From Bdellovibrionota bacterium (GTDB lineage: Bacteria; Bdellovibrionota; FAC87; UBA2466; JACKAF01): a stretch of 64,000 nt of DNA. Numbering within the stretch: position 1 is the stretch's first letter; every line of letters starts with the position of its first letter. A model generated the notes under the pieces. That model saw only the letters and a program-made list of their open reading frames with translations. It was not told the origin of the DNA and searched no databases. Location of the stretch: assembly GCA_041751875.1 (NCBI GenBank), contig JBGSIC010000032.1, positions 41,118 to 105,117 on the forward strand, in the 5' to 3' direction. The position numbers were made by a program, and so were the translations under genes. Positions 1 to 64,000 of the stretch are shown here, one piece after another.

Positions 1-2
1 GG

Positions 3-323
3 ACAAAAGACGAACGAGTCGTTCCGCTAAACGGTGAGCAAACTTTGGAGCAGTTTGCCCATTTGAACGCGCATGTGGACCCCGCGCTGAAGGCCCTTTT
101 TCCTCTCGTCCCTTATCGGACTGAGAGTATCCAAGAGTCTTCCAAGCTCTCCTTTCTAGTGCGTGATTACGGAATGGAGGAAGAGCTTCTACTGCGGCAC
201 GTTTCGGTCGAGGGGCTAGGTCACGCTTGGAGCGGAGGACCGGTGGGGGTTGTCCATAGTGACCCGCTGGGCCCCGATGCGACTGCTTTGGCGTTGGAGT
301 TTTTTAAAGAAGTGTCTCGTTAG
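3..323 (+). CDS. C-terminal part of a PHB depolymerase/LpqC-family esterase (5' end outside window)
   Basis: Frame is open from base 3 (TKDERVVPLNGEQTLEQF, a catalytic Asp region) and contains GLGHAWSGG...DPLGPDATALALEFF, typical of the PHB depolymerase esterase C-terminus. Confidence 0.75.
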   Translation, partial: TKDERVVPLNGEQTLEQFAHLNAHVDPALKALFPLVPYRTESIQESSKLSFLVRDYGMEEELLLRHVSVEGLGHAWSGGPVGVVHSDPLGPDATALALEFFKEVSR

Positions 324-332
324 AACCATTGG

Positions 333-1199
333 TCAGTTGCCTACCCATTTTCTGATACCAGGCCAGTAGGCTTGGAGAAGACAGTAGAATCGCGGATAAA
401 CTTTCGCACCAAGCGGTAAACGGAAGCACCAATAGGCAACCCACATCGCAAATGAGCGCGCCGATCCTAGGGGAACATTGAAATGAATAAGTTTCTCTTT
501 TCTTAGGTCGGTTCCGTAGCGAATGTCGCGCACTTGGAAGTTGTAGCGAGTATCTTGTGCCGCGACCAAACCGTTTTTTGCCATCCACAAGTTAATCAAA
601 GACTGATCCTGATAGAGAAAGTATTCCTTGTAGCGGTCCCCAAGTTTTAGCAGGAGATTGTACTGGCTTTTCGTTCGCACGGATTTCGGAATGACCATCA
701 TTCCTGTATTGCCCGTTTCCCCAATAACGATGTTGTCTTCTCTTAGCAGCCGTTTCACCTCCTCCTGGTCTTGCTTCTTGAGAAGGGGCGTCGAACGTGA
801 CATCGTGTCTCGTACGCAGAAAAATTGGTCTTTTTCGAATAGCTCAGAAAGTGAGCCCATTACAATGGTGTCCACATCTAAATAGAGTACATTGTCGAAT
901 TCCAGATGCAGTTCATTCCAGATACCCAGGCGAGAATAGACTGTGACGGGAGTTGTCTTGCCGGTGTATCTCTCCATCAGCGGAAAATCCTTGAAATGCT
1001 CTGGCTCCAGATTTTTACAATAAACATCTTTAAAACTTTCCAACCAAGCAACCTGACTCGCTGACAATCCAAGTTGGTAAACATACACGGGTGGGTGGTC
1101 AGGGAAGTTATTGTCCAGACTCTTGATGAAGATCTTGGCTTCTCGAAACACATTCTGATCGAGAGAGCAGAAGATAAGGTTTTTGGTGGGATGACTCAC
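333..1199 (-). CDS. Glycosyltransferase family 8 protein
   Basis: YSRL, VLYLDVDTIV (DxD), NTGMM, DQSLIN and IHF motifs of GT8. Confidence 0.8.
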   Translation of the reverse strand: MSHPTKNLIFCSLDQNVFREAKIFIKSLDNNFPDHPPVYVYQLGLSASQVAWLESFKDVYCKNLEPEHFKDFPLMERYTGKTTPVTVYSRLGIWNELHLEFDNVLYLDVDTIVMGSLSELFEKDQFFCVRDTMSRSTPLLKKQDQEEVKRLLREDNIVIGETGNTGMMVIPKSVRTKSQYNLLLKLGDRYKEYFLYQDQSLINLWMAKNGLVAAQDTRYNFQVRDIRYGTDLRKEKLIHFNVPLGSARSFAMWVAYWCFRLPLGAKVYPRFYCLLQAYWPGIRKWVGN

Positions 1200-2155
1200 G
1201 ATGCTTTTTTAAACGAAGATAGCCTTCGAGCGACCTTTCCTGAGAAACGTTTGGCGAAGTATTTTACTCGTCCTACCCCGCTGTGAGGTAGGGTATCGAA
1301 CTTCTGCCAATAGGCGACAGGCAGTGTTTGGTGCATCTCTTTAAATGTTTTAAACCAGATTTGACCTGCCTCCGTTGCGCGGTTTCGGCCTAGTCGTTTG
1401 CCAAATGGCTCATACCCGTCCGCGAAGTAGTGAATAATTTTTGCTTCCGATAGGGCCGTCTTTCGGAAAATATTATCTGCGGGGCAGTTCCATTCTTCTT
1501 CCGCAAGATAGTGCGGGTAACGTGCGATGAGCAGATTGGCCAGAGACTCGTCAATGAGCTCAATACCGCGCCCTTTCTCAATTAGGCGCGAATACTCTTC
1601 AAAAAAGGGCAGTCCTTTTGGTTGGCTGAGGCCCATCACACCCACGTTCACATCAATTCGGTCGAGCAGTAAACGCTTTCTGGCTTTCTCGATTTCTTCG
1701 GGAGTGAACAAATGATTGATACTTTCAATGCGACGAAGACGACTTCCAAATTCCTGTTTCTCGGGCCTTCCATACGCGCCGTACGGATTGGGATAAAAGC
1801 GAGTGACTAGCAGACCATGCTGCTCGGTGGGAGCAAACAGGGGCTCCGGAGATGCTTGGAATAGCAAATCACTGTCGAAGGCCAGGGTCGTCGCGTACGG
1901 GCTTTGGTCGAATACCAAAGTACGCAAACTGGAATAAGTGTTATCGCCTAAGTGGAAGGTCTTGAAATTCAGGTTCAAGGGGGCAAGGTCGCGTTCAAGT
2001 TTTTCACGGTAAGGCGCGTTGTCGAGTAGAACGGTTACCTCACCTGAATAGTGGAGGCGGAGCGAATAAACCGCTACCAATAGGTTGTTGATGCATTTCG
2101 TCCCGAAGTTAAAAAAGACGCAACCTTTTGAGAGTTTCTTCATGCTGGCGCTCAT
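1196..2155 (-). CDS. GT-A fold glycosyltransferase-like protein
   Basis: SPY..TLAFDSDLLF (DxD), NVGVMG, DE and WNC...IIHY motifs; 4-bp overlap with the GT8 gene. Confidence 0.6.
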   Translation of the reverse strand: MSASMKKLSKGCVFFNFGTKCINNLLVAVYSLRLHYSGEVTVLLDNAPYREKLERDLAPLNLNFKTFHLGDNTYSSLRTLVFDQSPYATTLAFDSDLLFQASPEPLFAPTEQHGLLVTRFYPNPYGAYGRPEKQEFGSRLRRIESINHLFTPEEIEKARKRLLLDRIDVNVGVMGLSQPKGLPFFEEYSRLIEKGRGIELIDESLANLLIARYPHYLAEEEWNCPADNIFRKTALSEAKIIHYFADGYEPFGKRLGRNRATEAGQIWFKTFKEMHQTLPVAYWQKFDTLPHSGVGRVKYFAKRFSGKVARRLSSFKKAS

Positions 2156-2261
2156 ACAAACAATTTAGGACTTCAGGTTCTGTTCGACAGAATGTGAGTT
2201 TATCTTGAGAAAAAGTTCATTATACTTGAACCTAAGTTAGCACAATATTCAGAATTACTTA

Positions 2262-3338
2262 ATGCGCCGCATACGAGTCATAGGTATCATTGGAGCCATC
2301 ACCGGCCTCCTATTTTTAGCTGCAGATTTCACGCTCACCCATCTTTCTTATCGCCTTTCAAAAACGTCCAAGAACTCCAACCCTTCTTTGATTCGTGTTG
2401 CTTCCCCCATTTATCATCACGGCTTAATGCCGAGTAGGGCCGAAACTGACTACACCTATGGCCCCTTTCGTTTTTCCCTCGTGACAAACTCTCTGGGATT
2501 TCGAGACAAAAGCACTCGCACCGTTCCCAAACGCTCCAGCCAACACCGGATTCTTTTTATCGGAGATTCCTTTACTGAGGGGCTGGGCGTAGATTTTGAA
2601 GATAGTTTTGTCGGCCAAATCTCGGAGCATTTTTCACACAAACAGGTCGAAGTACTCAACGCCGCCGTCGCTTCGTATTGTCCTATTATCTACTATCGAA
2701 AATTGAAGTATCTGATCGAAGAAGAGGGCCTTCGCTTCAATGAGGTGGTCTTGTTTATGGACATATCAGATGTTCAGGACGAAACGTTTTACCACTGGGG
2801 TGAGAACGAATCGGTTCAAGGACCTCAGTCTCCCTGGCATATCTCCGACGCTCATCAAAAAGGGCGGGTCGGTTACTTCCTTCATCTCCATTTTCGCCTG
2901 ACAAGTTATGTTTACGAAAAAATTTGGTGTGTGCTGCAACCGCGGCGATGCTTGCGCCCGCCTGTTGGCTACATGCGGGCTCGGTGGGCCACCGATGCGC
3001 TAGCCTATGAAGCCTTCGGCAAGAAGGGACTGGAGTTGTCCCTACGACACATGGATCGGCTATGGGATTTACTTCAGAAAAATAGCATCAAGCTGACTCT
3101 TGCGGTGTACCCCTGGCCCGATCAAATTTTAGACGGGGAATTGGACTCCCTCTATGTAAGCACCTGGCGGAACTGGTCCCAGGATCGAGGGGTAACCTTT
3201 TTAGATTTTTTTCCCGCTTTTATTGGCGAGGAAGACAATAGTGAAACTATCAAAAAGTACTTTTTCGCGGATGACGTGCACTGGAATCGCCTAGGTCATA
3301 AGAAAGTGGCGGACACATTCTTTACGCTCTACAAGTAA
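2262..3338 (+). CDS. SGNH/GDSL hydrolase family protein with N-terminal membrane anchor
   Basis: NSLGFRD, FIGDSFTEG (block I), VLNAAVASY and DVHWNRLGH (DxH). Confidence 0.8.
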   Translation: MRRIRVIGIIGAITGLLFLAADFTLTHLSYRLSKTSKNSNPSLIRVASPIYHHGLMPSRAETDYTYGPFRFSLVTNSLGFRDKSTRTVPKRSSQHRILFIGDSFTEGLGVDFEDSFVGQISEHFSHKQVEVLNAAVASYCPIIYYRKLKYLIEEEGLRFNEVVLFMDISDVQDETFYHWGENESVQGPQSPWHISDAHQKGRVGYFLHLHFRLTSYVYEKIWCVLQPRRCLRPPVGYMRARWATDALAYEAFGKKGLELSLRHMDRLWDLLQKNSIKLTLAVYPWPDQILDGELDSLYVSTWRNWSQDRGVTFLDFFPAFIGEEDNSETIKKYFFADDVHWNRLGHKKVADTFFTLYK

Positions 3339-3375
3339 ACAAATCTCAAAAGAGAAAAATACTTCTCCAGTTTCT

Positions 3376-5337
3376 CTAGTCACTAAAAAGAAAAATCTTC
3401 GGGCGCACGTCTTCCTCCGGAGTCCATTCCCAGTAGCGTACTAAGATCGTATAAATCAATAGTCCCGTCTCACCCTCTCCAAAGAAAAGGTACTTCAAAG
3501 CCTGGGTCATAAGATTTTGACGTGTGAGACCAATAAAAATGCTCAGCGGATCGAGAAGTTCACTGATGTAGGCAATGCTGTTGGCGACTGCGAGGGCGCC
3601 ATACACATTAATAATATAATTGTCCCCCACCTTTCGGACTCGCGTACGCAAAGGCGAATAAAATTCACTGCGATTATCCACAAGATGAACGTGGGTAAAA
3701 GCGATAGGGCCTTTTATGTGATAATACTTTCTGAGTTGGCGTTCCTTATGTTTTCGAGCCTCCTCAGTGTTGGTAACTGTTGGAGCTAGATGGACTTTTT
3801 TGAATGTGATGTCCTGCCAGTGTTGCCAAGACTCCTCGTCTTTGAACGCCAATTCACTTACGCGTAATTCAGTAGCACGCAAATAGCGGCTCAACGCACC
3901 GGAAAAAATGACCAAAAGAATAAAGGCACCCGCGATAATGGCCCCGTCAGGGCGGATTAGAATGTTTTCGATAAGTGTGTAGAGAAACAGGGCGGAAATG
4001 GCCCAGAAAAAAAAGCTCTTAATAAGATCGCTTTTCACCTTAGATTTTCTGTGTTCGCGTTTGAAAGAAACAGCGACCGCAACCGACGCCGATAATATAA
4101 GAACCAAGACCCCCGTGGCGTACGCTCCTCCTTGCGCTTCTACGTCCGCTTTGAAAAACCAAGTCACGAGAAGAGTAATGAAAAACAAAACCATCACCAA
4201 GGGCCGACGAAACGCAATGGATCGGGGAGCCATCCCGAATCGTGGCAAATAGCGAGGGATGAGATTAAGCAGGCCGGCCATTGCCGAGGCTCCCGCAAAC
4301 CACAGAATCAAAATGGTGCTCACATCGTAAACGGTTCCGAAAAATTCTCCGAGAAGCTCATGTGCCAAATACGCAATGGCGCGGCCCGAAGCAGGGCCTC
4401 CCGCTTGGTACGCTTGGGGAGGAATCAAACAGGCGGTAACAAAGCTGGAAAGCAGTAAAAACGAACTCATGATCAGAGCGGCAGCCAAAAGGAGATGGTG
4501 AGTGGACCGGATGCGTTCGGTAGGTTTTGTTTCTTCTGGGTCGGTCGCTTCTCCTTTGATGAGCGGCATCACAGAAACACCCGTCTCAAACCCGCTCATT
4601 CCCAGCGCGAGCTTGGGAAATACGAGAGCCGCCACGATAAGGATATCCGTTAAGCTTCCCGTGGCCCAAAGGCCAGTCATCCACTGATTTAATAGTTCGG
4701 GCCGATCGATAATGTGTTTTAGCCCCACCAAGAGAACAATTAAGTTCAGAACGAGAAACGGAATGGCGATGGCGGCAGCCAGACTGATGGCTTCTTTAAA
4801 CCCGCGCATAAAGACGGCCGCCAGCAGAAATAGGAGCAAACATGTTATGAGAATCTCGTGTCCATCTAGATAAGGATGTAGAATTGGGTTTTCAATCGCG
4901 TGAACAGCCGCGTCAGCGGCCGACAAGGTCATCGTGATGACAAAGTCCGTGGCGGCAAATCCGAGAAGGACTAGAACAACAATTTTGCTGGTCCAGCCAC
5001 CAAAGAGTGTTTCCAGAAGTGCGATGGATCCTTGACCGGCGAAAGATCTTTTGGCGACTTGAGAGTAAACGGGTAAGGCGCCAAAGAGGGTGATCAGAAC
5101 GAGAAATACCGTAGCCACGGGTGACAAAAAACCCGCGGCAATCAGTGCAATTCCAGGCTGATAGCCCAGGGTGGAAAAGTAGTCCACCCCGGTGAGCCAG
5201 AGAACCTTGTACCAAGGGTACTCGTGCGATTTGACCTTTTGTGGACCAAATTCTTCGTCCTGCAGCAAGAATTTTCCCAGCCAAGTTTCTGGCTTGGCGG
5301 TCGCGCGCATGGGAAGTGGAAGAGCGATTCTTTTCAT
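3376..5337 (-). CDS. APC-superfamily amino acid/cation transporter
   Basis: About 12 hydrophobic segments, with GVDYFSTLGYQPG, ALGMSGFETG and GGAYATGVL motifs. Confidence 0.75.
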   Translation of the reverse strand: MKRIALPLPMRATAKPETWLGKFLLQDEEFGPQKVKSHEYPWYKVLWLTGVDYFSTLGYQPGIALIAAGFLSPVATVFLVLITLFGALPVYSQVAKRSFAGQGSIALLETLFGGWTSKIVVLVLLGFAATDFVITMTLSAADAAVHAIENPILHPYLDGHEILITCLLLFLLAAVFMRGFKEAISLAAAIAIPFLVLNLIVLLVGLKHIIDRPELLNQWMTGLWATGSLTDILIVAALVFPKLALGMSGFETGVSVMPLIKGEATDPEETKPTERIRSTHHLLLAAALIMSSFLLLSSFVTACLIPPQAYQAGGPASGRAIAYLAHELLGEFFGTVYDVSTILILWFAGASAMAGLLNLIPRYLPRFGMAPRSIAFRRPLVMVLFFITLLVTWFFKADVEAQGGAYATGVLVLILSASVAVAVSFKREHRKSKVKSDLIKSFFFWAISALFLYTLIENILIRPDGAIIAGAFILLVIFSGALSRYLRATELRVSELAFKDEESWQHWQDITFKKVHLAPTVTNTEEARKHKERQLRKYYHIKGPIAFTHVHLVDNRSEFYSPLRTRVRKVGDNYIINVYGALAVANSIAYISELLDPLSIFIGLTRQNLMTQALKYLFFGEGETGLLIYTILVRYWEWTPEEDVRPKIFLFSD

Positions 5338-5414
5338 GGCTGGTAAAGGCCTATCATACTGACGTTTCCACTATTTGTACCATTTTAATCTTGTCGCGAA
5401 TCGTAGGAGGAAGG

Positions 5415-6452
5415 TTATTTGTGTTCGTCGCGCATTGCCAAGAGAAACGTGGCCACGTTCTTGCCTAACCAGCGCGTGGCGTAGCCGCCTTCTTGCACTA
5501 CCACGGTGGGAAGATTAAGCGCGGCAAAGCGAGAGGCAACTAAGGCAAAATCACTGGTTTCGAGTTTAAAATCTCCGATCGGATCTTCCTTAAATGTGTC
5601 AAAGCCGGCCGAGAGCACCAGGCTTTTGGGAGCAAAGCTTTTGAGTACGGGAATAACCTTGCGATCCAGAATACGTAAATACCCTTGTCCATCGCACCCT
5701 CCGGGAACGGGAAGGTTTAAGGTAAACCCTTTTCCCCGTCCGATTCCCTTTTCCGTCGCGTAGCCTGAAAAGAACGGGTAGTAGTCTTGGGGATCACCGT
5801 GAACGGAAATAAAAAGGACTCGATCATCCTTATAAAAAAGACTCTGCGTGCCGTTGCCATGGTGAAAATCGATATCCACAATCGCCACCCTTCCGGCCGA
5901 TTTTAATTGCGTGGCGGCGATCGCGGCGTTGTTAAAATAGCAATAACCTCCAAATAGGTTTTTAGAGGCGTGGTGGCCAGGGGGACGAGAAAGAGCGTAA
6001 GAAATCTGGGCTTTTCCGCTGCGAACCAACTTAGCGGCGCTGTAGGCGGCCGACGCGCTCCAGTAGGCGGCATCCCAAGCTTTAGAAGTCAGAGGCGTAC
6101 CCGAGTCGAAACAATAGTAACCGGCTTGTTTAATAGAATTGGCGTTGGCTTCCACCTGATCGCGGCGCGGAAACACACTGGGATAAACCGTGGCGCCCCG
6201 GGGGAGTTTGGAAGCGGTCTTAAGCAGTTTCACCAGCGCTGGGTTGTGAAGCGCCGCAATTTTTTGTTGGGGCAGTGGAGAGGGGCGGTGAACGGAAAAA
6301 GCTGAGCTGTTTTTTTTGATAGCGGCAAGGATACGTTCGGCTCGGTTGGTCGTTTCGGGGTGATCCATCTTTGTTCCAAACGCCCATTCATATAAGGGAC
6401 GGTGCTTGAATTGTTCAGGATGAAAAAAAACCTTCAGTAATGGCTTAGGCAT
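5415..6452 (-). CDS. Histone deacetylase family protein (acetylpolyamine amidohydrolase-like)
   Basis: HPE, RPPGHHA, GYCYFNNAA, DIDFHHGNGTQ, SAGFD and QEGGY motifs. Confidence 0.9.
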   Translation of the reverse strand: MPKPLLKVFFHPEQFKHRPLYEWAFGTKMDHPETTNRAERILAAIKKNSSAFSVHRPSPLPQQKIAALHNPALVKLLKTASKLPRGATVYPSVFPRRDQVEANANSIKQAGYYCFDSGTPLTSKAWDAAYWSASAAYSAAKLVRSGKAQISYALSRPPGHHASKNLFGGYCYFNNAAIAATQLKSAGRVAIVDIDFHHGNGTQSLFYKDDRVLFISVHGDPQDYYPFFSGYATEKGIGRGKGFTLNLPVPGGCDGQGYLRILDRKVIPVLKSFAPKSLVLSAGFDTFKEDPIGDFKLETSDFALVASRFAALNLPTVVVQEGGYATRWLGKNVATFLLAMRDEHK

Positions 6453-7107
6453 TCGTGTTTCCTATCAGACGTCCTTTAGACATACTAAGACGGCGCGTAC
6501 AAAAAAGGTCTAAAAAACTGATATCGTGGCTCACTACCAGAATTTGACTCCTTTTATTTAATCGTTCCAAAAGAACAGCTAGGTCCTTTGATGTTTTGGC
6601 ATCGAGCGCTGCGCTCGGTTCGTCTAGCAGGAGTAGGCGGGGCGATAGGATTAGGCTCCGGGCCAGAGCGACGCGCTGACGTTGTCCACCGCTAAGCTCA
6701 TGTGGGTACCGGTCTGCCAGCTGATCCATATGGAGTTCAGCGAGCAATTCTTGGGCCGACTCCGCCGCCCCTTTTATTTGATGCAGTTTAGTCGCCAACA
6801 GAATGTTCTCGCGCACACTGAAGTGGGGAAAAAGCTGATAATCTTGAAAGACAAGCCCCACAATGCGCGCGCGCTCGCGGTTCGTGATCCCCGAAATGGG
6901 TTGGCTCTGTACGCGAATAGTTCCCGCATGAGGTGCAAGTAGTCCGGCAATGGCGAATAAAAGCGTGCTTTTCCCGGAACCACTTTCTCCCGTAATGGCA
7001 AAGGGAGCTCCGGCAGATACGGACAGCGAAAGATGAGAAAGAATTTCGTTTGCTCCACGCCGCACCGTTAACGAATCGATTTCCAGCAAGGAAGAATCAA
7101 GGGACAT
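6445..7107 (-). CDS. ABC transporter ATP-binding protein (polar amino acid type)
   Basis: Walker A GESGSGKS, LSGGQRQR and LLLDEP; start moved to ATG at 7107, overlapping the permease stop. Confidence 0.9.
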   Translation of the reverse strand: MSLDSSLLEIDSLTVRRGANEILSHLSLSVSAGAPFAITGESGSGKSTLLFAIAGLLAPHAGTIRVQSQPISGITNRERARIVGLVFQDYQLFPHFSVRENILLATKLHQIKGAAESAQELLAELHMDQLADRYPHELSGGQRQRVALARSLILSPRLLLLDEPSAALDAKTSKDLAVLLERLNKRSQILVVSHDISFLDLFCTRRLSMSKGRLIGNTNA

Positions 7108-8518
7108 GTAAAAGTCCCTTCCGCGCGTAGGCCCGTTCCAAACGGCGGCCCAAGATGAGCAGGGGATAAGTGACACAGAAGTAAAGAACGGCCACCGCCG
7201 CATAAAGTTCCAAGGGACGAAAGGTGGCGCTAATGAGCTCCTGGGCCTGTAGGGTAAGCTCATGCACACTAATGACCGATACAATGGCCGAGTCTTTAAT
7301 CATCGCGACGACCGTATTTAGAGTGGGCGCGGTCAGAAGCGGCAGCATTTGGGGAAACACCACATGCCGCAAGGACTCCCACGACGAAAGACCCAGTGAT
7401 TTGGCCGCCCAACGTTGCCCGGAAGGCACGGCAAGATACGCGGTTTTCGCAATTTCGGTAAGATAGGCGGCGCTGTGCACGGCGATAGCCAAAATAGCGG
7501 CATTCCAGGCTGACATGCGGATGCCAATGGAGGGAAGGCCAAAATAAAGCGCGAAGAGCTGAACCATAAAAGGAGTCGCGCGCACAAAATCCACGGCGAC
7601 CGCTAGCGCTTTACCGATCCAACCGCCGAAGGAGAGTGTAATTAAAGTGAGTAGAGCTGAGAGAAGGATGCCTAAGCCAATGCCTTCAAAAGAAATTAAA
7701 AGCGTATCCAGAAGGCCGCGTAGTAGTAGTCGTGCCATCGCCGGCAGATTCCAAGTCTGGTTAGTGGAAACTGGCTGCTCTCCGAAATATTTTTCGTTTA
7801 GCGCCGCGTATTCGGGCGATGCTTTAAGAGCTTTCAGTTCGGTGTTTAAGTTTCCAAGTAAACTTTGATCGGAGGGGCGAACAGGGATCGCAATTCTTTC
7901 TTCAAACAAAAGCCCACCTAGCGGTTTGATGTCCGCTTCGCGACTTTTTTTCATGTATAGACCGACAAGCTTGTCGGTGATCATGGCGTCGATTCTATTC
8001 GCCTGTAAATCTTGTAATACCTCTACATCTCCCTTGTAGGTACGGATTTCGGCCTTGGGATAGCGTTGTCGCGCAAAAACGCCGTATGTTGTGCCTAGAG
8101 TCACCCCAATGCGAAACCCCGGTCGTTCGGGTTCGGGACGCGAAGTGGAAGGGACAAAAAGTTGAGCCCCGGAGAGATAATAAGGAAGGGTGAAGCGGAC
8201 CACCTGACCGCGCTCTTCGGTCACCGCCATGCTGCCAATCACGGCGTCAATACGGCCTGACAAAAGCGCGCTTAATATTCCGTCCCACTGCAAGATCTTA
8301 AATTCGCAAGGTCGCTGAAGACGAATACACAGCGCACGCGCTATATCGACGTCAAACCCCACAAGCTTGCCGTCGGCACCGAAATAGTTGAATGGTGGAT
8401 ACTTTCCCGTAAGCCCAATCCGTAGTGGTTCACTTCGTCCGAATGCCTCTTGCCAAGAGGCGACACACATAAATAATGAGAGAATAAAGGCAAGAACTCT
8501 AGGCATCACCGCGTCCAC
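7097..8518 (-). CDS. Fused polar amino acid ABC substrate-binding protein and permease
   Basis: Signal peptide, YPPFNY..GFDVDIA (SBP family 3), then RATPFMVQLF and AAYLTEI permease motifs. Confidence 0.9.
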   Translation of the reverse strand: MDAVMPRVLAFILSLFMCVASWQEAFGRSEPLRIGLTGKYPPFNYFGADGKLVGFDVDIARALCIRLQRPCEFKILQWDGILSALLSGRIDAVIGSMAVTEERGQVVRFTLPYYLSGAQLFVPSTSRPEPERPGFRIGVTLGTTYGVFARQRYPKAEIRTYKGDVEVLQDLQANRIDAMITDKLVGLYMKKSREADIKPLGGLLFEERIAIPVRPSDQSLLGNLNTELKALKASPEYAALNEKYFGEQPVSTNQTWNLPAMARLLLRGLLDTLLISFEGIGLGILLSALLTLITLSFGGWIGKALAVAVDFVRATPFMVQLFALYFGLPSIGIRMSAWNAAILAIAVHSAAYLTEIAKTAYLAVPSGQRWAAKSLGLSSWESLRHVVFPQMLPLLTAPTLNTVVAMIKDSAIVSVISVHELTLQAQELISATFRPLELYAAVAVLYFCVTYPLLILGRRLERAYARKGLLHVP

Positions 8519-9557
8519 TCGTATTAGATTTATCGAGTTTCTTTACCCATAGGTTCATATCTTCGTAGGCCCCGTAGATATCGCAGTTGTTCACCAACCG
8601 TCCTAGAAACTCGTATTCTAATCCGTAGAACACTTGATTCATTCCGAAGCTTCGGCTGCGGGCCAGCGTGTACGCGCTTCGGTAGTCTCTCGAACGCAAT
8701 TCGTTTTCCAAGAAACTTAAAATGAGGCTCATCAGACCCTTGCCTCTTTCCGACTTTACTGTCGCGCAATCAGTCAATTCAGCGGTCAGTTTTTTAGGGC
8801 GGAGTTCGGCACTGGCAGCTGCGATGATGGTGTCTTCCCGCGTGATTACGGCAAAAACACTTTCTTTCTCAAACACCGTTCGCATGTAGTCTTCGTGCAT
8901 CAAAGGCGAGGGGTAGCTTTCAAAAATGGTGCGGTATAGTTTTGTGAGGTGGGGAATGTCGTCGGGACGGGCCAAACGCAAATCATAGCCTTCGGGCAGG
9001 GATCGGCTAGTTGTTTCGAAAGGACGCGACATGATGTCTTCAATAAGAAGAATTTCTTCCAAAAGACTGCCTGAAGTCACACGGGCCTGGGACCGAAACT
9101 TACTGACTACATAAGCGTCTTCGCCCGCAAAATAGTACTTAAGGACTGCTTCGAGCACGTAACCATGTTGTAGGAATTGCTGCCAATCGTTCGTTTTCGC
9201 GTAACAAATAATTTTGTCGAAGGCGTTCGCCTCAGCAAGTCTACGAATGGAGAGAATCATTTCCGAATAGTTTGGACCGGTGTAATCCAAAATACGTATC
9301 CGCTGATTGTAATGATCCAAAAATATAGTGGCCGAGAAGTCAGGACCCGAAACTGTGTGTTCGACCCCATACACTAATCCCACAAACGTAAGCTCCTTTC
9401 CTGGTTCAAGGTAGAGAGTTACTTTTCCCATTTCTGAACGCGATTTTACCGGCAACGGCTGAATATCTGGAATATGAACTTTGATCAGTTTTTCTGAAGG
9501 ACGTTTGGAGTTCATGGAGTTGCCCTTGGATCGAAAATGAATGGCTCTATTAGACAT
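8499..9557 (-). CDS. ablB: Putative beta-lysine N-acetyltransferase (AblB/YodP family)
   Basis: LDHYNQRIRILDY, FESYPSP, ELTDCAT..RGKGLMS, TLARS.SFGMN and GRLVNNCDIYG..EDMNLWVK; true start may be ATG 9515. Confidence 0.8.
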   Translation of the reverse strand: MSNRAIHFRSKGNSMNSKRPSEKLIKVHIPDIQPLPVKSRSEMGKVTLYLEPGKELTFVGLVYGVEHTVSGPDFSATIFLDHYNQRIRILDYTGPNYSEMILSIRRLAEANAFDKIICYAKTNDWQQFLQHGYVLEAVLKYYFAGEDAYVVSKFRSQARVTSGSLLEEILLIEDIMSRPFETTSRSLPEGYDLRLARPDDIPHLTKLYRTIFESYPSPLMHEDYMRTVFEKESVFAVITREDTIIAAASAELRPKKLTAELTDCATVKSERGKGLMSLILSFLENELRSRDYRSAYTLARSRSFGMNQVFYGLEYEFLGRLVNNCDIYGAYEDMNLWVKKLDKSNTSGRGDA

Positions 9558-9752
9558 AACAGAAAAAGTGACCTGGTGACAACCCGCGGAGGGAGAAAAA
9601 CGGGTAATGCTCCGTATTAGAGAATTCTGTTTTGTTCAGAAGCAAAATCTACCGTCGAGAAATAAACTGACCCCGCTCTCATCTTATTAGAATTGTTTTT
9701 CTGACCCTACAGGGTTGCGCCTCACGCTGATAACGTTACACTTAATCTCATT

Positions 9753-10679
9753 GTGGAGGATCGATTGAATAAATTGTTTTCTGAAGAAGCGTTGACCATG
9801 CTCGGGCTTACGACGGCACGCATCGCTGTGTGGGTAGTTTGTTCGTTTATCGTCTGGCTATTGGCCAAACGGTTGGTCGATCGGATGGAGAAAAAGATTC
9901 TAGCCAAAGCGCAAGTAGAAGGAGAACCCCCCACCGAAAGCGCAAGACGCATTGATACCCTAGGCCGACTATTGCAACAGGGAATATTTTTGCTCCTCAT
10001 TGGAGTCGTTACATTAGGAGTATTGCGGGAAATAGGAATTGAAATAGGGCCGATACTCGCCAGCGCCGGAGTCGTGGGCTTAGCGGTGGGCTTTGGAGCC
10101 CAGAACTTAGTGCGTGACATCATCTCTGGTTTCTTTCTTCTACTGGAGAATCAGGTGCGGGTGGGTGATGTCGCCACGGTGAATGGGACCGGTGGCCTTG
10201 TGGAGGAGCTCAATTTTCGCACCATCGTTTTGCGAGATCTCTCTGGAGTGGTGCATGTCTTTCCCAACGGATCAATCACTACGCTATCGAATCAAACGCG
10301 AGGTTGGTCGGGTTATGTCATGGAGATCGGCGTTGCCTATAAAGAGAATATTGATCATGTCATTGCTGTGATGAAAAACGTCTCAGCGGATATGAAGAAA
10401 GATCACAGTTGGGGCCGTTTCATGCTGGAAGTAATAGAAGTGTTTGGTGTTGATTCCTTTGCTGACTCCGCAGTGGTCATCAAAGCGCGGTTGAAAACGC
10501 GCCCTCTCAAGCAATGGGACATTGGGCGAGAGTATTTAAAACGCCTTAAAGTGGCTTTTGATAGTGAAAAGATTGAGTTTCCGTTTCCCCAGCGCACGCT
10601 GACGATAGGGGCCGGCATGGGACCGCTGCTGGAAAAAATCTTCTTGAGCAAGCAGGAAAAGCCAGTGCAAAGTGCGTAG
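9753..10679 (+). CDS. Small-conductance mechanosensitive channel (MscS family)
   Basis: LASAGVVGLAVGFGAQNLVRDIISGFFLLLENQVRVGD and C-terminal IEFPFPQRTL. Confidence 0.9.
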   Translation: MEDRLNKLFSEEALTMLGLTTARIAVWVVCSFIVWLLAKRLVDRMEKKILAKAQVEGEPPTESARRIDTLGRLLQQGIFLLLIGVVTLGVLREIGIEIGPILASAGVVGLAVGFGAQNLVRDIISGFFLLLENQVRVGDVATVNGTGGLVEELNFRTIVLRDLSGVVHVFPNGSITTLSNQTRGWSGYVMEIGVAYKENIDHVIAVMKNVSADMKKDHSWGRFMLEVIEVFGVDSFADSAVVIKARLKTRPLKQWDIGREYLKRLKVAFDSEKIEFPFPQRTLTIGAGMGPLLEKIFLSKQEKPVQSA

Positions 10680-10696
10680 GAGTTTGATTGTGTGAA

Positions 10697-13600
10697 CTAG
10701 CCCGTCGTAAGCATGCCGCACGCAATGCCCACTAAGGTCTCTCTGAGAAGTCTCTCGTTTTTCTGTTGAATTGCTTTTACTTGGAGAAGATTAAGCACGT
10801 GGATGTAGGGAGCTCTTAATCGAATGCTTTCTCCCAACCAAGGCCGATACCACAACAAGTTCCGGCTGTCGGACAAAGCATGTACGCACGCCACCGATTT
10901 GTGGAATTCCTCGCGAAAGGCGTTGGTAAGATGGGTGACCGCGTCTTTGTTGGCTTGCGCTCGCAGGTAGACTTCCCAAACATCCAAGTCAACCTTGGCT
11001 AGGGTAAAACCCAAGCCCTTAACAAAGGAGGAAAAAAACGCGTCTTTGCCAACGAGTTCTTTCAACTCATTTTTTTCATCGCGGGTAAGCTTTTCCCAGC
11101 CCGTACCCACTCCCCACCATGACGGCCACAGACAGCGCGTTTGTGTCCAGCATAAAACCCATGGAATGGCCCGCAGGGATTCGATGGAAAAAGACCCGGG
11201 TGCTCGGCGCTTTGCCGGTCGCGATCCAATCGCCAAAAGATCCAGATAATTAAAAGGGGTGGCATCTAACATGGTCAAAAGGGTTTTGCTGTCATTAACC
11301 ATCGCGCGGTAGCTTTGCTCGACGCTAGCCGCTAACTTTAAAAGGGCGGGGGGTTCCTTAATTTCCTCTTTGCGGGCGGGACGTAGGCGGACTTCATTGC
11401 TTAAGTGGAGGCACTGCGAATCGAGGATCTCTTTGGTCGCAAAGAGGCGCTGAATCATCTCGCCTTGCACGGTCAATTTAGGGAGGGCTACGGCGGCGGT
11501 TGACCACCACGAAATCTGCTCGCGTAGGCTGCCTCCCCCCCGCGCTACGCTTCCGCCAGCCCCGTGAAACAAGATGGGAATCAGACCATTCTTTTTAAGA
11601 ACTCTTTGGACCTCATTCATCGCACGCCGAATGAGCAGGCGACTGGAAAGCACTCCAATCTCTTTTGAAGAATCCGAGTAGCCCAGCATGACTTCAAATT
11701 TCGCCGCCCAATCTTTCTTGACCCCCGCTAAATTGTTTGGCTGAGAAAGCCAATCGTTGAGAATTGCCGGCGCGTTTCGTAGAGATTGCTTGCTTTCCAA
11801 AAGGGGGATTACGCGCAAGGTTTTCATTTCGCGAACGATTGCGGTCAGCTTTCTGGCATTAGTCAGATCCGCTGCCGATTCACAGTGGGAAATAATAAGT
11901 CCGCGTGCGTAGGCGGTGGGGGGCGATTTGCCTGCTAGGCTACTTAAGGTCTCAAGCATCTTACGGATGGGAGCGGAAGGTTTTCCTAGCGCTTCCGTAA
12001 TTTGGGCGGCATTTTCGCGGAGTTCAATGGGGAAGACGAGTGCCGGGAAAAGTGCCGTGATTCGGCCAATCAGAAGAACTTCATGGTGCCTTCTTTTTAC
12101 GAGTGATCCCGTCTCCTTCACCCTTTCAAACTGGGATATCCACTTGCGTACCCGTACTCCGTCTCCGGGGCGCAACGTACGTAGTTGGGGAAGTGCCGAA
12201 CGTAAGGCGCTAAGCTCTTTGAGTTCTCCCCCTTTTTTTGCTGCGTCGGGCAAGGCACTTAAGTCGTCGAAGACCTGCGTGAGCTTTTCTTCGATGGCAT
12301 TTAACAAATGAAGGCGAGAGTTCTGAAAGCAGGCGCGCATCACGACGTGGTCGACGCCGGGATGCCCGTCTTTGTCGCCGCCCACCCAAGTGCGAAGTTT
12401 GAGCGTGTACCCACGCTTGTGTTGCAAAATAAAATCGAAGAGTGGCTCAGCAAAAATGAGAGAAAAAATATAGTCGGCCTCGTCCATGACGCTCGGCGTT
12501 TTTTGTTTGGCCAAGGGATGCAGCCAAAGGAAACGTAAATGACTGGAGATTGCCTCCTCATTGAACACAAAATTGTTTTCCAGACCATCAAGGAGAAGCA
12601 GCATCAGAAGTCGAAACTTCGATAGTGCCATGGCTGAGCGCGCTTCAGTAGGGTGAGCGGTTAACACAAAAATGAGGTCTATTTGCGAAGCAAGGGAAGC
12701 TGCCTTTGGCCGTTGTCTCTGCCTCCAGGTACGATAGGCTGCCTCACACATGTTGATAGATTCGAGAAGAAGAGAAAAAGCATGGGCTGTGCGAAAACGA
12801 TCGGCTTCGTTGATTTTTGCCAGCCTTGCTTCTATATCGGCCAAAAGGGGCCCCGAGTTACCAGTTCGGGCTTTTTTGAGTTGTCGGCGGCAGGCTTCAA
12901 TATGATCGTAAAACTCTTGTCCTTCATATTCTCGAATGACGCCGCCGATGAGCAAGGTGATCTTGCGAACGAGCTTTCTTAGTTCCCGAGGAGTCTCCCG
13001 GGGAATAAATTTTTTCTCCTTGAGAAAAGCCCGAACGCTTTCTTCTTGTTTCTTGATATCGCGAAGTTTGGCGATTTTTGGGTTAAGCCATTCAATTACC
13101 GCTGCGTAGTCAAGTGTTTCGGGGTCGTTGAGGCTGTAGTTCTTTGCCACATCAATCACGACAAAGCCTTCATTTAATTGAAAACTCACCGTGGGGTCGT
13201 AGATTTTCTTCTCAACTACTTGGCGCGTATACTCTTCGGGCGAAAGCTTATCGGCGTATTTGCTATACCCCCGCAGGCGCGCACCCGCTCGAATTCTTTT
13301 TAAACCATATTTCTCCGCCAGCTCCCGTCGCGCTTGGTATAAGCGCTTGCCGATGCCTTTCCCTCGGTGCTCGGGATCGACCATCACTTCCGCGCCATAA
13401 AGCGTCTTTCCCTTTTTGGGATCGTGATTGTGAAAAAAACCACCCGAGGTAAAATCCTGCCAATTATCCTGCGGCGAATAATCACTCCAATGGATAATAA
13501 GACTGAAAGCAAAGCCTAAAAGTTGATCGGTTTCGGTATCGATAGCTAGAAATTGGCCATCTCTGAAGTAGGCTTGGTGTGACTGTAGTTGCGCCAAAGA

Positions 13601-13708
13601 CCAGGGCTTGATCTGTGGATAGACCTTTTTACAAAGAGCCTGGATGGCTTCAAAGTGTCTGGGTTCGGGATGGACAATGGTAATGAAATCAACGGGGGAG
13701 GGAGACAT
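10697..13708 (-). CDS. ppc: GNAT N-acetyltransferase fused to phosphoenolpyruvate carboxylase
   Basis: N-terminal ~210 aa are GNAT (YGAEVMVDPEHRGKGIGKRLY). PEPC motifs follow: VLTAHPTE, WVGGDKDGHP, MLGYSDSSKE, FHGAGGSVARGG, TVQGE, GSRPAKR, LRAIPWV. Confidence 0.85.
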   Translation of the reverse strand: MSPSPVDFITIVHPEPRHFEAIQALCKKVYPQIKPWSLAQLQSHQAYFRDGQFLAIDTETDQLLGFAFSLIIHWSDYSPQDNWQDFTSGGFFHNHDPKKGKTLYGAEVMVDPEHRGKGIGKRLYQARRELAEKYGLKRIRAGARLRGYSKYADKLSPEEYTRQVVEKKIYDPTVSFQLNEGFVVIDVAKNYSLNDPETLDYAAVIEWLNPKIAKLRDIKKQEESVRAFLKEKKFIPRETPRELRKLVRKITLLIGGVIREYEGQEFYDHIEACRRQLKKARTGNSGPLLADIEARLAKINEADRFRTAHAFSLLLESINMCEAAYRTWRQRQRPKAASLASQIDLIFVLTAHPTEARSAMALSKFRLLMLLLLDGLENNFVFNEEAISSHLRFLWLHPLAKQKTPSVMDEADYIFSLIFAEPLFDFILQHKRGYTLKLRTWVGGDKDGHPGVDHVVMRACFQNSRLHLLNAIEEKLTQVFDDLSALPDAAKKGGELKELSALRSALPQLRTLRPGDGVRVRKWISQFERVKETGSLVKRRHHEVLLIGRITALFPALVFPIELRENAAQITEALGKPSAPIRKMLETLSSLAGKSPPTAYARGLIISHCESAADLTNARKLTAIVREMKTLRVIPLLESKQSLRNAPAILNDWLSQPNNLAGVKKDWAAKFEVMLGYSDSSKEIGVLSSRLLIRRAMNEVQRVLKKNGLIPILFHGAGGSVARGGGSLREQISWWSTAAVALPKLTVQGEMIQRLFATKEILDSQCLHLSNEVRLRPARKEEIKEPPALLKLAASVEQSYRAMVNDSKTLLTMLDATPFNYLDLLAIGSRPAKRRAPGSFSIESLRAIPWVLCWTQTRCLWPSWWGVGTGWEKLTRDEKNELKELVGKDAFFSSFVKGLGFTLAKVDLDVWEVYLRAQANKDAVTHLTNAFREEFHKSVACVHALSDSRNLLWYRPWLGESIRLRAPYIHVLNLLQVKAIQQKNERLLRETLVGIACGMLTTG

Positions 13709-14585
13709 GATCCACTGCTTTCAACATTTCTTCCGTACTCACGCTATCGCGAAGGGGGAAAACGGTCCCATCCTGGCGCGTTTTGTCGATAAGCGATAGG
13801 TCGAGGTCACCGATAATCATGCTCTCCTGATTGGGGGCCCCTTCGGCGAGTAGCCCATCACGTGCAAAGGAATAATCGCTCGGAGTGTAAATAGCGGCTT
13901 GGCCGTAGTTTAAGCAAACAGCGGGCACCATGGGTAAAGAACCTACTGTAGGGGAATGGATTACATACATCTGGTTTTCAATGGCGCGGGCCTGCGCACA
14001 ATAACGGACGCGCAGATAACCCTGCCGATCGTCAGTGCAGCTCGGAACAACCAAAAAATGAGCACCCAACCGAGCCGCCGCTCTGGCGATTTCGGGAAAC
14101 TCCACGTCATAGCAAATCGCCACCGCAAATTTGCCCAAACTCGATTCAAAAAGTCGGAGTCGGCTGCCGGCCGTTACAAACCATTCCTCTTTTTCAAAAC
14201 GCGTCATGTGCAACTTTGCCTGAACATTGTGGCTTCCATCACGCGCGTATACGTAGCAGCGGTTGAAAACGGTTTCCTGATTGTCGTCAAAACCGGGTAC
14301 CGTTCCGCCCACGATGAGCATGTTGTGCTTTTTTGAAAGACCGGAAAAGAGCTCTACAATGCGAGGCTCCTGCCGCGCCAAATCGTGAATCTGTTCTTTC
14401 ATCGGACGCTTCACGTCACCCAGGGTGAGAAGCTGAGTCGAAAAGTACTCAGGAAAAACAAGAAGGCGCACCTTATAATCTTTGGCCGTCTCGACCATCG
14501 CTTCCACTTGAGCTTGGAATTCCAAAAAGGATTTGACGGGGCGAACGAAATACTGAATGGAAGCAACGCGAGTAGTTTCCGACAC
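13689..14585 (-). CDS. Carbon-nitrogen hydrolase (nitrilase superfamily)
   Basis: FPEY (Glu), KLHMT (Lys), ICYDVEFPE (Cys) catalytic triad, plus RAIENQ. Confidence 0.9.
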   Translation of the reverse strand: MSETTRVASIQYFVRPVKSFLEFQAQVEAMVETAKDYKVRLLVFPEYFSTQLLTLGDVKRPMKEQIHDLARQEPRIVELFSGLSKKHNMLIVGGTVPGFDDNQETVFNRCYVYARDGSHNVQAKLHMTRFEKEEWFVTAGSRLRLFESSLGKFAVAICYDVEFPEIARAAARLGAHFLVVPSCTDDRQGYLRVRYCAQARAIENQMYVIHSPTVGSLPMVPAVCLNYGQAAIYTPSDYSFARDGLLAEGAPNQESMIIGDLDLSLIDKTRQDGTVFPLRDSVSTEEMLKAVDHVSLPR

Positions 14586-14684
14586 GGGTGATACCTGCCT
14601 TTCAAAGCTTACCTTAACATACTTCTCTCAGTGTTTGGTCCTGGTAGGTTGGTCTTTGGGCGCCAGAAAGTACTCCCGTTTTAT

Positions 14685-15491
14685 CTAGTTCGCGAATAAG
14701 CCCACGCAATAGAACTTACCGTTTCGGCCTTGCGCCATCGCATAGCAGAAGCGCCGGTGAGAGCTCATCATAGCCTGTTTGTGGCCTGAACTTCCCATCC
14801 ATGATTTCACGCATTCTCGCGCGTGCGCTTCAATCCCATTCTCCCAGCCCCAGCTTTCTCCTGATATTTCTGAGGCGGATCCGCCGATTTGGGCGGCTCT
14901 TGATTGCATTCCGGCGTGGCCGTCTTGGCAGCAATTTCTTGCAAGCTTATTGGCGTAATTTTGGGCAACGGAGCAAATGTTACTATCAAGCATCCCATTT
15001 ACGCTGCGACCACCTACTTCGCTAACCGCTTGGATGAGAGCATCGATTGTCGAGCTCGCACTTCCTCGACTTATATTCTTTCCTTGCGAAATCGTACCTG
15101 TCTTTCCATTTTCTGAGGCAGCGAGATACCAACCCTTATTCTTTGCCTGAAAAATGAGATCGCCTTTTTTATAAGTAACGCGTTGTTCATCGTGGCTTAG
15201 GAAAACGCCATCTTTCTTACTTTGGTAGGTAGCTAAAGCATCGTGAAACACACCTTTTTCATCTCGGTACGCAAATTGCGAACCAAACCAGCGACCAATC
15301 TTCGGTTTAATAGATTCGCCTTTTTGACCATTTACGATCGCCTCTACCGGATGACCGCCCTTGGTAAGCGCTTGTTCTTGAGGCGCCGGGGCTTTCTCGG
15401 TTGATTTGGTGGAGGACTCCACAGCATTCAGAGTAGCTGTGAATGCTAGCATTAAGGCAAAAACGAAATGGAAAGTTTTCTCAACGGACAT
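14685..15491 (-). CDS. Secreted CAP/SCP domain protein
   Basis: Signal peptide from MSVEKT; C-terminal AQNYA..H..E...WMGSSGHKQAM CAP motif. Confidence 0.65.
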   Translation of the reverse strand: MSVEKTFHFVFALMLAFTATLNAVESSTKSTEKAPAPQEQALTKGGHPVEAIVNGQKGESIKPKIGRWFGSQFAYRDEKGVFHDALATYQSKKDGVFLSHDEQRVTYKKGDLIFQAKNKGWYLAASENGKTGTISQGKNISRGSASSTIDALIQAVSEVGGRSVNGMLDSNICSVAQNYANKLARNCCQDGHAGMQSRAAQIGGSASEISGESWGWENGIEAHARECVKSWMGSSGHKQAMMSSHRRFCYAMAQGRNGKFYCVGLFAN

Positions 15492-15728
15492 GACTGACTC
15501 CTCTTCTGGAAGGATTAACGAAGTGGGACCTGCTTCAGGAACGTGAATCTTCATGAAGGCGAGTGATCCCTAGTGACAGGGCCCTTCGTAAATTGTGAGA
15601 ATCAGTACGTCAACCCTTAAGGAATGTTACGCATTCGCACTCACCGTTCTCTCATACCAAACACAGCTATATACAAATTCCCTTCCAAAATTAGGCCATC
15701 GTGCTAATACCACGTGCAGGAGGCGTTT

Positions 15729-16967
15729 ATGCGCGCTTTATGGATGTTAACCCTCTGGATTTCTCTTCCTGCCTATGGTGGGAACCTTTCCGAGTTACTC
15801 GCAAAAAATCGCCAAAGCGAAGTTCCAAAGTTCACCTACTCGTTCGACATTCTAGTTGAGAATCAAAATGAGGTACGTCAAACAGTCGCGGAGTTGGAAG
15901 AGTTTGCTATTGGGTGGCTTCCTTATTTGTTTTTGCCGGAGAACCCGAGCCTTTTCGTTTCCGAAGGGGGGCATTATATTTATAGCGCTAAGGCCCAGCC
16001 TTACATCAACCGGATCATTTTGGACGAAAGCGTTTGGAATCATCCACCCTTGAATGCGCAGGGCTTGCTCGGCCATGAATATGGCCATCTAATATTTCGC
16101 GCCAATATGCTACGCCTTTTGAAACGCGAGATGCCCGAGTTGGATCTTGTTCCATTTGCTCAGCTGGCCAGACAGCTTCGTTCCGATTTGCTTCAGCTTA
16201 ATGAAATAAAGACTGAGCTGGAAGTGGCTTATCCGTCCCTTAAGAGCGACGCGCTTTCAGAAGAGCGCATGAACTTGAGTCTTGATGTTCTTCTTCGTTA
16301 CCACGCCATTGCGGGTATCCACGCAGCGGTTTCAAAAGGAAAGGTTCTTGAGGTAGAGGAATATAACGGCGAATATTTAGTAGAGGCTTTTCTGATTTTT
16401 GCCATGGCTGGCGTGCAGGAAGTCTTTTCTGATTTCATAGGAGCAATTTATTCAAAAGACCCAGCCTGCATGGGTACCATTTTAGACCAGCCCCTTTCCA
16501 AAGTTTTTCGAAACTTTGTTCCCGCTCCGGTCATCTTAATTCAAGAGGTGGCCGATGTTTTGATTAACAAAGCGGATCAAGCAGCCCCGCATTTAATTTT
16601 GTTTCAAGCCCGCCAGCAAATTTATCGAGCTTACTATGCACGCAGACACCGTGTGATCGGACAAGACCCGCGCTACGACGCGCTCGTCGCGCAAGATCTT
16701 CTCGAGACGCTGTTCAGCCAATTTTTGAAGGGCTTTACGAACTTAAAGATGTCCATTTCTCATAAGAAATTTACTCAGAACCTTGTTAACGAATTAGTGA
16801 TCAGCACCGTTTTTGAATTAGATGAAAAACTAGATAAAGAAGGCTTTCCGGCGTTGTCCGCCCCAGAGAAGTGTAGCGACAAAGTGGCGGAGTTTCCATT
16901 TACCATAGTCCGTGAGCCGCAGCCAGAGCCCGAAAGCGCTCCCCAAAAGCGGCGGCAGAGCTACTAA
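15729..16967 (+). CDS. Secreted hypothetical protein with HExxH zinc-peptidase-like motif
   Basis: Signal peptide MRALWMLTLWISLPAYG, LGHEYGHL and downstream QEVFSDF; SD aggagg upstream. Confidence 0.5.
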   Translation: MRALWMLTLWISLPAYGGNLSELLAKNRQSEVPKFTYSFDILVENQNEVRQTVAELEEFAIGWLPYLFLPENPSLFVSEGGHYIYSAKAQPYINRIILDESVWNHPPLNAQGLLGHEYGHLIFRANMLRLLKREMPELDLVPFAQLARQLRSDLLQLNEIKTELEVAYPSLKSDALSEERMNLSLDVLLRYHAIAGIHAAVSKGKVLEVEEYNGEYLVEAFLIFAMAGVQEVFSDFIGAIYSKDPACMGTILDQPLSKVFRNFVPAPVILIQEVADVLINKADQAAPHLILFQARQQIYRAYYARRHRVIGQDPRYDALVAQDLLETLFSQFLKGFTNLKMSISHKKFTQNLVNELVISTVFELDEKLDKEGFPALSAPEKCSDKVAEFPFTIVREPQPEPESAPQKRRQSY

Positions 16968-17032
16968 GCATTCTTCATTTCGTTCCTTCTCACTTTTGAG
17001 AAAATGTTCCGTGAGTTTAGCCTTGGTTCTGC

Positions 17033-17048
17033 TGGCACAAGATTTGCT
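17033..17048 (+). promoter_or_regulatory. Sigma-54 (-24/-12) promoter
   Basis: TGGCACAAGATTTGCT matches TGGCAC-N5-TTGCW, about 40 bp upstream of ATG 17087. Confidence 0.7.
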
Positions 17049-17086
17049 AATTCTTGACTGTGAAACTCAGGGGGAGAGCCGAGACG

Positions 17087-17614
17087 ATGTTTCCGGATAA
17101 TCTAGAGCTGTGCCGTGAGGCGATTGTTTTTTCCGGCGCAGTTACGTTGGGCATCCATAGTAATAAGGCAGGTGATCACCATGCTTATACAGACGGGCAT
17201 GCCTGGATCAGTGTTCATACACCCAAGCAAATCTTCTATCTTGGCCTTTGGCCTGACGGGCATCCTAGGGTGGAGAATAAGGATCCCAAGTGTACAGATG
17301 TGCGCCTTAACTATGAAAAGGGTTTCCCTGCGCTCGTCTCGCGCTACTATCGGCTCAATTCCTCCCAGGTGTCTCGCCTTAATGATATTGTTAACAAGCC
17401 GGACGTATGGGGGTATCTCAATACCTGCGCGCGCTGGGCTTCTATGCTAACGGCTTACGTAGTAGGAGTGCGGATTGATGCGGTCGACTACATTTTCTTT
17501 TCCACACCACGAGAACTCGGTCGCCATATTCAGGCACTGGAAATGAAGAACCCGACGTCACCTGTTTTTCCCAGGCAACTTGATCCAACCGATTTTAGGG
17601 GGTCGTCGTGGTAA
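17087..17614 (+). CDS. Hypothetical protein with permuted papain-like His...Cys motifs
   Basis: DGHAWI, YLGLWP and WGYLNTCARWA. Confidence 0.55.
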   Translation: MFPDNLELCREAIVFSGAVTLGIHSNKAGDHHAYTDGHAWISVHTPKQIFYLGLWPDGHPRVENKDPKCTDVRLNYEKGFPALVSRYYRLNSSQVSRLNDIVNKPDVWGYLNTCARWASMLTAYVVGVRIDAVDYIFFSTPRELGRHIQALEMKNPTSPVFPRQLDPTDFRGSSW

Positions 17615-17952
17615 AAGGTTTATTCTCGTTCTTAGTTCTGCTCACTCTTTTAGGGTGCACAAAAATGGATATCTACGAACCCAATCAAATCTACAACGCG
17701 CGCTTTTCTGTATCAGATAAAACACTGCACTATCAGGTTGAGCTCGATACTCTTTATTTCTCTCCTGGTTTAGTAAGAGACAAAAATAAACCGGATTGTT
17801 ATCGGGTGGTGCGCTGCTCAATCAACAAAAAGTGCCCGGTGGATATTGAGAGCTCCATAACAGAAGGTGTTTATAGCGCACAGCTTCCGCAGAGTACCGG
17901 AGAGACGATTTGCTTTGTGGGAAACAGTTCAAAGACTCTCACCCTACCGTAA
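17608..17952 (+). CDS. Small lipoprotein
   Basis: Lipobox LLGC after a hydrophobic stretch; overlaps the upstream stop codon. Confidence 0.6.
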   Translation: MVKGLFSFLVLLTLLGCTKMDIYEPNQIYNARFSVSDKTLHYQVELDTLYFSPGLVRDKNKPDCYRVVRCSINKKCPVDIESSITEGVYSAQLPQSTGETICFVGNSSKTLTLP

Positions 17953-18052
17953 AGTCCCATTGCCGCTATCAAATGTGAGAAACTTTCTCATGATTAGAAT
18001 GCGTTTTTGAAAAGTATCCCCGACATTCTTACATTCTCGTGCTCACAAAGCA

Positions 18053-18068
18053 TGGCACACCGATTGCT
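18053..18068 (+). promoter_or_regulatory. Sigma-54 (-24/-12) promoter
   Basis: TGGCACACCGATTGCT, followed by SD gaggaggg before ATG 18095. Confidence 0.7.
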
Positions 18069-18094
18069 CTTTAGAATGATTGAGGAGGGATTTT

Positions 18095-18628
18095 ATGAAA
18101 ATCCAGTTCAAGAGTCTGTTGTTTGCGATTGTTGTGAGTTTTGCTCTTTCAGGTTGTGGGGGAGCAGCAAGTTCTGTGGCTCCGGCAATTTCTGCTGGGC
18201 CGCCGGTGTTAGACGCTAAATTTTTGGGGCTTTGGGAGCGCAACTACTATCAAGAAATTACAGGTAACAACTGGGGGCATCAGGATTTAGTTCGCGTTCA
18301 TGCCGATAAAATAACCAAGGTCGCCTATCTCGCGGTACATAACATCGAACAAATGAACACCTTGGGGCACGCGACGCTCTATGAGGGGGCAATCGACCTG
18401 AAAGCTGACATTACTGTTGTGAGTGCGAATTCCTTTCGCGTGGATCCCGGTGTTTCAGCCGCCCTTGACCTTCAACCCGAAGTTCCGGGAGGGGGTCATT
18501 TTGGGGCAGGAGTCTATCTCTTCAAAGGTCTCTACGAGCTGGAGATTGCCGAAAATGGAGATCTCCTGATGAAGCTAACAGAGGTGGATGGAAACACCGA
18601 AATCACCCGGTTTGTACCGGGGGGCTAG
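18095..18628 (+). CDS. Hypothetical lipoprotein
   Basis: MKIQFKSLLFAIVVSFALSGC lipobox; strong SD. Confidence 0.7.
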   Translation: MKIQFKSLLFAIVVSFALSGCGGAASSVAPAISAGPPVLDAKFLGLWERNYYQEITGNNWGHQDLVRVHADKITKVAYLAVHNIEQMNTLGHATLYEGAIDLKADITVVSANSFRVDPGVSAALDLQPEVPGGGHFGAGVYLFKGLYELEIAENGDLLMKLTEVDGNTEITRFVPGG

Positions 18629-18696
18629 GTGTAGAGACCTAATTTATAGGGAGGCGCGTCCTTGATGCCCACCGAGGACGCCCTCCTAGATCCCGC

Positions 18697-20472
18697 GTGA
18701 CCAACCTGGTATACCAGTCGCAGCCAGGAGACGCGGTGCGCCATAGGAGCCTATATAAGCTATTGATAGTGTTGATGTTTCTTGGCGTTCAGGCCGCGGC
18801 AATGGAGTTGGTTTGCCCCGGTTTGAGCCTCTCCACTCGCGTTTCTCCCTCCCTTTCTCAAAATGAAAAAACTTTTGTTTGTCCCTCGCCCGAATCGGCT
18901 TGGGCTTCCATTCCGCGCGCGCAAATCAAGCGGCATTTGCGGGCAATTTTGCAGAGCCGGGGCCATCACAAGCCTATCTTTGAGGTGCGAGCGGAAGGGT
19001 TAGTCGTCGATCCCGGCCCCGTTAGCAGAGTGAACGAAATTGAATTTCGTTTTAGCGGAGATTCCGTTCCGATGACCCTTCCCCAAAATTGGAAGGGAAG
19101 GCCCATCACCCCGTCTTTGCTCAATGAGATCGAAAGAAGTAGCGCGGTTGATTTGCAGAATCGGGCGTATCCTTGTGCGGGTGCGCGCGCAACGGTTTTC
19201 GCTCAGCGTCCCGGCAATGTGGTTGTGCAAGTTGATACGGGTGCTTTTACGAAGCTAAAATTTAGCGACATCGAGTTGGCTCCTTCTTTAAAGAAAAATT
19301 ATTCTTCCGCACTACTTTCCCGGTACTACGCTTTTTTGAATAACCGCCCCTTTGATCAGCAAATGTTGCTTTTAACAGCGCAGCGCTTCGAGGGAACAGG
19401 GTTGTTTGAGAGCGCCTATTTCATCCCCCAATGCGAAAACGGGAATTTGGCGCGCGTGTCTTTGCGAGGAACCGTAGGATTGCCGCGGCTGGTACGAGTC
19501 GGAATGGGGTTTGATACAGAAGGAATTGTTAAAGCGCGCGCAAGTTGGCGCCACGTTCGATTAGGGGCGAACGCATCCACGCTAGAGATGATGGTACTTG
19601 CCTCTCGCAACCGACAGGAACTTACCAGCTCCATGAAGTGGTATTTATCAACGCCTGCCCCTCGCTTTTATCTGATGCCAGTTTTAAGCGGAGTGCATCA
19701 GTTCGAACAACATTTTGAAAGCTTTTCACTAGGATTTTCCCTCTCGCCCGCCATGACGTTTGAATTGCCGACAGGACAATTAGAACTTGTTCTCGGTCCT
19801 GCTTTTCAGAAAAACTTTACGGTGAGAGGCCCTGATCAAGGGGATATTTCTTTATTGATGCTTGAAAGTCGGATGGTTTACCTAAGTCATTCCCTTGAAT
19901 TTCAAGCCTCCGATCCTCTAGAAGGCACGTCTTGGCAATTGAGTGTTGCCGCCACTGACAGAGCCATACTCTCCGATGTCAGTGCGTGGAGAATGCGTTT
20001 CTTCTTCCGACGCTTGTGGAACATCGGTGGTTATGAACCGGCGCGGGTGGTGTTGGGAATGCGCCTTTCACTAAATAGCACAGGGCATGTAGGTGGGAAA
20101 TTGCCGCCCGATTTTCGTTTCTACTTGGGGGGATCAGATAACTTGCGAGGCTTTTCCCGTTTAGAGCTGCCCTCCAACGGACTCGGGGCACTGAGTTCTT
20201 TTTATGTAAGCACTGAAGCGCGCTTTGCCGCTCTTCTTCCGTGGGGCTTACAACCCCTTTTGTTTGCTGATGTGGGCGCCGCCGGTGATTCACCTTTTGA
20301 ATTTCACTCTCCGCTCTACGTATCCCCTGGGTTTGGGTTGCGATGGAGTTCTCCTATCGGAGTCTTTCGCGCCACTCTCGGACATGGTTTTAGCATTGGT
20401 GGAAGCACATCAGGTAGGTGGGGAAGGCCTTCGCATTGGCAGCTTTTTGTTGGCTATGGTGAGGAGTTTTAG
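18697..20472 (+). CDS. tamA: BamA/TamA family outer-membrane protein
   Basis: POTRA-like N-terminus, RFYLGGSDNLRGF, GFGLRWSSPIG and terminal GEEF. Confidence 0.8.
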   Translation: MTNLVYQSQPGDAVRHRSLYKLLIVLMFLGVQAAAMELVCPGLSLSTRVSPSLSQNEKTFVCPSPESAWASIPRAQIKRHLRAILQSRGHHKPIFEVRAEGLVVDPGPVSRVNEIEFRFSGDSVPMTLPQNWKGRPITPSLLNEIERSSAVDLQNRAYPCAGARATVFAQRPGNVVVQVDTGAFTKLKFSDIELAPSLKKNYSSALLSRYYAFLNNRPFDQQMLLLTAQRFEGTGLFESAYFIPQCENGNLARVSLRGTVGLPRLVRVGMGFDTEGIVKARASWRHVRLGANASTLEMMVLASRNRQELTSSMKWYLSTPAPRFYLMPVLSGVHQFEQHFESFSLGFSLSPAMTFELPTGQLELVLGPAFQKNFTVRGPDQGDISLLMLESRMVYLSHSLEFQASDPLEGTSWQLSVAATDRAILSDVSAWRMRFFFRRLWNIGGYEPARVVLGMRLSLNSTGHVGGKLPPDFRFYLGGSDNLRGFSRLELPSNGLGALSSFYVSTEARFAALLPWGLQPLLFADVGAAGDSPFEFHSPLYVSPGFGLRWSSPIGVFRATLGHGFSIGGSTSGRWGRPSHWQLFVGYGEEF

Positions 20473-22772
20473 TGGCTGAGCAAAACAAAAAATCGCCACA
20501 GTTTCTTCTTCGTGGGTTTTTACTCACAAGCGTAGTTGTCCTTTTACTATTCCTCTCACCGGTATTCTTTCCCAACTTGCTTCTCAGTGACACGGTTATG
20601 TATTGGGTGCAAAAGATTTTGATTTCTGAAGGGGTGGCACTGGAACTCCAGTGGAAACAACGTTCCGTGAGATGGCGCGCCTGGGGAGAGTTGCAGTTTG
20701 ATGTGGGCTTTGAAAAAGTATGTGTACGCGCAAAAAAGTCAGATGTGTGTTTTCACGAGGGAAAAGGAACTTTGGTGGTTGGTCTTTTTCCTGTTTTTAA
20801 GATTGAAGAGTTGGGTCCGCTGAACATTGCGCGCGCTGAGCTGAGTGTGCGAAATGAAGGGGAAAACGAGAAGGTGAAGGGCCCAAGCTCTCCCACTGTT
20901 GTCAGTTTGCCGACGTGGTTACGTCCACGGCGCGTAGACGTGCAGCTCAAACAAGCCAACGTAGAAATCTTTGAGGACCAACGAAAGTGGATAGAGGGAA
21001 GTCTTTCGTTGATGTGTTCACGTGCCAAAGCGGGCGCAATCCGTTGTGAAATTCCGGCACGCGTGAATGTGGCGAGCAACGACTTTGTATATAAGAGGAT
21101 GAATGCCCGTCTAGAATTTGAAAATAAAAGTGACCACTGGGACTTTGCTCTAAAAGGGGAGGCTAGTGGTGTTGCTACTTCACACATTCTTAGCGTCGAC
21201 TTGAAGGGCACGAAAAAGTTGGGGCACGAAACGTTATTTCAGGGGAGTGTCGGCGGGCGGTGGAACCGCGCCCCTTGGCAACTCCGACTTCAGGGGGCGC
21301 TCTCGGATGAAGGAAAGCAATTAGATTTAACCACTAGAGGGTTTGTGTCTCCCTTGGCGCTCGAAAAAAAATATCGACGGCACCTTAAAGAATCGATTCA
21401 GTTGCAGAAGTGCTCTCTCTCCGCTTCTTTTGAGTCGAACACCAGTGTGAAAATGCAAGGCTGTACTTTGGAGGTGCCATTAGCTGCCGGTCTTGGCGGT
21501 CGCCCGCGCTTTGAATGGGAAGGAGAAGTGGTATTACCCGCTCAGCGCGGCAGGCTGGCGGTCACGCTTCCTCAACAAGCAGGAAAGTTGTATGCGGGAA
21601 GTGGATTTCTGTCGGCGCGTTTTGAAAAAAGAGAAAAGGGAATGCACCTGAAAGTCGACCCGCAGAGTACCCTGTCTATTGAGGTACCACGATTCCAAAA
21701 AGTGGTGGCCTTGCTCGACGACTCCCCCTTTGCGGTGCCTGCTCCTTTTAATGCATTATCGGGAAGTGTGGGGGTACAACTTCAGGCTCAACCCGAAGGC
21801 TCTACCAAGCTCAAACTTCCCCTCTCGCTAAAAACGGATCTTCGCTCTGCCAGGCAGGCTCTTAAACTCGACGGAAAGGGAATGTTTGCTATCGATTGGG
21901 GCGCTGAGCTTTCTGGGAAACTCGAACTGGACCTAGTTGTGCTGGAGGGTAAGTTCGAAGCTCCGCCGCTGAGTTTGACGGGGGTACCGTCCATTCTCCC
22001 TGATTCGCGCATTCATCCACGGCAGGTTCCAGAAGCGACAGGGCCCGATCGTTTTGCTTTCAGTTATGTCTTAAGAATTCGTACAGCGGATAAGGCAAGA
22101 GTCTATGTGGCAAACAATTTATTGCCGCAGCCGCTCCCCTTGGGTTTTGACTTTAACATTCAGTCTGAAGCGCCGTTTACCGGAACGCTAACCGTCCACC
22201 CGGTGCGCGTAATGCTTTTCCGGCGAGAGGCGCGTGTGCGCCAGTTACACTTTTCCTGGGTTCCCACCGGAAAGAAGGCAGATGTTGTGGAACTGAGGGG
22301 GCGTATTGATGTTAATTACCCGGACTACTCAGTAAATGTGGGTGTGACCGGCACTTCGGACCGCCCACGGATTTCGCTGGGAAGTAGCCCGCCCCTGACT
22401 CGCCAAGAGATCATTGCTCTACTTTTATTCGGAGATGAGAGTTTGGGCTCCGAGCAGCAGAACTCTGTTTCGAGTTTTGATGCGGCTGTCGCACAGCGGT
22501 CTCTTGGCTTAGCAGCCCTTTACATTCTGGCACGTACCCCAATTCAAAGTATTAGTTTTGATCCGCGTACCCAGGCCGTAACCGCTAACGTTCGTGTTGG
22601 TCAAAATACGACGGTAAATTTAACGGGTGGCTCGCAAGGAAATAAGCGTGTGGGTTTTAGTCGTCGGATAGGCAAGAACTGGGCTGTCACGACGGAAGTG
22701 CCACTCGGAGACAGCACTGGTTCTGGTCCGTCGGGTATTTCAGGTTTTTTGGAGTGGTTTAACCGCTTCTAG
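20472..22772 (+). CDS. tamB: Translocation/assembly module TamB-like protein
   Basis: N-terminal TM; C-terminal G...P.I.L.S.PPL...EI.ALLLFG motif; coupled to tamA. Confidence 0.7.
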   Translation: MAEQNKKSPQFLLRGFLLTSVVVLLLFLSPVFFPNLLLSDTVMYWVQKILISEGVALELQWKQRSVRWRAWGELQFDVGFEKVCVRAKKSDVCFHEGKGTLVVGLFPVFKIEELGPLNIARAELSVRNEGENEKVKGPSSPTVVSLPTWLRPRRVDVQLKQANVEIFEDQRKWIEGSLSLMCSRAKAGAIRCEIPARVNVASNDFVYKRMNARLEFENKSDHWDFALKGEASGVATSHILSVDLKGTKKLGHETLFQGSVGGRWNRAPWQLRLQGALSDEGKQLDLTTRGFVSPLALEKKYRRHLKESIQLQKCSLSASFESNTSVKMQGCTLEVPLAAGLGGRPRFEWEGEVVLPAQRGRLAVTLPQQAGKLYAGSGFLSARFEKREKGMHLKVDPQSTLSIEVPRFQKVVALLDDSPFAVPAPFNALSGSVGVQLQAQPEGSTKLKLPLSLKTDLRSARQALKLDGKGMFAIDWGAELSGKLELDLVVLEGKFEAPPLSLTGVPSILPDSRIHPRQVPEATGPDRFAFSYVLRIRTADKARVYVANNLLPQPLPLGFDFNIQSEAPFTGTLTVHPVRVMLFRREARVRQLHFSWVPTGKKADVVELRGRIDVNYPDYSVNVGVTGTSDRPRISLGSSPPLTRQEIIALLLFGDESLGSEQQNSVSSFDAAVAQRSLGLAALYILARTPIQSISFDPRTQAVTANVRVGQNTTVNLTGGSQGNKRVGFSRRIGKNWAVTTEVPLGDSTGSGPSGISGFLEWFNRF

Positions 22773-22785
22773 TTTCTGTAGAGCT

Positions 22786-23847
22786 CTAGTCGCCCTGTGG
22801 GAGCCCGTGTCGCTTTCGGGCTTCAGTTACGACAAGCCGTAAGTGTTCCCGCAAACGCTGCGAGAATGTCTCGTCAAGCTCTGTGGTTCTCATCCAGTCA
22901 TCAATACGAAATACTTCGCGCGCTTCCGTAAAAGGGATATCCGTATCAATAAAGCCGTAACGGTAAGCTACTCGATCGGAGAGTCCCGTTAAGAGCAAGC
23001 TCAAGTCGCTAGGGACGGAGCGGCCGCCCAGTCGTCGCAGATGCCGGGAAATATTATTCATGCAATTGTTGAAGATGAGATTGTAAAACTCAGGATGTTC
23101 CTCGAGCGAGTGCGCGCGCTCCATCATGTCTACAAAGATAGCCCGCATTCTCTCAGGAGTTGTTCGAGCAGGGTAAAAACGTACGGGGTTTTTCCAGATA
23201 GAGCCGCGAAGCCCGATCAGATCGCGTTCTTCCCCCACCGCGTAGATGAGCTGAAATTGGCGGAACATGGAGGGGATGATCTGGTAAGGACGGCCAATCA
23301 TCCTTCGGCCTTCAACAGAAATCGAAACGTGCTGCCCATCTGAAAAGCCGAAAGAAACAAAAACGTGGGCTAAGCCATCGATCCCACGAAGGGGAACGAC
23401 GACGTAGTACATGGAGTTTATCTTGTTTAAATCGTAAACGTGCTCTTGGTACCCTGGCTTAAAATCGGTCGAACTCAACCAAGTAAAATCCCGCACATTC
23501 TGCACACGGATTTTGTCGCCTGTGATTTCAATATTCGCTTTCTTGGCGTGGTAAGGGGCCCAGTCCTCATTCGGATTGGGGGTCACAAAGGCAAAGTACC
23601 AGACTAAAACGGCTGCAAAGACACCAAGAGCACCCAGGGAATTCCAGCTAATGAAAGATGCGGCTCGTATGGAACGCCAGAAAAGAAAGCCGATCGCCAA
23701 GGCAACGATAGCCGAAATCCAGGTAGGCAGCGGGGCTGTGTAATACAGGGCCAATGCTGTCCATAGGCCGAGTAAGCACCACGTAAAGACCAGCGCCCAG
23801 CGCCCAATCCGCTTTAAGATTCCAGGTTTAGTAGTATGTGTGGTCAC
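22786..23847 (-). CDS. DUF4105/Lnb-like membrane-anchored periplasmic protein
   Basis: Three N-terminal TMs, NVRDF, AHVFVSFGF, ISVEGR and FYNLIFNNC. Confidence 0.75.
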   Translation of the reverse strand: MTTHTTKPGILKRIGRWALVFTWCLLGLWTALALYYTAPLPTWISAIVALAIGFLFWRSIRAASFISWNSLGALGVFAAVLVWYFAFVTPNPNEDWAPYHAKKANIEITGDKIRVQNVRDFTWLSSTDFKPGYQEHVYDLNKINSMYYVVVPLRGIDGLAHVFVSFGFSDGQHVSISVEGRRMIGRPYQIIPSMFRQFQLIYAVGEERDLIGLRGSIWKNPVRFYPARTTPERMRAIFVDMMERAHSLEEHPEFYNLIFNNCMNNISRHLRRLGGRSVPSDLSLLLTGLSDRVAYRYGFIDTDIPFTEAREVFRIDDWMRTTELDETFSQRLREHLRLVVTEARKRHGLPQGD

Positions 23848-24013
23848 GGGCTATCTCATGCCTCCTTCCGCGCTTCGGTGCAAGACTTTTCTTGGTTTCC
23901 CGGCTTTGCCTTGACTTATAATGCGGCGTGGCAGTAGCACAAGGTCGCTCTCATTTGAAACATGGATTGCGGACTGGCGGCTCATTTGAGCCATTTTGGG
24001 TAAGGAGTTTCCC

Positions 24014-24373
24014 ATGAAACAGTTCGTTCGGTTTGCTGTGGCCGTAGGCGTAGGCCTTTTGTGTGTGTCTTGCTCTTCGGCGCGCGTTGTAGAGACGATG
24101 CCCGGACGTGGAGGATCCATTGCGCTTCCTTCTCGCACTAGTTCTGGTGCACGCAACCAAGCGACTCAGATGATGGCCGAAAATTGCCCCGGTGGTGCGT
24201 TTGAAATCATCCGAGAAGGGGAAGCGATCGTGGGCGCCAGAACTTCTGGTCCCGTGGCAGCTTCTCGAATCACCCGCGGAAACGTTGGCGTAAGCGTGGG
24301 CTCTGCGGGAACAACTCGCCAGGAAACGGAATGGCGTCTCGACTACCGCTGTTCTTCGATCGTCGCTGAATAG
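24014..24373 (+). CDS. Small lipoprotein
   Basis: SD aaggag, MKQFVRFAVAVGVGLLCVSC lipobox, NCPGG...EWRLDYRC. Confidence 0.7.
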   Translation: MKQFVRFAVAVGVGLLCVSCSSARVVETMPGRGGSIALPSRTSSGARNQATQMMAENCPGGAFEIIREGEAIVGARTSGPVAASRITRGNVGVSVGSAGTTRQETEWRLDYRCSSIVAE

Positions 24374-24425
24374 TCCGTAAATTTTTGAAAGAGAAACTTT
24401 AATTATTGTTTGAAAGAGGAGTGTT

Positions 24426-25034
24426 ATGAATACCATTGAATTAGGACGTAGACAGGTTTTGGGTAAGGGCGCGGGCGAGGATCTGGAATATTTGCAGCAA
24501 CGTTGGGGGCGCATTCTTGTTGCAGGCATTTGTTTTCTCATTATTGGTTTTTTCGCTGTATCGCTTGCAAGTTTGACGACGATAGTTACCCTGGCCATCT
24601 TTGGCTGGTTTTTGGTTTTTGCCGGAATCGCGCAATTCGTCGAAGCCTTCGCAGGCCGTGATCGCGGCGGATTTGTGCTGGAACTCATCTCTGCGGTCTT
24701 GTACTTAGTGGCGGGATTTTTTCTGCTTCGCAATCCTGGTCTTTCCGCAGCCATGCTTACTTTCATGCTGGCTCCGCTCTTTATCATTCTAGGTGTGGTG
24801 CGTTCCGTAACGGCGCTTACATTGCGTCACGCCCAGTGGGGATGGCAGATGCTTAGCGGTGTAGTGAGCTTTATGCTTGGGTGGTTCCTTCTGAACCGCT
24901 CTCCTATGACCGGCCTTTGGCTCATTGGTACCTTCATCGGTATCGAGTTGCTGTTCGAAGGAATGGCGTTGAGTTCGCTTGCCCTTTCTTTGCGCAAAAG
25001 AAAAAAGAGCGTGAAGTCCAAGATGGCCGCTTAA
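24426..25034 (+). CDS. HdeD family membrane protein
   Basis: Six TM segments with repeated G..L...G pattern and LWLIGTFIGIELLFEG. Confidence 0.8.
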   Translation: MNTIELGRRQVLGKGAGEDLEYLQQRWGRILVAGICFLIIGFFAVSLASLTTIVTLAIFGWFLVFAGIAQFVEAFAGRDRGGFVLELISAVLYLVAGFFLLRNPGLSAAMLTFMLAPLFIILGVVRSVTALTLRHAQWGWQMLSGVVSFMLGWFLLNRSPMTGLWLIGTFIGIELLFEGMALSSLALSLRKRKKSVKSKMAA

Positions 25035-25378
25035 GGTTAGCGGGCTTCTCCTTATATATAGCAATTCAGATTTCGTTTTTTTGCTGAAGATGCGTTGTTA
25101 AAACACCGCAGGAGGTCACTTTTTGTTGTCCTCGCCTCCAAAAAGAGGGATCCCTGAGTGGCCGTGATCGCGGGTTTTGGACTCGAAAATTTCCGGTTTT
25201 TGCGCCTTTTTCGGGACTCGACCGAAGCCTTTTTGACGATTTTCCCTTCCTTTTAAGTATTTAATATTAAAAGCGAAAATGGAAGGTTTTGTCCCAAAAT
25301 GCGTTTAGAGGATTGACAGTATTCGACGTAACGCGATATGTCGCTAATCCGTAATAATCTTTCACGGAGGTTGACTAG

Positions 25379-25939
25379 ATGAAAGTACTTGCTTTAGCCA
25401 TTGTGGCATTGTTCCTGACTCAGTCTGCGGTCGCAGCTGAGGACCTGGTAATTCCCCCTAAGGGTTCCCTGGTTCCCTATTCCATCCAACTCACAAAAGG
25501 CAGCTTGTTCTTGCCTGTTTACGTAGCGAAAGACGACAAACGTTTTCCCGTTTACGTTGAGCTGGAAGAAAAAGGTGCACCTGGTGAATTGTTAGTGGAC
25601 ATCGCTGGCGATGAAACTGTGCCGATGGAAGAGTTCGACTATCAGTCAGTGCACGTCCGTAGCGAAGATGGCTTCGTGGATGTCACGGAGAAAGTGTTAG
25701 CACGCAAAAACGCTAGCCACGTTAAACTTGCTGGTTTCGACAGTGAAGCTGAATTCACGTTGATGCTAGATAAGGAAGCCGACAAAGGCCGCAACTTCAA
25801 AGAAGTTTGCTGGGGCTGGGGCGGCGGATGGGGCTGGGGTCGTCGTACAGTCTGGGTCAGCAGTGGCTGGGGCTGGGGCGGCGGCTGGGGTTGCACTCGC
25901 CGCGTCTGGGGCTGTGGCTCCGCATGGTGGGGCTGGTAA
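25379..25939 (+). CDS. Secreted protein with Trp/Gly-rich C-terminal tail
   Basis: Signal peptide, SD ggagg, acidic core, and a 43-aa tail with 12 Trp and 15 Gly. Confidence 0.75.
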   Translation: MKVLALAIVALFLTQSAVAAEDLVIPPKGSLVPYSIQLTKGSLFLPVYVAKDDKRFPVYVELEEKGAPGELLVDIAGDETVPMEEFDYQSVHVRSEDGFVDVTEKVLARKNASHVKLAGFDSEAEFTLMLDKEADKGRNFKEVCWGWGGGWGWGRRTVWVSSGWGWGGGWGCTRRVWGCGSAWWGW

Positions 25940-25995
25940 TTTAATTACCTAGCTCCGAGATCGCGCTCTAACAAAGCGCGATCGTGAGTTTGAAG

Positions 25996-26032
25996 TGGGC
26001 ACTCTCTTCATTGAGGGTGCCCATTTTTTTTT
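25996..26032 (+). terminator. Rho-independent terminator
   Basis: TGGGCACTCTC-ttcatt-GAGGGTGCCCA followed by T9; a second hairpin lies at 25959-25983. Confidence 0.85.
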
Positions 26033-26067
26033 GCGTAACGAAGCGAAGGTGGGGCTTTGCTATTCTT

Positions 26068-26466
26068 TTATTCTTTGCGAACTCCTCGGTTAGCTTCGCT
26101 GATTTGTTCGTTGAGCGTCCAATAATCGTATACGTAGCCAAGGGTGAACAATCCGCCCGTTAACAGGTAGAGAACTGCTGTAATCCATTTCTCCAAGTAG
26201 AAGCGGTGTAAACCGAAGATTCCCCCAAAGGTAAGTAAAATCCAAGAGAGGGTAAAATCCTTTGCGCCGGGTTCGTATTTCAGATCGGCTTCCTTTTCCA
26301 TACCCGGGATGAGGAAGAGATCGATAAGCCAGCCAATTCCCAAAAGGCCCAAGGTAAAAAAGTACAGAGTTCCGGAGATAGGCTTCCCATAATAAAAACG
26401 ATGGCTCCCGGTAAAGCCAAAAATCCAAAGAATGTAACCGATCGGGATATTGTGGGTGGTGTTCAT
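26068..26466 (-). CDS. TM2 domain (NINE) protein
   Basis: Two TM2 repeats: GSHRFYYGK..G.LY..TLG and GLHRFYL.K....LY..TGG. Confidence 0.9.
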   Translation of the reverse strand: MNTTHNIPIGYILWIFGFTGSHRFYYGKPISGTLYFFTLGLLGIGWLIDLFLIPGMEKEADLKYEPGAKDFTLSWILLTFGGIFGLHRFYLEKWITAVLYLLTGGLFTLGYVYDYWTLNEQISEANRGVRKE

Positions 26467-26618
26467 GCTCTCTTCTTATAGAGCGAAGAAAAAGTTCGCA
26501 AGCTATTTTGCTCCAGCATATAACAATTGGACCTGGACATCTTGTACCGCGAGGCTTAAGCCTCTTTCTAATCTGGCCAGTAAGGCGCCACACCCCTTCG
26601 GTGTTTGGAAGATTGAGT

Positions 26619-27809
26619 ATGGAAGTTAATAGTTTAGTTTCATTCACGCTAGCCATCATATTTCTTTTTCTGGGCAAGCTTATCGTGAACCGATCAAAGC
26701 ACTTGCGTAAGTTTAGCATTCCGGAATCAGTCGTTGGAGGGTTCTTTGCAGCAACCGTGGTAGCGGCCCTTTACTTTATTTTTGATTTCAAAGTTCTGTT
26801 CCAAGTAGATGTGCAAAATACGTTGCTGCTTTATTTCTTTGCCGGAATAGGACTGAAGTCCGACGTGAAAGATTTAATAACGGGCGGCAAGTCCCTACTT
26901 TTTCTAATCATCATGGTGATTAGTTTCATGGTCATGCAGAACCTGGTCGGTATGGGGGTCGCTAGTGTCATGGGGATGGATCCGAAAACAGGTCTAATGG
27001 CGGGCTCGGTGTCCCTTACAGGGGGACTGGGGACAACCATTGCCTGGGGTCCTACTTTTATCGATCAACTGGGAATCACCAACGCTGTTGAAATTGGTGT
27101 GGCGACAAGCACTCTTGGGTTAATTGTCGCCTGTATAGTTGGAGGTCCCATTGCGGCTTTTTTGATTCGCCGACACAGTCTTGAAACAAGTACCGACTCT
27201 GATCTTGATATAGGCCACATGAATGATAAGCAGCATGTCTTACTCGATTCCTATGGCGTACTTTGGGCGTGGTTATGGATGAACGTCGCGCTAATCTTAG
27301 GTTACTTTTTGGATCAGGTGGTTCAATCTACGGGATGGAATCTACCTTTATTCGTTTCCTGTTTGGTCGCTGGCGTTGCGATTGGTAATTTGAGGCGGTA
27401 CTTTTTACCAAAAATGATTTGGGCAGGAGAGGAAAGTGGCTCGGCGTTAATCTCAGACATCTCCCTTGGAATGTTTCTGGTGATGGCACTCATGTCCATG
27501 AAGCTTTGGGAACTCCAAGGAAAGCTCCCGTTTTTACTGGCCGTGATGTTCGCGCAAACCAGTATGACCATTTTGTTTTCAGTTTTTGTTGTTTTCAAAG
27601 GGTTAGGAAAAAACTACGAGGCCGCGGTCATGGCCGCGGGATTTCCCGGGCTCACGCTAGGGACCACCGCCACGGCTATTGTGAATATGACTGCTATAAC
27701 CAAGGAGCACGGCGCGGCTCACCGCGCCTTCCTGCTTGTTCCGATCGTTGGCGGATTCTTCGTGGGTATTGCTAACGCGATCGTGATTACTTATTTCACT
27801 AATCTTTGA
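26619..27809 (+). CDS. gltS: Sodium/glutamate symporter
   Basis: IPESVVGG, FFAGIGL, GSVSLTGGLGT..AW and AFLLVPIVGGFF. Confidence 0.85.
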   Translation: MEVNSLVSFTLAIIFLFLGKLIVNRSKHLRKFSIPESVVGGFFAATVVAALYFIFDFKVLFQVDVQNTLLLYFFAGIGLKSDVKDLITGGKSLLFLIIMVISFMVMQNLVGMGVASVMGMDPKTGLMAGSVSLTGGLGTTIAWGPTFIDQLGITNAVEIGVATSTLGLIVACIVGGPIAAFLIRRHSLETSTDSDLDIGHMNDKQHVLLDSYGVLWAWLWMNVALILGYFLDQVVQSTGWNLPLFVSCLVAGVAIGNLRRYFLPKMIWAGEESGSALISDISLGMFLVMALMSMKLWELQGKLPFLLAVMFAQTSMTILFSVFVVFKGLGKNYEAAVMAAGFPGLTLGTTATAIVNMTAITKEHGAAHRAFLLVPIVGGFFVGIANAIVITYFTNL

Positions 27810-27824
27810 TACGTCTTTCGCGAT

Positions 27825-29657
27825 TTATTTTGCTCCAGCACCCACCAAGATGAGTTTCATTTGTTCGACCATGTCGAGTGTCGCCTGAGCCTCAGTCCTC
27901 TCTTCAGGTGTCTTGGCAGAACCGAAAGCCATCTTTGCGCTGGAGATGCGACCTTCCACCATTTTGAGGGGTGATTGGTTGAAAAGAGGAAGGTTTACGT
28001 CTGCCTTTGCCTCGACCAGTAGTTTCAGTATCTCGATGACATTGGGAGGGGGAGCAAAAATGGGCCGCACCACTAAGTGAAGGGGCGAAAAGCCCCCTAC
28101 ATTGACTGCATTTACGTTTGCGCCCGCATCGACCAGAAGCTTGGTGACCTTTGCAAAACCTCTTATGACGGAAGAATGCAAATAGGTGTCGTCGCCCCTT
28201 AACAAGCGGTTCGGGTTTGCCCCCAGTTCAAGCAGGCGTTTAACGACTTCAACTTGGTCGAGATCAACTGCAGAAACAAGGGGAGCCTCCTGTCCGACAA
28301 GGACGTCCACGTCGGCGCCTTTGGAATGAAGAAGATTGATGCTCTCCACACTTTTTGCGTGGAACATAGCGGTTCTGCCATCGTTTGCCCTGTGATTAAC
28401 CTCTACGCCTTGCTCGATGAGGTAACTCGCAATGGCGATGTTCTTGGAGCCGATGGCATCAAAAAGCAGAGTTCTGCCATCGTTGTCTTCATCCAAAACA
28501 TTCGCACCGCTTGCGACGAGAAACTTCACCAAATTTAAATCTTTCTTCCAGCATGCCTCGGATAAAGGAGTGCCGTCGTGACTATCTGTCGCATTTACAT
28601 CGGCGCCGGCACCGACGAGTAGCTTCGCGATTTCAAAGGTTTTGGCGCTGTGTAAAGGCGTTTGCTGGTTTTTATCTTTAGAAGTGACCTCTGCACCTTG
28701 CTCAATGAGATAGGAAACGATTGCGGTGTGACCTTGTTGAACGGCAAGATGAAGCGCGGTTTGCGCATCATTTTGCACTTCGTTTAATTCCGCGCCCTGG
28801 GAAACCAGTGCCGTTACTAAGCCTTCCATTCCCGCGCTTGCGGCAAGATGCAGAGCCGTTTCGCCAGCATTGTTTTTCTTTTTGATATCCGTTTTGGAAA
28901 CAAGGGTTTTGGCGAGGGTTTGATCTCCCCCTTTTATTGCGATGTGAAGTACTGAGTTGCCTGATTTATCGGCGATATTAAGAGAAGCGCCTTTGTCTAT
29001 CAAAACACTCGCAAATTCGGAGTTCTTATTAGTAAGCGCGACAAGCAGCGGTCTGTTGCTTTCGGGGCTCTCCATATCTGCGCCCTTTGCGATAAGTTCA
29101 TTAAAAAGGGTTTTGTTTCCCATCTCCATTGCTAGGAGAAGGGCGGTTTCATTGGACGCGTTTACATGATCCAGGTCGCAGCCGCTCACAGAAGCAAGTA
29201 AGCTCGCGGCCGGTAAATTCTTGTTAGCCAAGGCCACGAGTAAGGGAGTATTTCCTGAGCTACCGGAAGTTTGATTGATGTCTGCACCGGAAGCGATGAG
29301 AAGTTTGATAATGTGAAGTTGTTTCGTTTCGCCACCGAAGAATTTCACACTTTCTTCTAGAGCTAAGTGGAGCGGGTACTCTGACCGAGCGAAGCCCGTT
29401 GTTTTTTCTTTTGCGCTTGCACCCTGCTTTAGGGCTTTATCCACGCATGCGACGTTTGCCATTCCGATGGCTTGATCGAGTTCAGGGCTAGGTTCCATAC
29501 AACCGAAATCGGGAACCTGTCCCATTTCAGCCATTTCGCCTCCAAATCCGTGGGAGGGCATTCCCCCCAAGCCGTCTGGTGCGTCGGGAGAGCACCCCAC
29601 GAGAAACATCACAACCGTCAAACTGGCCTTCGTAAGAACACCGCAAACTTTTCGCAC
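27825..29657 (-). CDS. Ankyrin repeat lipoprotein
   Basis: LVGC lipobox and many G.T(A/P)LH.A / GADVN repeats. Confidence 0.9.
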   Translation of the reverse strand: MRKVCGVLTKASLTVVMFLVGCSPDAPDGLGGMPSHGFGGEMAEMGQVPDFGCMEPSPELDQAIGMANVACVDKALKQGASAKEKTTGFARSEYPLHLALEESVKFFGGETKQLHIIKLLIASGADINQTSGSSGNTPLLVALANKNLPAASLLASVSGCDLDHVNASNETALLLAMEMGNKTLFNELIAKGADMESPESNRPLLVALTNKNSEFASVLIDKGASLNIADKSGNSVLHIAIKGGDQTLAKTLVSKTDIKKKNNAGETALHLAASAGMEGLVTALVSQGAELNEVQNDAQTALHLAVQQGHTAIVSYLIEQGAEVTSKDKNQQTPLHSAKTFEIAKLLVGAGADVNATDSHDGTPLSEACWKKDLNLVKFLVASGANVLDEDNDGRTLLFDAIGSKNIAIASYLIEQGVEVNHRANDGRTAMFHAKSVESINLLHSKGADVDVLVGQEAPLVSAVDLDQVEVVKRLLELGANPNRLLRGDDTYLHSSVIRGFAKVTKLLVDAGANVNAVNVGGFSPLHLVVRPIFAPPPNVIEILKLLVEAKADVNLPLFNQSPLKMVEGRISSAKMAFGSAKTPEERTEAQATLDMVEQMKLILVGAGAK

Positions 29658-29682
29658 GCGCTACCTCCTAGCGCTCATACAG

Positions 29683-29698
29683 AGCAAAGATGGGGCCA
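29683..29698 (-). promoter_or_regulatory. Sigma-54 (-24/-12) promoter
   Basis: Minus strand TGGCCCCATCTTTGCT (GG-N10-GC), followed by SD aggagg of the ankyrin gene. Confidence 0.55.
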
Positions 29699-29873
29699 GA
29701 AAGTCGAGCCGAATTCAGGCATAACTTCCCTTAAAAACTAGGGAAACGTCTCAGCCTTGATTAAAAACAGTCTCAGATCTGAAAAAGCGAGTCTGCCGTT
29801 GGGGCAGGTGTTTGCGGCTCGTACCTCATTTATGATATAGTGCGTCATGTTTTCCTGACATGGGGGTAAACAC

Positions 29874-31202
29874 TTGAATTTATTTATTAAGTTTATATTT
29901 TGTGGCTTTCTTTTTTGCGTGCCCGCCTTTGGCCACGTCTGCAGGCTGCTCCTATTGGGGGCCTATTCCGCGGGGGCGGATTTGGGGCTGCGGACGACCG
30001 AGCAGGGGCTTGAGGCGGTACACGTTCATCCCCGCCCTGAGAAGATTTTGGAACCGTTCTATATGAGGTCGTGGAGGGGGGATACCTATTCCGCGCATTA
30101 TGAATTTTCTGGCAGGCAAGAGGACGCAGAAAATTTGATTCGAACCATTGCGCCCGATCATGTGTTGTTAGGATCGGGAGCGGGCGTCCAAGAATACCAG
30201 TACCTGGCGCAAGCCGCCCTTAATTTGGGTATTCCTCTTTTGGCGAACAATCCCGTCGTGAATCCTGCCCTGATAGACAAGGCGGAATTTTATCGTAGCG
30301 TAAAAGATCTTCCCGGAATTTTTATCCCCCCGTTTATTGCTTCAGAAGATCCTGCTGTGCTCGCCCAATGGGCGGAAACTCAAAGTGGCCCCTTGGTGCT
30401 AAAGCCCAGCGCCGGCGGAGGGACAGTCGGCGGACGGGTCGTGGATCCTTCCGAAGTGTTCGAAAGAGCGGGTGAACTTCTCGAGCGAAGTCACGGCATG
30501 ATCAAGTCGCATCGTATGATTCTGATGCCCTATTTGGGGGGAGAAGAATATGCGGTGAATATTATTTTCAGAAGGGGAGATCCTCTTGTGACAGGGGTTT
30601 GGTCTTATAAGAGAAAACGCCTCCCGGGCGCTCTTATCCGCTACGAAGCCGATTGGTTGATGGATCCCCATTCTCCTATTGCAACTCAACTCATTTCGGC
30701 TGCGACTGCCATCGCGCGGCACCAAGGCTTGAAGGTCGGTGCGCTTCACATTGAGTTTAAGATTTTACCGGATGGAAAAATTGTGCCCCTCGATCCCAAC
30801 CCGCGTTTACCAGGTGGCGGGCATGTGCCCATGGAAACTTTGGCGACGGGCCGCGATCCCAGAACACTCTACGTGGCGTCTTACACGGATCCTAATAAGC
30901 TCGATAAAGAACCCTTCTTATACACGCGCGAAAAATTTGCTGTGGGTGTCTTTCTCAGTACCGAGGGAAACAAACGCTACACGAGTGCCCCGCTGGCAGG
31001 AATAGAAAAGCGTGCGAAAGAACTCGGTGTGGAATTGGATTATAAGGCGGAGTACGAAGAAGACGCTGTAATGGTAAGGACCGTCGATGCGGATACCGTT
31101 GTGGGTTGGTTTCGGGTAGTGGGACCCTCAGAAGACAGTACTCGCGAGATCATGCGCCTGATTGAGCTCTCCAGAGACGCGGGTGAATTCGAGAAGGATT
31201 AG
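29874..31202 (+). CDS. ATP-grasp domain protein (L-amino acid ligase-like)
   Basis: DK, PLVLKPSAGGG, YLGGEEYAVN, GALHIEF and NPRLPGG. Confidence 0.8.
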   Translation: MNLFIKFIFCGFLFCVPAFGHVCRLLLLGAYSAGADLGLRTTEQGLEAVHVHPRPEKILEPFYMRSWRGDTYSAHYEFSGRQEDAENLIRTIAPDHVLLGSGAGVQEYQYLAQAALNLGIPLLANNPVVNPALIDKAEFYRSVKDLPGIFIPPFIASEDPAVLAQWAETQSGPLVLKPSAGGGTVGGRVVDPSEVFERAGELLERSHGMIKSHRMILMPYLGGEEYAVNIIFRRGDPLVTGVWSYKRKRLPGALIRYEADWLMDPHSPIATQLISAATAIARHQGLKVGALHIEFKILPDGKIVPLDPNPRLPGGGHVPMETLATGRDPRTLYVASYTDPNKLDKEPFLYTREKFAVGVFLSTEGNKRYTSAPLAGIEKRAKELGVELDYKAEYEEDAVMVRTVDADTVVGWFRVVGPSEDSTREIMRLIELSRDAGEFEKD

Positions 31203-31236
31203 CAGCGTTGTACGCGCGGAAGGATTTGCATACAAA
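31201..31236 (+). pseudogene. Orphan 3' tip homologous to the lipoprotein gene at 36266-36643
   Basis: 31 of 36 nt identical to 36587-36622 (SSVVRAEGFAYK vs SSVLYADGFAYK). Confidence 0.6.
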
Positions 31237-31346
31237 ACTAGAGGTCTGGAAAGAGATTGGAGCAGTGAGTCCGATTGCTGCGAATTTTGCTACATGGCAT
31301 CGTTCGTCCTTTGCATTGATTGGCGAGTCAGGTCCCCTCCGGTTGT

Positions 31347-31520
31347 TCCTTTTTATTGCGCGATTACGGTCTTGAAGAAACGCTTTTGATTCGGCATATT
31401 TCGGTGAAAGGTTTGGCCCACGCGTGGAGCGGGGGACCAGTGGGTGTCTTGCACAGTGACCCGAAGGGTCCCGACGCAACCGCATTGGCACTCGATTTCT
31501 TTAAGGAAATTTCCCCTTAG
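31347..31520 (+). pseudogene. Truncated 3' fragment of PHB depolymerase-family esterase
   Basis: 45 of 57 aa identical to the C-terminus encoded at 150-323; in-frame stop at 31317-31319 upstream. Confidence 0.8.
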
Positions 31521-31527
31521 GATCCGC

Positions 31528-32313
31528 ATGCAAAAATTTCACGACGGACTCACGGCTCTTATCACAGGGAGCACGAGTGGCATTGGCCTCGGCATGGCAC
31601 GAACGTTTCTGGCGAAGAGGATCCCTGTCGTCTTGCACGGCTTGGAAAAACAAGGTCCCGCTCTTGCTTCCCAATTAAGTAAAGAGTTCGATGTCCCCGT
31701 TTTTCATTCAGCAGCTAATCTCGCCCATTCAGGGGAAATCGAGAACCTTGTGGAGTTTGCCACCGCTAGCTTGGGGAAAATTGATATTTTAGTGAATAAC
31801 GCTGGGATTCAGTTCGTTTCTCCGATCGATACATTCCCCAGCGAGAAGTGGGATCAGATTCTTCAGATTAACCTGACTGCTCCCTTTCTCCTTTCCAAAG
31901 CAGTGTGGCCCCAGATGAAGTCGCGCGGATTTGGACGTATTATTAATATAGCGTCGGTGCATGGTTTGCGTGCTTCGGAGTATAAAGCGGCGTATGTTGC
32001 CGCTAAGCACGGTTTAGTAGGGCTAACAAAAGTACAAGCTCTAGAAGGGGCGGGACTTGGGATCACTGCCAACGCACTTTGTCCCGGCTATGTGCGGACA
32101 CCCTTAGTGGAAAATCAGATTGCTGATCAAGCTCGTGCTCACTCCCTCTCTCCGGAAAGGGTGGTCTCGGAAGTTCTCTTGAAGAAACAGCCTGTTAAAG
32201 AATTTGTGTCTATCGAAGCAATTGGAGAATTAGCGCTTTACCTGGTTTCTTTACCGGCGTTCGCTGTTACCGGGACCACGTTTTCCCTCGATGGCGGTTG
32301 GACGGCGCAATAG
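31528..32313 (+). CDS. bdhA: 3-hydroxybutyrate dehydrogenase
   Basis: TGSTSGIG, NNAGIQFVSPI, IASVHGL.AS.YKAAYVAAKHG, CPGYVRTPLVENQI and DGGWTAQ. Confidence 0.9.
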   Translation: MQKFHDGLTALITGSTSGIGLGMARTFLAKRIPVVLHGLEKQGPALASQLSKEFDVPVFHSAANLAHSGEIENLVEFATASLGKIDILVNNAGIQFVSPIDTFPSEKWDQILQINLTAPFLLSKAVWPQMKSRGFGRIINIASVHGLRASEYKAAYVAAKHGLVGLTKVQALEGAGLGITANALCPGYVRTPLVENQIADQARAHSLSPERVVSEVLLKKQPVKEFVSIEAIGELALYLVSLPAFAVTGTTFSLDGGWTAQ

Positions 32314-32423
32314 CATCGACCATGGCTTAAGAACCAGCAGCCTTGTCACTCTAACGAGATTCCTCGTGGAGAGGATTAAATGATGGTGAAATACACTGTC
32401 ATTAATCAAAACGAAGTCGAGAA

Positions 32424-32465
32424 TGGGCCCGCCGTGACTTGAACACGGAACCCCCAGATTAGAAA
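32424..32465 (-). repeat. Copy 1 of tRNA-Arg 3' half (att-like direct repeat)
   Basis: 42 of 42 identical to 36735-36776. Confidence 0.95.
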
Positions 32466-32827
32466 ACGACGTGGGCGCTACGCTGCCCGCGTCGGAGTTG
32501 ACGTAATCAAACAATATTAACCAGTTGGAGTGAGGCTTCTTTCGTCTGGGTGTCTGAATTGGGACTAAAACCGACCAGGGAATCGACCAAGAAGGGAAGT
32601 GGTGTTTCAGGACTCCAAGTCCACGGGTGACCTTCCGTGCTCCCATAGTTCAAGAAACATTTCCTCGAATCCATGGAACAACGAAGGGGTAGAGTCCTCA
32701 AAAACGGCTAGAGGGCCTTCGCTGCATCGCCGGTATATTCAAAGCATGTTGTCGTTTGCTCCGGTCTCAAGACTGATACATTTCTCAAATTCAAAACAGC
32801 AAAGAGCGTGACGGGTGCCTAAAGATC

Positions 32828-32843
32828 TGGCACTCCTTTTGCT
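32828..32843 (+). promoter_or_regulatory. Sigma-54 (-24/-12) promoter
   Basis: TGGCACTCCTTTTGCT, followed by SD aaggag before GTG 32886. Confidence 0.7.
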
Positions 32844-32885
32844 TTTTGATCCTATGTGGCCCCTAACGGGTCGAAGGAGTAGGCA

Positions 32886-34907
32886 GTGAAGAAAATATTG
32901 TTGCTTGGTGTGGTATCTCTTTTGGTCCTAAATGGTTGTGGTCAAACCCCCAACGAGGGAATCGGAAGTGGGGAAGAGATTGTCAAAGACAAAGGCTCTG
33001 ACTTTGAGCACATCGCTCTTCCGCCAGAAAAGCCCTACAAGTCTCTGGACTCTCTATTCAAGAACCCAGCCGAAGAAATTCTTCGTGCCTCAGATCGTGC
33101 TGCGGTTCGCTATAAGCTCCGGACACACGCTTCACCTTCAAAGCTTTACCACTATGAACTGAAAAAACTAATGGAGAACCTCTCTTCCGTGACCCTGGAA
33201 GATATCCTAAATATTACGGATGGATTTTACGTTTCTGGAGTAAGACACCGCGAATTGCGGGCTGAGCTCTCTAAACTATCTAATGAGAATCCGGAGCAAA
33301 TGAGACGGAAACTGACCATTGAACGAGACTTTGCCTCGGCGAGAGACCTAGCTCACCTCTGCAATGAGACGATCTTGCTTGGCCTCGAGAAACGGGCAGG
33401 GAAGGTATCGGATGACAGTTGGGCCCGTCTGGCAAGTGTCATTGTTCCCGGCGAGGGGAGCGAGGAAATTCTGCGCCAAATGATCGATGTTCCCAATATT
33501 GAAAGCGAAGAGTCTCTGAAAGTGGCGCTTGATCTGGCCATCGAAAAGAAAGCGGAGAAGCTTGCCGCAGAGCTTGCGGTGAGTCACTTCCAGAATCACA
33601 CTTCTCAAGGCAGAGAAGATGCTCGCGCTCTGTTGCGCCGCTTGAAGGGAGTCAGCCTCATGAAGGTGGCCGACAAAATAAACTTCCGTATTGAAGAGGA
33701 GCCCGTGAACTTCCAGAAAGAGCTTGTGGCAGCCGCGGAAGAGGATGACTATCAGGTAGTTGCCGAGCTCGGAGGACAGGCCCCCTTCCGGACCCTCGTG
33801 GAGAGAGCGGAGTGGGTGCAACCCCAGCGGCGTCAGGCCTACCTCATCCATATTGCCCTTCACTATGCCACTTTTGAAGATGCTGATCTGGGTGCGTTTA
33901 TGGATGATTTAAGTGAGCTCAATCGGGAACGATTTTTCACGAGCCCGTTTCATGTGAGCCTCTTTATAAAGCGTCTTTCCATTTCGTTGGATGACCTTAA
34001 GGAGAGGCTGGGGGCGCTTTCAGTCGACGCCCGATTCTTGTTGATGAAGGAGTTTGATGCGGAACGCACCGCCAGAGATATTGCCTATCCCGCATACACC
34101 GATTACTTTTTTGCTCAATTGCCGCTCGATAATAAACTCGCTGAGTTCGCGGCGCTGGCATTTAAGAATCAAAGATTCCCTATTTCAAATGAAAAACTAT
34201 TCGACCTAATTGCGACGAGTTCTTTGTCTGAAGAAGATAAAGCGGCGTATCTCAACGCGGATGAGAGATCAGAGATCTCGGTAAATGCAATCAGGAAAGT
34301 TTTGGCCAGTCTAACGCCTTCGAGCTATGAAAGGCTGCTCCAGGTTGTAACGACGAAGAATCTGGGCCCCATAACGGGTGACGAAGTGGAGGAGATTGCC
34401 AACATTGTGAAAGAAACCAGACCTACCTTGGCTAAAACTTGGTATCTCGTGGCTGTGCCTAAAGCTAGAAAAGGGACACTAGAGATGTCCACGATTACCG
34501 CTTTCATTGGCAATCACTGGGAGAAGCGGAGAGAACGCGCCGACTCCATTTATTTTCTCAATCTCTATGGCAACGTACCCAAGGTGGAGTTCTTCTTGGC
34601 GGCAGCGAATGCGATCGGATGGGACCGCACCGATAGCGGCGTAGAGTATTTGTACACCAATGCATCTCAATTAGATGAAGACTCCATTAGTTTGGATGAG
34701 CTCAGAAAATACATCGGAACTTTCATGCGGCATGCTCTTTACGGTGAGCACAGGCGTGCGAATGAGGTGGCCGCGACGTGCTACGAGGCACTCCATACCA
34801 GCGCTCAGACCCAGGAGAGTATCGATGCGATTGCGGAGATGCTGAAAACATCTGTGGGCGAAAATGCCCGCTTCCTGGAATTGGTCGCCAAGATAGAGCC
34901 TCGTTGA
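32886..34907 (+). CDS. Large hypothetical lipoprotein (helical-looking)
   Basis: MKKILLLGVVSLLVLNGC lipobox; 673-aa ORF. Confidence 0.75.
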   Translation: MKKILLLGVVSLLVLNGCGQTPNEGIGSGEEIVKDKGSDFEHIALPPEKPYKSLDSLFKNPAEEILRASDRAAVRYKLRTHASPSKLYHYELKKLMENLSSVTLEDILNITDGFYVSGVRHRELRAELSKLSNENPEQMRRKLTIERDFASARDLAHLCNETILLGLEKRAGKVSDDSWARLASVIVPGEGSEEILRQMIDVPNIESEESLKVALDLAIEKKAEKLAAELAVSHFQNHTSQGREDARALLRRLKGVSLMKVADKINFRIEEEPVNFQKELVAAAEEDDYQVVAELGGQAPFRTLVERAEWVQPQRRQAYLIHIALHYATFEDADLGAFMDDLSELNRERFFTSPFHVSLFIKRLSISLDDLKERLGALSVDARFLLMKEFDAERTARDIAYPAYTDYFFAQLPLDNKLAEFAALAFKNQRFPISNEKLFDLIATSSLSEEDKAAYLNADERSEISVNAIRKVLASLTPSSYERLLQVVTTKNLGPITGDEVEEIANIVKETRPTLAKTWYLVAVPKARKGTLEMSTITAFIGNHWEKRRERADSIYFLNLYGNVPKVEFFLAAANAIGWDRTDSGVEYLYTNASQLDEDSISLDELRKYIGTFMRHALYGEHRRANEVAATCYEALHTSAQTQESIDAIAEMLKTSVGENARFLELVAKIEPR

Positions 34908-34944
34908 ACTGCTTCCTTCTGTGTGTATCGAGAAGCCGTCGCAA

Positions 34945-34980
34945 CCCCGCTGAAATGCTCGGTAACTAACCGAATATCGA
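34945..34980. repeat. 36-bp non-tRNA direct repeat (second copy at 35915-35950)
   Basis: CCCCGCTGAAATGCTCGGTAACTAACCGAATATCGA is identical in both copies and contains the inverted repeat TCGGT-AACTA-ACCGA. Confidence 0.9.
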
Positions 34981-34994
34981 AGCGAAGCGGAGAT

Positions 34995-35036
34995 TGGGCC
35001 CGCCGTGACTTGAACACGGAGCCCCCAGGTTAGAAA
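34995..35036 (-). repeat. Copy 2 of tRNA-Arg 3' half
   Basis: 40 of 42 identical to 36735-36776. Confidence 0.95.
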
Positions 35037-35965
35037 CGACTCGGAGGTCGCCCTCCTAGGCGCGGTTCAGGTCTACATAGACCATCTAGTGGTTTTAGGC
35101 TTTTCAATTTGCGGCGACGTATTCGGCATCAATGACTAGACTCACCTTACGATTCTCCATATTTCCGGAAACATAAAGACCGTAAGTAGTCTCGGTTTTT
35201 CGGTAGAAGATAGCTTCGAGCCCGGCTTCCCTAGTTTCTTGGAGGGTTTTTCTCAGGCTTCCAGCGCGGTTGTTAGTGTCCCAGGAGAATTTATTTCTGT
35301 CGCGTGTTTGTTCGCCATTTAACTCAAACGTAGCCTCTAGCCCTCTCGATGATTTCCCTTCCTTTCCCTCCAACTGTAAAGCGATTTCCATTTTCCCAGA
35401 TATATATCCTTTCGGAAGTTGGTTCATATCGGTACAAAGGAAACGCTGTCTTACTTCGGGGTTCGCGAGATCAGAGGTTGATGAGATGACTGATTCCACT
35501 TGCGCGACACCAGTTAGGGTTTTTCCATCTTTATCAAGAGAAACTCTTTGTTCCCAGCGAACGCTTCTCAAGCGCAGCTTAGCGGTATCGGGTAAGTCGC
35601 TTACAAAAATTTCCGTTGAACGAAAGTCCTGCGGAGTAGTGGTTAAAGGCGAGCATTTGCTGTTCGCTCGATTTCCAGCGCCATCACCTTGTATTTCGGT
35701 GTTTTTGTCTCCGCAGCCTGAAAAGGCGAAAAGGGCCATCGCTAGAACGACTTTCTTAGTAGGCATAGTGAGTCTCCTGTGCAGTTCAGATAGGCCTTTT
35801 CTTTGAACTATGCAAGCCATAGTGCAAAGCTGTGGCAACACGCCAGGTCGCGAGTTCAATCAACTTGAGAGTCGGACATGAAATCGACCACGCGGCTAAA
35901 AAGAAGGAGGGAAGCCCCGCTGAAATGCTCGGTAACTAACCGAATATCGAGGAAAAAGCTGAGAT
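35037..35965. mobile_element. Cassette B: integrase-less mini-island
   Basis: Bounded by 42-bp repeats; carries one lipoprotein gene on the minus strand. Confidence 0.6.
35104..35766 (-). CDS. Hypothetical lipoprotein
   Basis: SD aggag and MPTKKVVLAMALFAFSGC lipobox. Confidence 0.75.
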   Translation of the reverse strand: MPTKKVVLAMALFAFSGCGDKNTEIQGDGAGNRANSKCSPLTTTPQDFRSTEIFVSDLPDTAKLRLRSVRWEQRVSLDKDGKTLTGVAQVESVISSTSDLANPEVRQRFLCTDMNQLPKGYISGKMEIALQLEGKEGKSSRGLEATFELNGEQTRDRNKFSWDTNNRAGSLRKTLQETREAGLEAIFYRKTETTYGLYVSGNMENRKVSLVIDAEYVAAN

Positions 35966-36007
35966 TGGGCCCGCCGTGACTTGAACACGGAACCCCCAGA
36001 TTAGAAA
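35966..36007 (-). repeat. Copy 3 of tRNA-Arg 3' half
   Basis: 42 of 42 identical to 36735-36776. Confidence 0.95.
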
Positions 36008-36734
36008 ACGACTCGGGCGCTTCGCCGCCCTCGTCGTAGATCAGGTAAGGCGCAGCGCCTTTTCACTAACACGTCGAAATGCAAAAGGCCTGACAGGCGG
36101 CAATTTGGCCGGCGATTGCACGCAGGAGCGCTTTCGTCTCCCGTAAACGTCTTTCGATTCCGGCGCTAAAAAGCACAGAGTTGGAGCGAGATTCGGTGAT
36201 GTCCACAAAAGTCCCACATTTAGTATTTTTCCACTATATTGATAGGCGAGAAAGGAGGGAAGGCTATGTATCGTTTTCTCATCGCTCAATTTCACCTGGT
36301 GGCCATTGTGGTGCTCTTTGGGTGTGCTCATTCCCCCGGTGGTTTTTTAGTGCAGCGAACCCAAAATTCTTACAGCATCTTCGTGGGGGGGGCCGTTAAG
36401 GATAAAGAAAATTCATTTTTTGCTGGCGCATATAACATCTGTCTCGACAAGCATCAGAGCGGATTTAAAGTTCAGAGTCGGACTTCTGATCAGTATGGTT
36501 CCATTGACGCAACAGTAGTGTGCGAAGGGAATCCGGATAAATTTCTGGCGAGCAAATACGCAAATCGAAAAATAAAGCTCGAGAGAAGCAGCGTTTTATA
36601 CGCGGATGGCTTTGCATACAAAGTCATCGACACAAGGAATTGAAGAGATTCGTGATGCCGTGATTTATTGCAGTTCGGGGAGAAATTGGAGAGCGACTAT
36701 TTACTATCGGGCTGAAGCAAGGGTTTGATGAAAA
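36008..36734. mobile_element. Cassette A: integrase-less mini-island adjacent to the tRNA
   Basis: Lies between repeat copy 3 and the tRNA 3' end; carries one lipoprotein gene. Confidence 0.6.
36266..36643 (+). CDS. Small hypothetical lipoprotein
   Basis: SD aggagg and MYRFLIAQFHLVAIVVLFGC lipobox. Confidence 0.7.
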   Translation: MYRFLIAQFHLVAIVVLFGCAHSPGGFLVQRTQNSYSIFVGGAVKDKENSFFAGAYNICLDKHQSGFKVQSRTSDQYGSIDATVVCEGNPDKFLASKYANRKIKLERSSVLYADGFAYKVIDTRN

Positions 36735-36808
36735 TGGGCCCGCCGTGACTTGAACACGGAACCCCCAGATTAGAAATCTGGTGCTCTATCCGGTTGAGCT
36801 ACGGGCCC
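36735..36808 (-). tRNA. tRNA-Arg (anticodon UCU), CCA not encoded
   Basis: GGGCCCG TA GCTC AACCGGATA GAGC A CCAGA TTTCTAA TCTGG GGGTT CCGTG TTCAAGT CACGG CGGGCCC A folds as a full cloverleaf. Confidence 0.97.
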
Positions 36809-36871
36809 TCAGGAAGACTGTAATCCTAGATAGTTAGCACAATCGTATTTGGATTGTCGATGGGCATCCTA

Positions 36872-38125
36872 CTAGGCAGGAAGCCTAAAGGAAAACTTAG
36901 AACCTTGGCCTGGAACAGACTCGGCCCATATCGTGCCGTTATGTTGCTCAAGGACCCGTTTGCAAATGGCTAAGCCCATGCCCGTGCCGGGGTACTTTTC
37001 TTCGCCGGTGTGAAGGCGCTTAAACACCATGAAAATCTGATCGTGGTACTCGGCTTCAAACCCAATGCCGTTGTCGGACACCGTAAATACCCAGCTGCCG
37101 TCCTCTTTGGTTGCCGATATTTGTATTTGTAAGGGCACCCCTTCCTGACGGAACTTGATGGCGTTGGCGATGAGGTTTTGGAAAAGCTGTGTGATCTGAG
37201 CAGGGACGACGGCTACTTTAGCCTCATTCTTCTTAAACGTAGGGGTAATCTCCGCTCCGCTTTCCGCAATGGAAAGAGAGAGGTTTTCCAGGGCGCGGTC
37301 CAAACACGTTCTGATGCAGCTTTCTTCCACAACCCCTCGGTTATCCAAACGCGCATAGTTACCTAAGCTTTCAATCAAGCGGGTCATCCGGTTGGTGCCG
37401 GTGAGGATGTGACCGATGTAACCTCGTTCTTCGTCGTCCAGCCTCTCCTTTAATTTGTCCTGCAACAAATCGCTGAATAGCGAGATGGTACGGAGAGGCT
37501 CACGTAAATCGTGAGAAGCAATGTGAGTGAAAGTCTCTAGATCTTGTCGCCTGGCAATTTCCTCCTCGGTGCGTGCTTTTTGAGCGATGAGCGAGAGGTT
37601 TGCTTTCTCGAGTTCTTGGTTTTTTTTCTCAAGTTCCTTGGGGCTTCTTAGACTAAGCGCCTGTGGAATCAGCGGAAAAAGCATAATCGCCGTTAAAACA
37701 GAAATGGAAGCCGTAATAAACTTCACCACTCCGTCTGCCCGGTAGACGGGTATCCAAAGAGTTACGATGTTCATGATGTGGGTGGTTCCACACCAGAAAA
37801 TAAATCCCGCAAAAAGAGCGAATATCCAAGGGTAAGGAAGATCCTTTTTGTTTTTTCGGAAGTACAGAAGCATGAGCGGAATGGAAAAGTAAGCCAGCGC
37901 AATCAGGGCGTCGGAGATAACGTGCAGCCAAACGATTTCCCCACGCCAAAAAAAGCAGTGTCCGTGCGGCATGAAGTCCGCCTTAAACAGCCTTGAAAAA
38001 AAGCCCCCTACAGACTCCTGTTTGTTTAGGTCAAACGCCTGACCGTGGTCATGATCATGACCCTGGGCCTGAAGAAGGGCAGGAAGGCCCAAGAAAAGGG
38101 CTGTTAACGTCCGACGCATAAACAA
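36872..38125 (-). CDS. Sensor histidine kinase with ethylene-receptor-like transmembrane domain
   Basis: SDALIALAYFSIP...FIFWCGTTH; H-box ASHDLREPL; N, G1 and G2 boxes (NLIANAIKF, DNGIG, GTGMGLAIC). Confidence 0.9.
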   Translation of the reverse strand: MFMRRTLTALFLGLPALLQAQGHDHDHGQAFDLNKQESVGGFFSRLFKADFMPHGHCFFWRGEIVWLHVISDALIALAYFSIPLMLLYFRKNKKDLPYPWIFALFAGFIFWCGTTHIMNIVTLWIPVYRADGVVKFITASISVLTAIMLFPLIPQALSLRSPKELEKKNQELEKANLSLIAQKARTEEEIARRQDLETFTHIASHDLREPLRTISLFSDLLQDKLKERLDDEERGYIGHILTGTNRMTRLIESLGNYARLDNRGVVEESCIRTCLDRALENLSLSIAESGAEITPTFKKNEAKVAVVPAQITQLFQNLIANAIKFRQEGVPLQIQISATKEDGSWVFTVSDNGIGFEAEYHDQIFMVFKRLHTGEEKYPGTGMGLAICKRVLEQHNGTIWAESVPGQGSKFSFRLPA

Positions 38126-38207
38126 AGGCGTAGTTTAAGTTTTGCCTTATAGCAAGACCGGCGTCTTAGGGTGAGCCGTCCAGAGAGCTACCAGGGAGGC
38201 TGATACG

Positions 38208-38669
38208 CTAGAGAAGCTCTATAACCCGGCCCCCGCCGCGGTTGGGGCAGGTACGGAAATAGGGCAACAGGCTGTTATTATTGATATCAATCAAGGAGTT
38301 CCAGTCCTTTACAACCTGGGGATTGGATTGAAGATTTAACTCGATTAGATACGAACGGATGTTTACGAGGTCATGGTAAAGGTGGTCGTAGCCGTGGCAC
38401 AAGCTCGGGAAAGAAGCCGATAAAATATCGCTCGCAAAATCTAGGACCAGTTCTTCGATGTGGTGAATGTCTTCGATGGCTTTCTTGAACTCCGGCGTGC
38501 CGTGGGAGTCGTACACCTCATGTAAGGTGGCATCCAAAATTTCAATTCTGTCGGCAAGATCATGGGCCGCCTGAGATGCCTGAACGCGCCAGGGTTCGGG
38601 AGCAGTTTGGCCGGTGCTCGCAATAACCAAACCTAAGGAAACCACGCACCGACTAAGTAAGCTTTTCAT
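38208..38669 (-). CDS. Secreted hypothetical protein
   Basis: SD ggag, N-terminal signal-like segment, helical-looking sequence. Confidence 0.55.
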   Translation of the reverse strand: MKSLLSRCVVSLGLVIASTGQTAPEPWRVQASQAAHDLADRIEILDATLHEVYDSHGTPEFKKAIEDIHHIEELVLDFASDILSASFPSLCHGYDHLYHDLVNIRSYLIELNLQSNPQVVKDWNSLIDINNNSLLPYFRTCPNRGGGRVIELL

Positions 38670-38920
38670 TTTCTCTCCCGCCGTTTGCCCCGAAAACTCT
38701 CAATCAGTTTTACGTCGTTTTTGGATTTGAGAGAAGGCGTCAAGTAGGCAAGGTGGAGAGTAGAGCGTAATACAAGGTCAGCGGAGCAGCGTTCCATCTC
38801 CTTCTAAAACATACCTAATTCACGCTGGTTAGATGATGCCGGATGGCGTTATCGCCTGTTTAAAAATAATGCCGATAGGCCACTGTTTGAGACACTTCTT
38901 GCCGCAGGAGGGTGAGAACA

Positions 38921-39559
38921 ATGACCCGTCGAGAGTTACTCAGTTTCCTAGGAAAGCTTTCAGTTTTATCCCTTGTGTCAGTCCGTTCGCTTTGGGGAAA
39001 GTCTTCTTCAGCGCGATTTGTTTTAATTTACGATTCCCGTTCTTCTCGCAGCGCCTTTTGTGAAAGGCTGGTTGCGGCGGCAGGCAGCTTCCTAATAAGG
39101 CGTGACCCAAACTGGTTAGAGAATTTAAGGCGTTTGGATATTCGCCAGGACTTTTCTCACGTCAGGTCTCTACTCAAAACCTATGGACCCGAAACAACGA
39201 ATTTAAACTTGCCTCTTCTTTTAGCACTTCCCCAAGATACCGAAAGTGACGTGGAATACTGGAACTTGGGCTGGCTAAAAGCGAGAGATGCCTCGCAAGG
39301 CTGTTATCCCATTTCCCCGAACTGGTGGTCGGTGGACGGCGACTTTGACCCAACGCTTGAGAAGGTTCTTACCCATCTCTACAAATCTCCCAACCATACC
39401 GGAGGCTACTTCCGGTTGGATTGGTTGGAGCAATTAAAATTCGAGGAATTGCAGTCCTTGCATTCGGATCATCACCGGGAAATGATCGAAAAAGGCAAAG
39501 TGCCTTGGAAATTAGTGAACCAACTTTGTCCCCTGGAATCCCTAGAAGAGATTCCCTAG
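38921..39559 (+). CDS. Hypothetical protein with Tat-like N-terminus
   Basis: MTRRELL start; His-rich C-terminal LHSDHH. Confidence 0.5.
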   Translation: MTRRELLSFLGKLSVLSLVSVRSLWGKSSSARFVLIYDSRSSRSAFCERLVAAAGSFLIRRDPNWLENLRRLDIRQDFSHVRSLLKTYGPETTNLNLPLLLALPQDTESDVEYWNLGWLKARDASQGCYPISPNWWSVDGDFDPTLEKVLTHLYKSPNHTGGYFRLDWLEQLKFEELQSLHSDHHREMIEKGKVPWKLVNQLCPLESLEEIP

Positions 39560-42500
39560 CATTTCTCTAAGTATATTTTGACCGCTAGGTCGTCGATATC
39601 CTGATTAGCCGTCCAGGTAAGATTTTCTGTCGAAGGGCCAAATTCCGTGGCCAAAGTTTCAGACTGAATATAATCGCGGTGTTTTTCTAGAGCCGACTTT
39701 AAGGTATCTGGGCATTGGTACTTCACCTTAATCCGATCGGTGACTTCTAGGCCTGCATCCTTGCGAAGTTTTTGCAGGCGATTGACCATCTCGCGCGCTT
39801 GTCCCTCGCGAATAAGGGACTCATCTAAATCAGTGTCTAGCACCAAAGTAATTCCCGAGCCTGATTGCGAGGCGCCAGAGGTTTTGGGCGTTCGGACTAC
39901 GTTTACTTCCTCAAAAAAGATCTGTTCTCCCATCAAGGAGATGGACTTTTTGGCTTCGAGTTCTTGAATCTGTTCGCTGGAAAGTTCGGCCACCGCTTGC
40001 AGCACGGCTTTCATCTTTTGACCAAGCCGTGGGCCAAGGACTTTCGCATTGGCTTTAGCGGCAAAGGTCACATACTTGCTTTCATCCGTATCGTAGGCAA
40101 CTTCCTTGATATTAAGCTCATTGGCGATGAGATCCTTGAAATTACGGATGGTCTTTTCCAAATGCGGATTTTTGGTCACCACCGTAAGCTTTTTGAGCGG
40201 CTGACGTGTTTTGATTTTTTGCGCTGTGCGAAGGCTGCGCCCCATAAAGACGACCGTACTTACCAGAGTCATCTGCGCTTCGAGTTCCGTATCGCGCCAA
40301 GCAGTTTTAAGCTCCGGAAACTTACATAAATGAATACTTTCCGGTTCGGAAGCGAGTTTCAAATTTTGGTGAATCTCTTCCGTAATAAAAGGCAAGATGG
40401 GGGCCAGCACCTTGGTGAAAGTGGTCAATATATAATAGAGGGTGGAATAGGCGGCGTCCTTGTCCTTGCCCTTATCTTCCTTCCAAAAGCGTCGGCGATT
40501 AAGGCGTATATACCAGTTGGTCAGCTCATCAATAAAGCCCAAGACGATGGGAATGACCTCATACAAATGATAGATAGCCATTTTGGCCTCTACCTCTTGA
40601 ATGAGTGTTTGAAGTCTTGAGAGAACCCATCTATCGAGTTCATTTTCTAAGTTGTCTAAATGTTTCGGGTTAAACTGTTCAGGCTTCCAGCCGTCTGCAA
40701 GCGCATAGGTCACAAAAAAACTATAGGCGTTCCAAAGAGGTAGAAGCACCGCTCGGACGGTTTCTTGAAGGCCTTTTTCGGAGAAACGTAATTCTTCAGC
40801 GCGCGAGGCGGGAGACGTGGTGAGGTAAGCTCTCAGCGCGTCTGCACCGTACTTGTCTAAAATTTCAGTCGGCTCAGGATAATTCTTATGGCGCTTACTC
40901 ATTTTCTTGCCATCTTCGGCAAGCACCATGCCGTTGACGATCACATTTTTAAAAGGAGCTTTCCCAAAGAGAATGTTTCCCAGCACGGAAAGCGTATAAA
41001 ACCAGCCACGAGTTTGGTCTAAACCTTCGGCGATAAAGTCGGCCGGGAAGGCCTTCTCAAAACTTTCTTTATTCTCAAAAGGGTAGTGGGCTTGCCCGTA
41101 AGGCATAGAGCCGCTTTCAAACCAGCAGTCCAAGACTTCCGGAATGCGTTTCATGAGCTTTCCCGTTTTGGGTGAAGGGAAAGTGATATCGTCGACAAAG
41201 TGCTTATGGAGGTCTTTTACTTTTTTGCCGGAAAGCTTCTCTAGTTCTGCAATCGAACCCACGCAGAGCATTTCGTTTGTTTCTTCGCAGCGCCAAATCG
41301 GAAGCGGGGTGCCCCAGAATCGGTTGCGGCTAATATTCCAATCGCGAGCGTCTTTAAGCCAGTTGCCAAATCGCCCGTCACGAATGGTTTCCGGTACCCA
41401 GTGAGTTTTTTCGTTACTCTTAACCAGTTGTTCTTTGACAGGATCTAATTTTACGAACCACGTGCTAATCGCGCGGTAAATAAGCGGGGTATCACTGCGC
41501 CAGCAGAACGGATAGTTGTGAACAATCGTACCGTGATGAAAGAGAGATCCCTGGGTTTTAAGATCCTTGATGATTTGCTTGTCGGCTTCTTTTACGTTTT
41601 GTCCCTGGTAGTCGGGCACTTCTTTCGTGAAATTGCCCGAGGCATCGACTGGGTTAACGGGTTCAATTTTGTACTTTTGGCAGACCACCATGTCGTCTTC
41701 CCCAAAAGCGGGCGCCATGTGCACAAGCCCCGTACCATCTTCGGTAGTGACGTGGTGGCCGATTAAAATGTTGAACGCACCCTTGTGATCTTTAAAGTAA
41801 GGGAACAGCGGCTCGTAGGTTTCCCCTTCAAGTGTGCTTCCCTTAAACTGAGAAAGGACTTTGTAGGTGCTCGCATCCGGAAAATACTGCGCAACTCGGG
41901 CTTCGGCGATGACGTAGTGGCTGCCATCTTTAGCGTCTTCAATTTCGACGTAAGGAACTTCTCCGTTTACTGCAACCGCGAGGTTGGAGGGCAGGGTCCA
42001 GGGAGTCGTGGTCCATACCAAGAAGTACCGATTGTGCTTTGTGCTTTTAAGACGAACCGTTATGGCCGGATCCTGAACTGACTTATAGTTAAGATTGGCT
42101 TCGAAATTCGAAAGCGGTGTAGAAATGCGCCAGGAATAGGGCATCACCCGGTAGCCTTCGTAAATAAGCCCCTTGTCCCAAAGCTGCTTGAAAACCCACC
42201 ACACAGACTCCATGAACGAAGGGTCCATCGTGCGGTACCCGTTTTCAAAATCTACCCAGCGACCCGTACGGGAAATCGTTTTTTCCCACTCTTTGGTGTA
42301 GCGAAGAACAATCTCTCGGCAGGCCTCGTTGAACTTTGCGATGCCGAAATTTTCGATATCAGCAAGGCCCTTAAGGTCGAGCTCCTTTTCCATCTCAAAT
42401 TCAACGGGTAGCCCGTGGCAGTCCCAGCCCCAGCGGCGCTGGACATACTTGCCCTTCATGACCCAGTAGCGGGGAACGATATCCTTTAAAGTACCCGGTA

Positions 42501-42675
42501 AAATATGGCCGTAGTGGGGAAGGCCCGTCGCGAAAGGGGGCCCATCATAAAAGACAAAAGGGGCTTGGCCTTTATTGGCTTCAAGACCTTTTTTAATGAT
42601 TCCCTGTTTCTTCCAGAAAGCCAGCGTTTCGAGCTCTTGCTCGGGAAGAGAAACATTGGTTTTGACAGGCTTCAT
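39556..42675 (-). CDS. ileS: Isoleucyl-tRNA synthetase (type 2)
   Basis: DGPPFATGLPHYGH, GWDCHGLP, WTTTPWTLPSN, EGLDQTRGWFY and KMSK. Confidence 0.97.
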   Translation of the reverse strand: MKPVKTNVSLPEQELETLAFWKKQGIIKKGLEANKGQAPFVFYDGPPFATGLPHYGHILPGTLKDIVPRYWVMKGKYVQRRWGWDCHGLPVEFEMEKELDLKGLADIENFGIAKFNEACREIVLRYTKEWEKTISRTGRWVDFENGYRTMDPSFMESVWWVFKQLWDKGLIYEGYRVMPYSWRISTPLSNFEANLNYKSVQDPAITVRLKSTKHNRYFLVWTTTPWTLPSNLAVAVNGEVPYVEIEDAKDGSHYVIAEARVAQYFPDASTYKVLSQFKGSTLEGETYEPLFPYFKDHKGAFNILIGHHVTTEDGTGLVHMAPAFGEDDMVVCQKYKIEPVNPVDASGNFTKEVPDYQGQNVKEADKQIIKDLKTQGSLFHHGTIVHNYPFCWRSDTPLIYRAISTWFVKLDPVKEQLVKSNEKTHWVPETIRDGRFGNWLKDARDWNISRNRFWGTPLPIWRCEETNEMLCVGSIAELEKLSGKKVKDLHKHFVDDITFPSPKTGKLMKRIPEVLDCWFESGSMPYGQAHYPFENKESFEKAFPADFIAEGLDQTRGWFYTLSVLGNILFGKAPFKNVIVNGMVLAEDGKKMSKRHKNYPEPTEILDKYGADALRAYLTTSPASRAEELRFSEKGLQETVRAVLLPLWNAYSFFVTYALADGWKPEQFNPKHLDNLENELDRWVLSRLQTLIQEVEAKMAIYHLYEVIPIVLGFIDELTNWYIRLNRRRFWKEDKGKDKDAAYSTLYYILTTFTKVLAPILPFITEEIHQNLKLASEPESIHLCKFPELKTAWRDTELEAQMTLVSTVVFMGRSLRTAQKIKTRQPLKKLTVVTKNPHLEKTIRNFKDLIANELNIKEVAYDTDESKYVTFAAKANAKVLGPRLGQKMKAVLQAVAELSSEQIQELEAKKSISLMGEQIFFEEVNVVRTPKTSGASQSGSGITLVLDTDLDESLIREGQAREMVNRLQKLRKDAGLEVTDRIKVKYQCPDTLKSALEKHRDYIQSETLATEFGPSTENLTWTANQDIDDLAVKIYLEKC

Positions 42676-42731
42676 GAGTGGACAAACTATACACTATGGT
42701 CATATTAAGACAAACACGTTGAAGAGGTCCC

Positions 42732-43019
42732 ATGGCCGGTTTTCAGTTTGAAGAGCGTTGGAAACATTACATTCCTGCCCTAGCTTGTTTGGGGGGAGTC
42801 TTGATGGTTTTGCTGATGCCGGTATTTGCCGTTCTTTTCATGGTGGTCGGCCTGACTTTCGTGGGCGGGGTTTACGCCTACATCGTTTTTCAAATGCACA
42901 ACGTGCAAGACAAAGCGGCCAAAGCCGGAACGCCGGGTTCCGCGGCAGTCCCTAATTTTCGCAACGTCACGCTAAGTATGATGGAACGCCTCAAATGGTG
43001 GCGAGAGGATCTCAGCTAG
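42732..43019 (+). CDS. Small membrane protein
   Basis: SD gagg; two hydrophobic segments. Confidence 0.55.
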   Translation: MAGFQFEERWKHYIPALACLGGVLMVLLMPVFAVLFMVVGLTFVGGVYAYIVFQMHNVQDKAAKAGTPGSAAVPNFRNVTLSMMERLKWWREDLS

Positions 43020-44010
43020 CAGGACTTTCTTCTAAAGAGTGGGTGTGACGGAGCTGGTAAACAATCCACATTGTAATCGCCCAAAGGGCCACTCCCAAAA
43101 TCTGCAATAAATGATGAACTGCCGCAAGTGATAGCGATTTCTCTAAAGGAAAACCTAAGTGCACCATCGCGAAGGTCATCGCGGCCTCAAAAGTGCCCAA
43201 GTTGGCAAACGCAGGTATCGCCAGGCCCAGGTTGAGCACTACCAAGATGACGGCAGCCTGCGAAGGGGTAAGATTAATGTCTTGCCCTCGACAGATAATA
43301 TAAAGAGCAATCATTTCGGCTGCCCAAGCAAACAGAGCGCAAACCCCGGCTACAGAGAGCCGCCGCCAGTTCTTTAAGATGCTCAGACCAAAAAAGAAAT
43401 TACGATAAACACGCAAAGACTTCGAGAAGCGTTTTCCCAAAGCAAGGAGGACTATAAGAACAAAAGTGACGAGAAGAATCACGCGCAGGCTCGGCATTCG
43501 GCTGGCCTTCAAGTCTCCAAAGAGAAAATCGGGGTGTGACCAAAAGGCAAAAATGGCCAGGCACACGAAAACCATAGCGTCTACGGTGCGATCGGCGAGT
43601 AAGAGACCGAGTGTTTCTGACATGGGGATTTCACGTCCATCGGCAGAATCCTTTCGCTTCAAATAAAGACTTTTAACCACCTCGCCGGCCTGGGCGGGAA
43701 CGACACAATTTAGCATCTGCCCGAACGAGTAAGCGCGTGCGCAGTCAAACCAACCCAGTGAGGTATTTGCCGAGCAGAGCACCCACAGTCGCAACGTACG
43801 AAAGAAAACTTGCATCAGAACGGCGAAAAGGGCGGGGATGAGTACGAGTAAATGAAAATTCTGGAACAACTTGGCCATCGTCTTCCAGTTCACGTTGTGG
43901 TCCACACTCAAGTACCAAATGCCCCCAATAAGGGAGACGAGGGTGAAAAAAGACACAATTTTGGTTTGGTGTTTCATGAAAGCGCTCCTACCGATACTCA
44001 ACTTGCCCAC
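43012..44010 (-). CDS. Lysylphosphatidylglycerol synthase TM domain (UPF0104 flippase-like) protein
   Basis: N.VVPAQAGEVVK, ADRTVD and P..ANLGTFEAAM. Confidence 0.8.
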   Translation of the reverse strand: MGKLSIGRSAFMKHQTKIVSFFTLVSLIGGIWYLSVDHNVNWKTMAKLFQNFHLLVLIPALFAVLMQVFFRTLRLWVLCSANTSLGWFDCARAYSFGQMLNCVVPAQAGEVVKSLYLKRKDSADGREIPMSETLGLLLADRTVDAMVFVCLAIFAFWSHPDFLFGDLKASRMPSLRVILLVTFVLIVLLALGKRFSKSLRVYRNFFFGLSILKNWRRLSVAGVCALFAWAAEMIALYIICRGQDINLTPSQAAVILVVLNLGLAIPAFANLGTFEAAMTFAMVHLGFPLEKSLSLAAVHHLLQILGVALWAITMWIVYQLRHTHSLEESPAS

Positions 44011-44157
44011 TCAAGTAAATGCTCACTTTGGATCGGGCGGTCCATAGGCTCAAAGTTCACTGCTCTAACCCCGAGGCCTCATTAGCTTTTTTGAGATTGG
44101 GGGGCCCGAGCCCGTTCATTGACAGCAGGCGTGGCTCTTTGTACAAAAGCCCCGCAA

Positions 44158-44583
44158 ATGACGACACTCACTCACGGCACAACGGGTGCCGCACTCTCTG
44201 TGCTTACGGGCAGGCCCATCTGGGAAGGGGTCCTATTTTCGCTACTTCCCGACATCGATCACCTCTTTTTTATCCGTACGTGGCGGTTTCGAGAGGGGGG
44301 CTTTTTTAACGCCCGTTCCTTCATGCACGAGCTTTTGGGCTTAAGCATCCTGTTCGTGGTGGGAGCCGGGGCGGCCCTTTTGGGACAGGAATGGGGACCC
44401 TTTTTCATTCTGTGCGTGGCTTTCCACTATTTTATCGATTTTATTAATGGCAAAAGCATTCCTTATAAGAGGATAAAGCCCGAGCCGGCATTGATTGATT
44501 TTGGAAAGAATTGGAACTTGCGTATCGTTCAAGAGGTGAGCCTAAACCTCGTTTATTTAAGCATCTTTTTTAAAGTATGGTAG
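44158..44583 (+). CDS. Membrane metal-dependent hydrolase (YdjM-like)
   Basis: TH, LLPDIDH, RSFMHE and HYFID motifs. Confidence 0.7.
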   Translation: MTTLTHGTTGAALSVLTGRPIWEGVLFSLLPDIDHLFFIRTWRFREGGFFNARSFMHELLGLSILFVVGAGAALLGQEWGPFFILCVAFHYFIDFINGKSIPYKRIKPEPALIDFGKNWNLRIVQEVSLNLVYLSIFFKVW

Positions 44584-45020
44584 CAGCCTTCACCAAATGG
44601 CGGCGAGAAACAGCCGATGCTGTCGTGGCGCCCCTCTATCACAAGTACCACTGGAATGCGGATGAGGTGACTCGTCTGAGCGGGTGGTTTGCCTTTTTCG
44701 CCGGGTGGCTACTTTTGGCCGGGGCTTACGGCGTGGCAGCGAGTTTTCTTTTTGTGGCATTGGCTCTTGATGCCTTGGACGGCGCTTTGGCGCGCTTGCA
44801 AGGCGTTTCTAACCCGCAAATTGACACCGCGATGGACCGTTTCACCGAAGCGGTTCTTTCCACCGCTTTATTGTGGCGCGAGCCTTCCTTCATTTCTTGG
44901 GGGTTTGTCGCGGCATTCATCCTCAACAACTTTCTTCCACGCTGGGGCATTCCCATCTTGGCGCACCGTTGGGTGATGTGGGCGTATCTCGTTTTTCTGT
45001 GGATTCGAAATCTTGGCTAG
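44577..45020 (+). CDS. CDP-alcohol phosphatidyltransferase family protein
   Basis: DALDGALAR...D..MDRFTE signature. Confidence 0.8.
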   Translation: MVAAFTKWRRETADAVVAPLYHKYHWNADEVTRLSGWFAFFAGWLLLAGAYGVAASFLFVALALDALDGALARLQGVSNPQIDTAMDRFTEAVLSTALLWREPSFISWGFVAAFILNNFLPRWGIPILAHRWVMWAYLVFLWIRNLG

Positions 45021-45041
45021 TCGTTAGGTAAAAGGGCAAAA

Positions 45042-45920
45042 ATGAAGTTGTTTGTCTGGGATTGGGTGGGAATTTTCTACAACGTCTTCATGGGCGGGAT
45101 CTTGATCTTTTTTAATAAAGGATTCCCCCTTTGGTACAAGACTTCCTTCATTCACGTTTTGATTATCGCGGCGATCTTTGGAGTGATTGCTCTTTATCAT
45201 AAGGTCCCAAACAAGTTCACCCGGTTCTTGCGTTACCTATACCCCGTTTTGTTGACCGGTTACTACTACGGTGAAACGCAGGATTATATTTTTATCATGC
45301 ATAGCGGGTGGTTTGACCAAACGCTCATTAATCTAGAAGCCTTTTTGTTTGGCTCTGAAATTACTTTGATGGTTGAGCGCATTGCTCATCCCTGGCTGAC
45401 GGAATTCATCATTTTTGGTTATCTCACGTATTATCCGCTGGCGACGTTGGGGCCATTCTACCTTTATCTCAAAGGGAGTGAGCGCGTGTTCCAGACGGTC
45501 ATCACCGCCTTTGTGATCACGTTCACGCTTTCTTTGCCACAATTTTTTCTCTTTCCGGTACAGGGACCGCGTTGGCAACTAGTGGACCAATACGTGGGGC
45601 CTGTTCTGGGTTACTGGTCTGTCGATGTGGTCTACGGAATCATGCGCTGCTGCGCGGTGCATGGTGGCGCGATGCCAAGTACCCACACGGCGATCGCCAT
45701 GATTGTCGTCTACGGCCTGTGGTACGTGAACCGAAAGTTTTTCTGGATTTACTTGCCGTTTTTCATCGGTTTAATTTTGGGAACCTTCTGGGGACGCTTT
45801 CACTACCTTTCGGACACCGTGGTGGGCGCGGCGATCGCGATTTTCGCGCTCTACGTGGGCGATGCTATACAGAAGCGGAAAGGCAACGAGAGCGCTTCGT
45901 CGCTTCGCTCCTCGCAATGA
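45042..45920 (+). CDS. PAP2 family phosphatase/phosphotransferase (Aur1/IPC synthase-like)
   Basis: PVQGPR, AMPSTH and RFHYLSDTVVG. Confidence 0.8.
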   Translation: MKLFVWDWVGIFYNVFMGGILIFFNKGFPLWYKTSFIHVLIIAAIFGVIALYHKVPNKFTRFLRYLYPVLLTGYYYGETQDYIFIMHSGWFDQTLINLEAFLFGSEITLMVERIAHPWLTEFIIFGYLTYYPLATLGPFYLYLKGSERVFQTVITAFVITFTLSLPQFFLFPVQGPRWQLVDQYVGPVLGYWSVDVVYGIMRCCAVHGGAMPSTHTAIAMIVVYGLWYVNRKFFWIYLPFFIGLILGTFWGRFHYLSDTVVGAAIAIFALYVGDAIQKRKGNESASSLRSSQ

Positions 45921-45944
45921 CCAAATAGTGGTATTCTTTAGCCC

Positions 45945-47198
45945 ATGGGAAAAATTTGGCGATCGATCTTTTCGAAGCGGATGCTTGCTGTCCTGTTTAT
46001 GGGTTTCGCTTCGGGGCTTCCTCTCCTCTTAATCGGCGGAACTCTTCGCGCTTGGATGAAAGATCAGGGCGTTGATCTCACCCTCATCGGCCTTTTCGCG
46101 CTGGTAGGCTTCCCTTACACATTGAAATTTTTGTGGGCGCCTCTGTTAGATCGTTTCGTTCCGCCCTTCCTCGATCGAAGGCGGGGCTGGATTGTCATCT
46201 GTCAGGCCCTGCTTGCGGTCTGCTTCGTGGCCATGGCTTTCTCCAACCCGGCCGCTTCCCCGTGGCCCATTGCTGTCATTGCCTTCTTTGTCTCGCTCTT
46301 TAGCGCAAGCCAAGACATTGTAGTCGATGCGTACCGACGAGAGATTTTAAAGGACGAAGAACTGGGCTTTGGATCGGCGCTTGCGGTAAATGGTTACCGC
46401 CTCGGTTTGCTGCTCGCTGGCGCGGGGGCACTCCCCATCGCCGACGCTTATGGATGGAAGGCGAGCTACTGCACGATGGCCGTCGCCATGGCAGTTTCCT
46501 TGGTATTTACGATTCTTTCACCCCGTGTGGATTCTAAAATTGCGCCTCCCAAATCGTTGCGAGAGGCGTTTGTCCAGCCGCTCGTGGAATATTTTTCCCG
46601 ATCGGGTGCGATTGAAATTTTGGTGTTTATCTTGCTGTTTAAAATCGGCGACCAGATGGCGAGCGACATGCTCAACCCCTTCTACTTGGACATCGGGTTC
46701 ACCAAAACGCAAATTGGAGTTGTTTCGAAACTTTTCGGATTTTGGGCAGTCATCGCGGGGGGCCTCATCGGAGGGGCCGTGATGATGAAGATGGGAATTT
46801 TTCGTTCTCTTTGGGTTTTTGGAATTTTGCAGGCTGCTTCGACGGTTTGTTTTGCGGTGTTGGCAACGGCGGGGCCTTCGGTGGCTATGCTTGCTACCGT
46901 CGTTAGTTTTGAAAATCTCTCGAGTGGAATGGGAACCGCGGCTTATGTGGGCTATATGGCAAGCCTCACCGATAGGCGCTTTACCGCGACCCAGTACGCG
47001 CTACTTTCCAGTTTGATGGGGGTGCCACGGGTGATTTTTGGTTCAAGCAGTGGCTATCTGGCCAAGCACTTGGGTTGGCCGGGCTTCTTCTTGTTTTGCA
47101 CGGTAATAGCCATTCCGGGTTTACTGCTCCTTTTAAAGCTTAAGCCTGGACCTTCAGAAGTGGCTCCTCGCAAAGCCCAGAAAAAAAAGAAACGCTAG
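45945..47198 (+). CDS. ampG: Muropeptide MFS transporter AmpG
   Basis: [29 protein letters not shown] and [10 protein letters not shown]. Confidence 0.92.
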
Positions 47199-48838
47199 TG
47201 GCGTAAGCTGGGCGCAGGCGCCTCAGTCGAAAGTTTCTTCGGGGCTTCTTCCTTTTTCAGTTTAGGACCCGCGTTTAAGATTTCAGCAGAGCAACCCTTT
47301 TCAAACTTTTGGAAGTTCGTAATAAAGAGCTGCGCGAGCCGTTGCGCTTTGGCATCGTACGCCGCCGGATCCGCCCAAGCATTTCGCGGCGACAGCACTT
47401 TTTCGGGTACGTTCGGGCAAGCCGTAACGTATTCGAAGTCGAATACGGGATCGCGCTTGGTGGGCGCGTCGCTTAGTTCACCTGAGTGAATGGCGTCGAT
47501 GATGGCGCGGGTGTGCTTTAGGGAAATGCGCGAGCCGACACCAGCGGCGCCGCCAGACCATCCCGTGTTAACCAGCCAAACTTGTGTGTTGTGCTTCTTC
47601 ATCTTTTCGGCGAGTAGCTCCGCGTATTTCGACGGGTGCCACACCATGAAGGCGGCCCCGAAGCAGGCCGAGAAAGTGGTTTGGGGTTCGGTGACGCCCA
47701 TTTCGGTGCCTGCAACTTTTGCCGTGTAGCCACTGATAAAGTGGTACATCGCTTGAGGTGCAGTAAGGCGGCTTACCGGAGGCAACACGCCAAACGCGTC
47801 GCAGGTGAGAAACACAATGTTTTTCGGGTGATCGCCGACGCACGGGATCTGAATATTCGGGATAAACTCGATCGGGTAGGAAGCGCGGGTGTTTTCCGTA
47901 ATTGAAATATTGTCGTAGTCCACCTTACGAGTGGTTTCGTCATATTTTACGTTCTCAAGCACGGTTCCAAAGCGAATGGCGTTGAAAATTTCGGGCTCTT
48001 TTTCCGCCGAGAGGTTTACGCATTTTGCGTAGCAACCGCCTTCGATATTAAAAATTCCTGTGTCCGACCAGCAGTGTTCATCATCGCCCACAAGCTTTCG
48101 AAGAGGATCGGCAGAAAGAGTGGTTTTTCCGGTTCCGGAAAGACCAAAGAAAAGAGAAAGGTCTTTCTTTTCCCCAATATTGGCTGAGCAGTGCATGGAG
48201 AGCACGCCCTTTTTGGGCATGAAATAATTCATGACCGTAAAAATGCCCTTTTTCATTTCGCCGGCGTATTGCGTTCCCAAAATGATGAGTTCACCGTCTT
48301 CGAAACTTAAGTCCACGCTCGTGGTCGACGTCATTTCGCGCGTGTAGCGGTTTGCGGGAAATTTGCCCGCGTTGTAAATCGTGTAGTCCGGCTCTCCAAA
48401 AGTCTTAAGCTGCTCGGCCGTCGGACGAATGAGCATGTTGTGCATGAAAAGAGCGTGGTAGGCGCGTGAGCAAATGACCCGCACCTTAATTTGGTACTTG
48501 GGATCCCAGCCCGCGTAACCATCGATGACGAATAGTTGAGGGCAGGTATTTAGGTAATCAATCGCGCGCTCGCGATTGATTAAGAAGGTTTGGCGTTCCA
48601 ACTTGATGTTAACCGCATCCCACCAAACATCTTTTTCACTGGGCCCACCGCTGACAATGCGTTTGTCCTTGGGGCTTCGGCCTGTCTTCTCACCCGAACT
48701 TACGATGAGGGCACCGGTGTCGGAAATGGCGCTTCCTTCTTCGTTTTGCAGAGCTTCTTCGTAGAGCCGTGCGGGAGTCGGGTTTCTCAAGACGCGTTTA
48801 ACGTTGAGACGATGGGAAGAAAGGTCGAAAGTTTCCAT
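47195..48838 (-). CDS. pckA: Phosphoenolpyruvate carboxykinase (ATP)
   Basis: [42 protein letters not shown] and ENTR; start uncertain (48838 or 48919). Confidence 0.97.
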
Positions 48839-49142
48839 GGTGCTGCCCCTCTTATCAGAAGATAAGCGTAATTTATACCCTTCCGCCCCAAGACCGTCCA
48901 GATTTGGCAAAAGGCTCACTCAAAAAGTCAATTATTATGGCGCGTTACGTCAAGGGTGCAAAAAACCTCTTCGCCGCGTGGGAGGCCCCATCGAAGCGGT
49001 TTAGGCACGAAATGCGTGCGCTCAGTACAGCCCGGCTAGAAGTTCGGCGTTTTAGGCACGAGTTAGGCTGCATGGAGTCTAGCCACACGCTAGGGAAAAC
49101 TAAAACGCCTCCTTAATAATTGAGCGAGTTCAGAATGATATC

Positions 49143-50777
49143 GTGATGTTGGCGGAGTGTATGATGCACGTGGTTCGAGCCACATCGACTCTAATATTGC
49201 TGATTGCGGCGGTTTTCATTCTGGGCCGTTGTACGAACTTCGTCGGTCAGCTGAATCTCTACGCGTTTAATCGCGATACTAACCGCGATCGGATCATCGA
49301 TTTCATGGTGGTTTCAAATACGAACGCCACGATTTTTTCCGGCCTAACAAAACTCGTCACGCTTCCGCTCAATAACGGGAACTATGCTTTCAGCACATTG
49401 GGTAACCGAAACGCCGCTTTCATTGGAGATGTGAACGGGGATGCTTATGGCGATGTGTTGATTGGAAATCCGGGTAGCAGCACGGACTGTCCTATCACCG
49501 AAGATTTTCCTCAGGCTCGGTTTTGTGGAGAGGCCGTTGTGTACTTCGGTGGGCCCAACGGACCGAGTGCGAGTCGCACACTGCGGTTGAGTTATCCCGA
49601 CGTCGAGCACGATAGTGATAATCCCCAGTTTGGTTTTACCGCAGGCGCGGCCGGTGATGTGAACGGTGACGGCTTTGGCGACTTTTTTGTTGCAGCGAAC
49701 ACGGCGGACATCGGGAACGGGGAAACCGTAGCTTGTGTTGATTGCGGTAAAGTTTTTGTTTACTACGGTGCACCCAATACTTCGGGGTTCCGCTACTCTC
49801 GGCTTAGCAATCCCGACCTCGAGAATAAATTCCTCGGGTTCGGTTTTTCTAGCTCTTTCACGGGTGATCTCAATAACGACGGTTATTCCGATTTAGTTTT
49901 TGGCTCTTTAGATTCCAGGAACTGCACAGCTCCCAGCGAGGCGTGCACCGGACAGGCGAGCGTGTTTCTTGGCTCCGCCACGGGAATTAACCACCGCGCC
50001 AGGCGCACTTTTCGTTATCCAGGGACTGAATCAAATCCGCAATTTGGTGTCGGGATGGCCATTGGAGATTTTAACGGGGATGGTCAGTCAGACTTTGCGA
50101 TTGGTGCAAATGAGTCCCGTCTGACGTGTACGACGCTTTCCGGTGAGGGATGTGGTGCGGTGCTAGTTTATTATGGTTCCCCCGGTTGGTTGGATCCGAT
50201 AAAAGAAACGGCCATTGCTGATCTATCGGAAACGGCGCGAGTGGCACCTACTCCCGCATTCAACCTGCCCAACCAGATCATTGGATTTCCTGGTTCTACG
50301 GATAAGGAAAAAATTGATGCGACCGTCCTTTTTCCCAACCAGGCCTACTTCGGATTTACCTTGGCCGCCGCTGATATCAACGGCGATGGCTTAAGCGACC
50401 TAATTGTGGGAGCGCCGAATGCTGATTACACTCCGCCTGATTACGAAGGCGTAGATCCGTTGCCTACCGGAAGTATCGCCGGCGTAGGGCTGGGGTATGT
50501 TTTTTGGGGTGGCCGGGAAACTCAGCTGGGCGGAAGCCGATGGGACTTGCTGTTTCGTCCTACGATCACAGAGAACGGTTCAACGGATAACTTTGGAATG
50601 TCGTTGTCTGTTCCAGGGGATCTTAATGGGGATCGGCTTCCCGATGTCATTATAGGGTCACCCGGTTCAAGTCGGGTGTTAGTACGCTTAGGGTCCCCTG
50701 CCTTTCCCGCCAATCCTCAGCAGCTTTTGTTTCAGCCCCCCGTGCCCAGTCTGCTCTACGGTCGCAGCGTTCACTAG
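49143..50777 (+). CDS. FG-GAP (integrin alpha-like) repeat secreted protein
   Basis: Multiple GD(V/L/F)NGDG..D...GA repeats with FG motifs. Confidence 0.85.
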   Translation: MMLAECMMHVVRATSTLILLIAAVFILGRCTNFVGQLNLYAFNRDTNRDRIIDFMVVSNTNATIFSGLTKLVTLPLNNGNYAFSTLGNRNAAFIGDVNGDAYGDVLIGNPGSSTDCPITEDFPQARFCGEAVVYFGGPNGPSASRTLRLSYPDVEHDSDNPQFGFTAGAAGDVNGDGFGDFFVAANTADIGNGETVACVDCGKVFVYYGAPNTSGFRYSRLSNPDLENKFLGFGFSSSFTGDLNNDGYSDLVFGSLDSRNCTAPSEACTGQASVFLGSATGINHRARRTFRYPGTESNPQFGVGMAIGDFNGDGQSDFAIGANESRLTCTTLSGEGCGAVLVYYGSPGWLDPIKETAIADLSETARVAPTPAFNLPNQIIGFPGSTDKEKIDATVLFPNQAYFGFTLAAADINGDGLSDLIVGAPNADYTPPDYEGVDPLPTGSIAGVGLGYVFWGGRETQLGGSRWDLLFRPTITENGSTDNFGMSLSVPGDLNGDRLPDVIIGSPGSSRVLVRLGSPAFPANPQQLLFQPPVPSLLYGRSVH

Positions 50778-50834
50778 CTTTTTGTCTCCCCTTTCCATCA
50801 CTTGAAATAGTTGCCCTGTTCTCTTATAAAAACT

Positions 50835-50920
50835 CATCGCCGGGGGTGCCTCATTGGCTGAGAGAGCACGGCTCAACCCCAGAACCTGAACTGGTTTGAA
50901 CCAGCGGAGGAAGTGTGATG
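50835..50920 (+). ncRNA. TPP riboswitch
   Basis: GGGGTGCC..GCTGAGA..AACCC..GAACCTGA.CTGG..CCAGCGGAGGAAG upstream of thiM. Confidence 0.92.
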
Positions 50921-50963
50921 GACTTTCGAATCCAACTTTTACTCCCTTTTTTTAAAGGAACTT

Positions 50964-51791
50964 ATGTCTGATGGTCATTTTTCAGTAACCGCGGCATCCG
51001 TTTGGCAGGACATTGAGTTAATTCGCAGTCAAAGTCCGCTTATTCACAACATCACCAACTATGTGGCGATGAATATCAGCGCCAACGCGCTTTTGGCTTT
51101 GGGAGCCTCGCCCGTCATGGCCCATTCCCAGCAAGAGATGAAGGAGATGGTCAGCCACTCCGGGGCCTTGGTGTTAAATATCGGCACTCTTAGCCATCAC
51201 TGGGTAGAGTCGATGCAAAAAGCTGCTGACATTGCGATACAGAAGAAGAAGCCTGTTATTTTGGATCCGGTGGGATGCGGAGCCAGCCAATACCGCACCG
51301 ACGTGGCGCGCGAACTTCTGGAAATGAATCGCACTACCATTGTAAAAGCCAACGGGAGTGAAGTGCTTTCCTTGTGCGGAGGGTGGGGCGCCAACCGCGG
51401 GGTTGATTCCACCGTTTCCAGTCGACACGCTTGGGAACATGCACAGAAATTTTCGCGCGAACGTAATCTTATCGTCGTGGTAACAGGTGAGCGAGACTAC
51501 ATTGTAGCCGGGGATCGCAGCTGGGTAGTCAGAAATGGTTCGGCCCTTATGCCCAAGGTTACCGCGATGGGATGTACGGCAAGCGCCGTGGTAGGGGCTT
51601 TCTGCGCAGTAAACCCCATCTATTGGGTGGGTGCGGTACACGCCATGGCGGTGATGGGCCTGTGCGGAGAGATGGCTGAAAAACTTTGCCAGGGTCCAGG
51701 AACTTTTGTTCCTCACTTCCTCGATGCACTTTTTACGATCGATTTGGCCTACATCGAAGAGAACTTGAAGGTCGAGCGTCTTGACGCCTGA
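50964..51791 (+). CDS. thiM: Hydroxyethylthiazole kinase
   Basis: PLIHNITNYV, GASPVMA, NIGTL, LDPVG.GA and TAMGC. Confidence 0.95.
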   Translation: MSDGHFSVTAASVWQDIELIRSQSPLIHNITNYVAMNISANALLALGASPVMAHSQQEMKEMVSHSGALVLNIGTLSHHWVESMQKAADIAIQKKKPVILDPVGCGASQYRTDVARELLEMNRTTIVKANGSEVLSLCGGWGANRGVDSTVSSRHAWEHAQKFSRERNLIVVVTGERDYIVAGDRSWVVRNGSALMPKVTAMGCTASAVVGAFCAVNPIYWVGAVHAMAVMGLCGEMAEKLCQGPGTFVPHFLDALFTIDLAYIEENLKVERLDA

Positions 51792-53235
51792 TTTTTCACT
51801 TTACTTGGTGGTCCAAGCCGACGCGTGCGGCAAACGCGACATAAAAGAAGTGGTAGCCGAAGCTGTCGAGGGCGGAGTCAGCGCCGTCCAACTTCGCGAG
51901 AAGCACCTTTCGGATAGAATGTTTTGGAGTCTTGCCCGCGAACTCAAAACGTTGCTGGACCGAAAAGACATTCCCCTCATTATTAATGACCGCGTGGATG
52001 TGGCCCTGGCCCTAGGCGCTGCGGGGGTCCATCTTGGCCAGTCGGACTTGCCCTATTCCGTGGTGCGTTCGCTGCTGGGTCCCCACAGAGTGATCGGCCT
52101 GTCCGTCGAAAACGAGATACAGTTAAGAGAAGCCGATTTACTGCAACCCGACTACGTGGCGCTTAGCCCGCTTTTTGACACCGTCACAAAAAAAGATCTA
52201 GGTAAGCCCTGGGGAATTGAGGGACTCAGGCGTGCACGCAAGTTGACGGCTCTTCCTTTGCTGGTCATTGGAGGCGTGTCTTCTTCCAATGCGGCTGCCG
52301 TTAGAGCGGCCGGAGCAGACGGCATTGCGGTTGTATCGGCTATTTGTGGTGAGCCGAATGCTAAGATGGCGGCGACGGCTCTGAAGTCTGTATGGGGGGA
52401 AAGCGCTCCAAAGATGCGTCCCGTACGTTCCTATTACCGGGCACTAACTATTGCAGGCTCCGATAGCGGCGGGGGAGCGGGCATTCAAGCCGATTTGAAA
52501 ACTTTCTCCGCTCTGGGCGTTTACGGAATGAGCGTGATTACCGCGATCACAGCACAAAATACAACTTCCGTGACGGGCATTGCGGATTGCCCTGCGCAAG
52601 TCGTGTCGGCTCAGATTCGCGCGGTCCTAAGCGATATCGGTGCCGATGCCATTAAAATAGGGATGCTTTTTAACGAGCCCATTATTGAAGCGGTTGCGGC
52701 AGAGCTGAAACAATTTTCTTACACCAATACGGTATTAGATCCTGTGATGATCGCCAAAAGCGGTGATGCCCTTCTCCAAGAAAATGCTCGCGAGGCGCTG
52801 GTAAAACAGTTGTTTCCTCTGACGCGGATTTTGACTCCCAATTTGTTTGAGGCCGAGGCCTTACTCGGTCAAAAGGTGAGGACTCCCGAAGAGATGACGA
52901 GCGCGGCGAAAGCGCTAGCATCCCTAGGGCCTAAATCGGTGCTGCTAAAGGGCGGGCACCGAGACGCTAAACAGTGTGACGACTGTTTTTTTGATGCAGA
53001 AACGGGCGAGGTGAGGTGGTTTGAAGGCCCCCGCTTAGATACGAAAAACACTCACGGAACCGGTTGTTCGTTGTCGTCAGCTATCGCAGCGTTTTTGGCG
53101 AAGGGAGAGGCTCCGGTCGTGGCGGTGGGAAAAGCCAAACAATACTTGAGTGAAGCGATTCGGTTCGGGGCCGCCTATCGGCTAGGGGAAGGGCATGGTC
53201 CGGTCCATCACTTTTGGCCGTGGTGGGGAAACTAG
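51781..53235 (+). CDS. thiED: Fused thiamine-phosphate synthase and HMP/HMP-P kinase
   Basis: QLREK, INDRVD, GVHLGQSD, followed by TIAGSDSGGGAGIQADLKT and HGTGCSLS. Confidence 0.95.
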   Translation: MTPDFSLYLVVQADACGKRDIKEVVAEAVEGGVSAVQLREKHLSDRMFWSLARELKTLLDRKDIPLIINDRVDVALALGAAGVHLGQSDLPYSVVRSLLGPHRVIGLSVENEIQLREADLLQPDYVALSPLFDTVTKKDLGKPWGIEGLRRARKLTALPLLVIGGVSSSNAAAVRAAGADGIAVVSAICGEPNAKMAATALKSVWGESAPKMRPVRSYYRALTIAGSDSGGGAGIQADLKTFSALGVYGMSVITAITAQNTTSVTGIADCPAQVVSAQIRAVLSDIGADAIKIGMLFNEPIIEAVAAELKQFSYTNTVLDPVMIAKSGDALLQENAREALVKQLFPLTRILTPNLFEAEALLGQKVRTPEEMTSAAKALASLGPKSVLLKGGHRDAKQCDDCFFDAETGEVRWFEGPRLDTKNTHGTGCSLSSAIAAFLAKGEAPVVAVGKAKQYLSEAIRFGAAYRLGEGHGPVHHFWPWWGN

Positions 53236-53258
53236 TTAAGTCATTTACGAGGTCAGGC

Positions 53259-53963
53259 ATGTTCAAGGTCGTGTTTTTTGCGTTAGTTGTTTTTGTTGCG
53301 GCAAGTGCGCAAGCAAAAACCTTTTCGGAAGAGGCGTGGGCACGGGCTCGTCCCACTTACGATGCCATCCTCAAGCATCCGTTTATCACTGGCTTAGCCA
53401 GCGGTAAGCTCGCCGAGGATAAATTTATTTTCTATCTAGAGCAGGACGCTCGCTATTTAAATTGTTTCGCAAAAGCGCTTCTGGTGGTCGCGGAAGGATC
53501 TTCAGCCGAAGACGCCACCTTCTTCAAAAAAGAAGCGGAATCGTCCATTCAGGCAGAAAAGGGCGTGCAGGATGATTTTTTGAAACGGTATGGAAGAAAG
53601 ATTTCAGTCGGAATGGCCCCCACCAACACGGCGTACTGTAACCACCTAATTGCGAATGTAACTTTAGGAAATCGAGGAGCAAAGGTTGCGGCTTTATTGC
53701 CGTGTTACTGGGTGTACATGGAAGTCGGTAAGCATTTGAAGAAGGTAGCGGTGACGCCGAATCCCTACCAACGTTGGATAGCGATGTACGCTAGCCCGGG
53801 ATACGAAGACTCCGTGCGTAGAGTGATCGCAATTGCGGACAAACTCGCCAAAGAGGTATCGGCTTCGGAGCGTGAGGAAATGCTTTCGGCTTTCGAGCGC
53901 TCGGTGGTGTACGAATGGAATTTTTGGGACGCGGCTTACAACCTAGAGAAATGGAAACCGTAA
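53259..53963 (+). CDS. tenA: Thiaminase II TenA with N-terminal signal peptide
   Basis: HPF, YLEQD..YL, LLPCYWVY, YQRWI..Y and EWNFW. Confidence 0.88.
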   Translation: MFKVVFFALVVFVAASAQAKTFSEEAWARARPTYDAILKHPFITGLASGKLAEDKFIFYLEQDARYLNCFAKALLVVAEGSSAEDATFFKKEAESSIQAEKGVQDDFLKRYGRKISVGMAPTNTAYCNHLIANVTLGNRGAKVAALLPCYWVYMEVGKHLKKVAVTPNPYQRWIAMYASPGYEDSVRRVIAIADKLAKEVSASEREEMLSAFERSVVYEWNFWDAAYNLEKWKP

Positions 53964-53969
53964 AAACGG

Positions 53970-55985
53970 TTAAGGACTTTTCGTAACGGCTTTGCCGTCG
54001 AGTGCATCCAGACGTGAAAAAAGTGCCGCCACCATTTGCTTACGTCTCTCCGGGTCCCCCTTTGGTGGGCCGTCGTGCTTAATAATAAGCTCCGGGCCTA
54101 AGGCATTGAGAAAACGGGATGGAGCGACTTGCATCGCTTTTCCGTGCCGCTGACGGGAACGGGTGTGAGATAGAAAAAGCCTTTCCATCGCGCGCGTAAT
54201 ACCCACGTAAAAAAGCCGGCGCTCTTCGCTCACGTCAGAGCCCAATGTTTTGTGGGGAAGAATATCTTCCTCAACGCCCAAAAGATAAACGACGGGAAAC
54301 TCTAGTCCTTTGCACGCGTGAAGAGTTAAAAGGTTTACACGGTCTTCGTTTTCCTTGTGATCCACATTGTCTCGCAGTTCCATCGCCTCGATGAAATCGG
54401 CCAAGCCCTCCTGAACATTTACGGCGCGTTTTGCGAAGGAATCCATCACTTCAGCAAAAATTTGGAGATACTGCCAGCGGCGTCCCGCGACGACAGAATC
54501 TTTCGAATGTTTCTCAAGGTACTGCTTGTAACCAATCATCTGAAGAAAGGGCATGAACACGGTGCTAGGAAACTGGCCCGCTTGTTCGAGATCCATTTTC
54601 AATTTGAGAATCTGGCTCCAGAGGAGATCAATTTTCGCTCCGATGGAGGGCTCAATACCAAAGGTCCGCCATCCTTTTGTGGCTTTTACAAAAGAAATAT
54701 TGTGCGATTGGCAGTGGTTGCCAATTTTTTCCAGAGTGCTTTCTCCCAAACCGCGAGAAGGGGTGTTCCAGATGCGGCGAAGGGAAACGTCGGACGCCCG
54801 TAGTGCTGTGCGCAGGTAAGCAAGAGCGTCACGGGTTTCCTTGCGATCAAAAAAACCTGTTCCCCCGCTGATGCGGTAGGGAATTTCGCGTGAGCGAAGT
54901 TCTGCTTCCATCAGCGCGCCCTGGCTATTAGAGCGATAGAGCACCGCGAAGTCTTTATACTTTCTGCCGTTTTCTTTTTGCGAGGCGAGCTGAGTGCACA
55001 CATACTCCGCTTCTTCCTCGGCTGTATCGTAAACGGAGAGTTCGGGAAGGGCTTGTTCGGTCGTGGAAATACCGGGGCGCAAAGTCTTCGGGTGGCGTTG
55101 AGGATTTTGCGCGATGATGTGGTTCGCGAGCGCCAAGATGGCGGGTGTGGAGCGGTAGTTGGTTTCGAGTCGCACGAGTTTGCAACCTGTATAGAGACTT
55201 GGAAAATTTAATATATTCGATATCTTAGCGCCTCTCCAACCATAAATAGATTGGTCATCATCTCCCACTACGGAAAGATTTTTATGAGGCGCGACGAGCT
55301 TGTTAAGTAGCCGCATCTGGGTGCCGTTGGTATCTTGAAACTCATCCACCATGACCTGCTGGTAGGTCGACTGGAGCTGCTCGCAGATGTGGGCGTTGCT
55401 TTCCATCAGCTCGAGCGGGCGCAGCAGTAGGCCATCGAAATCTACCGCTCCGAGTAGCTGAAGCTTTCGCAGGTATTTGGGAAGTAACACCTCGGCGGCC
55501 ACTTCGTAGGCTTCGTCTTTTTGGGCTTTGGTTTGGCCCTTTTGGCGCCATTCCGAAATAAGACGCATCAGATCATCAATATCGTACCCGGCTTTGCCGG
55601 TGCGCAGGTCGCTCACGCATTCCTTCATCAGAGCCGCGCTATCCTTGGAGTCCACCACGGAAAAGAACTTCGGTAATCCAAGTTTCTCATGGTGCTTACG
55701 CAAGATCTGGAGTCCGAAGGAATGGAAGGTGCCTGCAAAAAGCCCTTCGGCCTTTCCTTTGAGTTTTCGAGTGACGCGCCCCTTAAGCTCTTTTGCGGCC
55801 TTGTTGGTGAAAGTGAGAACGCAGAGCTGATCGGGACGGACGATTCCTTCGCGTAGAAGGCGCTCGGTCCGAGAAACCAGCACAGTCGTCTTCCCGGAGC
55901 CGGCTCCGGCTAGGATAAGAAGAGGGCCCGTGTTGTGATCGACGGCGAGCTTTTGCTCGGGATTGAGGCGTTGACCGGAACTCAT
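53970..55985 (-). CDS. UvrD/Rep/PcrA family ATP-dependent DNA helicase
   Basis: AGAGSGKT, TFTNKAA, VDEFQDTN, GDDDQSIYGWRGA, NYRS, KGLEFP and EERRLFYVGITRA. Confidence 0.95.
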   Translation of the reverse strand: MSSGQRLNPEQKLAVDHNTGPLLILAGAGSGKTTVLVSRTERLLREGIVRPDQLCVLTFTNKAAKELKGRVTRKLKGKAEGLFAGTFHSFGLQILRKHHEKLGLPKFFSVVDSKDSAALMKECVSDLRTGKAGYDIDDLMRLISEWRQKGQTKAQKDEAYEVAAEVLLPKYLRKLQLLGAVDFDGLLLRPLELMESNAHICEQLQSTYQQVMVDEFQDTNGTQMRLLNKLVAPHKNLSVVGDDDQSIYGWRGAKISNILNFPSLYTGCKLVRLETNYRSTPAILALANHIIAQNPQRHPKTLRPGISTTEQALPELSVYDTAEEEAEYVCTQLASQKENGRKYKDFAVLYRSNSQGALMEAELRSREIPYRISGGTGFFDRKETRDALAYLRTALRASDVSLRRIWNTPSRGLGESTLEKIGNHCQSHNISFVKATKGWRTFGIEPSIGAKIDLLWSQILKLKMDLEQAGQFPSTVFMPFLQMIGYKQYLEKHSKDSVVAGRRWQYLQIFAEVMDSFAKRAVNVQEGLADFIEAMELRDNVDHKENEDRVNLLTLHACKGLEFPVVYLLGVEEDILPHKTLGSDVSEERRLFYVGITRAMERLFLSHTRSRQRHGKAMQVAPSRFLNALGPELIIKHDGPPKGDPERRKQMVAALFSRLDALDGKAVTKSP

Positions 55986-56061
55986 GGTGAATTTTCAATT
56001 TGCCACCGCCCCCAGAAGGCGTCAACAAACCAGGGAAAAGGTTTTTAAGTAGTGCGCTAGC

Positions 56062-57312
56062 TTACTTTCGCAGACTTCCGACGACAGGTCCTCGTGAGAG
56101 GCGAGCTAAGAGCTCTTGTTTGGGGGCAAGGTAGTAAAGCTGTGCCGGGTGCTTGACCACCGAGGCGTTGAGTTTTGCCTCCGGCCCGCGACCCCAGAAC
56201 AGGTCGACACGTCCGCCCCCTCGAATGGCTCCGCCTGTGTCTTGGTCGAGTACGAGTCGACTGGTGCGTTCCCACCCTGCCGGGGCTTGTAAGTAGGGAC
56301 CCTTGAACTGGGGCTTGGGAAAACTTAGGTACGCAAGCGCCCCTTTAGGGAAGTAGCGCGTATCGGTAGCAATTGTTCTTCCCGCCACCACTTCGGAACG
56401 AATGTAGGTGAGTGGTTTGCCATCAAGATGGCGGAAGAAAACATAGCTCGGATTCTGGTTTAAGATCTTATGCAGGTCATTGGAGGAGAGGGAGCGTAGA
56501 TGCGCCTCCAAAGTAATCAGATTGAGTTCCGACAGAGGAATGGCGCCGACGAACTTTCCGATAGATTCATACGGGTGCCCGTTCTGGCCATCATACCCAA
56601 GCCTGAGTTCCTTGCCACCTTCTAGGATTACCGTTCCCGAGCCTTGAATCTGGAGCAGAAATCCGTCGATGGGATCGACCCACGCAATTTCCAGCTTTTG
56701 CTTCTTTAGCGCCTTTTCGGTTTCAATTTCTTTGCGATCAGGAAAAGGAACAAGGCGCATTCTGCCGTCGGCATCTTTCTCAATGCGGCCTCGCATTTGG
56801 CGAATGCTCTGAAATCGATTCCCAAATTTTTCTAGGTCGACGTCTACCAAATCAGGTGGACGTAGTAGTAAAGGAGAGGAAAAGCGAGCCGTCCGCACCC
56901 GAGATCCTTCCAGTACGGGCTCGAAGTAGGAAGTCAGAAAAACTTCCGACCAGTCCTTAGTGCCATAAACCTCATAAACATCAAACCAGCGTTTCAACCA
57001 AGCCAGCGCCTCGTGGCGCGGTTTTGTTTTCGCGACTTGCATAAAGGCGCGCAGTCCCCGCGCATACTCCGTGGGGGCGTAGATTCGGCTGCCAAAAACT
57101 AGCGGATGAGGATAGGCGGGGGAGCCTTCAAACAGCGCGACCTGTTTTTCCATTGCCTCAACTAGGGGCCCTATTTCCAGATCATCCGAAAAAGTTTGAG
57201 AGAAAGTAGTCGGCCGGAGTGCGCCCCCGCGGTCTTTCAATACTTCGCGCGAGCTACACGAGGGGAACACTAGCGAGGAGAGTGAGATTAAGAGCAGAAG
57301 TCGAATGCGCAA
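56062..57312 (-). CDS. mltA: Membrane-bound lytic murein transglycosylase A
   Basis: Lipobox, TSYFEP, QIQGSG, NPSYVFF, QDTGGAI.G..RVDLFWG. Confidence 0.92.
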   Translation of the reverse strand: MRIRLLLLISLSSLVFPSCSSREVLKDRGGALRPTTFSQTFSDDLEIGPLVEAMEKQVALFEGSPAYPHPLVFGSRIYAPTEYARGLRAFMQVAKTKPRHEALAWLKRWFDVYEVYGTKDWSEVFLTSYFEPVLEGSRVRTARFSSPLLLRPPDLVDVDLEKFGNRFQSIRQMRGRIEKDADGRMRLVPFPDRKEIETEKALKKQKLEIAWVDPIDGFLLQIQGSGTVILEGGKELRLGYDGQNGHPYESIGKFVGAIPLSELNLITLEAHLRSLSSNDLHKILNQNPSYVFFRHLDGKPLTYIRSEVVAGRTIATDTRYFPKGALAYLSFPKPQFKGPYLQAPAGWERTSRLVLDQDTGGAIRGGGRVDLFWGRGPEAKLNASVVKHPAQLYYLAPKQELLARLSRGPVVGSLRK

Positions 57313-57314
57313 AA

Positions 57315-58451
57315 CTAAACTCCCAAAACCTTTCTGTAGGAAGCGACGGTAAGAGAGGCTGTTTCATCCCACGAATAACTCGCGACGCGGTTTTTTCCTC
57401 TCTCCACGCAACGCTGCGCCACAGCCGGATCGTAAGCCTGTTCGCAGGCCTTGGCAATGCTCACCGGATCCAGGGGGTCGCAGAAAAGAGCAGCGTCTCC
57501 GGCGACCTCGGGAATCGATCCCCCACGAGCGCCTACCACTGGTGTACCGCAAGCCATAGCTTCGAGAATGGGCAATCCGAATCCTTCGTAGAGTGAGGGA
57601 TAAACAAAGCAGCCAGCCATTTGGTAAAGCGTGCGAAGTTCGGATTCTGTGGGATTTGTGGCGAGATACACCCGCTTACTAATACCAAGTGATCGCATGA
57701 GGGCTTTTTCTTCATCGTTCCAAGGGTGTCCCGCTGCGACCAGTGTGTGCGAAGAAAGGTGCTTTAGCGCGTGAAGCACATTGATGAAGTTCTTGTACTG
57801 CAGCCGCGCGCCCACATAGAGAAGAAAGGGTTCAGAAGGGAGCCCAAATTTTTCTCGGACAGTGGCTTTTTCCTGTGGAGATGACCGCAGGGAAAAGAAA
57901 GTGCTGTCGATTCCCAGCGGGGTGACGGAAACCCGATTTTCGGCGACACCGTAAATCTTCACGAGGTCTCTTTTGGTGGTTTCTGAATTTGCCAAAAGGT
58001 AAGTCGCTCTTTTAATCGCGAGTGCCTTGTCGCGACGAAGCTCATCGAAGACATCGCCCACGGTGTGTTCTGGCATTAATTCGGGAATGAGATCGTGAAT
58101 GGTCACCACTTCGGGTAAGCCTGCGTGCGGAGCCTGGGAGTAGTGCGTCGATTGAAAAACGGCGTGTTTTTTTTGTTTGAGCTGGGCGCGCCAAACCGCC
58201 GCATCGACTTTCTGCCGCCACTGCGAGAGTTGGCGTTTAATACGACCTTCTGGAAACCAGGTGGCTTTCGGAGTGATCCTCTCTAAGTGGTGTGCATCCG
58301 GAATGGAAGGAGGACTAAGCACCGCGCTCGCGTTGCCCAGGTAACTCAGCGTTACATCTGGTTCCTTTGCTATGCGAGGCAGTATTTCAATGAAATACCG
58401 GTAGATGCCACCTTTTTGAAAGCACCGCCAATCAATCACGACTTCAAACAT
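57315..58451 (-). CDS. Glycosyltransferase family 4
   Basis: TIHDL, YKN and PSLYEGFGLPILEAMACGTPV. Confidence 0.9.
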   Translation of the reverse strand: MFEVVIDWRCFQKGGIYRYFIEILPRIAKEPDVTLSYLGNASAVLSPPSIPDAHHLERITPKATWFPEGRIKRQLSQWRQKVDAAVWRAQLKQKKHAVFQSTHYSQAPHAGLPEVVTIHDLIPELMPEHTVGDVFDELRRDKALAIKRATYLLANSETTKRDLVKIYGVAENRVSVTPLGIDSTFFSLRSSPQEKATVREKFGLPSEPFLLYVGARLQYKNFINVLHALKHLSSHTLVAAGHPWNDEEKALMRSLGISKRVYLATNPTESELRTLYQMAGCFVYPSLYEGFGLPILEAMACGTPVVGARGGSIPEVAGDAALFCDPLDPVSIAKACEQAYDPAVAQRCVERGKNRVASYSWDETASLTVASYRKVLGV

Positions 58452-58555
58452 GTCCTTATTATACCGTACCTTCCTGTGCTTACTCTTTGTTGCGCCGTTC
58501 CCACGCCAGCGTACTGGTAAAATAGAAGGTATCCCGTCCATTTCCATGAGGCTCC

Positions 58556-59893
58556 ATGAAAACTCTTCACCTTGCCGTTTCTCTTTTGATTCTCCCTTTC
58601 CAGTTGATGGCCGCGCCTGGCCATCTTGATCCCACTTTTGGAAACGGTGGCCAAGTTCTTACCGATATTGGTCCGCGCGTTGATGCCATCAGCGAAATTG
58701 CGTTTGATGCCAATGGCGCCATTATTGCGGCGGGGCGGTCTCAGTTAGACCATGCTAGTGGCGATTACGCAGACTGGGCTATCGCTAAATATTCAAAAGA
58801 TGGGATTCTCGACCCTTTTTTCGGTAACGCCGGAAGCGTCGTCAACTCCTTTGGCAAGCAACAGGGGCGCATCTCTGACCTGCTAGTTCAACCAGATGGA
58901 AAAATTCTGGTGACGGGATGGAATCGCGGCGAACTGCGTGGAGCAAACATCGGATTGGGTCGTTACTTGCCAAATGGAACGTTGGATTCGACTTTTGGAA
59001 CCAACGGTTTGGCCCTTATTTCACTCGGCGTTCAGCACAGCTATACACGCAAAGTGTTGCCGCTTGCGGACGGTCGTTTCCTTGTAATCGGGCACACTCG
59101 CAACAACCCCGACGGAACCACGCGCAGATGGTTCAACCCGCTCATGATGCGGTTTCACGCGAACGGGACTTTGGATAAATCCTTCGGTAATCAAGGAGTG
59201 CAAATTATCCGTCTAAAAGACCGCGAAGAGGTCCGCGTTTACTGCGCGGGAATGGACGCACAAAAAAGAATTATTGCCACCGGCTATTACAATTTCGGTT
59301 TGGAAAAATCCCTGATGATTTCTCGCCTAAATGAAGGCGGAGGGTTTGATCTGACTTTCCAGCAGCCCAATAGCCCCATGCCCGGTGTGGTGAAGTACGA
59401 TCTCAACCGTGGACAGGATGAGGCCTGGTCCATTGTTTCGACTTCTGACGGCGGTATCTTGGTTGGTGGACAAACTTTCACGGGAAATGATTTTGATTTT
59501 CTGTTGATTAAGCTCGACGCGCAAGGTGTGCCGGATGCGAAATTTGGCGTGAATGGCGTGGTTACCACACCCATTGGCTACGGTGACGATACCATCCGCT
59601 CTCTTGCCCTTCAGAAAGACGGCAAGATTCTCGCCGCCGGCGAGTGTACTGATCCTTTTGGTCCAGGGTCGAACAATATCGATTTTTGTTTGGCGCGCTA
59701 CACGCCAGAGGGAAAATTGGATGAGGGATTTGGCAACTTTGAACGTTTTCCGGGTACCAGCGTTTTCGACTTCGGAAAGCCTCTCGAAGTGGCCCACTCC
59801 GTTCAAGTCCAAAGCGATGGCAAAATCATTCTCGCCGGTGAATCGCAATTTAACGGGGCCGGCCAATTTGCTCTCGCCCGCATTCTTCCTTAA
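58556..59893 (+). CDS. Secreted delta-60 repeat (beta-propeller) protein
   Basis: Repeated G.LD.TFG..G and QPDGKI...G motifs. Confidence 0.85.
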   Translation: MKTLHLAVSLLILPFQLMAAPGHLDPTFGNGGQVLTDIGPRVDAISEIAFDANGAIIAAGRSQLDHASGDYADWAIAKYSKDGILDPFFGNAGSVVNSFGKQQGRISDLLVQPDGKILVTGWNRGELRGANIGLGRYLPNGTLDSTFGTNGLALISLGVQHSYTRKVLPLADGRFLVIGHTRNNPDGTTRRWFNPLMMRFHANGTLDKSFGNQGVQIIRLKDREEVRVYCAGMDAQKRIIATGYYNFGLEKSLMISRLNEGGGFDLTFQQPNSPMPGVVKYDLNRGQDEAWSIVSTSDGGILVGGQTFTGNDFDFLLIKLDAQGVPDAKFGVNGVVTTPIGYGDDTIRSLALQKDGKILAAGECTDPFGPGSNNIDFCLARYTPEGKLDEGFGNFERFPGTSVFDFGKPLEVAHSVQVQSDGKIILAGESQFNGAGQFALARILP

Positions 59894-59900
59894 GGGTTCC

Positions 59901-59921
59901 AAAAGGTGCCTGGCACCTTTT
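59901..59921. repeat. Perfect palindrome between convergent genes (possible bidirectional terminator or REP-like element)
   Basis: AAAAGGTGCC-T-GGCACCTTTT. Confidence 0.6.
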
Positions 59922-59939
59922 AGAACTTAGGCGACGGGG

Positions 59940-60380
59940 TTAGTGGAGGGTGTACTCAGTCCAAGCGCCCTTTTTAAGTTCAACGGGTTCGCCGGTGAGT
60001 TCCTCGAGCGCGGAAGTAAGCCAGTCACTATGGCTGCAAACGACCACAATCGGGGCAGAAGAATCTTTAAGAGCGTTAAGGCTGTGCTTTACCCGGGCGC
60101 GGAAGGCGGCATCGGACTCATGTTTTCGCTGCTCGTCCAGTGAGGGATCAATCTCTAAGGACTGTTTTAGTTCTTGGGCCAAGGGCTCTAAGGTCTCTAC
60201 GCATCGGCGCTTGGGGCTTGATATAAACGCCGCACCCGGAAGCGGTTGCTGGAGCCAATAAGACAATACCTTTTCCGTCTGGCGGAAACCTTTTTGACTC
60301 AAACCATTGTCTCGCTCGCGTCCCTCATCCGTATCGCGATGAGCGTGGCGTACCAAAATCAGCTTTTTGCAATCAGGCAT
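59940..60380 (-). CDS. Histidine phosphatase family protein (SixA-like)
   Basis: LVRHA, SSP..RC.ET and VCSH. Confidence 0.85.
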   Translation of the reverse strand: MPDCKKLILVRHAHRDTDEGRERDNGLSQKGFRQTEKVLSYWLQQPLPGAAFISSPKRRCVETLEPLAQELKQSLEIDPSLDEQRKHESDAAFRARVKHSLNALKDSSAPIVVVCSHSDWLTSALEELTGEPVELKKGAWTEYTLH

Positions 60381-60389
60381 AAGACCCTC

Positions 60390-62594
60390 TTAGGATAGCG
60401 AGGTCGATTTATATCCCCGCTGGGCCATATCAACAAATTCAAATTGAGCACGCAACGGTGGTTGACCCACGCGTGTGGTGATTTTCTTCCAAGTCCCCTG
60501 GGCGGTTAGCTCGCGTGCTTTAACGGTATCGGAGAGAAGCGTGGGGATGACGGTTTTCTCCAAATATTTGAAAAGACGGGGATCTAGCACAGGGAAAGCG
60601 ATTTCGAGGCGTTTGAAGAAGTTGCGAGGCATCCAATCCGCACTCGAGAGATACATCTGTTTGGAACTCTCGAAATAATAAAAGCGACTGTGTTCCAAGT
60701 ATCTATCGATGATACTCATCACGCGAATGTTTTTGCTGAGGCCTTCCACTTTGGGGATCAGCGAACACGCGCCACGCACGATTAGGTCAATCTTCACCCC
60801 ATACTGGGACGCACGATAGAGATGGGCGATTACTTGCTCATCTACAAGGGCATTCATCTTCGCAACTATCCGGGCATTTTCTCCTCGGATCGCGGCGCGA
60901 ATTTCGGTTTGAATAAGCGACAAGAGGCGGCGATGGAGCGCTGTGGGGGCCAAGACCAAATGCTTGAATCCCGTGGGGATAGTGCCCTTCCAAACCGCAT
61001 CAAAGAAGATACGGGCATCTTTTCCAATCTCTTGATTGCTGGTGAGTATGGCCAGGTCGGTATACATCTTCGCCGTTTTGGCGTTGTAGTTTCCGGTCGA
61101 CAGATGGGTATAGAGCCTGGGCCCATCTTTTTCTTGCCGGGTGATCACGGCCATTTTCGCGTGTACTTTAAGTTTGCCGTAACCAAACGTGACCCGAATC
61201 CCGGCTTTCGAAAGCTCTTCCGCAATCATGAGATTGTTGCCTTCGTCAAAACGCGCGCGTAGCTCGATGACAATTCCCACGTTGGTCGTTTTGGCTGCCT
61301 TTTTAAGGAAGGGAATAATGGGTGACAAAGTTCCCAGGCGATAAACTGTCAGCTCAATGGAAGTTACTTTGGGATCCCGGCAGGCTTCTTCAATCCAAAT
61401 GACAAAAGCTTCAAAGGAGTCGTAGGGATGATGCAAAAGATAGTCGCGCTCTTTTAGCTTATCAAACAACTGATGAGGGTTTTCGAAAGGTGCCGGCAAG
61501 AAAGACTTGATCGCAGGGTAAATGACTTTCTTTTTCGACTTCTTTTTCAGTTTCTTCTTTTTGGCAAATTTATCCACTACCGTCCACAGACCGGGTAAAC
61601 ACATGCTCATGGGCGCGGGTAATACTTGCTCGGGGGCCAAGTTGAGCTGCGCCGAGGCTCGTTCCAAGAAGTCCGCTGAAAGATGTCCCTTGTATTGCAA
61701 ACGCACGGGACGTCCGCGATCACGATCACTTAAAACAGTGCGAATCACATCGGGGGTTGGTTCGGTGCCTTGCTCAATCAGGCCACTGGTGACATCGGCA
61801 TCCCGCGTGAGGCGAACTATCGCAGGAGCTCCACGCGCCATAAACGTTTGTCCCAGGTAGGCGAGCAGTAGGCGATCCAAAAAGAAGAAATAAGCCGGGG
61901 TATCTTTGTTTTCATCCGGCGCGAAGCTGATCACGGAAGGTAACGAGCGCGGAATGCGATACCAGAGGCCGTCGGGAAAAATGACCGCCATTTCAAGATT
62001 GTCGAGCTGAGAAAGATTGTGGAACGAAAAAGTTTCGGGTGGCTTTAGTTCTTTAAGAATATGCTGCTCAAAGAGCATTTTGCCCATCTTACGCATTTTC
62101 TCTTCTCGAGTCGGGTCACCCACCAAGTAGATTTCGAACTTCCCCAGTTCTGTAGAAAGAAAATCAAAAATCTCCGATTGGCGCGCCCCAAAGCGCAGTA
62201 CTTTTTCCAACAGAAGCTTCTTTACCCGTTCAAGATCTTCGAACGCTTTCTTGTGACTTCTGCTGAGTAGAAGTTCGCGGCTTAGCGAGGCCATTCGGAT
62301 CATAAAAAATTCATCGAGGTTCGAAGCTGAGATCGCGAGGAACTTCACCCGCTCCAGAGGAAGATTGTTGCTCGTGGGGCGGGCTTGCTCGAGTACCCGT
62401 TCGTTGAACTGGAGCCAGCTGATGTCACGGTGGATAATCGGAACCCTAGGAGTGGCAAGTAAAGACGGTAGGGTCGGCAAAAAATTGACCCGGGAGATGC
62501 GGGGAGGCCTAGGGTCAAGGCGCATGGGTCGCCGTGTTTTTGGGGAGGGCGACTTATTTTCCGTTTGGATTTCCATGGCTCCGACTGAAGGCAC
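60390..62594 (-). CDS. ppk1: Polyphosphate kinase 1
   Basis: SWLQFNERVL, SNLDEFFM.R, LHHPYDSF, ELRARFDE, KVHAK, TGNYN, LEHSR and SADWMPRN. Confidence 0.95.
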   Translation of the reverse strand: MPSVGAMEIQTENKSPSPKTRRPMRLDPRPPRISRVNFLPTLPSLLATPRVPIIHRDISWLQFNERVLEQARPTSNNLPLERVKFLAISASNLDEFFMIRMASLSRELLLSRSHKKAFEDLERVKKLLLEKVLRFGARQSEIFDFLSTELGKFEIYLVGDPTREEKMRKMGKMLFEQHILKELKPPETFSFHNLSQLDNLEMAVIFPDGLWYRIPRSLPSVISFAPDENKDTPAYFFFLDRLLLAYLGQTFMARGAPAIVRLTRDADVTSGLIEQGTEPTPDVIRTVLSDRDRGRPVRLQYKGHLSADFLERASAQLNLAPEQVLPAPMSMCLPGLWTVVDKFAKKKKLKKKSKKKVIYPAIKSFLPAPFENPHQLFDKLKERDYLLHHPYDSFEAFVIWIEEACRDPKVTSIELTVYRLGTLSPIIPFLKKAAKTTNVGIVIELRARFDEGNNLMIAEELSKAGIRVTFGYGKLKVHAKMAVITRQEKDGPRLYTHLSTGNYNAKTAKMYTDLAILTSNQEIGKDARIFFDAVWKGTIPTGFKHLVLAPTALHRRLLSLIQTEIRAAIRGENARIVAKMNALVDEQVIAHLYRASQYGVKIDLIVRGACSLIPKVEGLSKNIRVMSIIDRYLEHSRFYYFESSKQMYLSSADWMPRNFFKRLEIAFPVLDPRLFKYLEKTVIPTLLSDTVKARELTAQGTWKKITTRVGQPPLRAQFEFVDMAQRGYKSTSLS

Positions 62595-62686
62595 CTTATA
62601 GTGTGTTTCGGGAGGGGAATCAATCCGGGCACTAAGTATTTGAAATAAAGTAGCTTTTTAAGTCTAGAAAGGGGTGAAAAGGGGAG

Positions 62687-64000
62687 CTAAACGTGCAGAT
62701 TCTTCGCGCTGTCGGCGCGGCCCAGCTTTTTAGTGGAATCGGGTGCGGCCTTCAGGTCGCTTTCAAGGCTTGAGCGTCCGGCTTTGCGGGCTTTTTTTTG
62801 GTATTTCTTTTCCAGTACGGCGGGCAACAGGAACATGCCGACCCACCAAATAGACAAGGTGCCTAGTAGCGCCAGCCAACCCAGGCTACGTAGTACGCCG
62901 GCGCGGGCGAAAATGAGTACGCCGAACCCGATGGCTGTCGCGGCCAGAGTCAGGTTTACCGCAGAGGCCAGATCGCGGGCCGCTTTAAACCCGGAACCGA
63001 CTTCGCGGGCACGGTGGGTAATATGAATAGGCACGTCGATCCCTATCGCCACAAAGCTCGGAATGATCGCAATATTGAAAATGTTGAACTTGATTCCCAG
63101 AATAGCCATCAGGCCCATCCCAATGGGGAAAGCGAGTAGAAGCGGGAAGAAACTGTAGACGAAGCTTTCCCAGTCACGAAGGTTAAGCCAAATAATCAGT
63201 GCGACCATGGCCAATATGCCTGCCAATATAATTCCACCGTCGCGTTTAATGAGATCTAAAATGTCGGCGAAAACAACGGCGTCTGAGCCCGAGAGCAAGT
63301 CCGGAAAATGCTTCTCCAAATCTCGTATCATTCCCGCAAAAGCATGAACGCCTGGAGCCGTATTGAGCTTCACGTTAGAAGCCGGGTAGATGTACATCAG
63401 GAAATCCGACTGGCTTTTTCCGCGGAATAAATCTTGTAGATGGATGGGTAGGTTGTCGAAGGCGAAAGGCTTTGCCACGGCCCAGCGTCGGATGGCAGCC
63501 GCCGGAACATCGAGCTGCTTCTCGAGCCATTTGTCTTTAAGAGGATCAATCTGCGCTTTAATTTTGTCGATGATCGCTTTCTTGGCGACTTGGTCTTCCG
63601 GAATGATGGAAGCTCCGCTGCGGACCACATCGATTACGCCTGGGACATAATTTTTCGTAAGGAAATCTTCAGCCTCTTTCGCCATCTCACGAGAAGGAGC
63701 AGATAGAACAGACGGAGTCACCGAGCGTTCGTAAATGGTATCAACCAGATCACTCAGCTCCTGGACTTCTGCCGAGTGCTCCAACATTTTGCTGAAATCG
63801 TACTCGAAACTCACGCGGGTAGCGACGATACAAAGCACGACCGAAACGGCGAGCCCAATGCGAAACTTTTTCTTGGTATCCAAAAGCGGTAGCGGGAATT
63901 TTGGCGTAAGCGACGTGCCACCGAAATTGCGTTTGGTAAGGCCAAAAAAGCGAGAAAGGCTGGAGAAGGTGAGCAGGATGATCATCATCACGATGCCCAT
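62687..64000 (-). CDS. MMPL/RND family transporter (5' part outside window)
   Basis: TM bundle with IGIDVPIHITHR and T.IGFGVL, plus a large soluble loop. Confidence 0.75.
   Translation of the reverse strand: MGIVMMIILLTFSSLSRFFGLTKRNFGGTSLTPKFPLPLLDTKKKFRIGLAVSVVLCIVATRVSFEYDFSKMLEHSAEVQELSDLVDTIYERSVTPSVLSAPSREMAKEAEDFLTKNYVPGVIDVVRSGASIIPEDQVAKKAIIDKIKAQIDPLKDKWLEKQLDVPAAAIRRWAVAKPFAFDNLPIHLQDLFRGKSQSDFLMYIYPASNVKLNTAPGVHAFAGMIRDLEKHFPDLLSGSDAVVFADILDLIKRDGGIILAGILAMVALIIWLNLRDWESFVYSFFPLLLAFPIGMGLMAILGIKFNIFNIAIIPSFVAIGIDVPIHITHRAREVGSGFKAARDLASAVNLTLAATAIGFGVLIFARAGVLRSLGWLALLGTLSIWWVGMFLLPAVLEKKYQKKARKAGRSSLESDLKAAPDSTKKLGRADSAKNLHV

Follow-up and report, generated by a model that had tools for sequence, protein, structure and literature searches.

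The window, i.e. the whole 64,000-nt stretch of DNA that was analyzed, contains a single tRNA gene, tRNA-Arg(tct), at 36735-36808 on the minus strand. Downstream of it, the last 42 nt of the gene recur as three displaced copies in direct orientation (with 0, 2, and 0 mismatches), and each of the units delimited in this way contains one gene for a predicted lipoprotein. From the tRNA outward, the features are as follows.

36735-36808, minus strand: tRNA-Arg(UCU) gene (ARAGORN); its 3' 42 nt (36735-36776) serve as the proximal repeat copy, located by pattern search
36008-36734, minus strand: body of unit 1 (period 769 bp), with a P'-side flank, lipoA, and a P arm
36266-36643, plus strand: lipoA, unit 1; 125 aa, predicted lipoprotein, lipobox LFGC
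36008-36048, minus strand: P arm of unit 1, a GC-rich hairpin abutting the TTTTCT of the core
35966-36007, minus strand: core copy c1, displaced tRNA 3' part, identity 42/42
35037-35965, minus strand: body of unit 2 (period 971 bp), with a P' arm, lipoB, and a P arm
35916-35965, minus strand: P' arm of unit 2, identical at 45/50 nt to the P' arm of unit 3
35104-35766, minus strand: lipoB, unit 2; 220 aa from its ATG, predicted lipoprotein, lipobox FSGC (...AFSGC)
35037-35077, minus strand: P arm of unit 2, a diverged hairpin (GGAGG-GCGA-CCTCC) 26 nt past the lipoB stop codon
34995-35036, minus strand: core copy c2, identity 40/42 to the tRNA 3' part
32466-34994, minus strand: body of unit 3 (period 2571 bp), with a P' arm, lipoC, and a P arm
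34945-34994, minus strand: P' arm of unit 3, identical at 45/50 nt to the P' arm of unit 2
32886-34907, plus strand: lipoC, unit 3; 673 aa, predicted lipoprotein, LNGC (...VLNGC)
32466-32506, minus strand: P arm of unit 3, identical at 32/41 nt to the P arm of unit 1
32424-32465, minus strand: core copy c3, identity 42/42 to the tRNA 3' part

The first-pass annotation had reported a 42-bp 3' part of tRNA-Arg(UCU) repeated directly three times and marking off units of 769, 971, and 2571 bp; we confirmed the repeats and measured the same spacings downstream of the tRNA. The block of identity begins exactly at the anticodon loop, TTTCTAA, and one of the changes in c2 would unpair the closing base pair of the anticodon stem. 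Matches to the 42-nt repeat were seen in 0 of 100 shuffles, and none is expected by chance. Further, a 37-nt version of the pattern has 4 matches in the entire 3.42-Mb assembly, all at the tRNA-Arg array, so that the 42-mer is not dispersed genome-wide, a case that the first-pass annotation had raised against its own reading. No further degenerate copies (≥24/42) were found in the window, and, among the 401 genomes of the phylum that were searched, the 42-nt core is confined to the genome to which the window belongs. The use of a tRNA fragment as the site is typical of heterobivalent tyrosine integrases, and the sequences support reading the repeats as duplications of att type, made at the anticodon-loop subsite of the tRNA.

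We note that the resemblance between the units extends beyond the core in both directions, which the first-pass annotation had missed. On one side, the similarity of the three partial copies continues for ~41 nt past the anticodon loop as the P arm (32/41 nt identical between units 1 and 3 and 29/41 nt between units 1 and 2); across the core, a 50-nt P' arm is common to units 2 and 3 and contains an exact 36-nt block (35915-35950 = 34945-34980). The 45/50 identity of the latter arms compares with a mean of 25.3 and a maximum of 32 for random 50-mers in 300 trials. The P'-side flank of unit 1 (36685-36734) is unlike the P' flanks of the other units. The hairpin in the unit 1 P arm resembles a terminator in the direction of the tRNA; the energies of the arm hairpins did not differ from those of shuffled controls (z = -0.7 to -1.5). 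With a core at either end plus a P arm and a P' arm, every unit shows the attL/attR arrangement of CIMEs, and these alignments support arms conserved on either flank of the core, as would be expected of elements carrying their own attP. The layout of the units is compact (arms, an upstream region, one intact gene, and zero gene fragments), and their GC content is 0.48-0.50, compared with 0.50 for the genome. We note that a three-fold random deletion would hardly leave units as compact and free of fragments as these. Further, the similarity between units 2 and 3 ends at an identical nucleotide, on the inner side of the exact 36-nt block; two independent deletions explain this common endpoint poorly, and a modular "arm plus cargo" construction explains it better.

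The cargo is one expressed-looking orphan lipoprotein gene per unit, with an AGGAG-type ribosome-binding site 7-8 nt upstream of each of the three ORFs. The genes run +, -, + and have 148-379 nt of upstream sequence of their own. No Pfam, NCBIfam, or PHROG family was found for the three ORFs, and their products are orphans among 5.8 billion proteins. For lipoA, no known family and no relative were found in the databases searched. The product of lipoB is probably a beta-rich protein, for which no known family was found and for which a YceI-like match in the ESM Atlas is a lead at most. The product of lipoC is predicted to be all-alpha, gave no match in a fold search, and has 13 weak, family-less homologues over residues 45-255. 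When each lipoprotein was compared with the genome by tblastn, its own gene alone was matched, indicating that the three are mutually unrelated. The ORFs, the lipoboxes, and the tblastn results thus agree with the first-pass description of one gene per unit, encoding unrelated predicted lipoproteins in mixed orientation. The PROSITE lipobox rule disallows N at position -2, which is where the LNGC of lipoC has it, and the lipoprotein test that we used was a permissive PROSITE-like regular expression widened to accept N at this position. In this test, which was chosen post hoc, the three cargo genes pass, compared with 151 of 3003 ORFs (5%) genome-wide. The all-lipoprotein cargo points to selection or to a specialized element family; cell-surface variation or phage exclusion as the role of the lipoproteins is only a guess, and their orphan status adds nothing functional yet.

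The units contain no recombination genes, and no remnant of such genes was found in the array. The contig that holds the window (C32) has no match to PF00589 or PF00239, which bears out the first-pass statement that no integrase is recognizable in the window. The search that it proposed for a tyrosine integrase elsewhere in the genome, linked to the att core, yielded only three core Xer-type recombinases. These are the only PF00589 matches in the genome: two are of XerC/D size, and the third, a non-XerC/D tyrosine recombinase on another contig, is a single-copy core gene in 34 of the 38 genomes of the order (28/28 of the high-quality ones). No Arm-DNA-bind_3 domain was found in the genome, and when long ORFs were collected around 11 integrase matches from the order and used as queries, the only hits were on C15 and C29, to the two genes of XerC/D type. 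The assembly, which was obtained from a metagenome, consists of 34 contigs with a completeness of 96.9%; a helper element could be unbinned. We note that no vestige of a decayed integrase turned up in the array or its surroundings, where tblastn with the integrase of a related genome (G035; see below) returned only noise (best E = 0.68). The missing vestiges, the compact layout of the units, the common endpoint in units 2 and 3, the all-lipoprotein cargo, the exact and lineage-specific cores, and the room for an unbinned helper all count against the reading that we prefer below.

Extra copies of the same tRNA-Arg(UCU) stretch are present in 10 of the 38 genomes of the order, and the copies inspected in five of them (G019, G015, G033, G032, and G035) all start at the anticodon loop. 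G019 has the tRNA plus 3 copies, with units of 14.6, 2.8, and 8.1 kb; no PF00589 match was found in these units or in the single units of G015 (2.7 kb) and G033 (3.2 kb). G035 encodes a 419-aa integrase 27 nt from tRNA-Arg(UCU), and G010 has a C-terminal remnant that is 53% identical to this integrase. These comparisons support tRNA-Arg(UCU) as a recurrent integration site, a hot spot across an uncultured order at which the arrays in the examined genomes are mostly without an integrase.

We consider it probable that the array arose by tandem accretion of integrase-less, CIME-like islets through an anticodon-loop tyrosine integrase that is missing from the assembly. The units are called CIME-like because all of them lack an integrase gene and the assembly contains none of this type. 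According to this model, three very small derivatives of integrative elements would have accreted at tRNA-Arg(UCU), in its anticodon-loop ("A") subsite. Formerly, each unit would have been a circle with an attP composed of the hairpin P arm, the TTTCTAA overlap with a replacement copy of the last 42 nt of the tRNA, and the P' arm, and the integrase would have recombined this attP with the tRNA gene, such that the element provided a new tRNA 3' part and the old one ended up beyond the element, at its distal end. With three such insertions in succession, the order would become tRNA-unit1-c1-unit2-c2-unit3-c3, in which the proximal 42 nt of the tRNA (36735-36776) would have been supplied by unit 1, and c3 would be the native tRNA 3' part, which was displaced when the first element integrated and which borders the native flank (32314-32423). 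If each new element is assumed to have entered at the intact tRNA, unit 3 would have arrived first and unit 1 last. Recent movement within the lineage and, hence, a recently working integrase are suggested by the three exact cores and by the lineage specificity of the core. The units may be either elements stripped of their recombination genes or satellites that were always helper-dependent, and we infer that they are probably fixed in place now unless a helper of the same specificity enters. Overall, the array resembles pared-down leftovers of integrating mobile elements, or satellites that need a helper, more than it does a novel machine of the integron kind. If the units are stripped-down islets, they represent a clean and unusually small case of the decay of a tRNA-linked island to att sites and one gene.

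Tandem elements that are flanked by att sites and lack an integrase have been described before, under the name of CIMEs (PMC5704250) and in the form of degenerate tycheposon arrays (bioRxiv 10.1101/2020.12.28.424599), and this framework fits our reading. CIMEs and tandem accretion at tRNA 3' ends are known from streptococcal ICEs and IMEs (PMC5704250); CIMEs share with our units the flanking attL and attR, the lack of integration and transfer genes, the tandem position at a tRNA 3' end, and, on our model, an origin by site-specific integration beside a resident element. Our units differ in being 0.77-2.6 kb long with one gene apiece and in showing no relics of ICE or IME genes; the genome has no ICE or IME that could serve as a partner, and the host is an uncultured hot-spring lineage. 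The Islander work (PMC4383910) names three crossover subsites (the anticodon loop, the T loop, and the T/acceptor junction). The islands described there resemble the array in the intact tDNA with a displaced direct 3' fragment, in the crossover at the anticodon loop (inferred here), and in the occurrence of tandem arrays; however, Islander requires an integrase in every array member, compared with 0 of 3 units here, and arrays of ≥3 are rare (4 versus 3919 islands) (PMC4383910). The tycheposons of Prochlorococcus islands encode a recombinase, of the tyrosine or, rarely, the serine type, and in most cases a replication module as well, and the islands are strewn with partial tRNAs and degenerate remnants (bioRxiv 10.1101/2020.12.28.424599). 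They are similar to the array in the successive integrations at one tRNA, with partial tRNAs in between and older elements outward (bioRxiv 10.1101/2020.12.28.424599), whereas our units have no integrase, replication module, or integrase fragment, and one family-less ORF each.

It is very improbable that the array originated without an integrase, i.e. by duplication, slippage, or homologous recombination among tRNA-like sequences with ordinary chromosomal genes in between. The absence of an integrase and the equal GC content of units and genome would suit such an origin, but the contents of the units are unrelated and are thus not duplications, the arms of different units are homologous, the repeat boundary is the anticodon loop both here and in the inspected copies of five relatives, and G035 has an integrase at the same site. 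More improbable still is an assembly artefact in which three strains with one unit each were chained via a common 42-47-nt repeat. The genome is metagenome-derived, and in each of the four runs the k=31 contigs end wherever a repeat occurs and leave the unit order unconfirmed, but the repeats are shorter than ordinary reads, each core has a different pair of arms, and the native flank occurs at c3 only. Further, one contig of run X1 covers 34945-35944 and joins the P' arm, c2, and the entire unit 2 to the next P' arm. Contig depth in X1 was 7.6 and 7.41 in the flanks and 9.3, 8.1, 8.4, 8.36, and 6.93 in the units, which fits one genome bearing all three units; unit and flank depths were also roughly equal in X2 and X3, whereas three strain variants would each have ~1/3 of the flank depth.

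The first-pass annotation had gone further than tandem accretion and proposed that the units are mobilized in trans and behave like an integron. Its tiny, integrase-less att units with one lipoprotein gene each at a tRNA stand, and the integron-like behavior does not. Like an integron, the array is an ordered row of one-gene units, with a recombination site at the end of each and with no recombinase among their genes; in contrast to integrons, it lacks intI, attI, Pc, and attC, and its genes have their own upstream regions. An integron was rejected on the grounds that there is no adjacent integrase, no common promoter side, and no attC-type site and that gene orientation is mixed; a promoter scan gave 1 site versus 4.2 expected. 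Active cassettes, i.e. minimal elements, each made up of one gene and an attP of ~130 nt, that are excised, exchanged, and re-inserted in trans at the tRNA as an integron-like platform for capturing surface lipoprotein genes, with the integrase coming from a helper element or, conceivably, from the order-wide third Xer-like recombinase, seem unlikely to us. They would agree with the compact units of one intact gene each and their sharp arm boundaries, with a cargo of lipoproteins only against a background of ~5%, with 3 of 4 exact cores in a lineage-specific sequence, and with the recurrence in the order of arrays without a PF00589 match. However, a suitable integrase is absent from the assembly, gene orientation is mixed with no common promoter, the hairpin energies are like those of shuffled controls, and no second genome or metagenome contig with these arms, cores, or genes was found, so no variation in content is shown. 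The excision circles and empty sites that the first-pass annotation had proposed to look for were not seen, nor were alternative junctions, in the k=31 contigs of four runs from one study, which are of low depth (3-9x) and drop rare variants. If the units did still move in trans, they would provide a route to shuffle single surface-protein genes without an integron and would rank, to our knowledge, as the smallest gene cassettes that depend on an integrase. MITE-like elements and mobile insertion cassettes are likewise non-autonomous, have ends recognized in trans, and sometimes carry one passenger gene, but they rely on transposases and inverted repeats, whereas the units here have att-type ends and a tRNA gene as the site. 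An integrase counterpart of these elements would be at hand if the units belonged to a family of miniature, integrase-less att elements, inserted by a helper and ranging from "empty" tRNA insertions of 57-121 nt to one-gene cassettes of 0.8-2.6 kb; we regard such a family, in which tRNA-Arg(UCU) would serve as an integron-like capture and display site for orphan surface lipoprotein genes, as unlikely. The insertions that resemble "empty" units, and that would also suit active cassettes, are non-coding and occur at at least five other tRNAs of the genome (tRNA-His, -Val, -Pro (twice), and -Leu), where 57-121 nt separate the tRNA from an exact copy of its own 3' end, and three of them share a P-arm motif.

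The only tRNA gene of the window is tRNA-Arg(tct) (36735-36808, minus strand). The last 42 nt of this gene, which start at the anticodon loop's first base and end with the discriminator, have three further copies in the window:

35966-36007, direct orientation, downstream of the tRNA: partial copy c1, 0 mismatches
34995-35036, direct orientation, downstream of the tRNA: partial copy c2, 2 mismatches
32424-32465, direct orientation, downstream of the tRNA: partial copy c3, 0 mismatches

The repeats are spaced 769, 971, and 2571 bp apart (units 1, 2, and 3, respectively), and the locus reads, in the direction of the tRNA, as tRNA, unit 1, c1, unit 2, c2, unit 3, c3, native flank, and SDR gene. 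We note that one of the two changes in c2 would unpair the closing base pair of the anticodon stem. The 42-nt pattern matched none of 100 shuffles, and no further degenerate copy (at least 24 of 42 positions) was found elsewhere in the window. The repeats are therefore as the first-pass annotation had described them in number, mismatches, direct orientation, and spacing. Further, a 37-nt version of the pattern gave four matches only in the whole 3.42-Mb, 34-contig assembly, all at this locus; the window occupies C32:41118-105117 of that assembly. The 35-nt 3' part of the tRNA, with up to two mismatches allowed, was present only in the window's own genome (G000) among 401 genomes of the phylum searched, and had no match in metagenome contigs and viral contigs.

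The similarity between the units extends beyond the 42-nt core on both sides. Approximately 41 nt ahead of each partial copy are common to the copies and not to the 5' half of the tRNA (the P arm), with identities of 32/41 between units 1 and 3, 29/41 between units 1 and 2, and 25/41 between units 2 and 3. The P arm holds a GC-rich hairpin running into the TTTTCT of the core, and a simple scan called one of the three hairpins a terminator. We considered these hairpins as attC-like folded sites and rejected the idea, as their folding energies were no different from those of shuffled controls (z = -0.7 to -1.5). On the other side of the core (the P' arm), the sequences after c1 and c2 are identical at 45 of 50 nt and include a 36-nt exact block (34945-34980 = 35915-35950), at the inner edge of which the similarity between units 2 and 3 ends abruptly. 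The flank after c3 resembles the P' arm weakly (32-34/50, against a random mean of 25.3 and maximum of 32), and the flank after the tRNA itself is unlike it (23-27/50). A pattern covering the junction of P arm and core had no match in genome, viral, and metagenome contigs. A similar TTAGTTAAC context at the stop codon of an integrase gene in a relative (G035) prompted the idea that the 36-nt block is a relic of the 3' end of an integrase gene, which was dropped because the similarity is too short.

Each unit contains a single ORF, preceded by a Shine-Dalgarno sequence and by 148-379 nt of its own upstream DNA:

36266-36643, plus strand: lipoA, the lone ORF of unit 1
35104-35766, minus strand: lipoB, the lone ORF of unit 2
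32886-34907, plus strand: lipoC, the lone ORF of unit 3

The units have no space for a second gene and contain no gene fragments, in agreement with the one gene per unit claimed initially, and their GC content (0.48-0.50) equals that of the genome. A signal peptide followed by a lipobox cysteine is predicted at the start of all three proteins. The earlier description of the products as unrelated lipoproteins stands with respect to their unrelatedness, as none matched another or anything elsewhere in G000; as lipoproteins, all three passed a permissive regular expression, picked after the genes had been seen, which 151 of the genome's 3003 ORFs (100 amino acids or longer) satisfy, but the LNGC of LipoC is a non-canonical lipobox. 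None of the three could be assigned to a Pfam, NCBIfam, or PHROG family, or credibly to one of PADLOC; we attribute a match of LipoC to Csx1 (E = 8e-5 over 90 residues) to chance. A word-indexed search of 5.8 billion proteins returned for each protein only itself, and a full HMMER search with LipoC found 13 weak relatives over residues 45-255, 10 of which were scanned and gave no convincing Pfam family. The structure model of LipoB was unusable (pLDDT 45.9). That of LipoC is all-helical (pLDDT of 65 overall, rising to about 90 in residues 45-285), and Foldseek against the PDB returned generic helical repeats only (E > 0.001, TM < 0.25), with no fold match. Language-model neighbours, which we treat as leads only, suggest a YceI-like protein for LipoB and small lipoproteins for LipoA.

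Four runs (X1-X4) contain the stretch; all belong to one study and carry the labels hot-spring and biofilm metagenome. The run data are k=31 Logan contigs, which break at every repeat; across the four runs they report no joint, variant letter, or indel, at a resolution that neither shows nor excludes rare excision. Long pieces of all three units, with no differences, were seen in X1-X3 and scattered 151-nt pieces only in X4, the uncovered parts in X3 and X4 carrying no evidential weight. A single X1 contig covers the P' arm of unit 3, c2, and the whole of unit 2. The unit contigs of X1 have depths (9.3, 8.1, 8.4, 8.36, and 6.93) equal to those of the flanks (7.6 and 7.41), which argues against three chained strain variants.

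The nearest genomes are three of the same family and another genus, with one copy of the tRNA-Arg motif each. Their distance defeats a synteny comparison (the identity of the neighbouring kinase reaches no more than 38%, and that of the ATP-grasp protein 27%), and so no empty site could be compared. Across the order, a 19-nt anticodon-arm motif occurs at least twice in 10 of 38 genomes (G000, G011, G015, G019, G020, G031, G032, G033, G035, and G036, where one of the two matches in G036 is doubtful), and we inspected five of these relatives (G019, G015, G033, G032, and G035). In the near-complete G019 (C4:2632654-2658166; loci L067 and L068), tRNA-Arg(UCU) has three partial copies behind it, at intervals of 14.6, 2.8, and 8.1 kb; G015 and G033 have one partial copy each, 2.7 and 3.2 kb from the tRNA, respectively, and those of G032 and G035 are on other contigs. 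The identity begins at TTTCTAA in every copy of the five. P arms are homologous within a genome, namely in copies 3 and 4 of G019 (the last two P arms there are about 90% identical over 60 nt) and in the two partial copies of G032 (L010 and L012), and not between genomes. From a reading of the ORFs, the units of G019, G015, and G033 appear to carry ordinary island cargo, putatively genes for an efflux pump and for two-component signalling, a HigBA-like pair together with a secreted protein, and an ATPase together with a membrane protein, and none contains a PF00589 match. One G019 unit has an ORF with the look of a putative Tn5/IS4-type transposase. [quoted passage not shown] A C-terminal integrase remnant in G010 is 53% identical to it.

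The first-pass annotation had suggested looking for a tyrosine integrase linked to the att core, and none was found in the genome: G000 has three PF00589 matches, two of which are of XerC/D size, and none of the three adjoins a tRNA. The third (C31:16772-17995; L007:871-2097) is Xer-like, 408 amino acids long, and extended at its N-terminus by about 100 amino acids. It occurs once per genome in 34 of 38 order genomes and in 28 of 28 high-quality ones (57-76% identity), and is therefore a vertically inherited core gene and not an element integrase. The Arm-DNA-bind_3 domain is absent from G000, and tblastn with the G035 integrase and long ORFs from the loci of 11 order integrase matches revealed no integrase remnant in the array (best E = 0.68). 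A single large serine recombinase is encoded in the genome (C18:1278-1730; open frame of 670 amino acids); it lies right where contig C18 begins and may be a sign of a mobile element cut by the assembly.

Short insertions lie at other tRNA genes of G000. tRNA-His, tRNA-Val(tac), and tRNA-Pro(cgg) each have 20-22 nt of their own 3' end repeated exactly, 74-108 nt downstream (C23:16495-16667, C29:50300-50473, and C33:34207-34409), and the three spacers share the boxes GTCT(C/T)GCTC and TGCTCGC(G/A)AGG, the latter abutting the copy. These have the look of att scars at the T-loop subsite or of "empty" miniature elements, and could also be deletion scars. tRNA-Pro(tgg) (C4:170460-170677) has a 22-nt copy of its own 3' end 121 nt downstream, and tRNA-Leu(taa) (C32:120752-120881 and C10:1-152) a 45-nt copy of tRNA positions 41-85, 57 nt downstream; at the latter gene the end of contig C32 overlaps with the beginning of C10, indicating that these contigs are adjacent. 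At tRNA-Gly(gcc) (C13:414688-414871), a 43-nt duplication of 23 nt of upstream flank and the first 20 nt of the tRNA lies 107 nt upstream and is thus, unlike the others, on the 5' side. No tRNA-adjacent insertion like those at tRNA-His, tRNA-Val(tac), and tRNA-Pro(cgg) was found in the other 37 order genomes, where TGCTCGCRAGG with a T-loop motif gave three one-mismatch matches, none near a tRNA and all taken as chance.

Where the identity block lies, the direct orientation of the copies, the arms of element type, and an integrase at this site in a relative jointly bear the signature of integration by a tyrosine integrase at the anticodon-loop subsite (Islander paper, PMC4383910). Drawn as a circle, each unit would on this model consist of one gene and a 42-nt core between a P arm and a P' arm. 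If insertion always took place at the intact tRNA, unit 3 would have arrived first and unit 1 last, c3 would be the native 3' part, unit 3 would have brought c2 with its two differences, and units 2 and 1 would have supplied cores of the native sequence. Because none of 400 other phylum genomes sampled has the core sequence, the elements would have circulated within this lineage.

Tandem-accreted, att-flanked elements that lack an integrase are known as cis-mobilizable elements (CIMEs) in the ICE/IME literature (PMC5704250), and partial-tRNA arrays with degenerate remnants have been described from Prochlorococcus islands (bioRxiv 10.1101/2020.12.28.424599); we accordingly class this locus with them as the same kind, although unusually small. 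The alternative is that the units are cassettes mobilised in trans by a helper integrase. The compactness of the units, the common breakpoint of units 2 and 3, lipoprotein genes in three of three units, the exact cores, and the lack of an integrase relic all fit a modular cassette better than random decay, and the short insertions at other tRNAs also favor it. However, neither evidence of movement nor a helper was found in the assembly and the low-resolution contigs of the four runs, and we therefore consider helper-dependent cassettes unlikely and fixed CIME-like islets the probable state of the array, for an organism found in one study only and compared with distant genomes. Mechanism and concept are already known; unusual here is that the units are so extremely small, that each carries a single gene and all three genes encode predicted lipoproteins, and that mini-insertions occur across the genome.

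Two observations concern the surroundings of the array. The gene adjoining the tRNA (36872-38125, minus strand) codes for a histidine kinase whose N-terminal domain is ethylene-receptor-like (ETR1_N, E = 2.4e-39). A 36-nt stretch (31201-31236) immediately behind the stop codon of the ATP-grasp ORF is identical at 31 of 36 positions to the 3' coding end of lipoA (36587-36622); it could be what is left of an older lipoA-like gene beyond the array, or a chance similarity (BLAST E = 3e-4 against the genome).

Follow-up and report, generated by a model that had tools for sequence, protein, structure and literature searches.

Homologous hairpins at the tRNA-fragment borders of three single-gene cassettes beside a Bdellovibrionota tRNA-Arg gene

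We analyzed a window of 64,000 nucleotides (GCA_041751875.1 JBGSIC010000032.1:41118-105117) from a Bdellovibrionota bacterium, an uncultured organism known from hot-spring metagenome samples; positions are counted from the first letter of this window. The locus is an array of three cassettes next to an intact tRNA-Arg(TCT) gene. The last 42 nt of that gene, from the anticodon loop to the discriminator base, occur in three extra copies, all in the same orientation, and these four copies, the intact gene included, are the only ones in the 3.42-Mb assembly when up to 6 substitutions are allowed (≤6). In order of position, the features are as follows.

32424..32465, minus strand: tRNA 3'-half copy 1, 0 mismatches to the tRNA
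32466-35036: outer cassette, 2571 bp, one gene (c1)
32467..32494, minus strand: hairpin X1, 28 nt, with related sequence to ~32506; -17.4 kcal/mol, covariance model R1 77.4 bits
32886..34907, plus strand: c1, 673-aa predicted lipoprotein, LNGC lipobox (by eye), no family match
34945..34994, minus strand: trailer-side arm Y1, adjoining the 3' end of the tRNA half, repeat family D3
34995..35036, minus strand: tRNA 3'-half copy 2, 2 substitutions, one at the first base 3' of the anticodon loop
35037-36007: middle cassette, 971 bp, one gene (c2)
35037..35062, minus strand: hairpin X2, 26 nt, full-length diverged homologue; R1 64.7 bits
35104..35766, minus strand: c2, 220-aa predicted lipoprotein, FSGC lipobox (by eye), no family match
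35915..35965, minus strand: trailer-side arm Y2
35966..36007, minus strand: tRNA 3'-half copy 3, without mismatches to the tRNA
36008-36776: cassette nearest the tRNA, 769 bp, one gene (c3)
36009..36036, minus strand: hairpin X3, 28 nt, with related sequence to ~36048; -19.3 kcal/mol, R1 82.3 bits
36266..36643, plus strand: c3, 125-aa predicted lipoprotein, LFGC lipobox (by eye), no family match
36735..36808, minus strand: intact tRNA-Arg(TCT), the presumed integration target (ARAGORN; Rfam tRNA model 69.4 bits)

Every cassette holds a single ORF without a family match and is bordered in att-like fashion on both sides, a tRNA half plus Y arm forming one border and an X arm plus tRNA half the other. 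All three fragments match the tRNA up to, and no farther than, the 5' edge of the 7-nt anticodon loop, where the sequence continues into the hairpin as ACGACGTGGGCGCTACGCTGCCCGCGTCG (32466-32494), CGACTCGGAGGTCGCCCTCCTAGGCG (35037-35062) and ACGACTCGGGCGCTTCGCCGCCCTCGTCGT (36008-36037), the same three junctions that the first-pass annotation had described. The hairpin is the far arm (X) of an att-like module of ~130 nt, composed of the X hairpin, the tRNA-Arg 3' half and the trailer arm Y. Around each junction the common module spans 88 to 132 nt; over 132 nt, 34945-35072 and 35915-36046 are 85.6% identical, and Y1 and Y2 have in common a stretch of 36 nt that is 100% identical. Similarity between cassettes ends ~40 nt past the junction on the X side and after 20 to 50 nt on the Y side. 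We found no repeats other than the module linking the cassettes and no paralogues of c1, c2, or c3 within the genome; c1 has weak matches in 3 of 300 other genomes of the phylum. The window region contains no match to PF00589 (tyrosine integrase), and no alternative joints were seen in contigs from four DNA runs; the runs listed as containing this stretch include no RNA run. Short tRNA-end duplications are also present at 10 other tRNA genes of the same genome.

Folded as minus-strand RNA, X1 (-17.4 kcal/mol, z -2.7) and X3 (-19.3 kcal/mol, z -2.35) were each equaled in stability by 4 of 200 shuffles; X2 (-14.0 kcal/mol, z -0.97) was equaled by 24 of 200 and is not significant alone. The stems are 10 to 11 bp long, and the hairpin ends read ACGAC...GTCGT. 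The CGAC/GTCG and GGGC/GCCC helices previously noted in two of the copies hold up: these 8 core pairs are identical in X1 and X3, and all 5 differences between the two fall elsewhere. Each stem is interrupted by two to four unpaired positions, one of which is a mismatch at the same place in all three copies. The middle copy had been called shortened; it is instead a full-length homologue with a 2-nt deletion in the loop and a stem of 10 pairs. Relative to X3, it has diverged at 6 positions in addition to the deletion, and 8 of its 10 stem positions still pair, 3 of the 10 pairs having changed on both sides. Taken over all three copies, pairing is present in 27 of 30 cells and both partners have changed in 3 of 10 pairs, versus none in six slid controls; a shuffle control was modest, the observed covariation being reached by 35 of 500 column shuffles. 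Three unrelated cargoes therefore have a common structured end, as first proposed. The T-run reported after the stem on the minus strand is also present, as TTTTCTAATCT in copies 1 and 3 (X1 continues with T and then TTTCTAA) and as TTTCTAACCT in copy 2.

The hairpin is unique to these junctions in the genome. A search with covariance model R1, a check that the first-pass annotation had proposed, recovered the three junctions at 65 to 82 bits from the 3.4-Mb genome, the next scores being 21 bits for the intact tRNA and 16 bits for noise. There was no comparable match in 100 relatives, in which the best non-self match was an ordinary terminator, ACGACCCAGATTC..GAATCTGGGTCGTTTT. Within the genome, a degenerate hairpin pattern has just two occurrences, and blastn-short added only noise of 11 to 18 nt. 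The hairpin pattern had 38 metagenome matches, none adjoining a tRNA half, and a 19-mer spanning the junction had only 3 matches in the genome collection, all unrelated; viral, phage, and plasmid collections gave no match. No parent element was found in the 100 relatives or in the genome, metagenome, viral, phage, and plasmid collections. Because no homologous cassette end was found elsewhere, conservation of the hairpin is limited to three sequences at one locus.

The reading that we favor, at a probability of about 0.45, is that the hairpin and the T-run supplied by the anticodon loop (UUUUCUAAUCU) form an intrinsic terminator on the tRNA-sense strand, insulating the cassette border. This was one of the options first offered for the motif, and it fits a GC-rich stem-loop that leads directly into a T-run. 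Among hairpin+TTTT sites of this genome with ΔG ≤ -17, 67 of 286 follow the end of a same-strand ORF (≥150 aa) by no more than 80 nt, against 8 of 286 in the opposite-strand control. The T-tail scores of X1 (3.63), X3 (3.03), and X2 (2.88) are within the interquartile range (2.64 to 4.79) obtained for these 67 gene-end sites. X1 and X3 are stable GC-rich stem-loops, X2 being weaker; the gene-end terminators of this genome cover a range of stability and tail score that includes these values. X2 lies 41 nt past the stop of the co-oriented c2. We infer termination from these features; several others count against it. Among the 67 gene-end terminators, 63% lack any stem interruption and the average is 0.96 interruptions, in contrast to the interrupted X stems. 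A U-rich tract does adjoin the stem on its 3' side, but it is short and interrupted, and what supplies it is the anticodon loop of the tRNA, itself a component of the att core. Of the three copies, only X2 has a co-oriented upstream gene; for X1 and X3, the closest stop of a same-strand ORF (≥150 aa) is at a distance of 881 and 863 nt, respectively, and the small minus-strand ORFs ending beside these two hairpins appear spurious. In addition, X2 is no stabler than shuffles, X1 folds better on the plus strand (-21.5 versus -17.4 kcal/mol), where two A.C mismatches are G.U pairs, and the comparison covers three sequences from one locus.

As a history for the array, we propose that each cassette would have arrived as a circle and entered by tyrosine-integrase recombination within the anticodon loop, the integrase presumably acting in trans and having been either lost from the array or never encoded there. 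Every entry would leave X joined to a displaced tRNA half, so that the 3' half of the intact tRNA would derive from the nearest cassette and copy 1 would be the displaced original half of the host. On the minus strand, the GC-rich stem and the T-rich loop (UUUUCUAAUCU) could then act as a factor-independent terminator, halting transcripts that exit the cassette or read through from the tRNA promoter; the stop would keep them out of the orphan tRNA half and of whichever cassette or host gene comes next. Relatives bear on the origin of the array. Among eight tRNA-Arg(TCT) fragments in five genomes of the same order, seven break at the same edge of the anticodon loop, and a tyrosine integrase gene adjoins the tRNA in one relative (G035:C297) and a fragment in another (G016:C1). 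Both the breakpoints and the adjoining integrases count for an integrase origin.

The same hairpin could instead be a recombination-site arm, forming the part of attP nearest the core and serving as the binding site of the integrase that mobilizes the cassettes or of an accessory protein, either as a double-stranded inverted repeat or as an extruded or single-stranded stem; we regard this as the main rival, possible if doubtful. The hairpin would then be conserved because cassettes without it could not be moved. A tyrosine integrase would have its left core-type site abutting the anticodon loop, the place occupied here by the stem's 3' strand, GAGTCG(T) or ACGTCGT. The limits of similarity between cassettes fit a minimal att module swapped among cargoes, and a single mismatch position kept in every stem is commoner in protein-recognized hairpins than in the terminators of this genome. 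A cognate integrase, however, was not found in the genome, which is 96.9% complete. Its recombinases comprise one XerC-like, one XerD-like, and one 408-aa Xer-like gene, and PF00589 has three matches, on contigs C15, C29, and C31; the 408-aa protein is only 25% identical, over 156 aa, to the G035 integrase beside tRNA-Arg. Elements of relatives at the same tRNA site have a stable junction hairpin in 0 of 8 cases (ΔG -2.6 to -11.6 kcal/mol), and the loop-adjacent arm is unlike the tRNA's own left half-site. Moreover, pair changes on both sides are less expected in a duplex protein site.

It is rather unlikely that the hairpin has no function of its own, the X arms being recent copies of one ancestral element end in which a palindrome persists through descent, gene conversion within the array, or template-switch mutation. 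Template switching does produce paired changes in palindromes, the motif is private to the locus by the metagenome pattern and junction 19-mer searches, and the 36 identical nucleotides of Y in two cassettes suggest recent copying or conversion. Against this stand the retention of pairing in X2 despite its six diverged positions and 2-nt deletion, its three pairs that differ on both sides from those of the other copies, and the confinement of the X1/X3 differences to positions outside the core pairs.

A broader proposal, which we consider quite unlikely as a whole, would make the locus a working gene-capture platform on a tRNA gene, resembling an integron. The ~130-nt module would let single promoter-bearing genes insert, stack, and shuffle by means of an integrase in trans; the hairpin would serve as both recognition element and insulator, with the anticodon loop as its U-tract; and the duplications at the 10 other tRNA genes would be empty, cargo-less units of related systems.

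An integron connection in the strict sense, with the hairpin as an attC-like folded single-strand substrate of an integron-type recombinase, had been suggested at the outset and is very improbable. The likeness lies in the single-gene cassettes, each bordered by an imperfect hairpin in which two helices are separated by an irregular position. However, attC sites are described as imperfect palindromes, 57 to 142 nt long, in which two conserved heptanucleotide boxes that bind the recombinase (R'' and R') enclose extrahelical bases and a central spacer that stays unpaired, recombining at a point inside the R' box (PMC2727003), whereas the hairpins here have 26 to 28 nt and 10 to 11 pairs and lack R''/R' boxes. 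All three copies do keep one mismatch position, but the helices on its two sides have only 5 and 5 pairs. The repeat boundary falls 0 to 1 nt outside the stem, each joint carries a duplicate of the 42-nt tRNA half, and nothing in the genome scores above 133 bits with the integron-integrase model (TIGR02249), whose cut-off is 265. A terminator role was once proposed for attC hairpins, which are said to have no T-rich tail and not to terminate transcription (PMC2727003; PMC8876359); a T-run does follow the stem here. The other suggestion, a dispersed REP-type palindrome lying beside tRNA fragments by chance, has in its favor two Y1 (HUH) transposase-like genes in the genome, but we reject REP/REPIN elements for this genome at the sensitivity used, since the motif has three copies only, all at junctions; it is thus not the common dispersed repeat that the first-pass annotation had named first as telling against its proposal.

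The array is a small variation on an already known kind of genome island. The canonical sublocations of integration within tRNA genes are the anticodon loop, the T loop, and the T/acceptor junction, and Williams reportedly described such sublocation classes in 2002. Islander tabulates 3919 islands, 2083 of them anticodon centered, and counts 125 tandems with at least two members and 4 with at least three (PMC4383910). These islands and the present array have in common an intact tDNA accompanied by displaced 3' pieces in its own orientation, identity beginning at the anticodon loop, and tandem arrangement. Unlike the three cassettes here, none of which carries one, every Islander island has an integrase gene, and in the parts of that paper compared, a conserved junction hairpin is not described (PMC4383910). 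The array may best be said to resemble, by analogy, tandem accretion of CIME-like elements: CIMEs (cis-mobilizable elements) are att-flanked, lack integrase or transfer genes, descend from ICEs or IMEs, which can mobilize them in cis, and accumulate in tandem at the 3' part of tRNA genes (PMC5704250). The cassettes here differ in being far smaller (0.77 to 2.6 kb, with one gene each), in sharing only the ~130-nt att module, and in that neither a parent ICE/IME nor a helper was found for them in the relatives and sequence collections. In the tRNA-flanked arrays of Prochlorococcus, successive tycheposon integrations at a single tRNA displace the older elements outward, the joints are recognizable by partial tRNAs, and degraded integrase-less remnants build up; tycheposons, in contrast, are defined by integrase-carrying elements, and the words "hairpin" and "terminator" are absent from the preprint text consulted (10.1101/2020.12.28.424599).

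A terminator built jointly from an element arm and the anticodon loop, if that is what the hairpin is, shows a way for very small integrative cassettes to separate their own transcription from the orphan tRNA half and from their neighbors, a border feature absent from the passages of the tRNA-island literature with which we compared it (PMC4383910; 10.1101/2020.12.28.424599). If it is a recognition element, the ~130-nt module would define the minimal att site of an unknown integrase. Under either reading of the hairpin, the cargo consists of three orphan predicted lipoproteins and would represent accessory surface material gained gene by gene.

The window holds a single tRNA gene, an intact tRNA-Arg(TCT), and three displaced copies of its 3' half, all in the orientation of the intact gene:

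36735-36808, - strand: intact tRNA-Arg(TCT) (tRNA gene call; Rfam, 69.4 bits)
35966-36007, - strand: copy 3 of the 3' half, no mismatches
34995-35036, - strand: copy 2 of the 3' half, two substitutions
32424-32465, - strand: copy 1 of the 3' half, no mismatches

Rfam returned no match besides the tRNA. The repeated part is the final 42 nt of the gene, from the first base of the anticodon loop (7-nt loop TTTCTAA, - strand) to the discriminator base, and only four copies, including the tRNA, occur in the 3.42-Mb assembly (34 contigs, ≤6 substitutions allowed). Identity to the tRNA ends precisely at the 5' edge of the anticodon loop in each fragment, and re-reading showed that the non-tRNA sequences quoted in the first-pass annotation directly adjoin that edge. 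One substitution in copy 2 falls on the base immediately 3' of the loop, consistent with strand exchange within the loop, though it may instead be a later mutation. The X arms, as we call the hairpin-bearing side of each half, were also considered as decayed tRNA 5' halves, a candidate rejected because local alignment was no better than with shuffled sequences (fractions, 0.31 to 0.71).

The four tRNA-half copies set the limits of three cassettes, each with one convincing open reading frame (ORF):

36008-36776: cassette nearest the tRNA, 769 bp, with c3 (+ strand, 125 aa)
35037-36007: middle cassette, 971 bp, with c2 (- strand, 220 aa)
32466-35036: far cassette, 2571 bp, with c1 (+ strand, 673 aa)

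Read by eye, all three products carry a signal peptide with a lipobox cysteine at its end. None has a Pfam, NCBIfam, or PHROGs match or a paralogue in its own genome; the sole PADLOC match is a weak and partial one of c1 (Csx1 model, E = 8e-05), and among 300 other genomes of the phylum, c1 is matched only weakly, in three. What the units have in common lies at their ends. The shared X arm consists of the hairpin plus ∼12 nt, and on the trailer side of the half (the Y arm) ∼50 nt are common to units 1 and 2, with 36 nt 100% identical. The shared module spans 132 nt at 85.6% identity (34945-35072 versus 35915-36046), and junctions 1 and 3 match over 88 nt at 88.6%. The G+C content of the cassettes (0.46 to 0.53) does not differ from that of the flanks. 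Two small - strand ORFs ending beside the first and third hairpins (32507-32701 and 36041-36331) were discarded, as their translations look spurious and mutually unrelated. A 36-nt match within the window (31201-31236 versus 36587-36622; 31/36, E = 4e-05) joins the 3' end of c3 to the spacer just past an ATP-grasp gene, in a common frame (SSV..GFAYK). An earlier c3-like cassette may have left this remnant, in which case the array would once have extended further. The ATP-grasp gene (29874-31202) has a paralogue, 48% identical, on contig C21; its neighbor (27825-29657, - strand) encodes a protein of 610 aa, nearly all of it ankyrin repeats (Ank_2, E = 1e-85).

The stretch is present in four DNA runs of one study, three labelled as hot springs metagenomes and one as a biofilm metagenome, available as contigs; no RNA run is listed with it. 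One contig spans junction 1 without differences, and the others end at repeats. Among these mostly repeat-bounded contigs, there was no sign of a cassette-skipping joint, a variant, or an excision form.

The array and its surroundings are free of recombinase genes. Three PF00589 matches occur in the genome as a whole, which is 96.9% complete: a XerD-like, a XerC-like, and a 408-aa Xer-like gene. The last is on contig C31, with no tRNA in the surrounding 15 kb, and its product is only 25% identical over 156 aa to an integrase encoded beside tRNA-Arg(TCT) in a relative, G035. One large serine recombinase gene and two Y1 transposase-like genes are found elsewhere, without linkage to the array; all of these candidates were set aside as helper recombinases. 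Five relatives of the same order contain eight further fragments of the tRNA-Arg(TCT) 3' half. Seven of these eight break at the same anticodon-loop edge, and an integrase gene adjoins the tRNA on G035:C297 (locus L003) and a fragment on G016:C1 (locus L090). Integration into the anticodon loop of tRNA-Arg(TCT) is therefore recurrent within this order. The anticodon loop is the commonest sublocation in the Islander table, with 2083 of 3919 islands (PMC4383910). In another relative, G033, contig C423 (L088, 1-4235) has 3.2 kb between fragment and tRNA, with a helix-turn-helix (HTH) gene and a 558-aa ORF and without an integrase. This contig and a second one from the same genome (C28, L004) share their initial ∼140 nt, comprising Y arm and fragment, and differ from there on, an indication of an array.

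Our array is best read as a tandem accretion of elements without an integrase of their own. It largely fits the CIME definition in PMC5704250 and resembles the remnants of tycheposon-bearing islands described in a preprint (10.1101/2020.12.28.424599). Under such accretion, the half at 32424-32465 would be the host's original one, now displaced, the cassette closest to the tRNA would be the newest, and each hairpin would be part of the cassette adjoining it at higher coordinates. Synteny with two same-family genomes, in which IleRS is the only shared gene, is too weak to reveal an empty site. In G001, of the same family (L023, C5:181000-200900, compared with window 36735-42675), tRNA-Arg(TCT) is convergent with IleRS; in our genome the two are co-oriented, with three other genes between them. 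Since orientation and intervening genes differ, the locus has undergone rearrangement between the genera. The gene beside the tRNA (36872-38125, - strand) encodes a histidine kinase with an N-terminal ethylene-receptor domain (ETR1_N, PF25487, E = 2.4e-39) ahead of HisKA and HATPase_c domains.

The hairpins abutting copies 1, 2, and 3 (X1, X2, and X3) are homologous across ∼40 nt, as aligned here in tRNA-sense orientation:

X1: CGACGCGGGCAGCGTAGCGCCCACGTCG
X2: CGCCTAGGAGGGCGA--CCTCCGAGTCG
X3: CGACGAGGGCGGCGAAGCGCCCGAGTCG

The middle hairpin had been described as shortened; because the three ends align over about 40 nt, it is not truncated but a homologue of full length that has diverged more than the others and whose loop lacks 2 nt. 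As - strand RNA, X1 and X3 fold at -17.4 and -19.3 kcal/mol (z = -2.7 and -2.35; 4 of 200 shuffles as stable in each case) and X2 at -14.0 kcal/mol (z = -0.97; 24 of 200). We counted pairs along a 10-pair stem in all three sequences. Standard pairs fill 27 of the 30 cells; five pairs are invariant, two are broken, each in one copy, and three have both partners replaced (G-C to U-A, G-C to A-U, and C-G to G-C). Six slid controls gave no pair changed on both sides and 28 to 48% pairing. Column shuffling was a modest control, the observed values being reached by 35 of 500 shuffles, and three sequences cannot give a stronger one. All five positions at which X1 and X3 differ lie outside the eight core pairs CGAC/GTCG and GGGC/GCCC. 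The irregular position noticed earlier between the two helices was borne out: it is mismatched in every copy (C.A, A.G, and A.G). A second small hairpin on the + strand (AAGGCG CAG CGCCTT, then TTCAC; 36049-36066) adjoins X3 and is absent at the other two junctions.

Our leading reading, to which we give a probability of roughly 0.45, is that the hairpin is a predicted transcription terminator or insulator. Read along the - strand, the stem runs into UUUUCUAAUCU, which comes from the anticodon loop, and the co-oriented c2 gene stops 41 nt before X2. Intrinsic terminators are in use in this genome: among 286 hairpin-plus-TTTT sites (ΔG ≤ -17), 67 come no more than 80 nt past the end of an ORF (≥150 aa) on the same strand, versus 8 of 286 in the opposite-strand control. 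X1, X3, and X2 have tail scores of 3.63, 3.03, and 2.88, all inside the interquartile range of these 67 gene-end sites (2.64 to 4.79). On the other hand, no co-oriented gene precedes X1 or X3, the closest ORF stops being 881 and 863 nt off, so that these two hairpins could be reached only by read-through from the tRNA promoter or by antisense transcripts. Moreover, the X hairpins have two to four unpaired stem positions, whereas stems are fully paired in 63% of the gene-end set, and X1 is more stable as the + strand, where it lacks a T-run. Simple scanning for promoters and terminators was not informative (8 terminator-like sites versus 8.7 expected).

A role as the arm of a recombination site is somewhat less likely; the two roles are not mutually exclusive. 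The 3' strand of the stem occupies the exact spot expected of an attP left core-type site, and the sharp edges of the conserved module suit a minimal att site; yet none of the relatives' eight elements at tRNA-Arg(TCT) has a junction hairpin, the cognate integrase is absent from the genome, and paired changes are less expected in a duplex site. We consider it improbable that a stem with such changes has no separate function. The attC-like element proposed in the first-pass annotation is very doubtful, as the hairpin is unlike attC in size, boxes, crossover position, and recombinase.

The same annotation also offered a REP-like element; to a dispersed REP we give next to no chance. A degenerate hairpin pattern occurs twice in the genome, both times as a junction copy; blastn-short gave, beyond the junction copies, only 11- to 18-nt noise; and R1, a covariance model of hairpin plus junction, scored the three junctions at 82, 77, and 65 bits, the next-best hits being the intact tRNA (21 bits) and noise (16 bits). 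Among 100 relatives the best R1 score, 25 bits, belonged to an ordinary terminator in G098, and a 101-nt junction query run against 60 relatives found matches to its tRNA part only. In collection searches, from which records of this or near-identical genomes were possibly excluded, metagenomes gave no match to the T arm of this tRNA plus non-tRNA base and 38 matches to the hairpin pattern, all in DNA of 61 to 76% G+C and none beside a tRNA half; a junction 19-mer had three matches in species genomes, all unrelated; and neither viral contigs (T-arm pattern and Y arm) nor phage and plasmid sequences (blastn, distant mode) gave any match. The hairpin thus seems private to this array locus.

Ten of the 45 ARAGORN tRNA genes besides tRNA-Arg(TCT) also have a nearby exact 18- to 22-nt copy of one of their own ends (C4:170460, C5:29783, C13:414795, C23:16591, C24:33595, C26:2593, C29:50300, C29:179370, C29:507077, and C33:34334, all outside the window). 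In five, the first 19 to 20 nt recur 86 to 97 nt upstream, and the spacers have related starts (CC..G.GAGC.GAGC); in the remaining five, the final 18 to 22 nt recur 39 to 121 nt downstream, and GCTCGCGAGG or GCTCGCAAGG ends three spacers. Trailers past the copy are similar to those past the tRNA. These duplications look like cargo-less att units or scars. Since the spacers of five of them have no significant fold (z = -1.36 to +0.89), the junction hairpin is not general in this genome.

In a limited literature search, which is no proof of absence, we found no description of such an arrangement, with a hairpin abutting the anticodon loop; "hairpin" and "terminator" do not figure in the tycheposon preprint (10.1101/2020.12.28.424599). 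Integrase-less cassette stacks at tRNA genes are a known kind, as tandem accretions, CIMEs, and island remnants. Particular here are the very small single-gene units, the ∼130-nt module common to them, and a hairpin that has outlasted paired changes and lies directly against the anticodon loop, the T-run thus being supplied by the att core.
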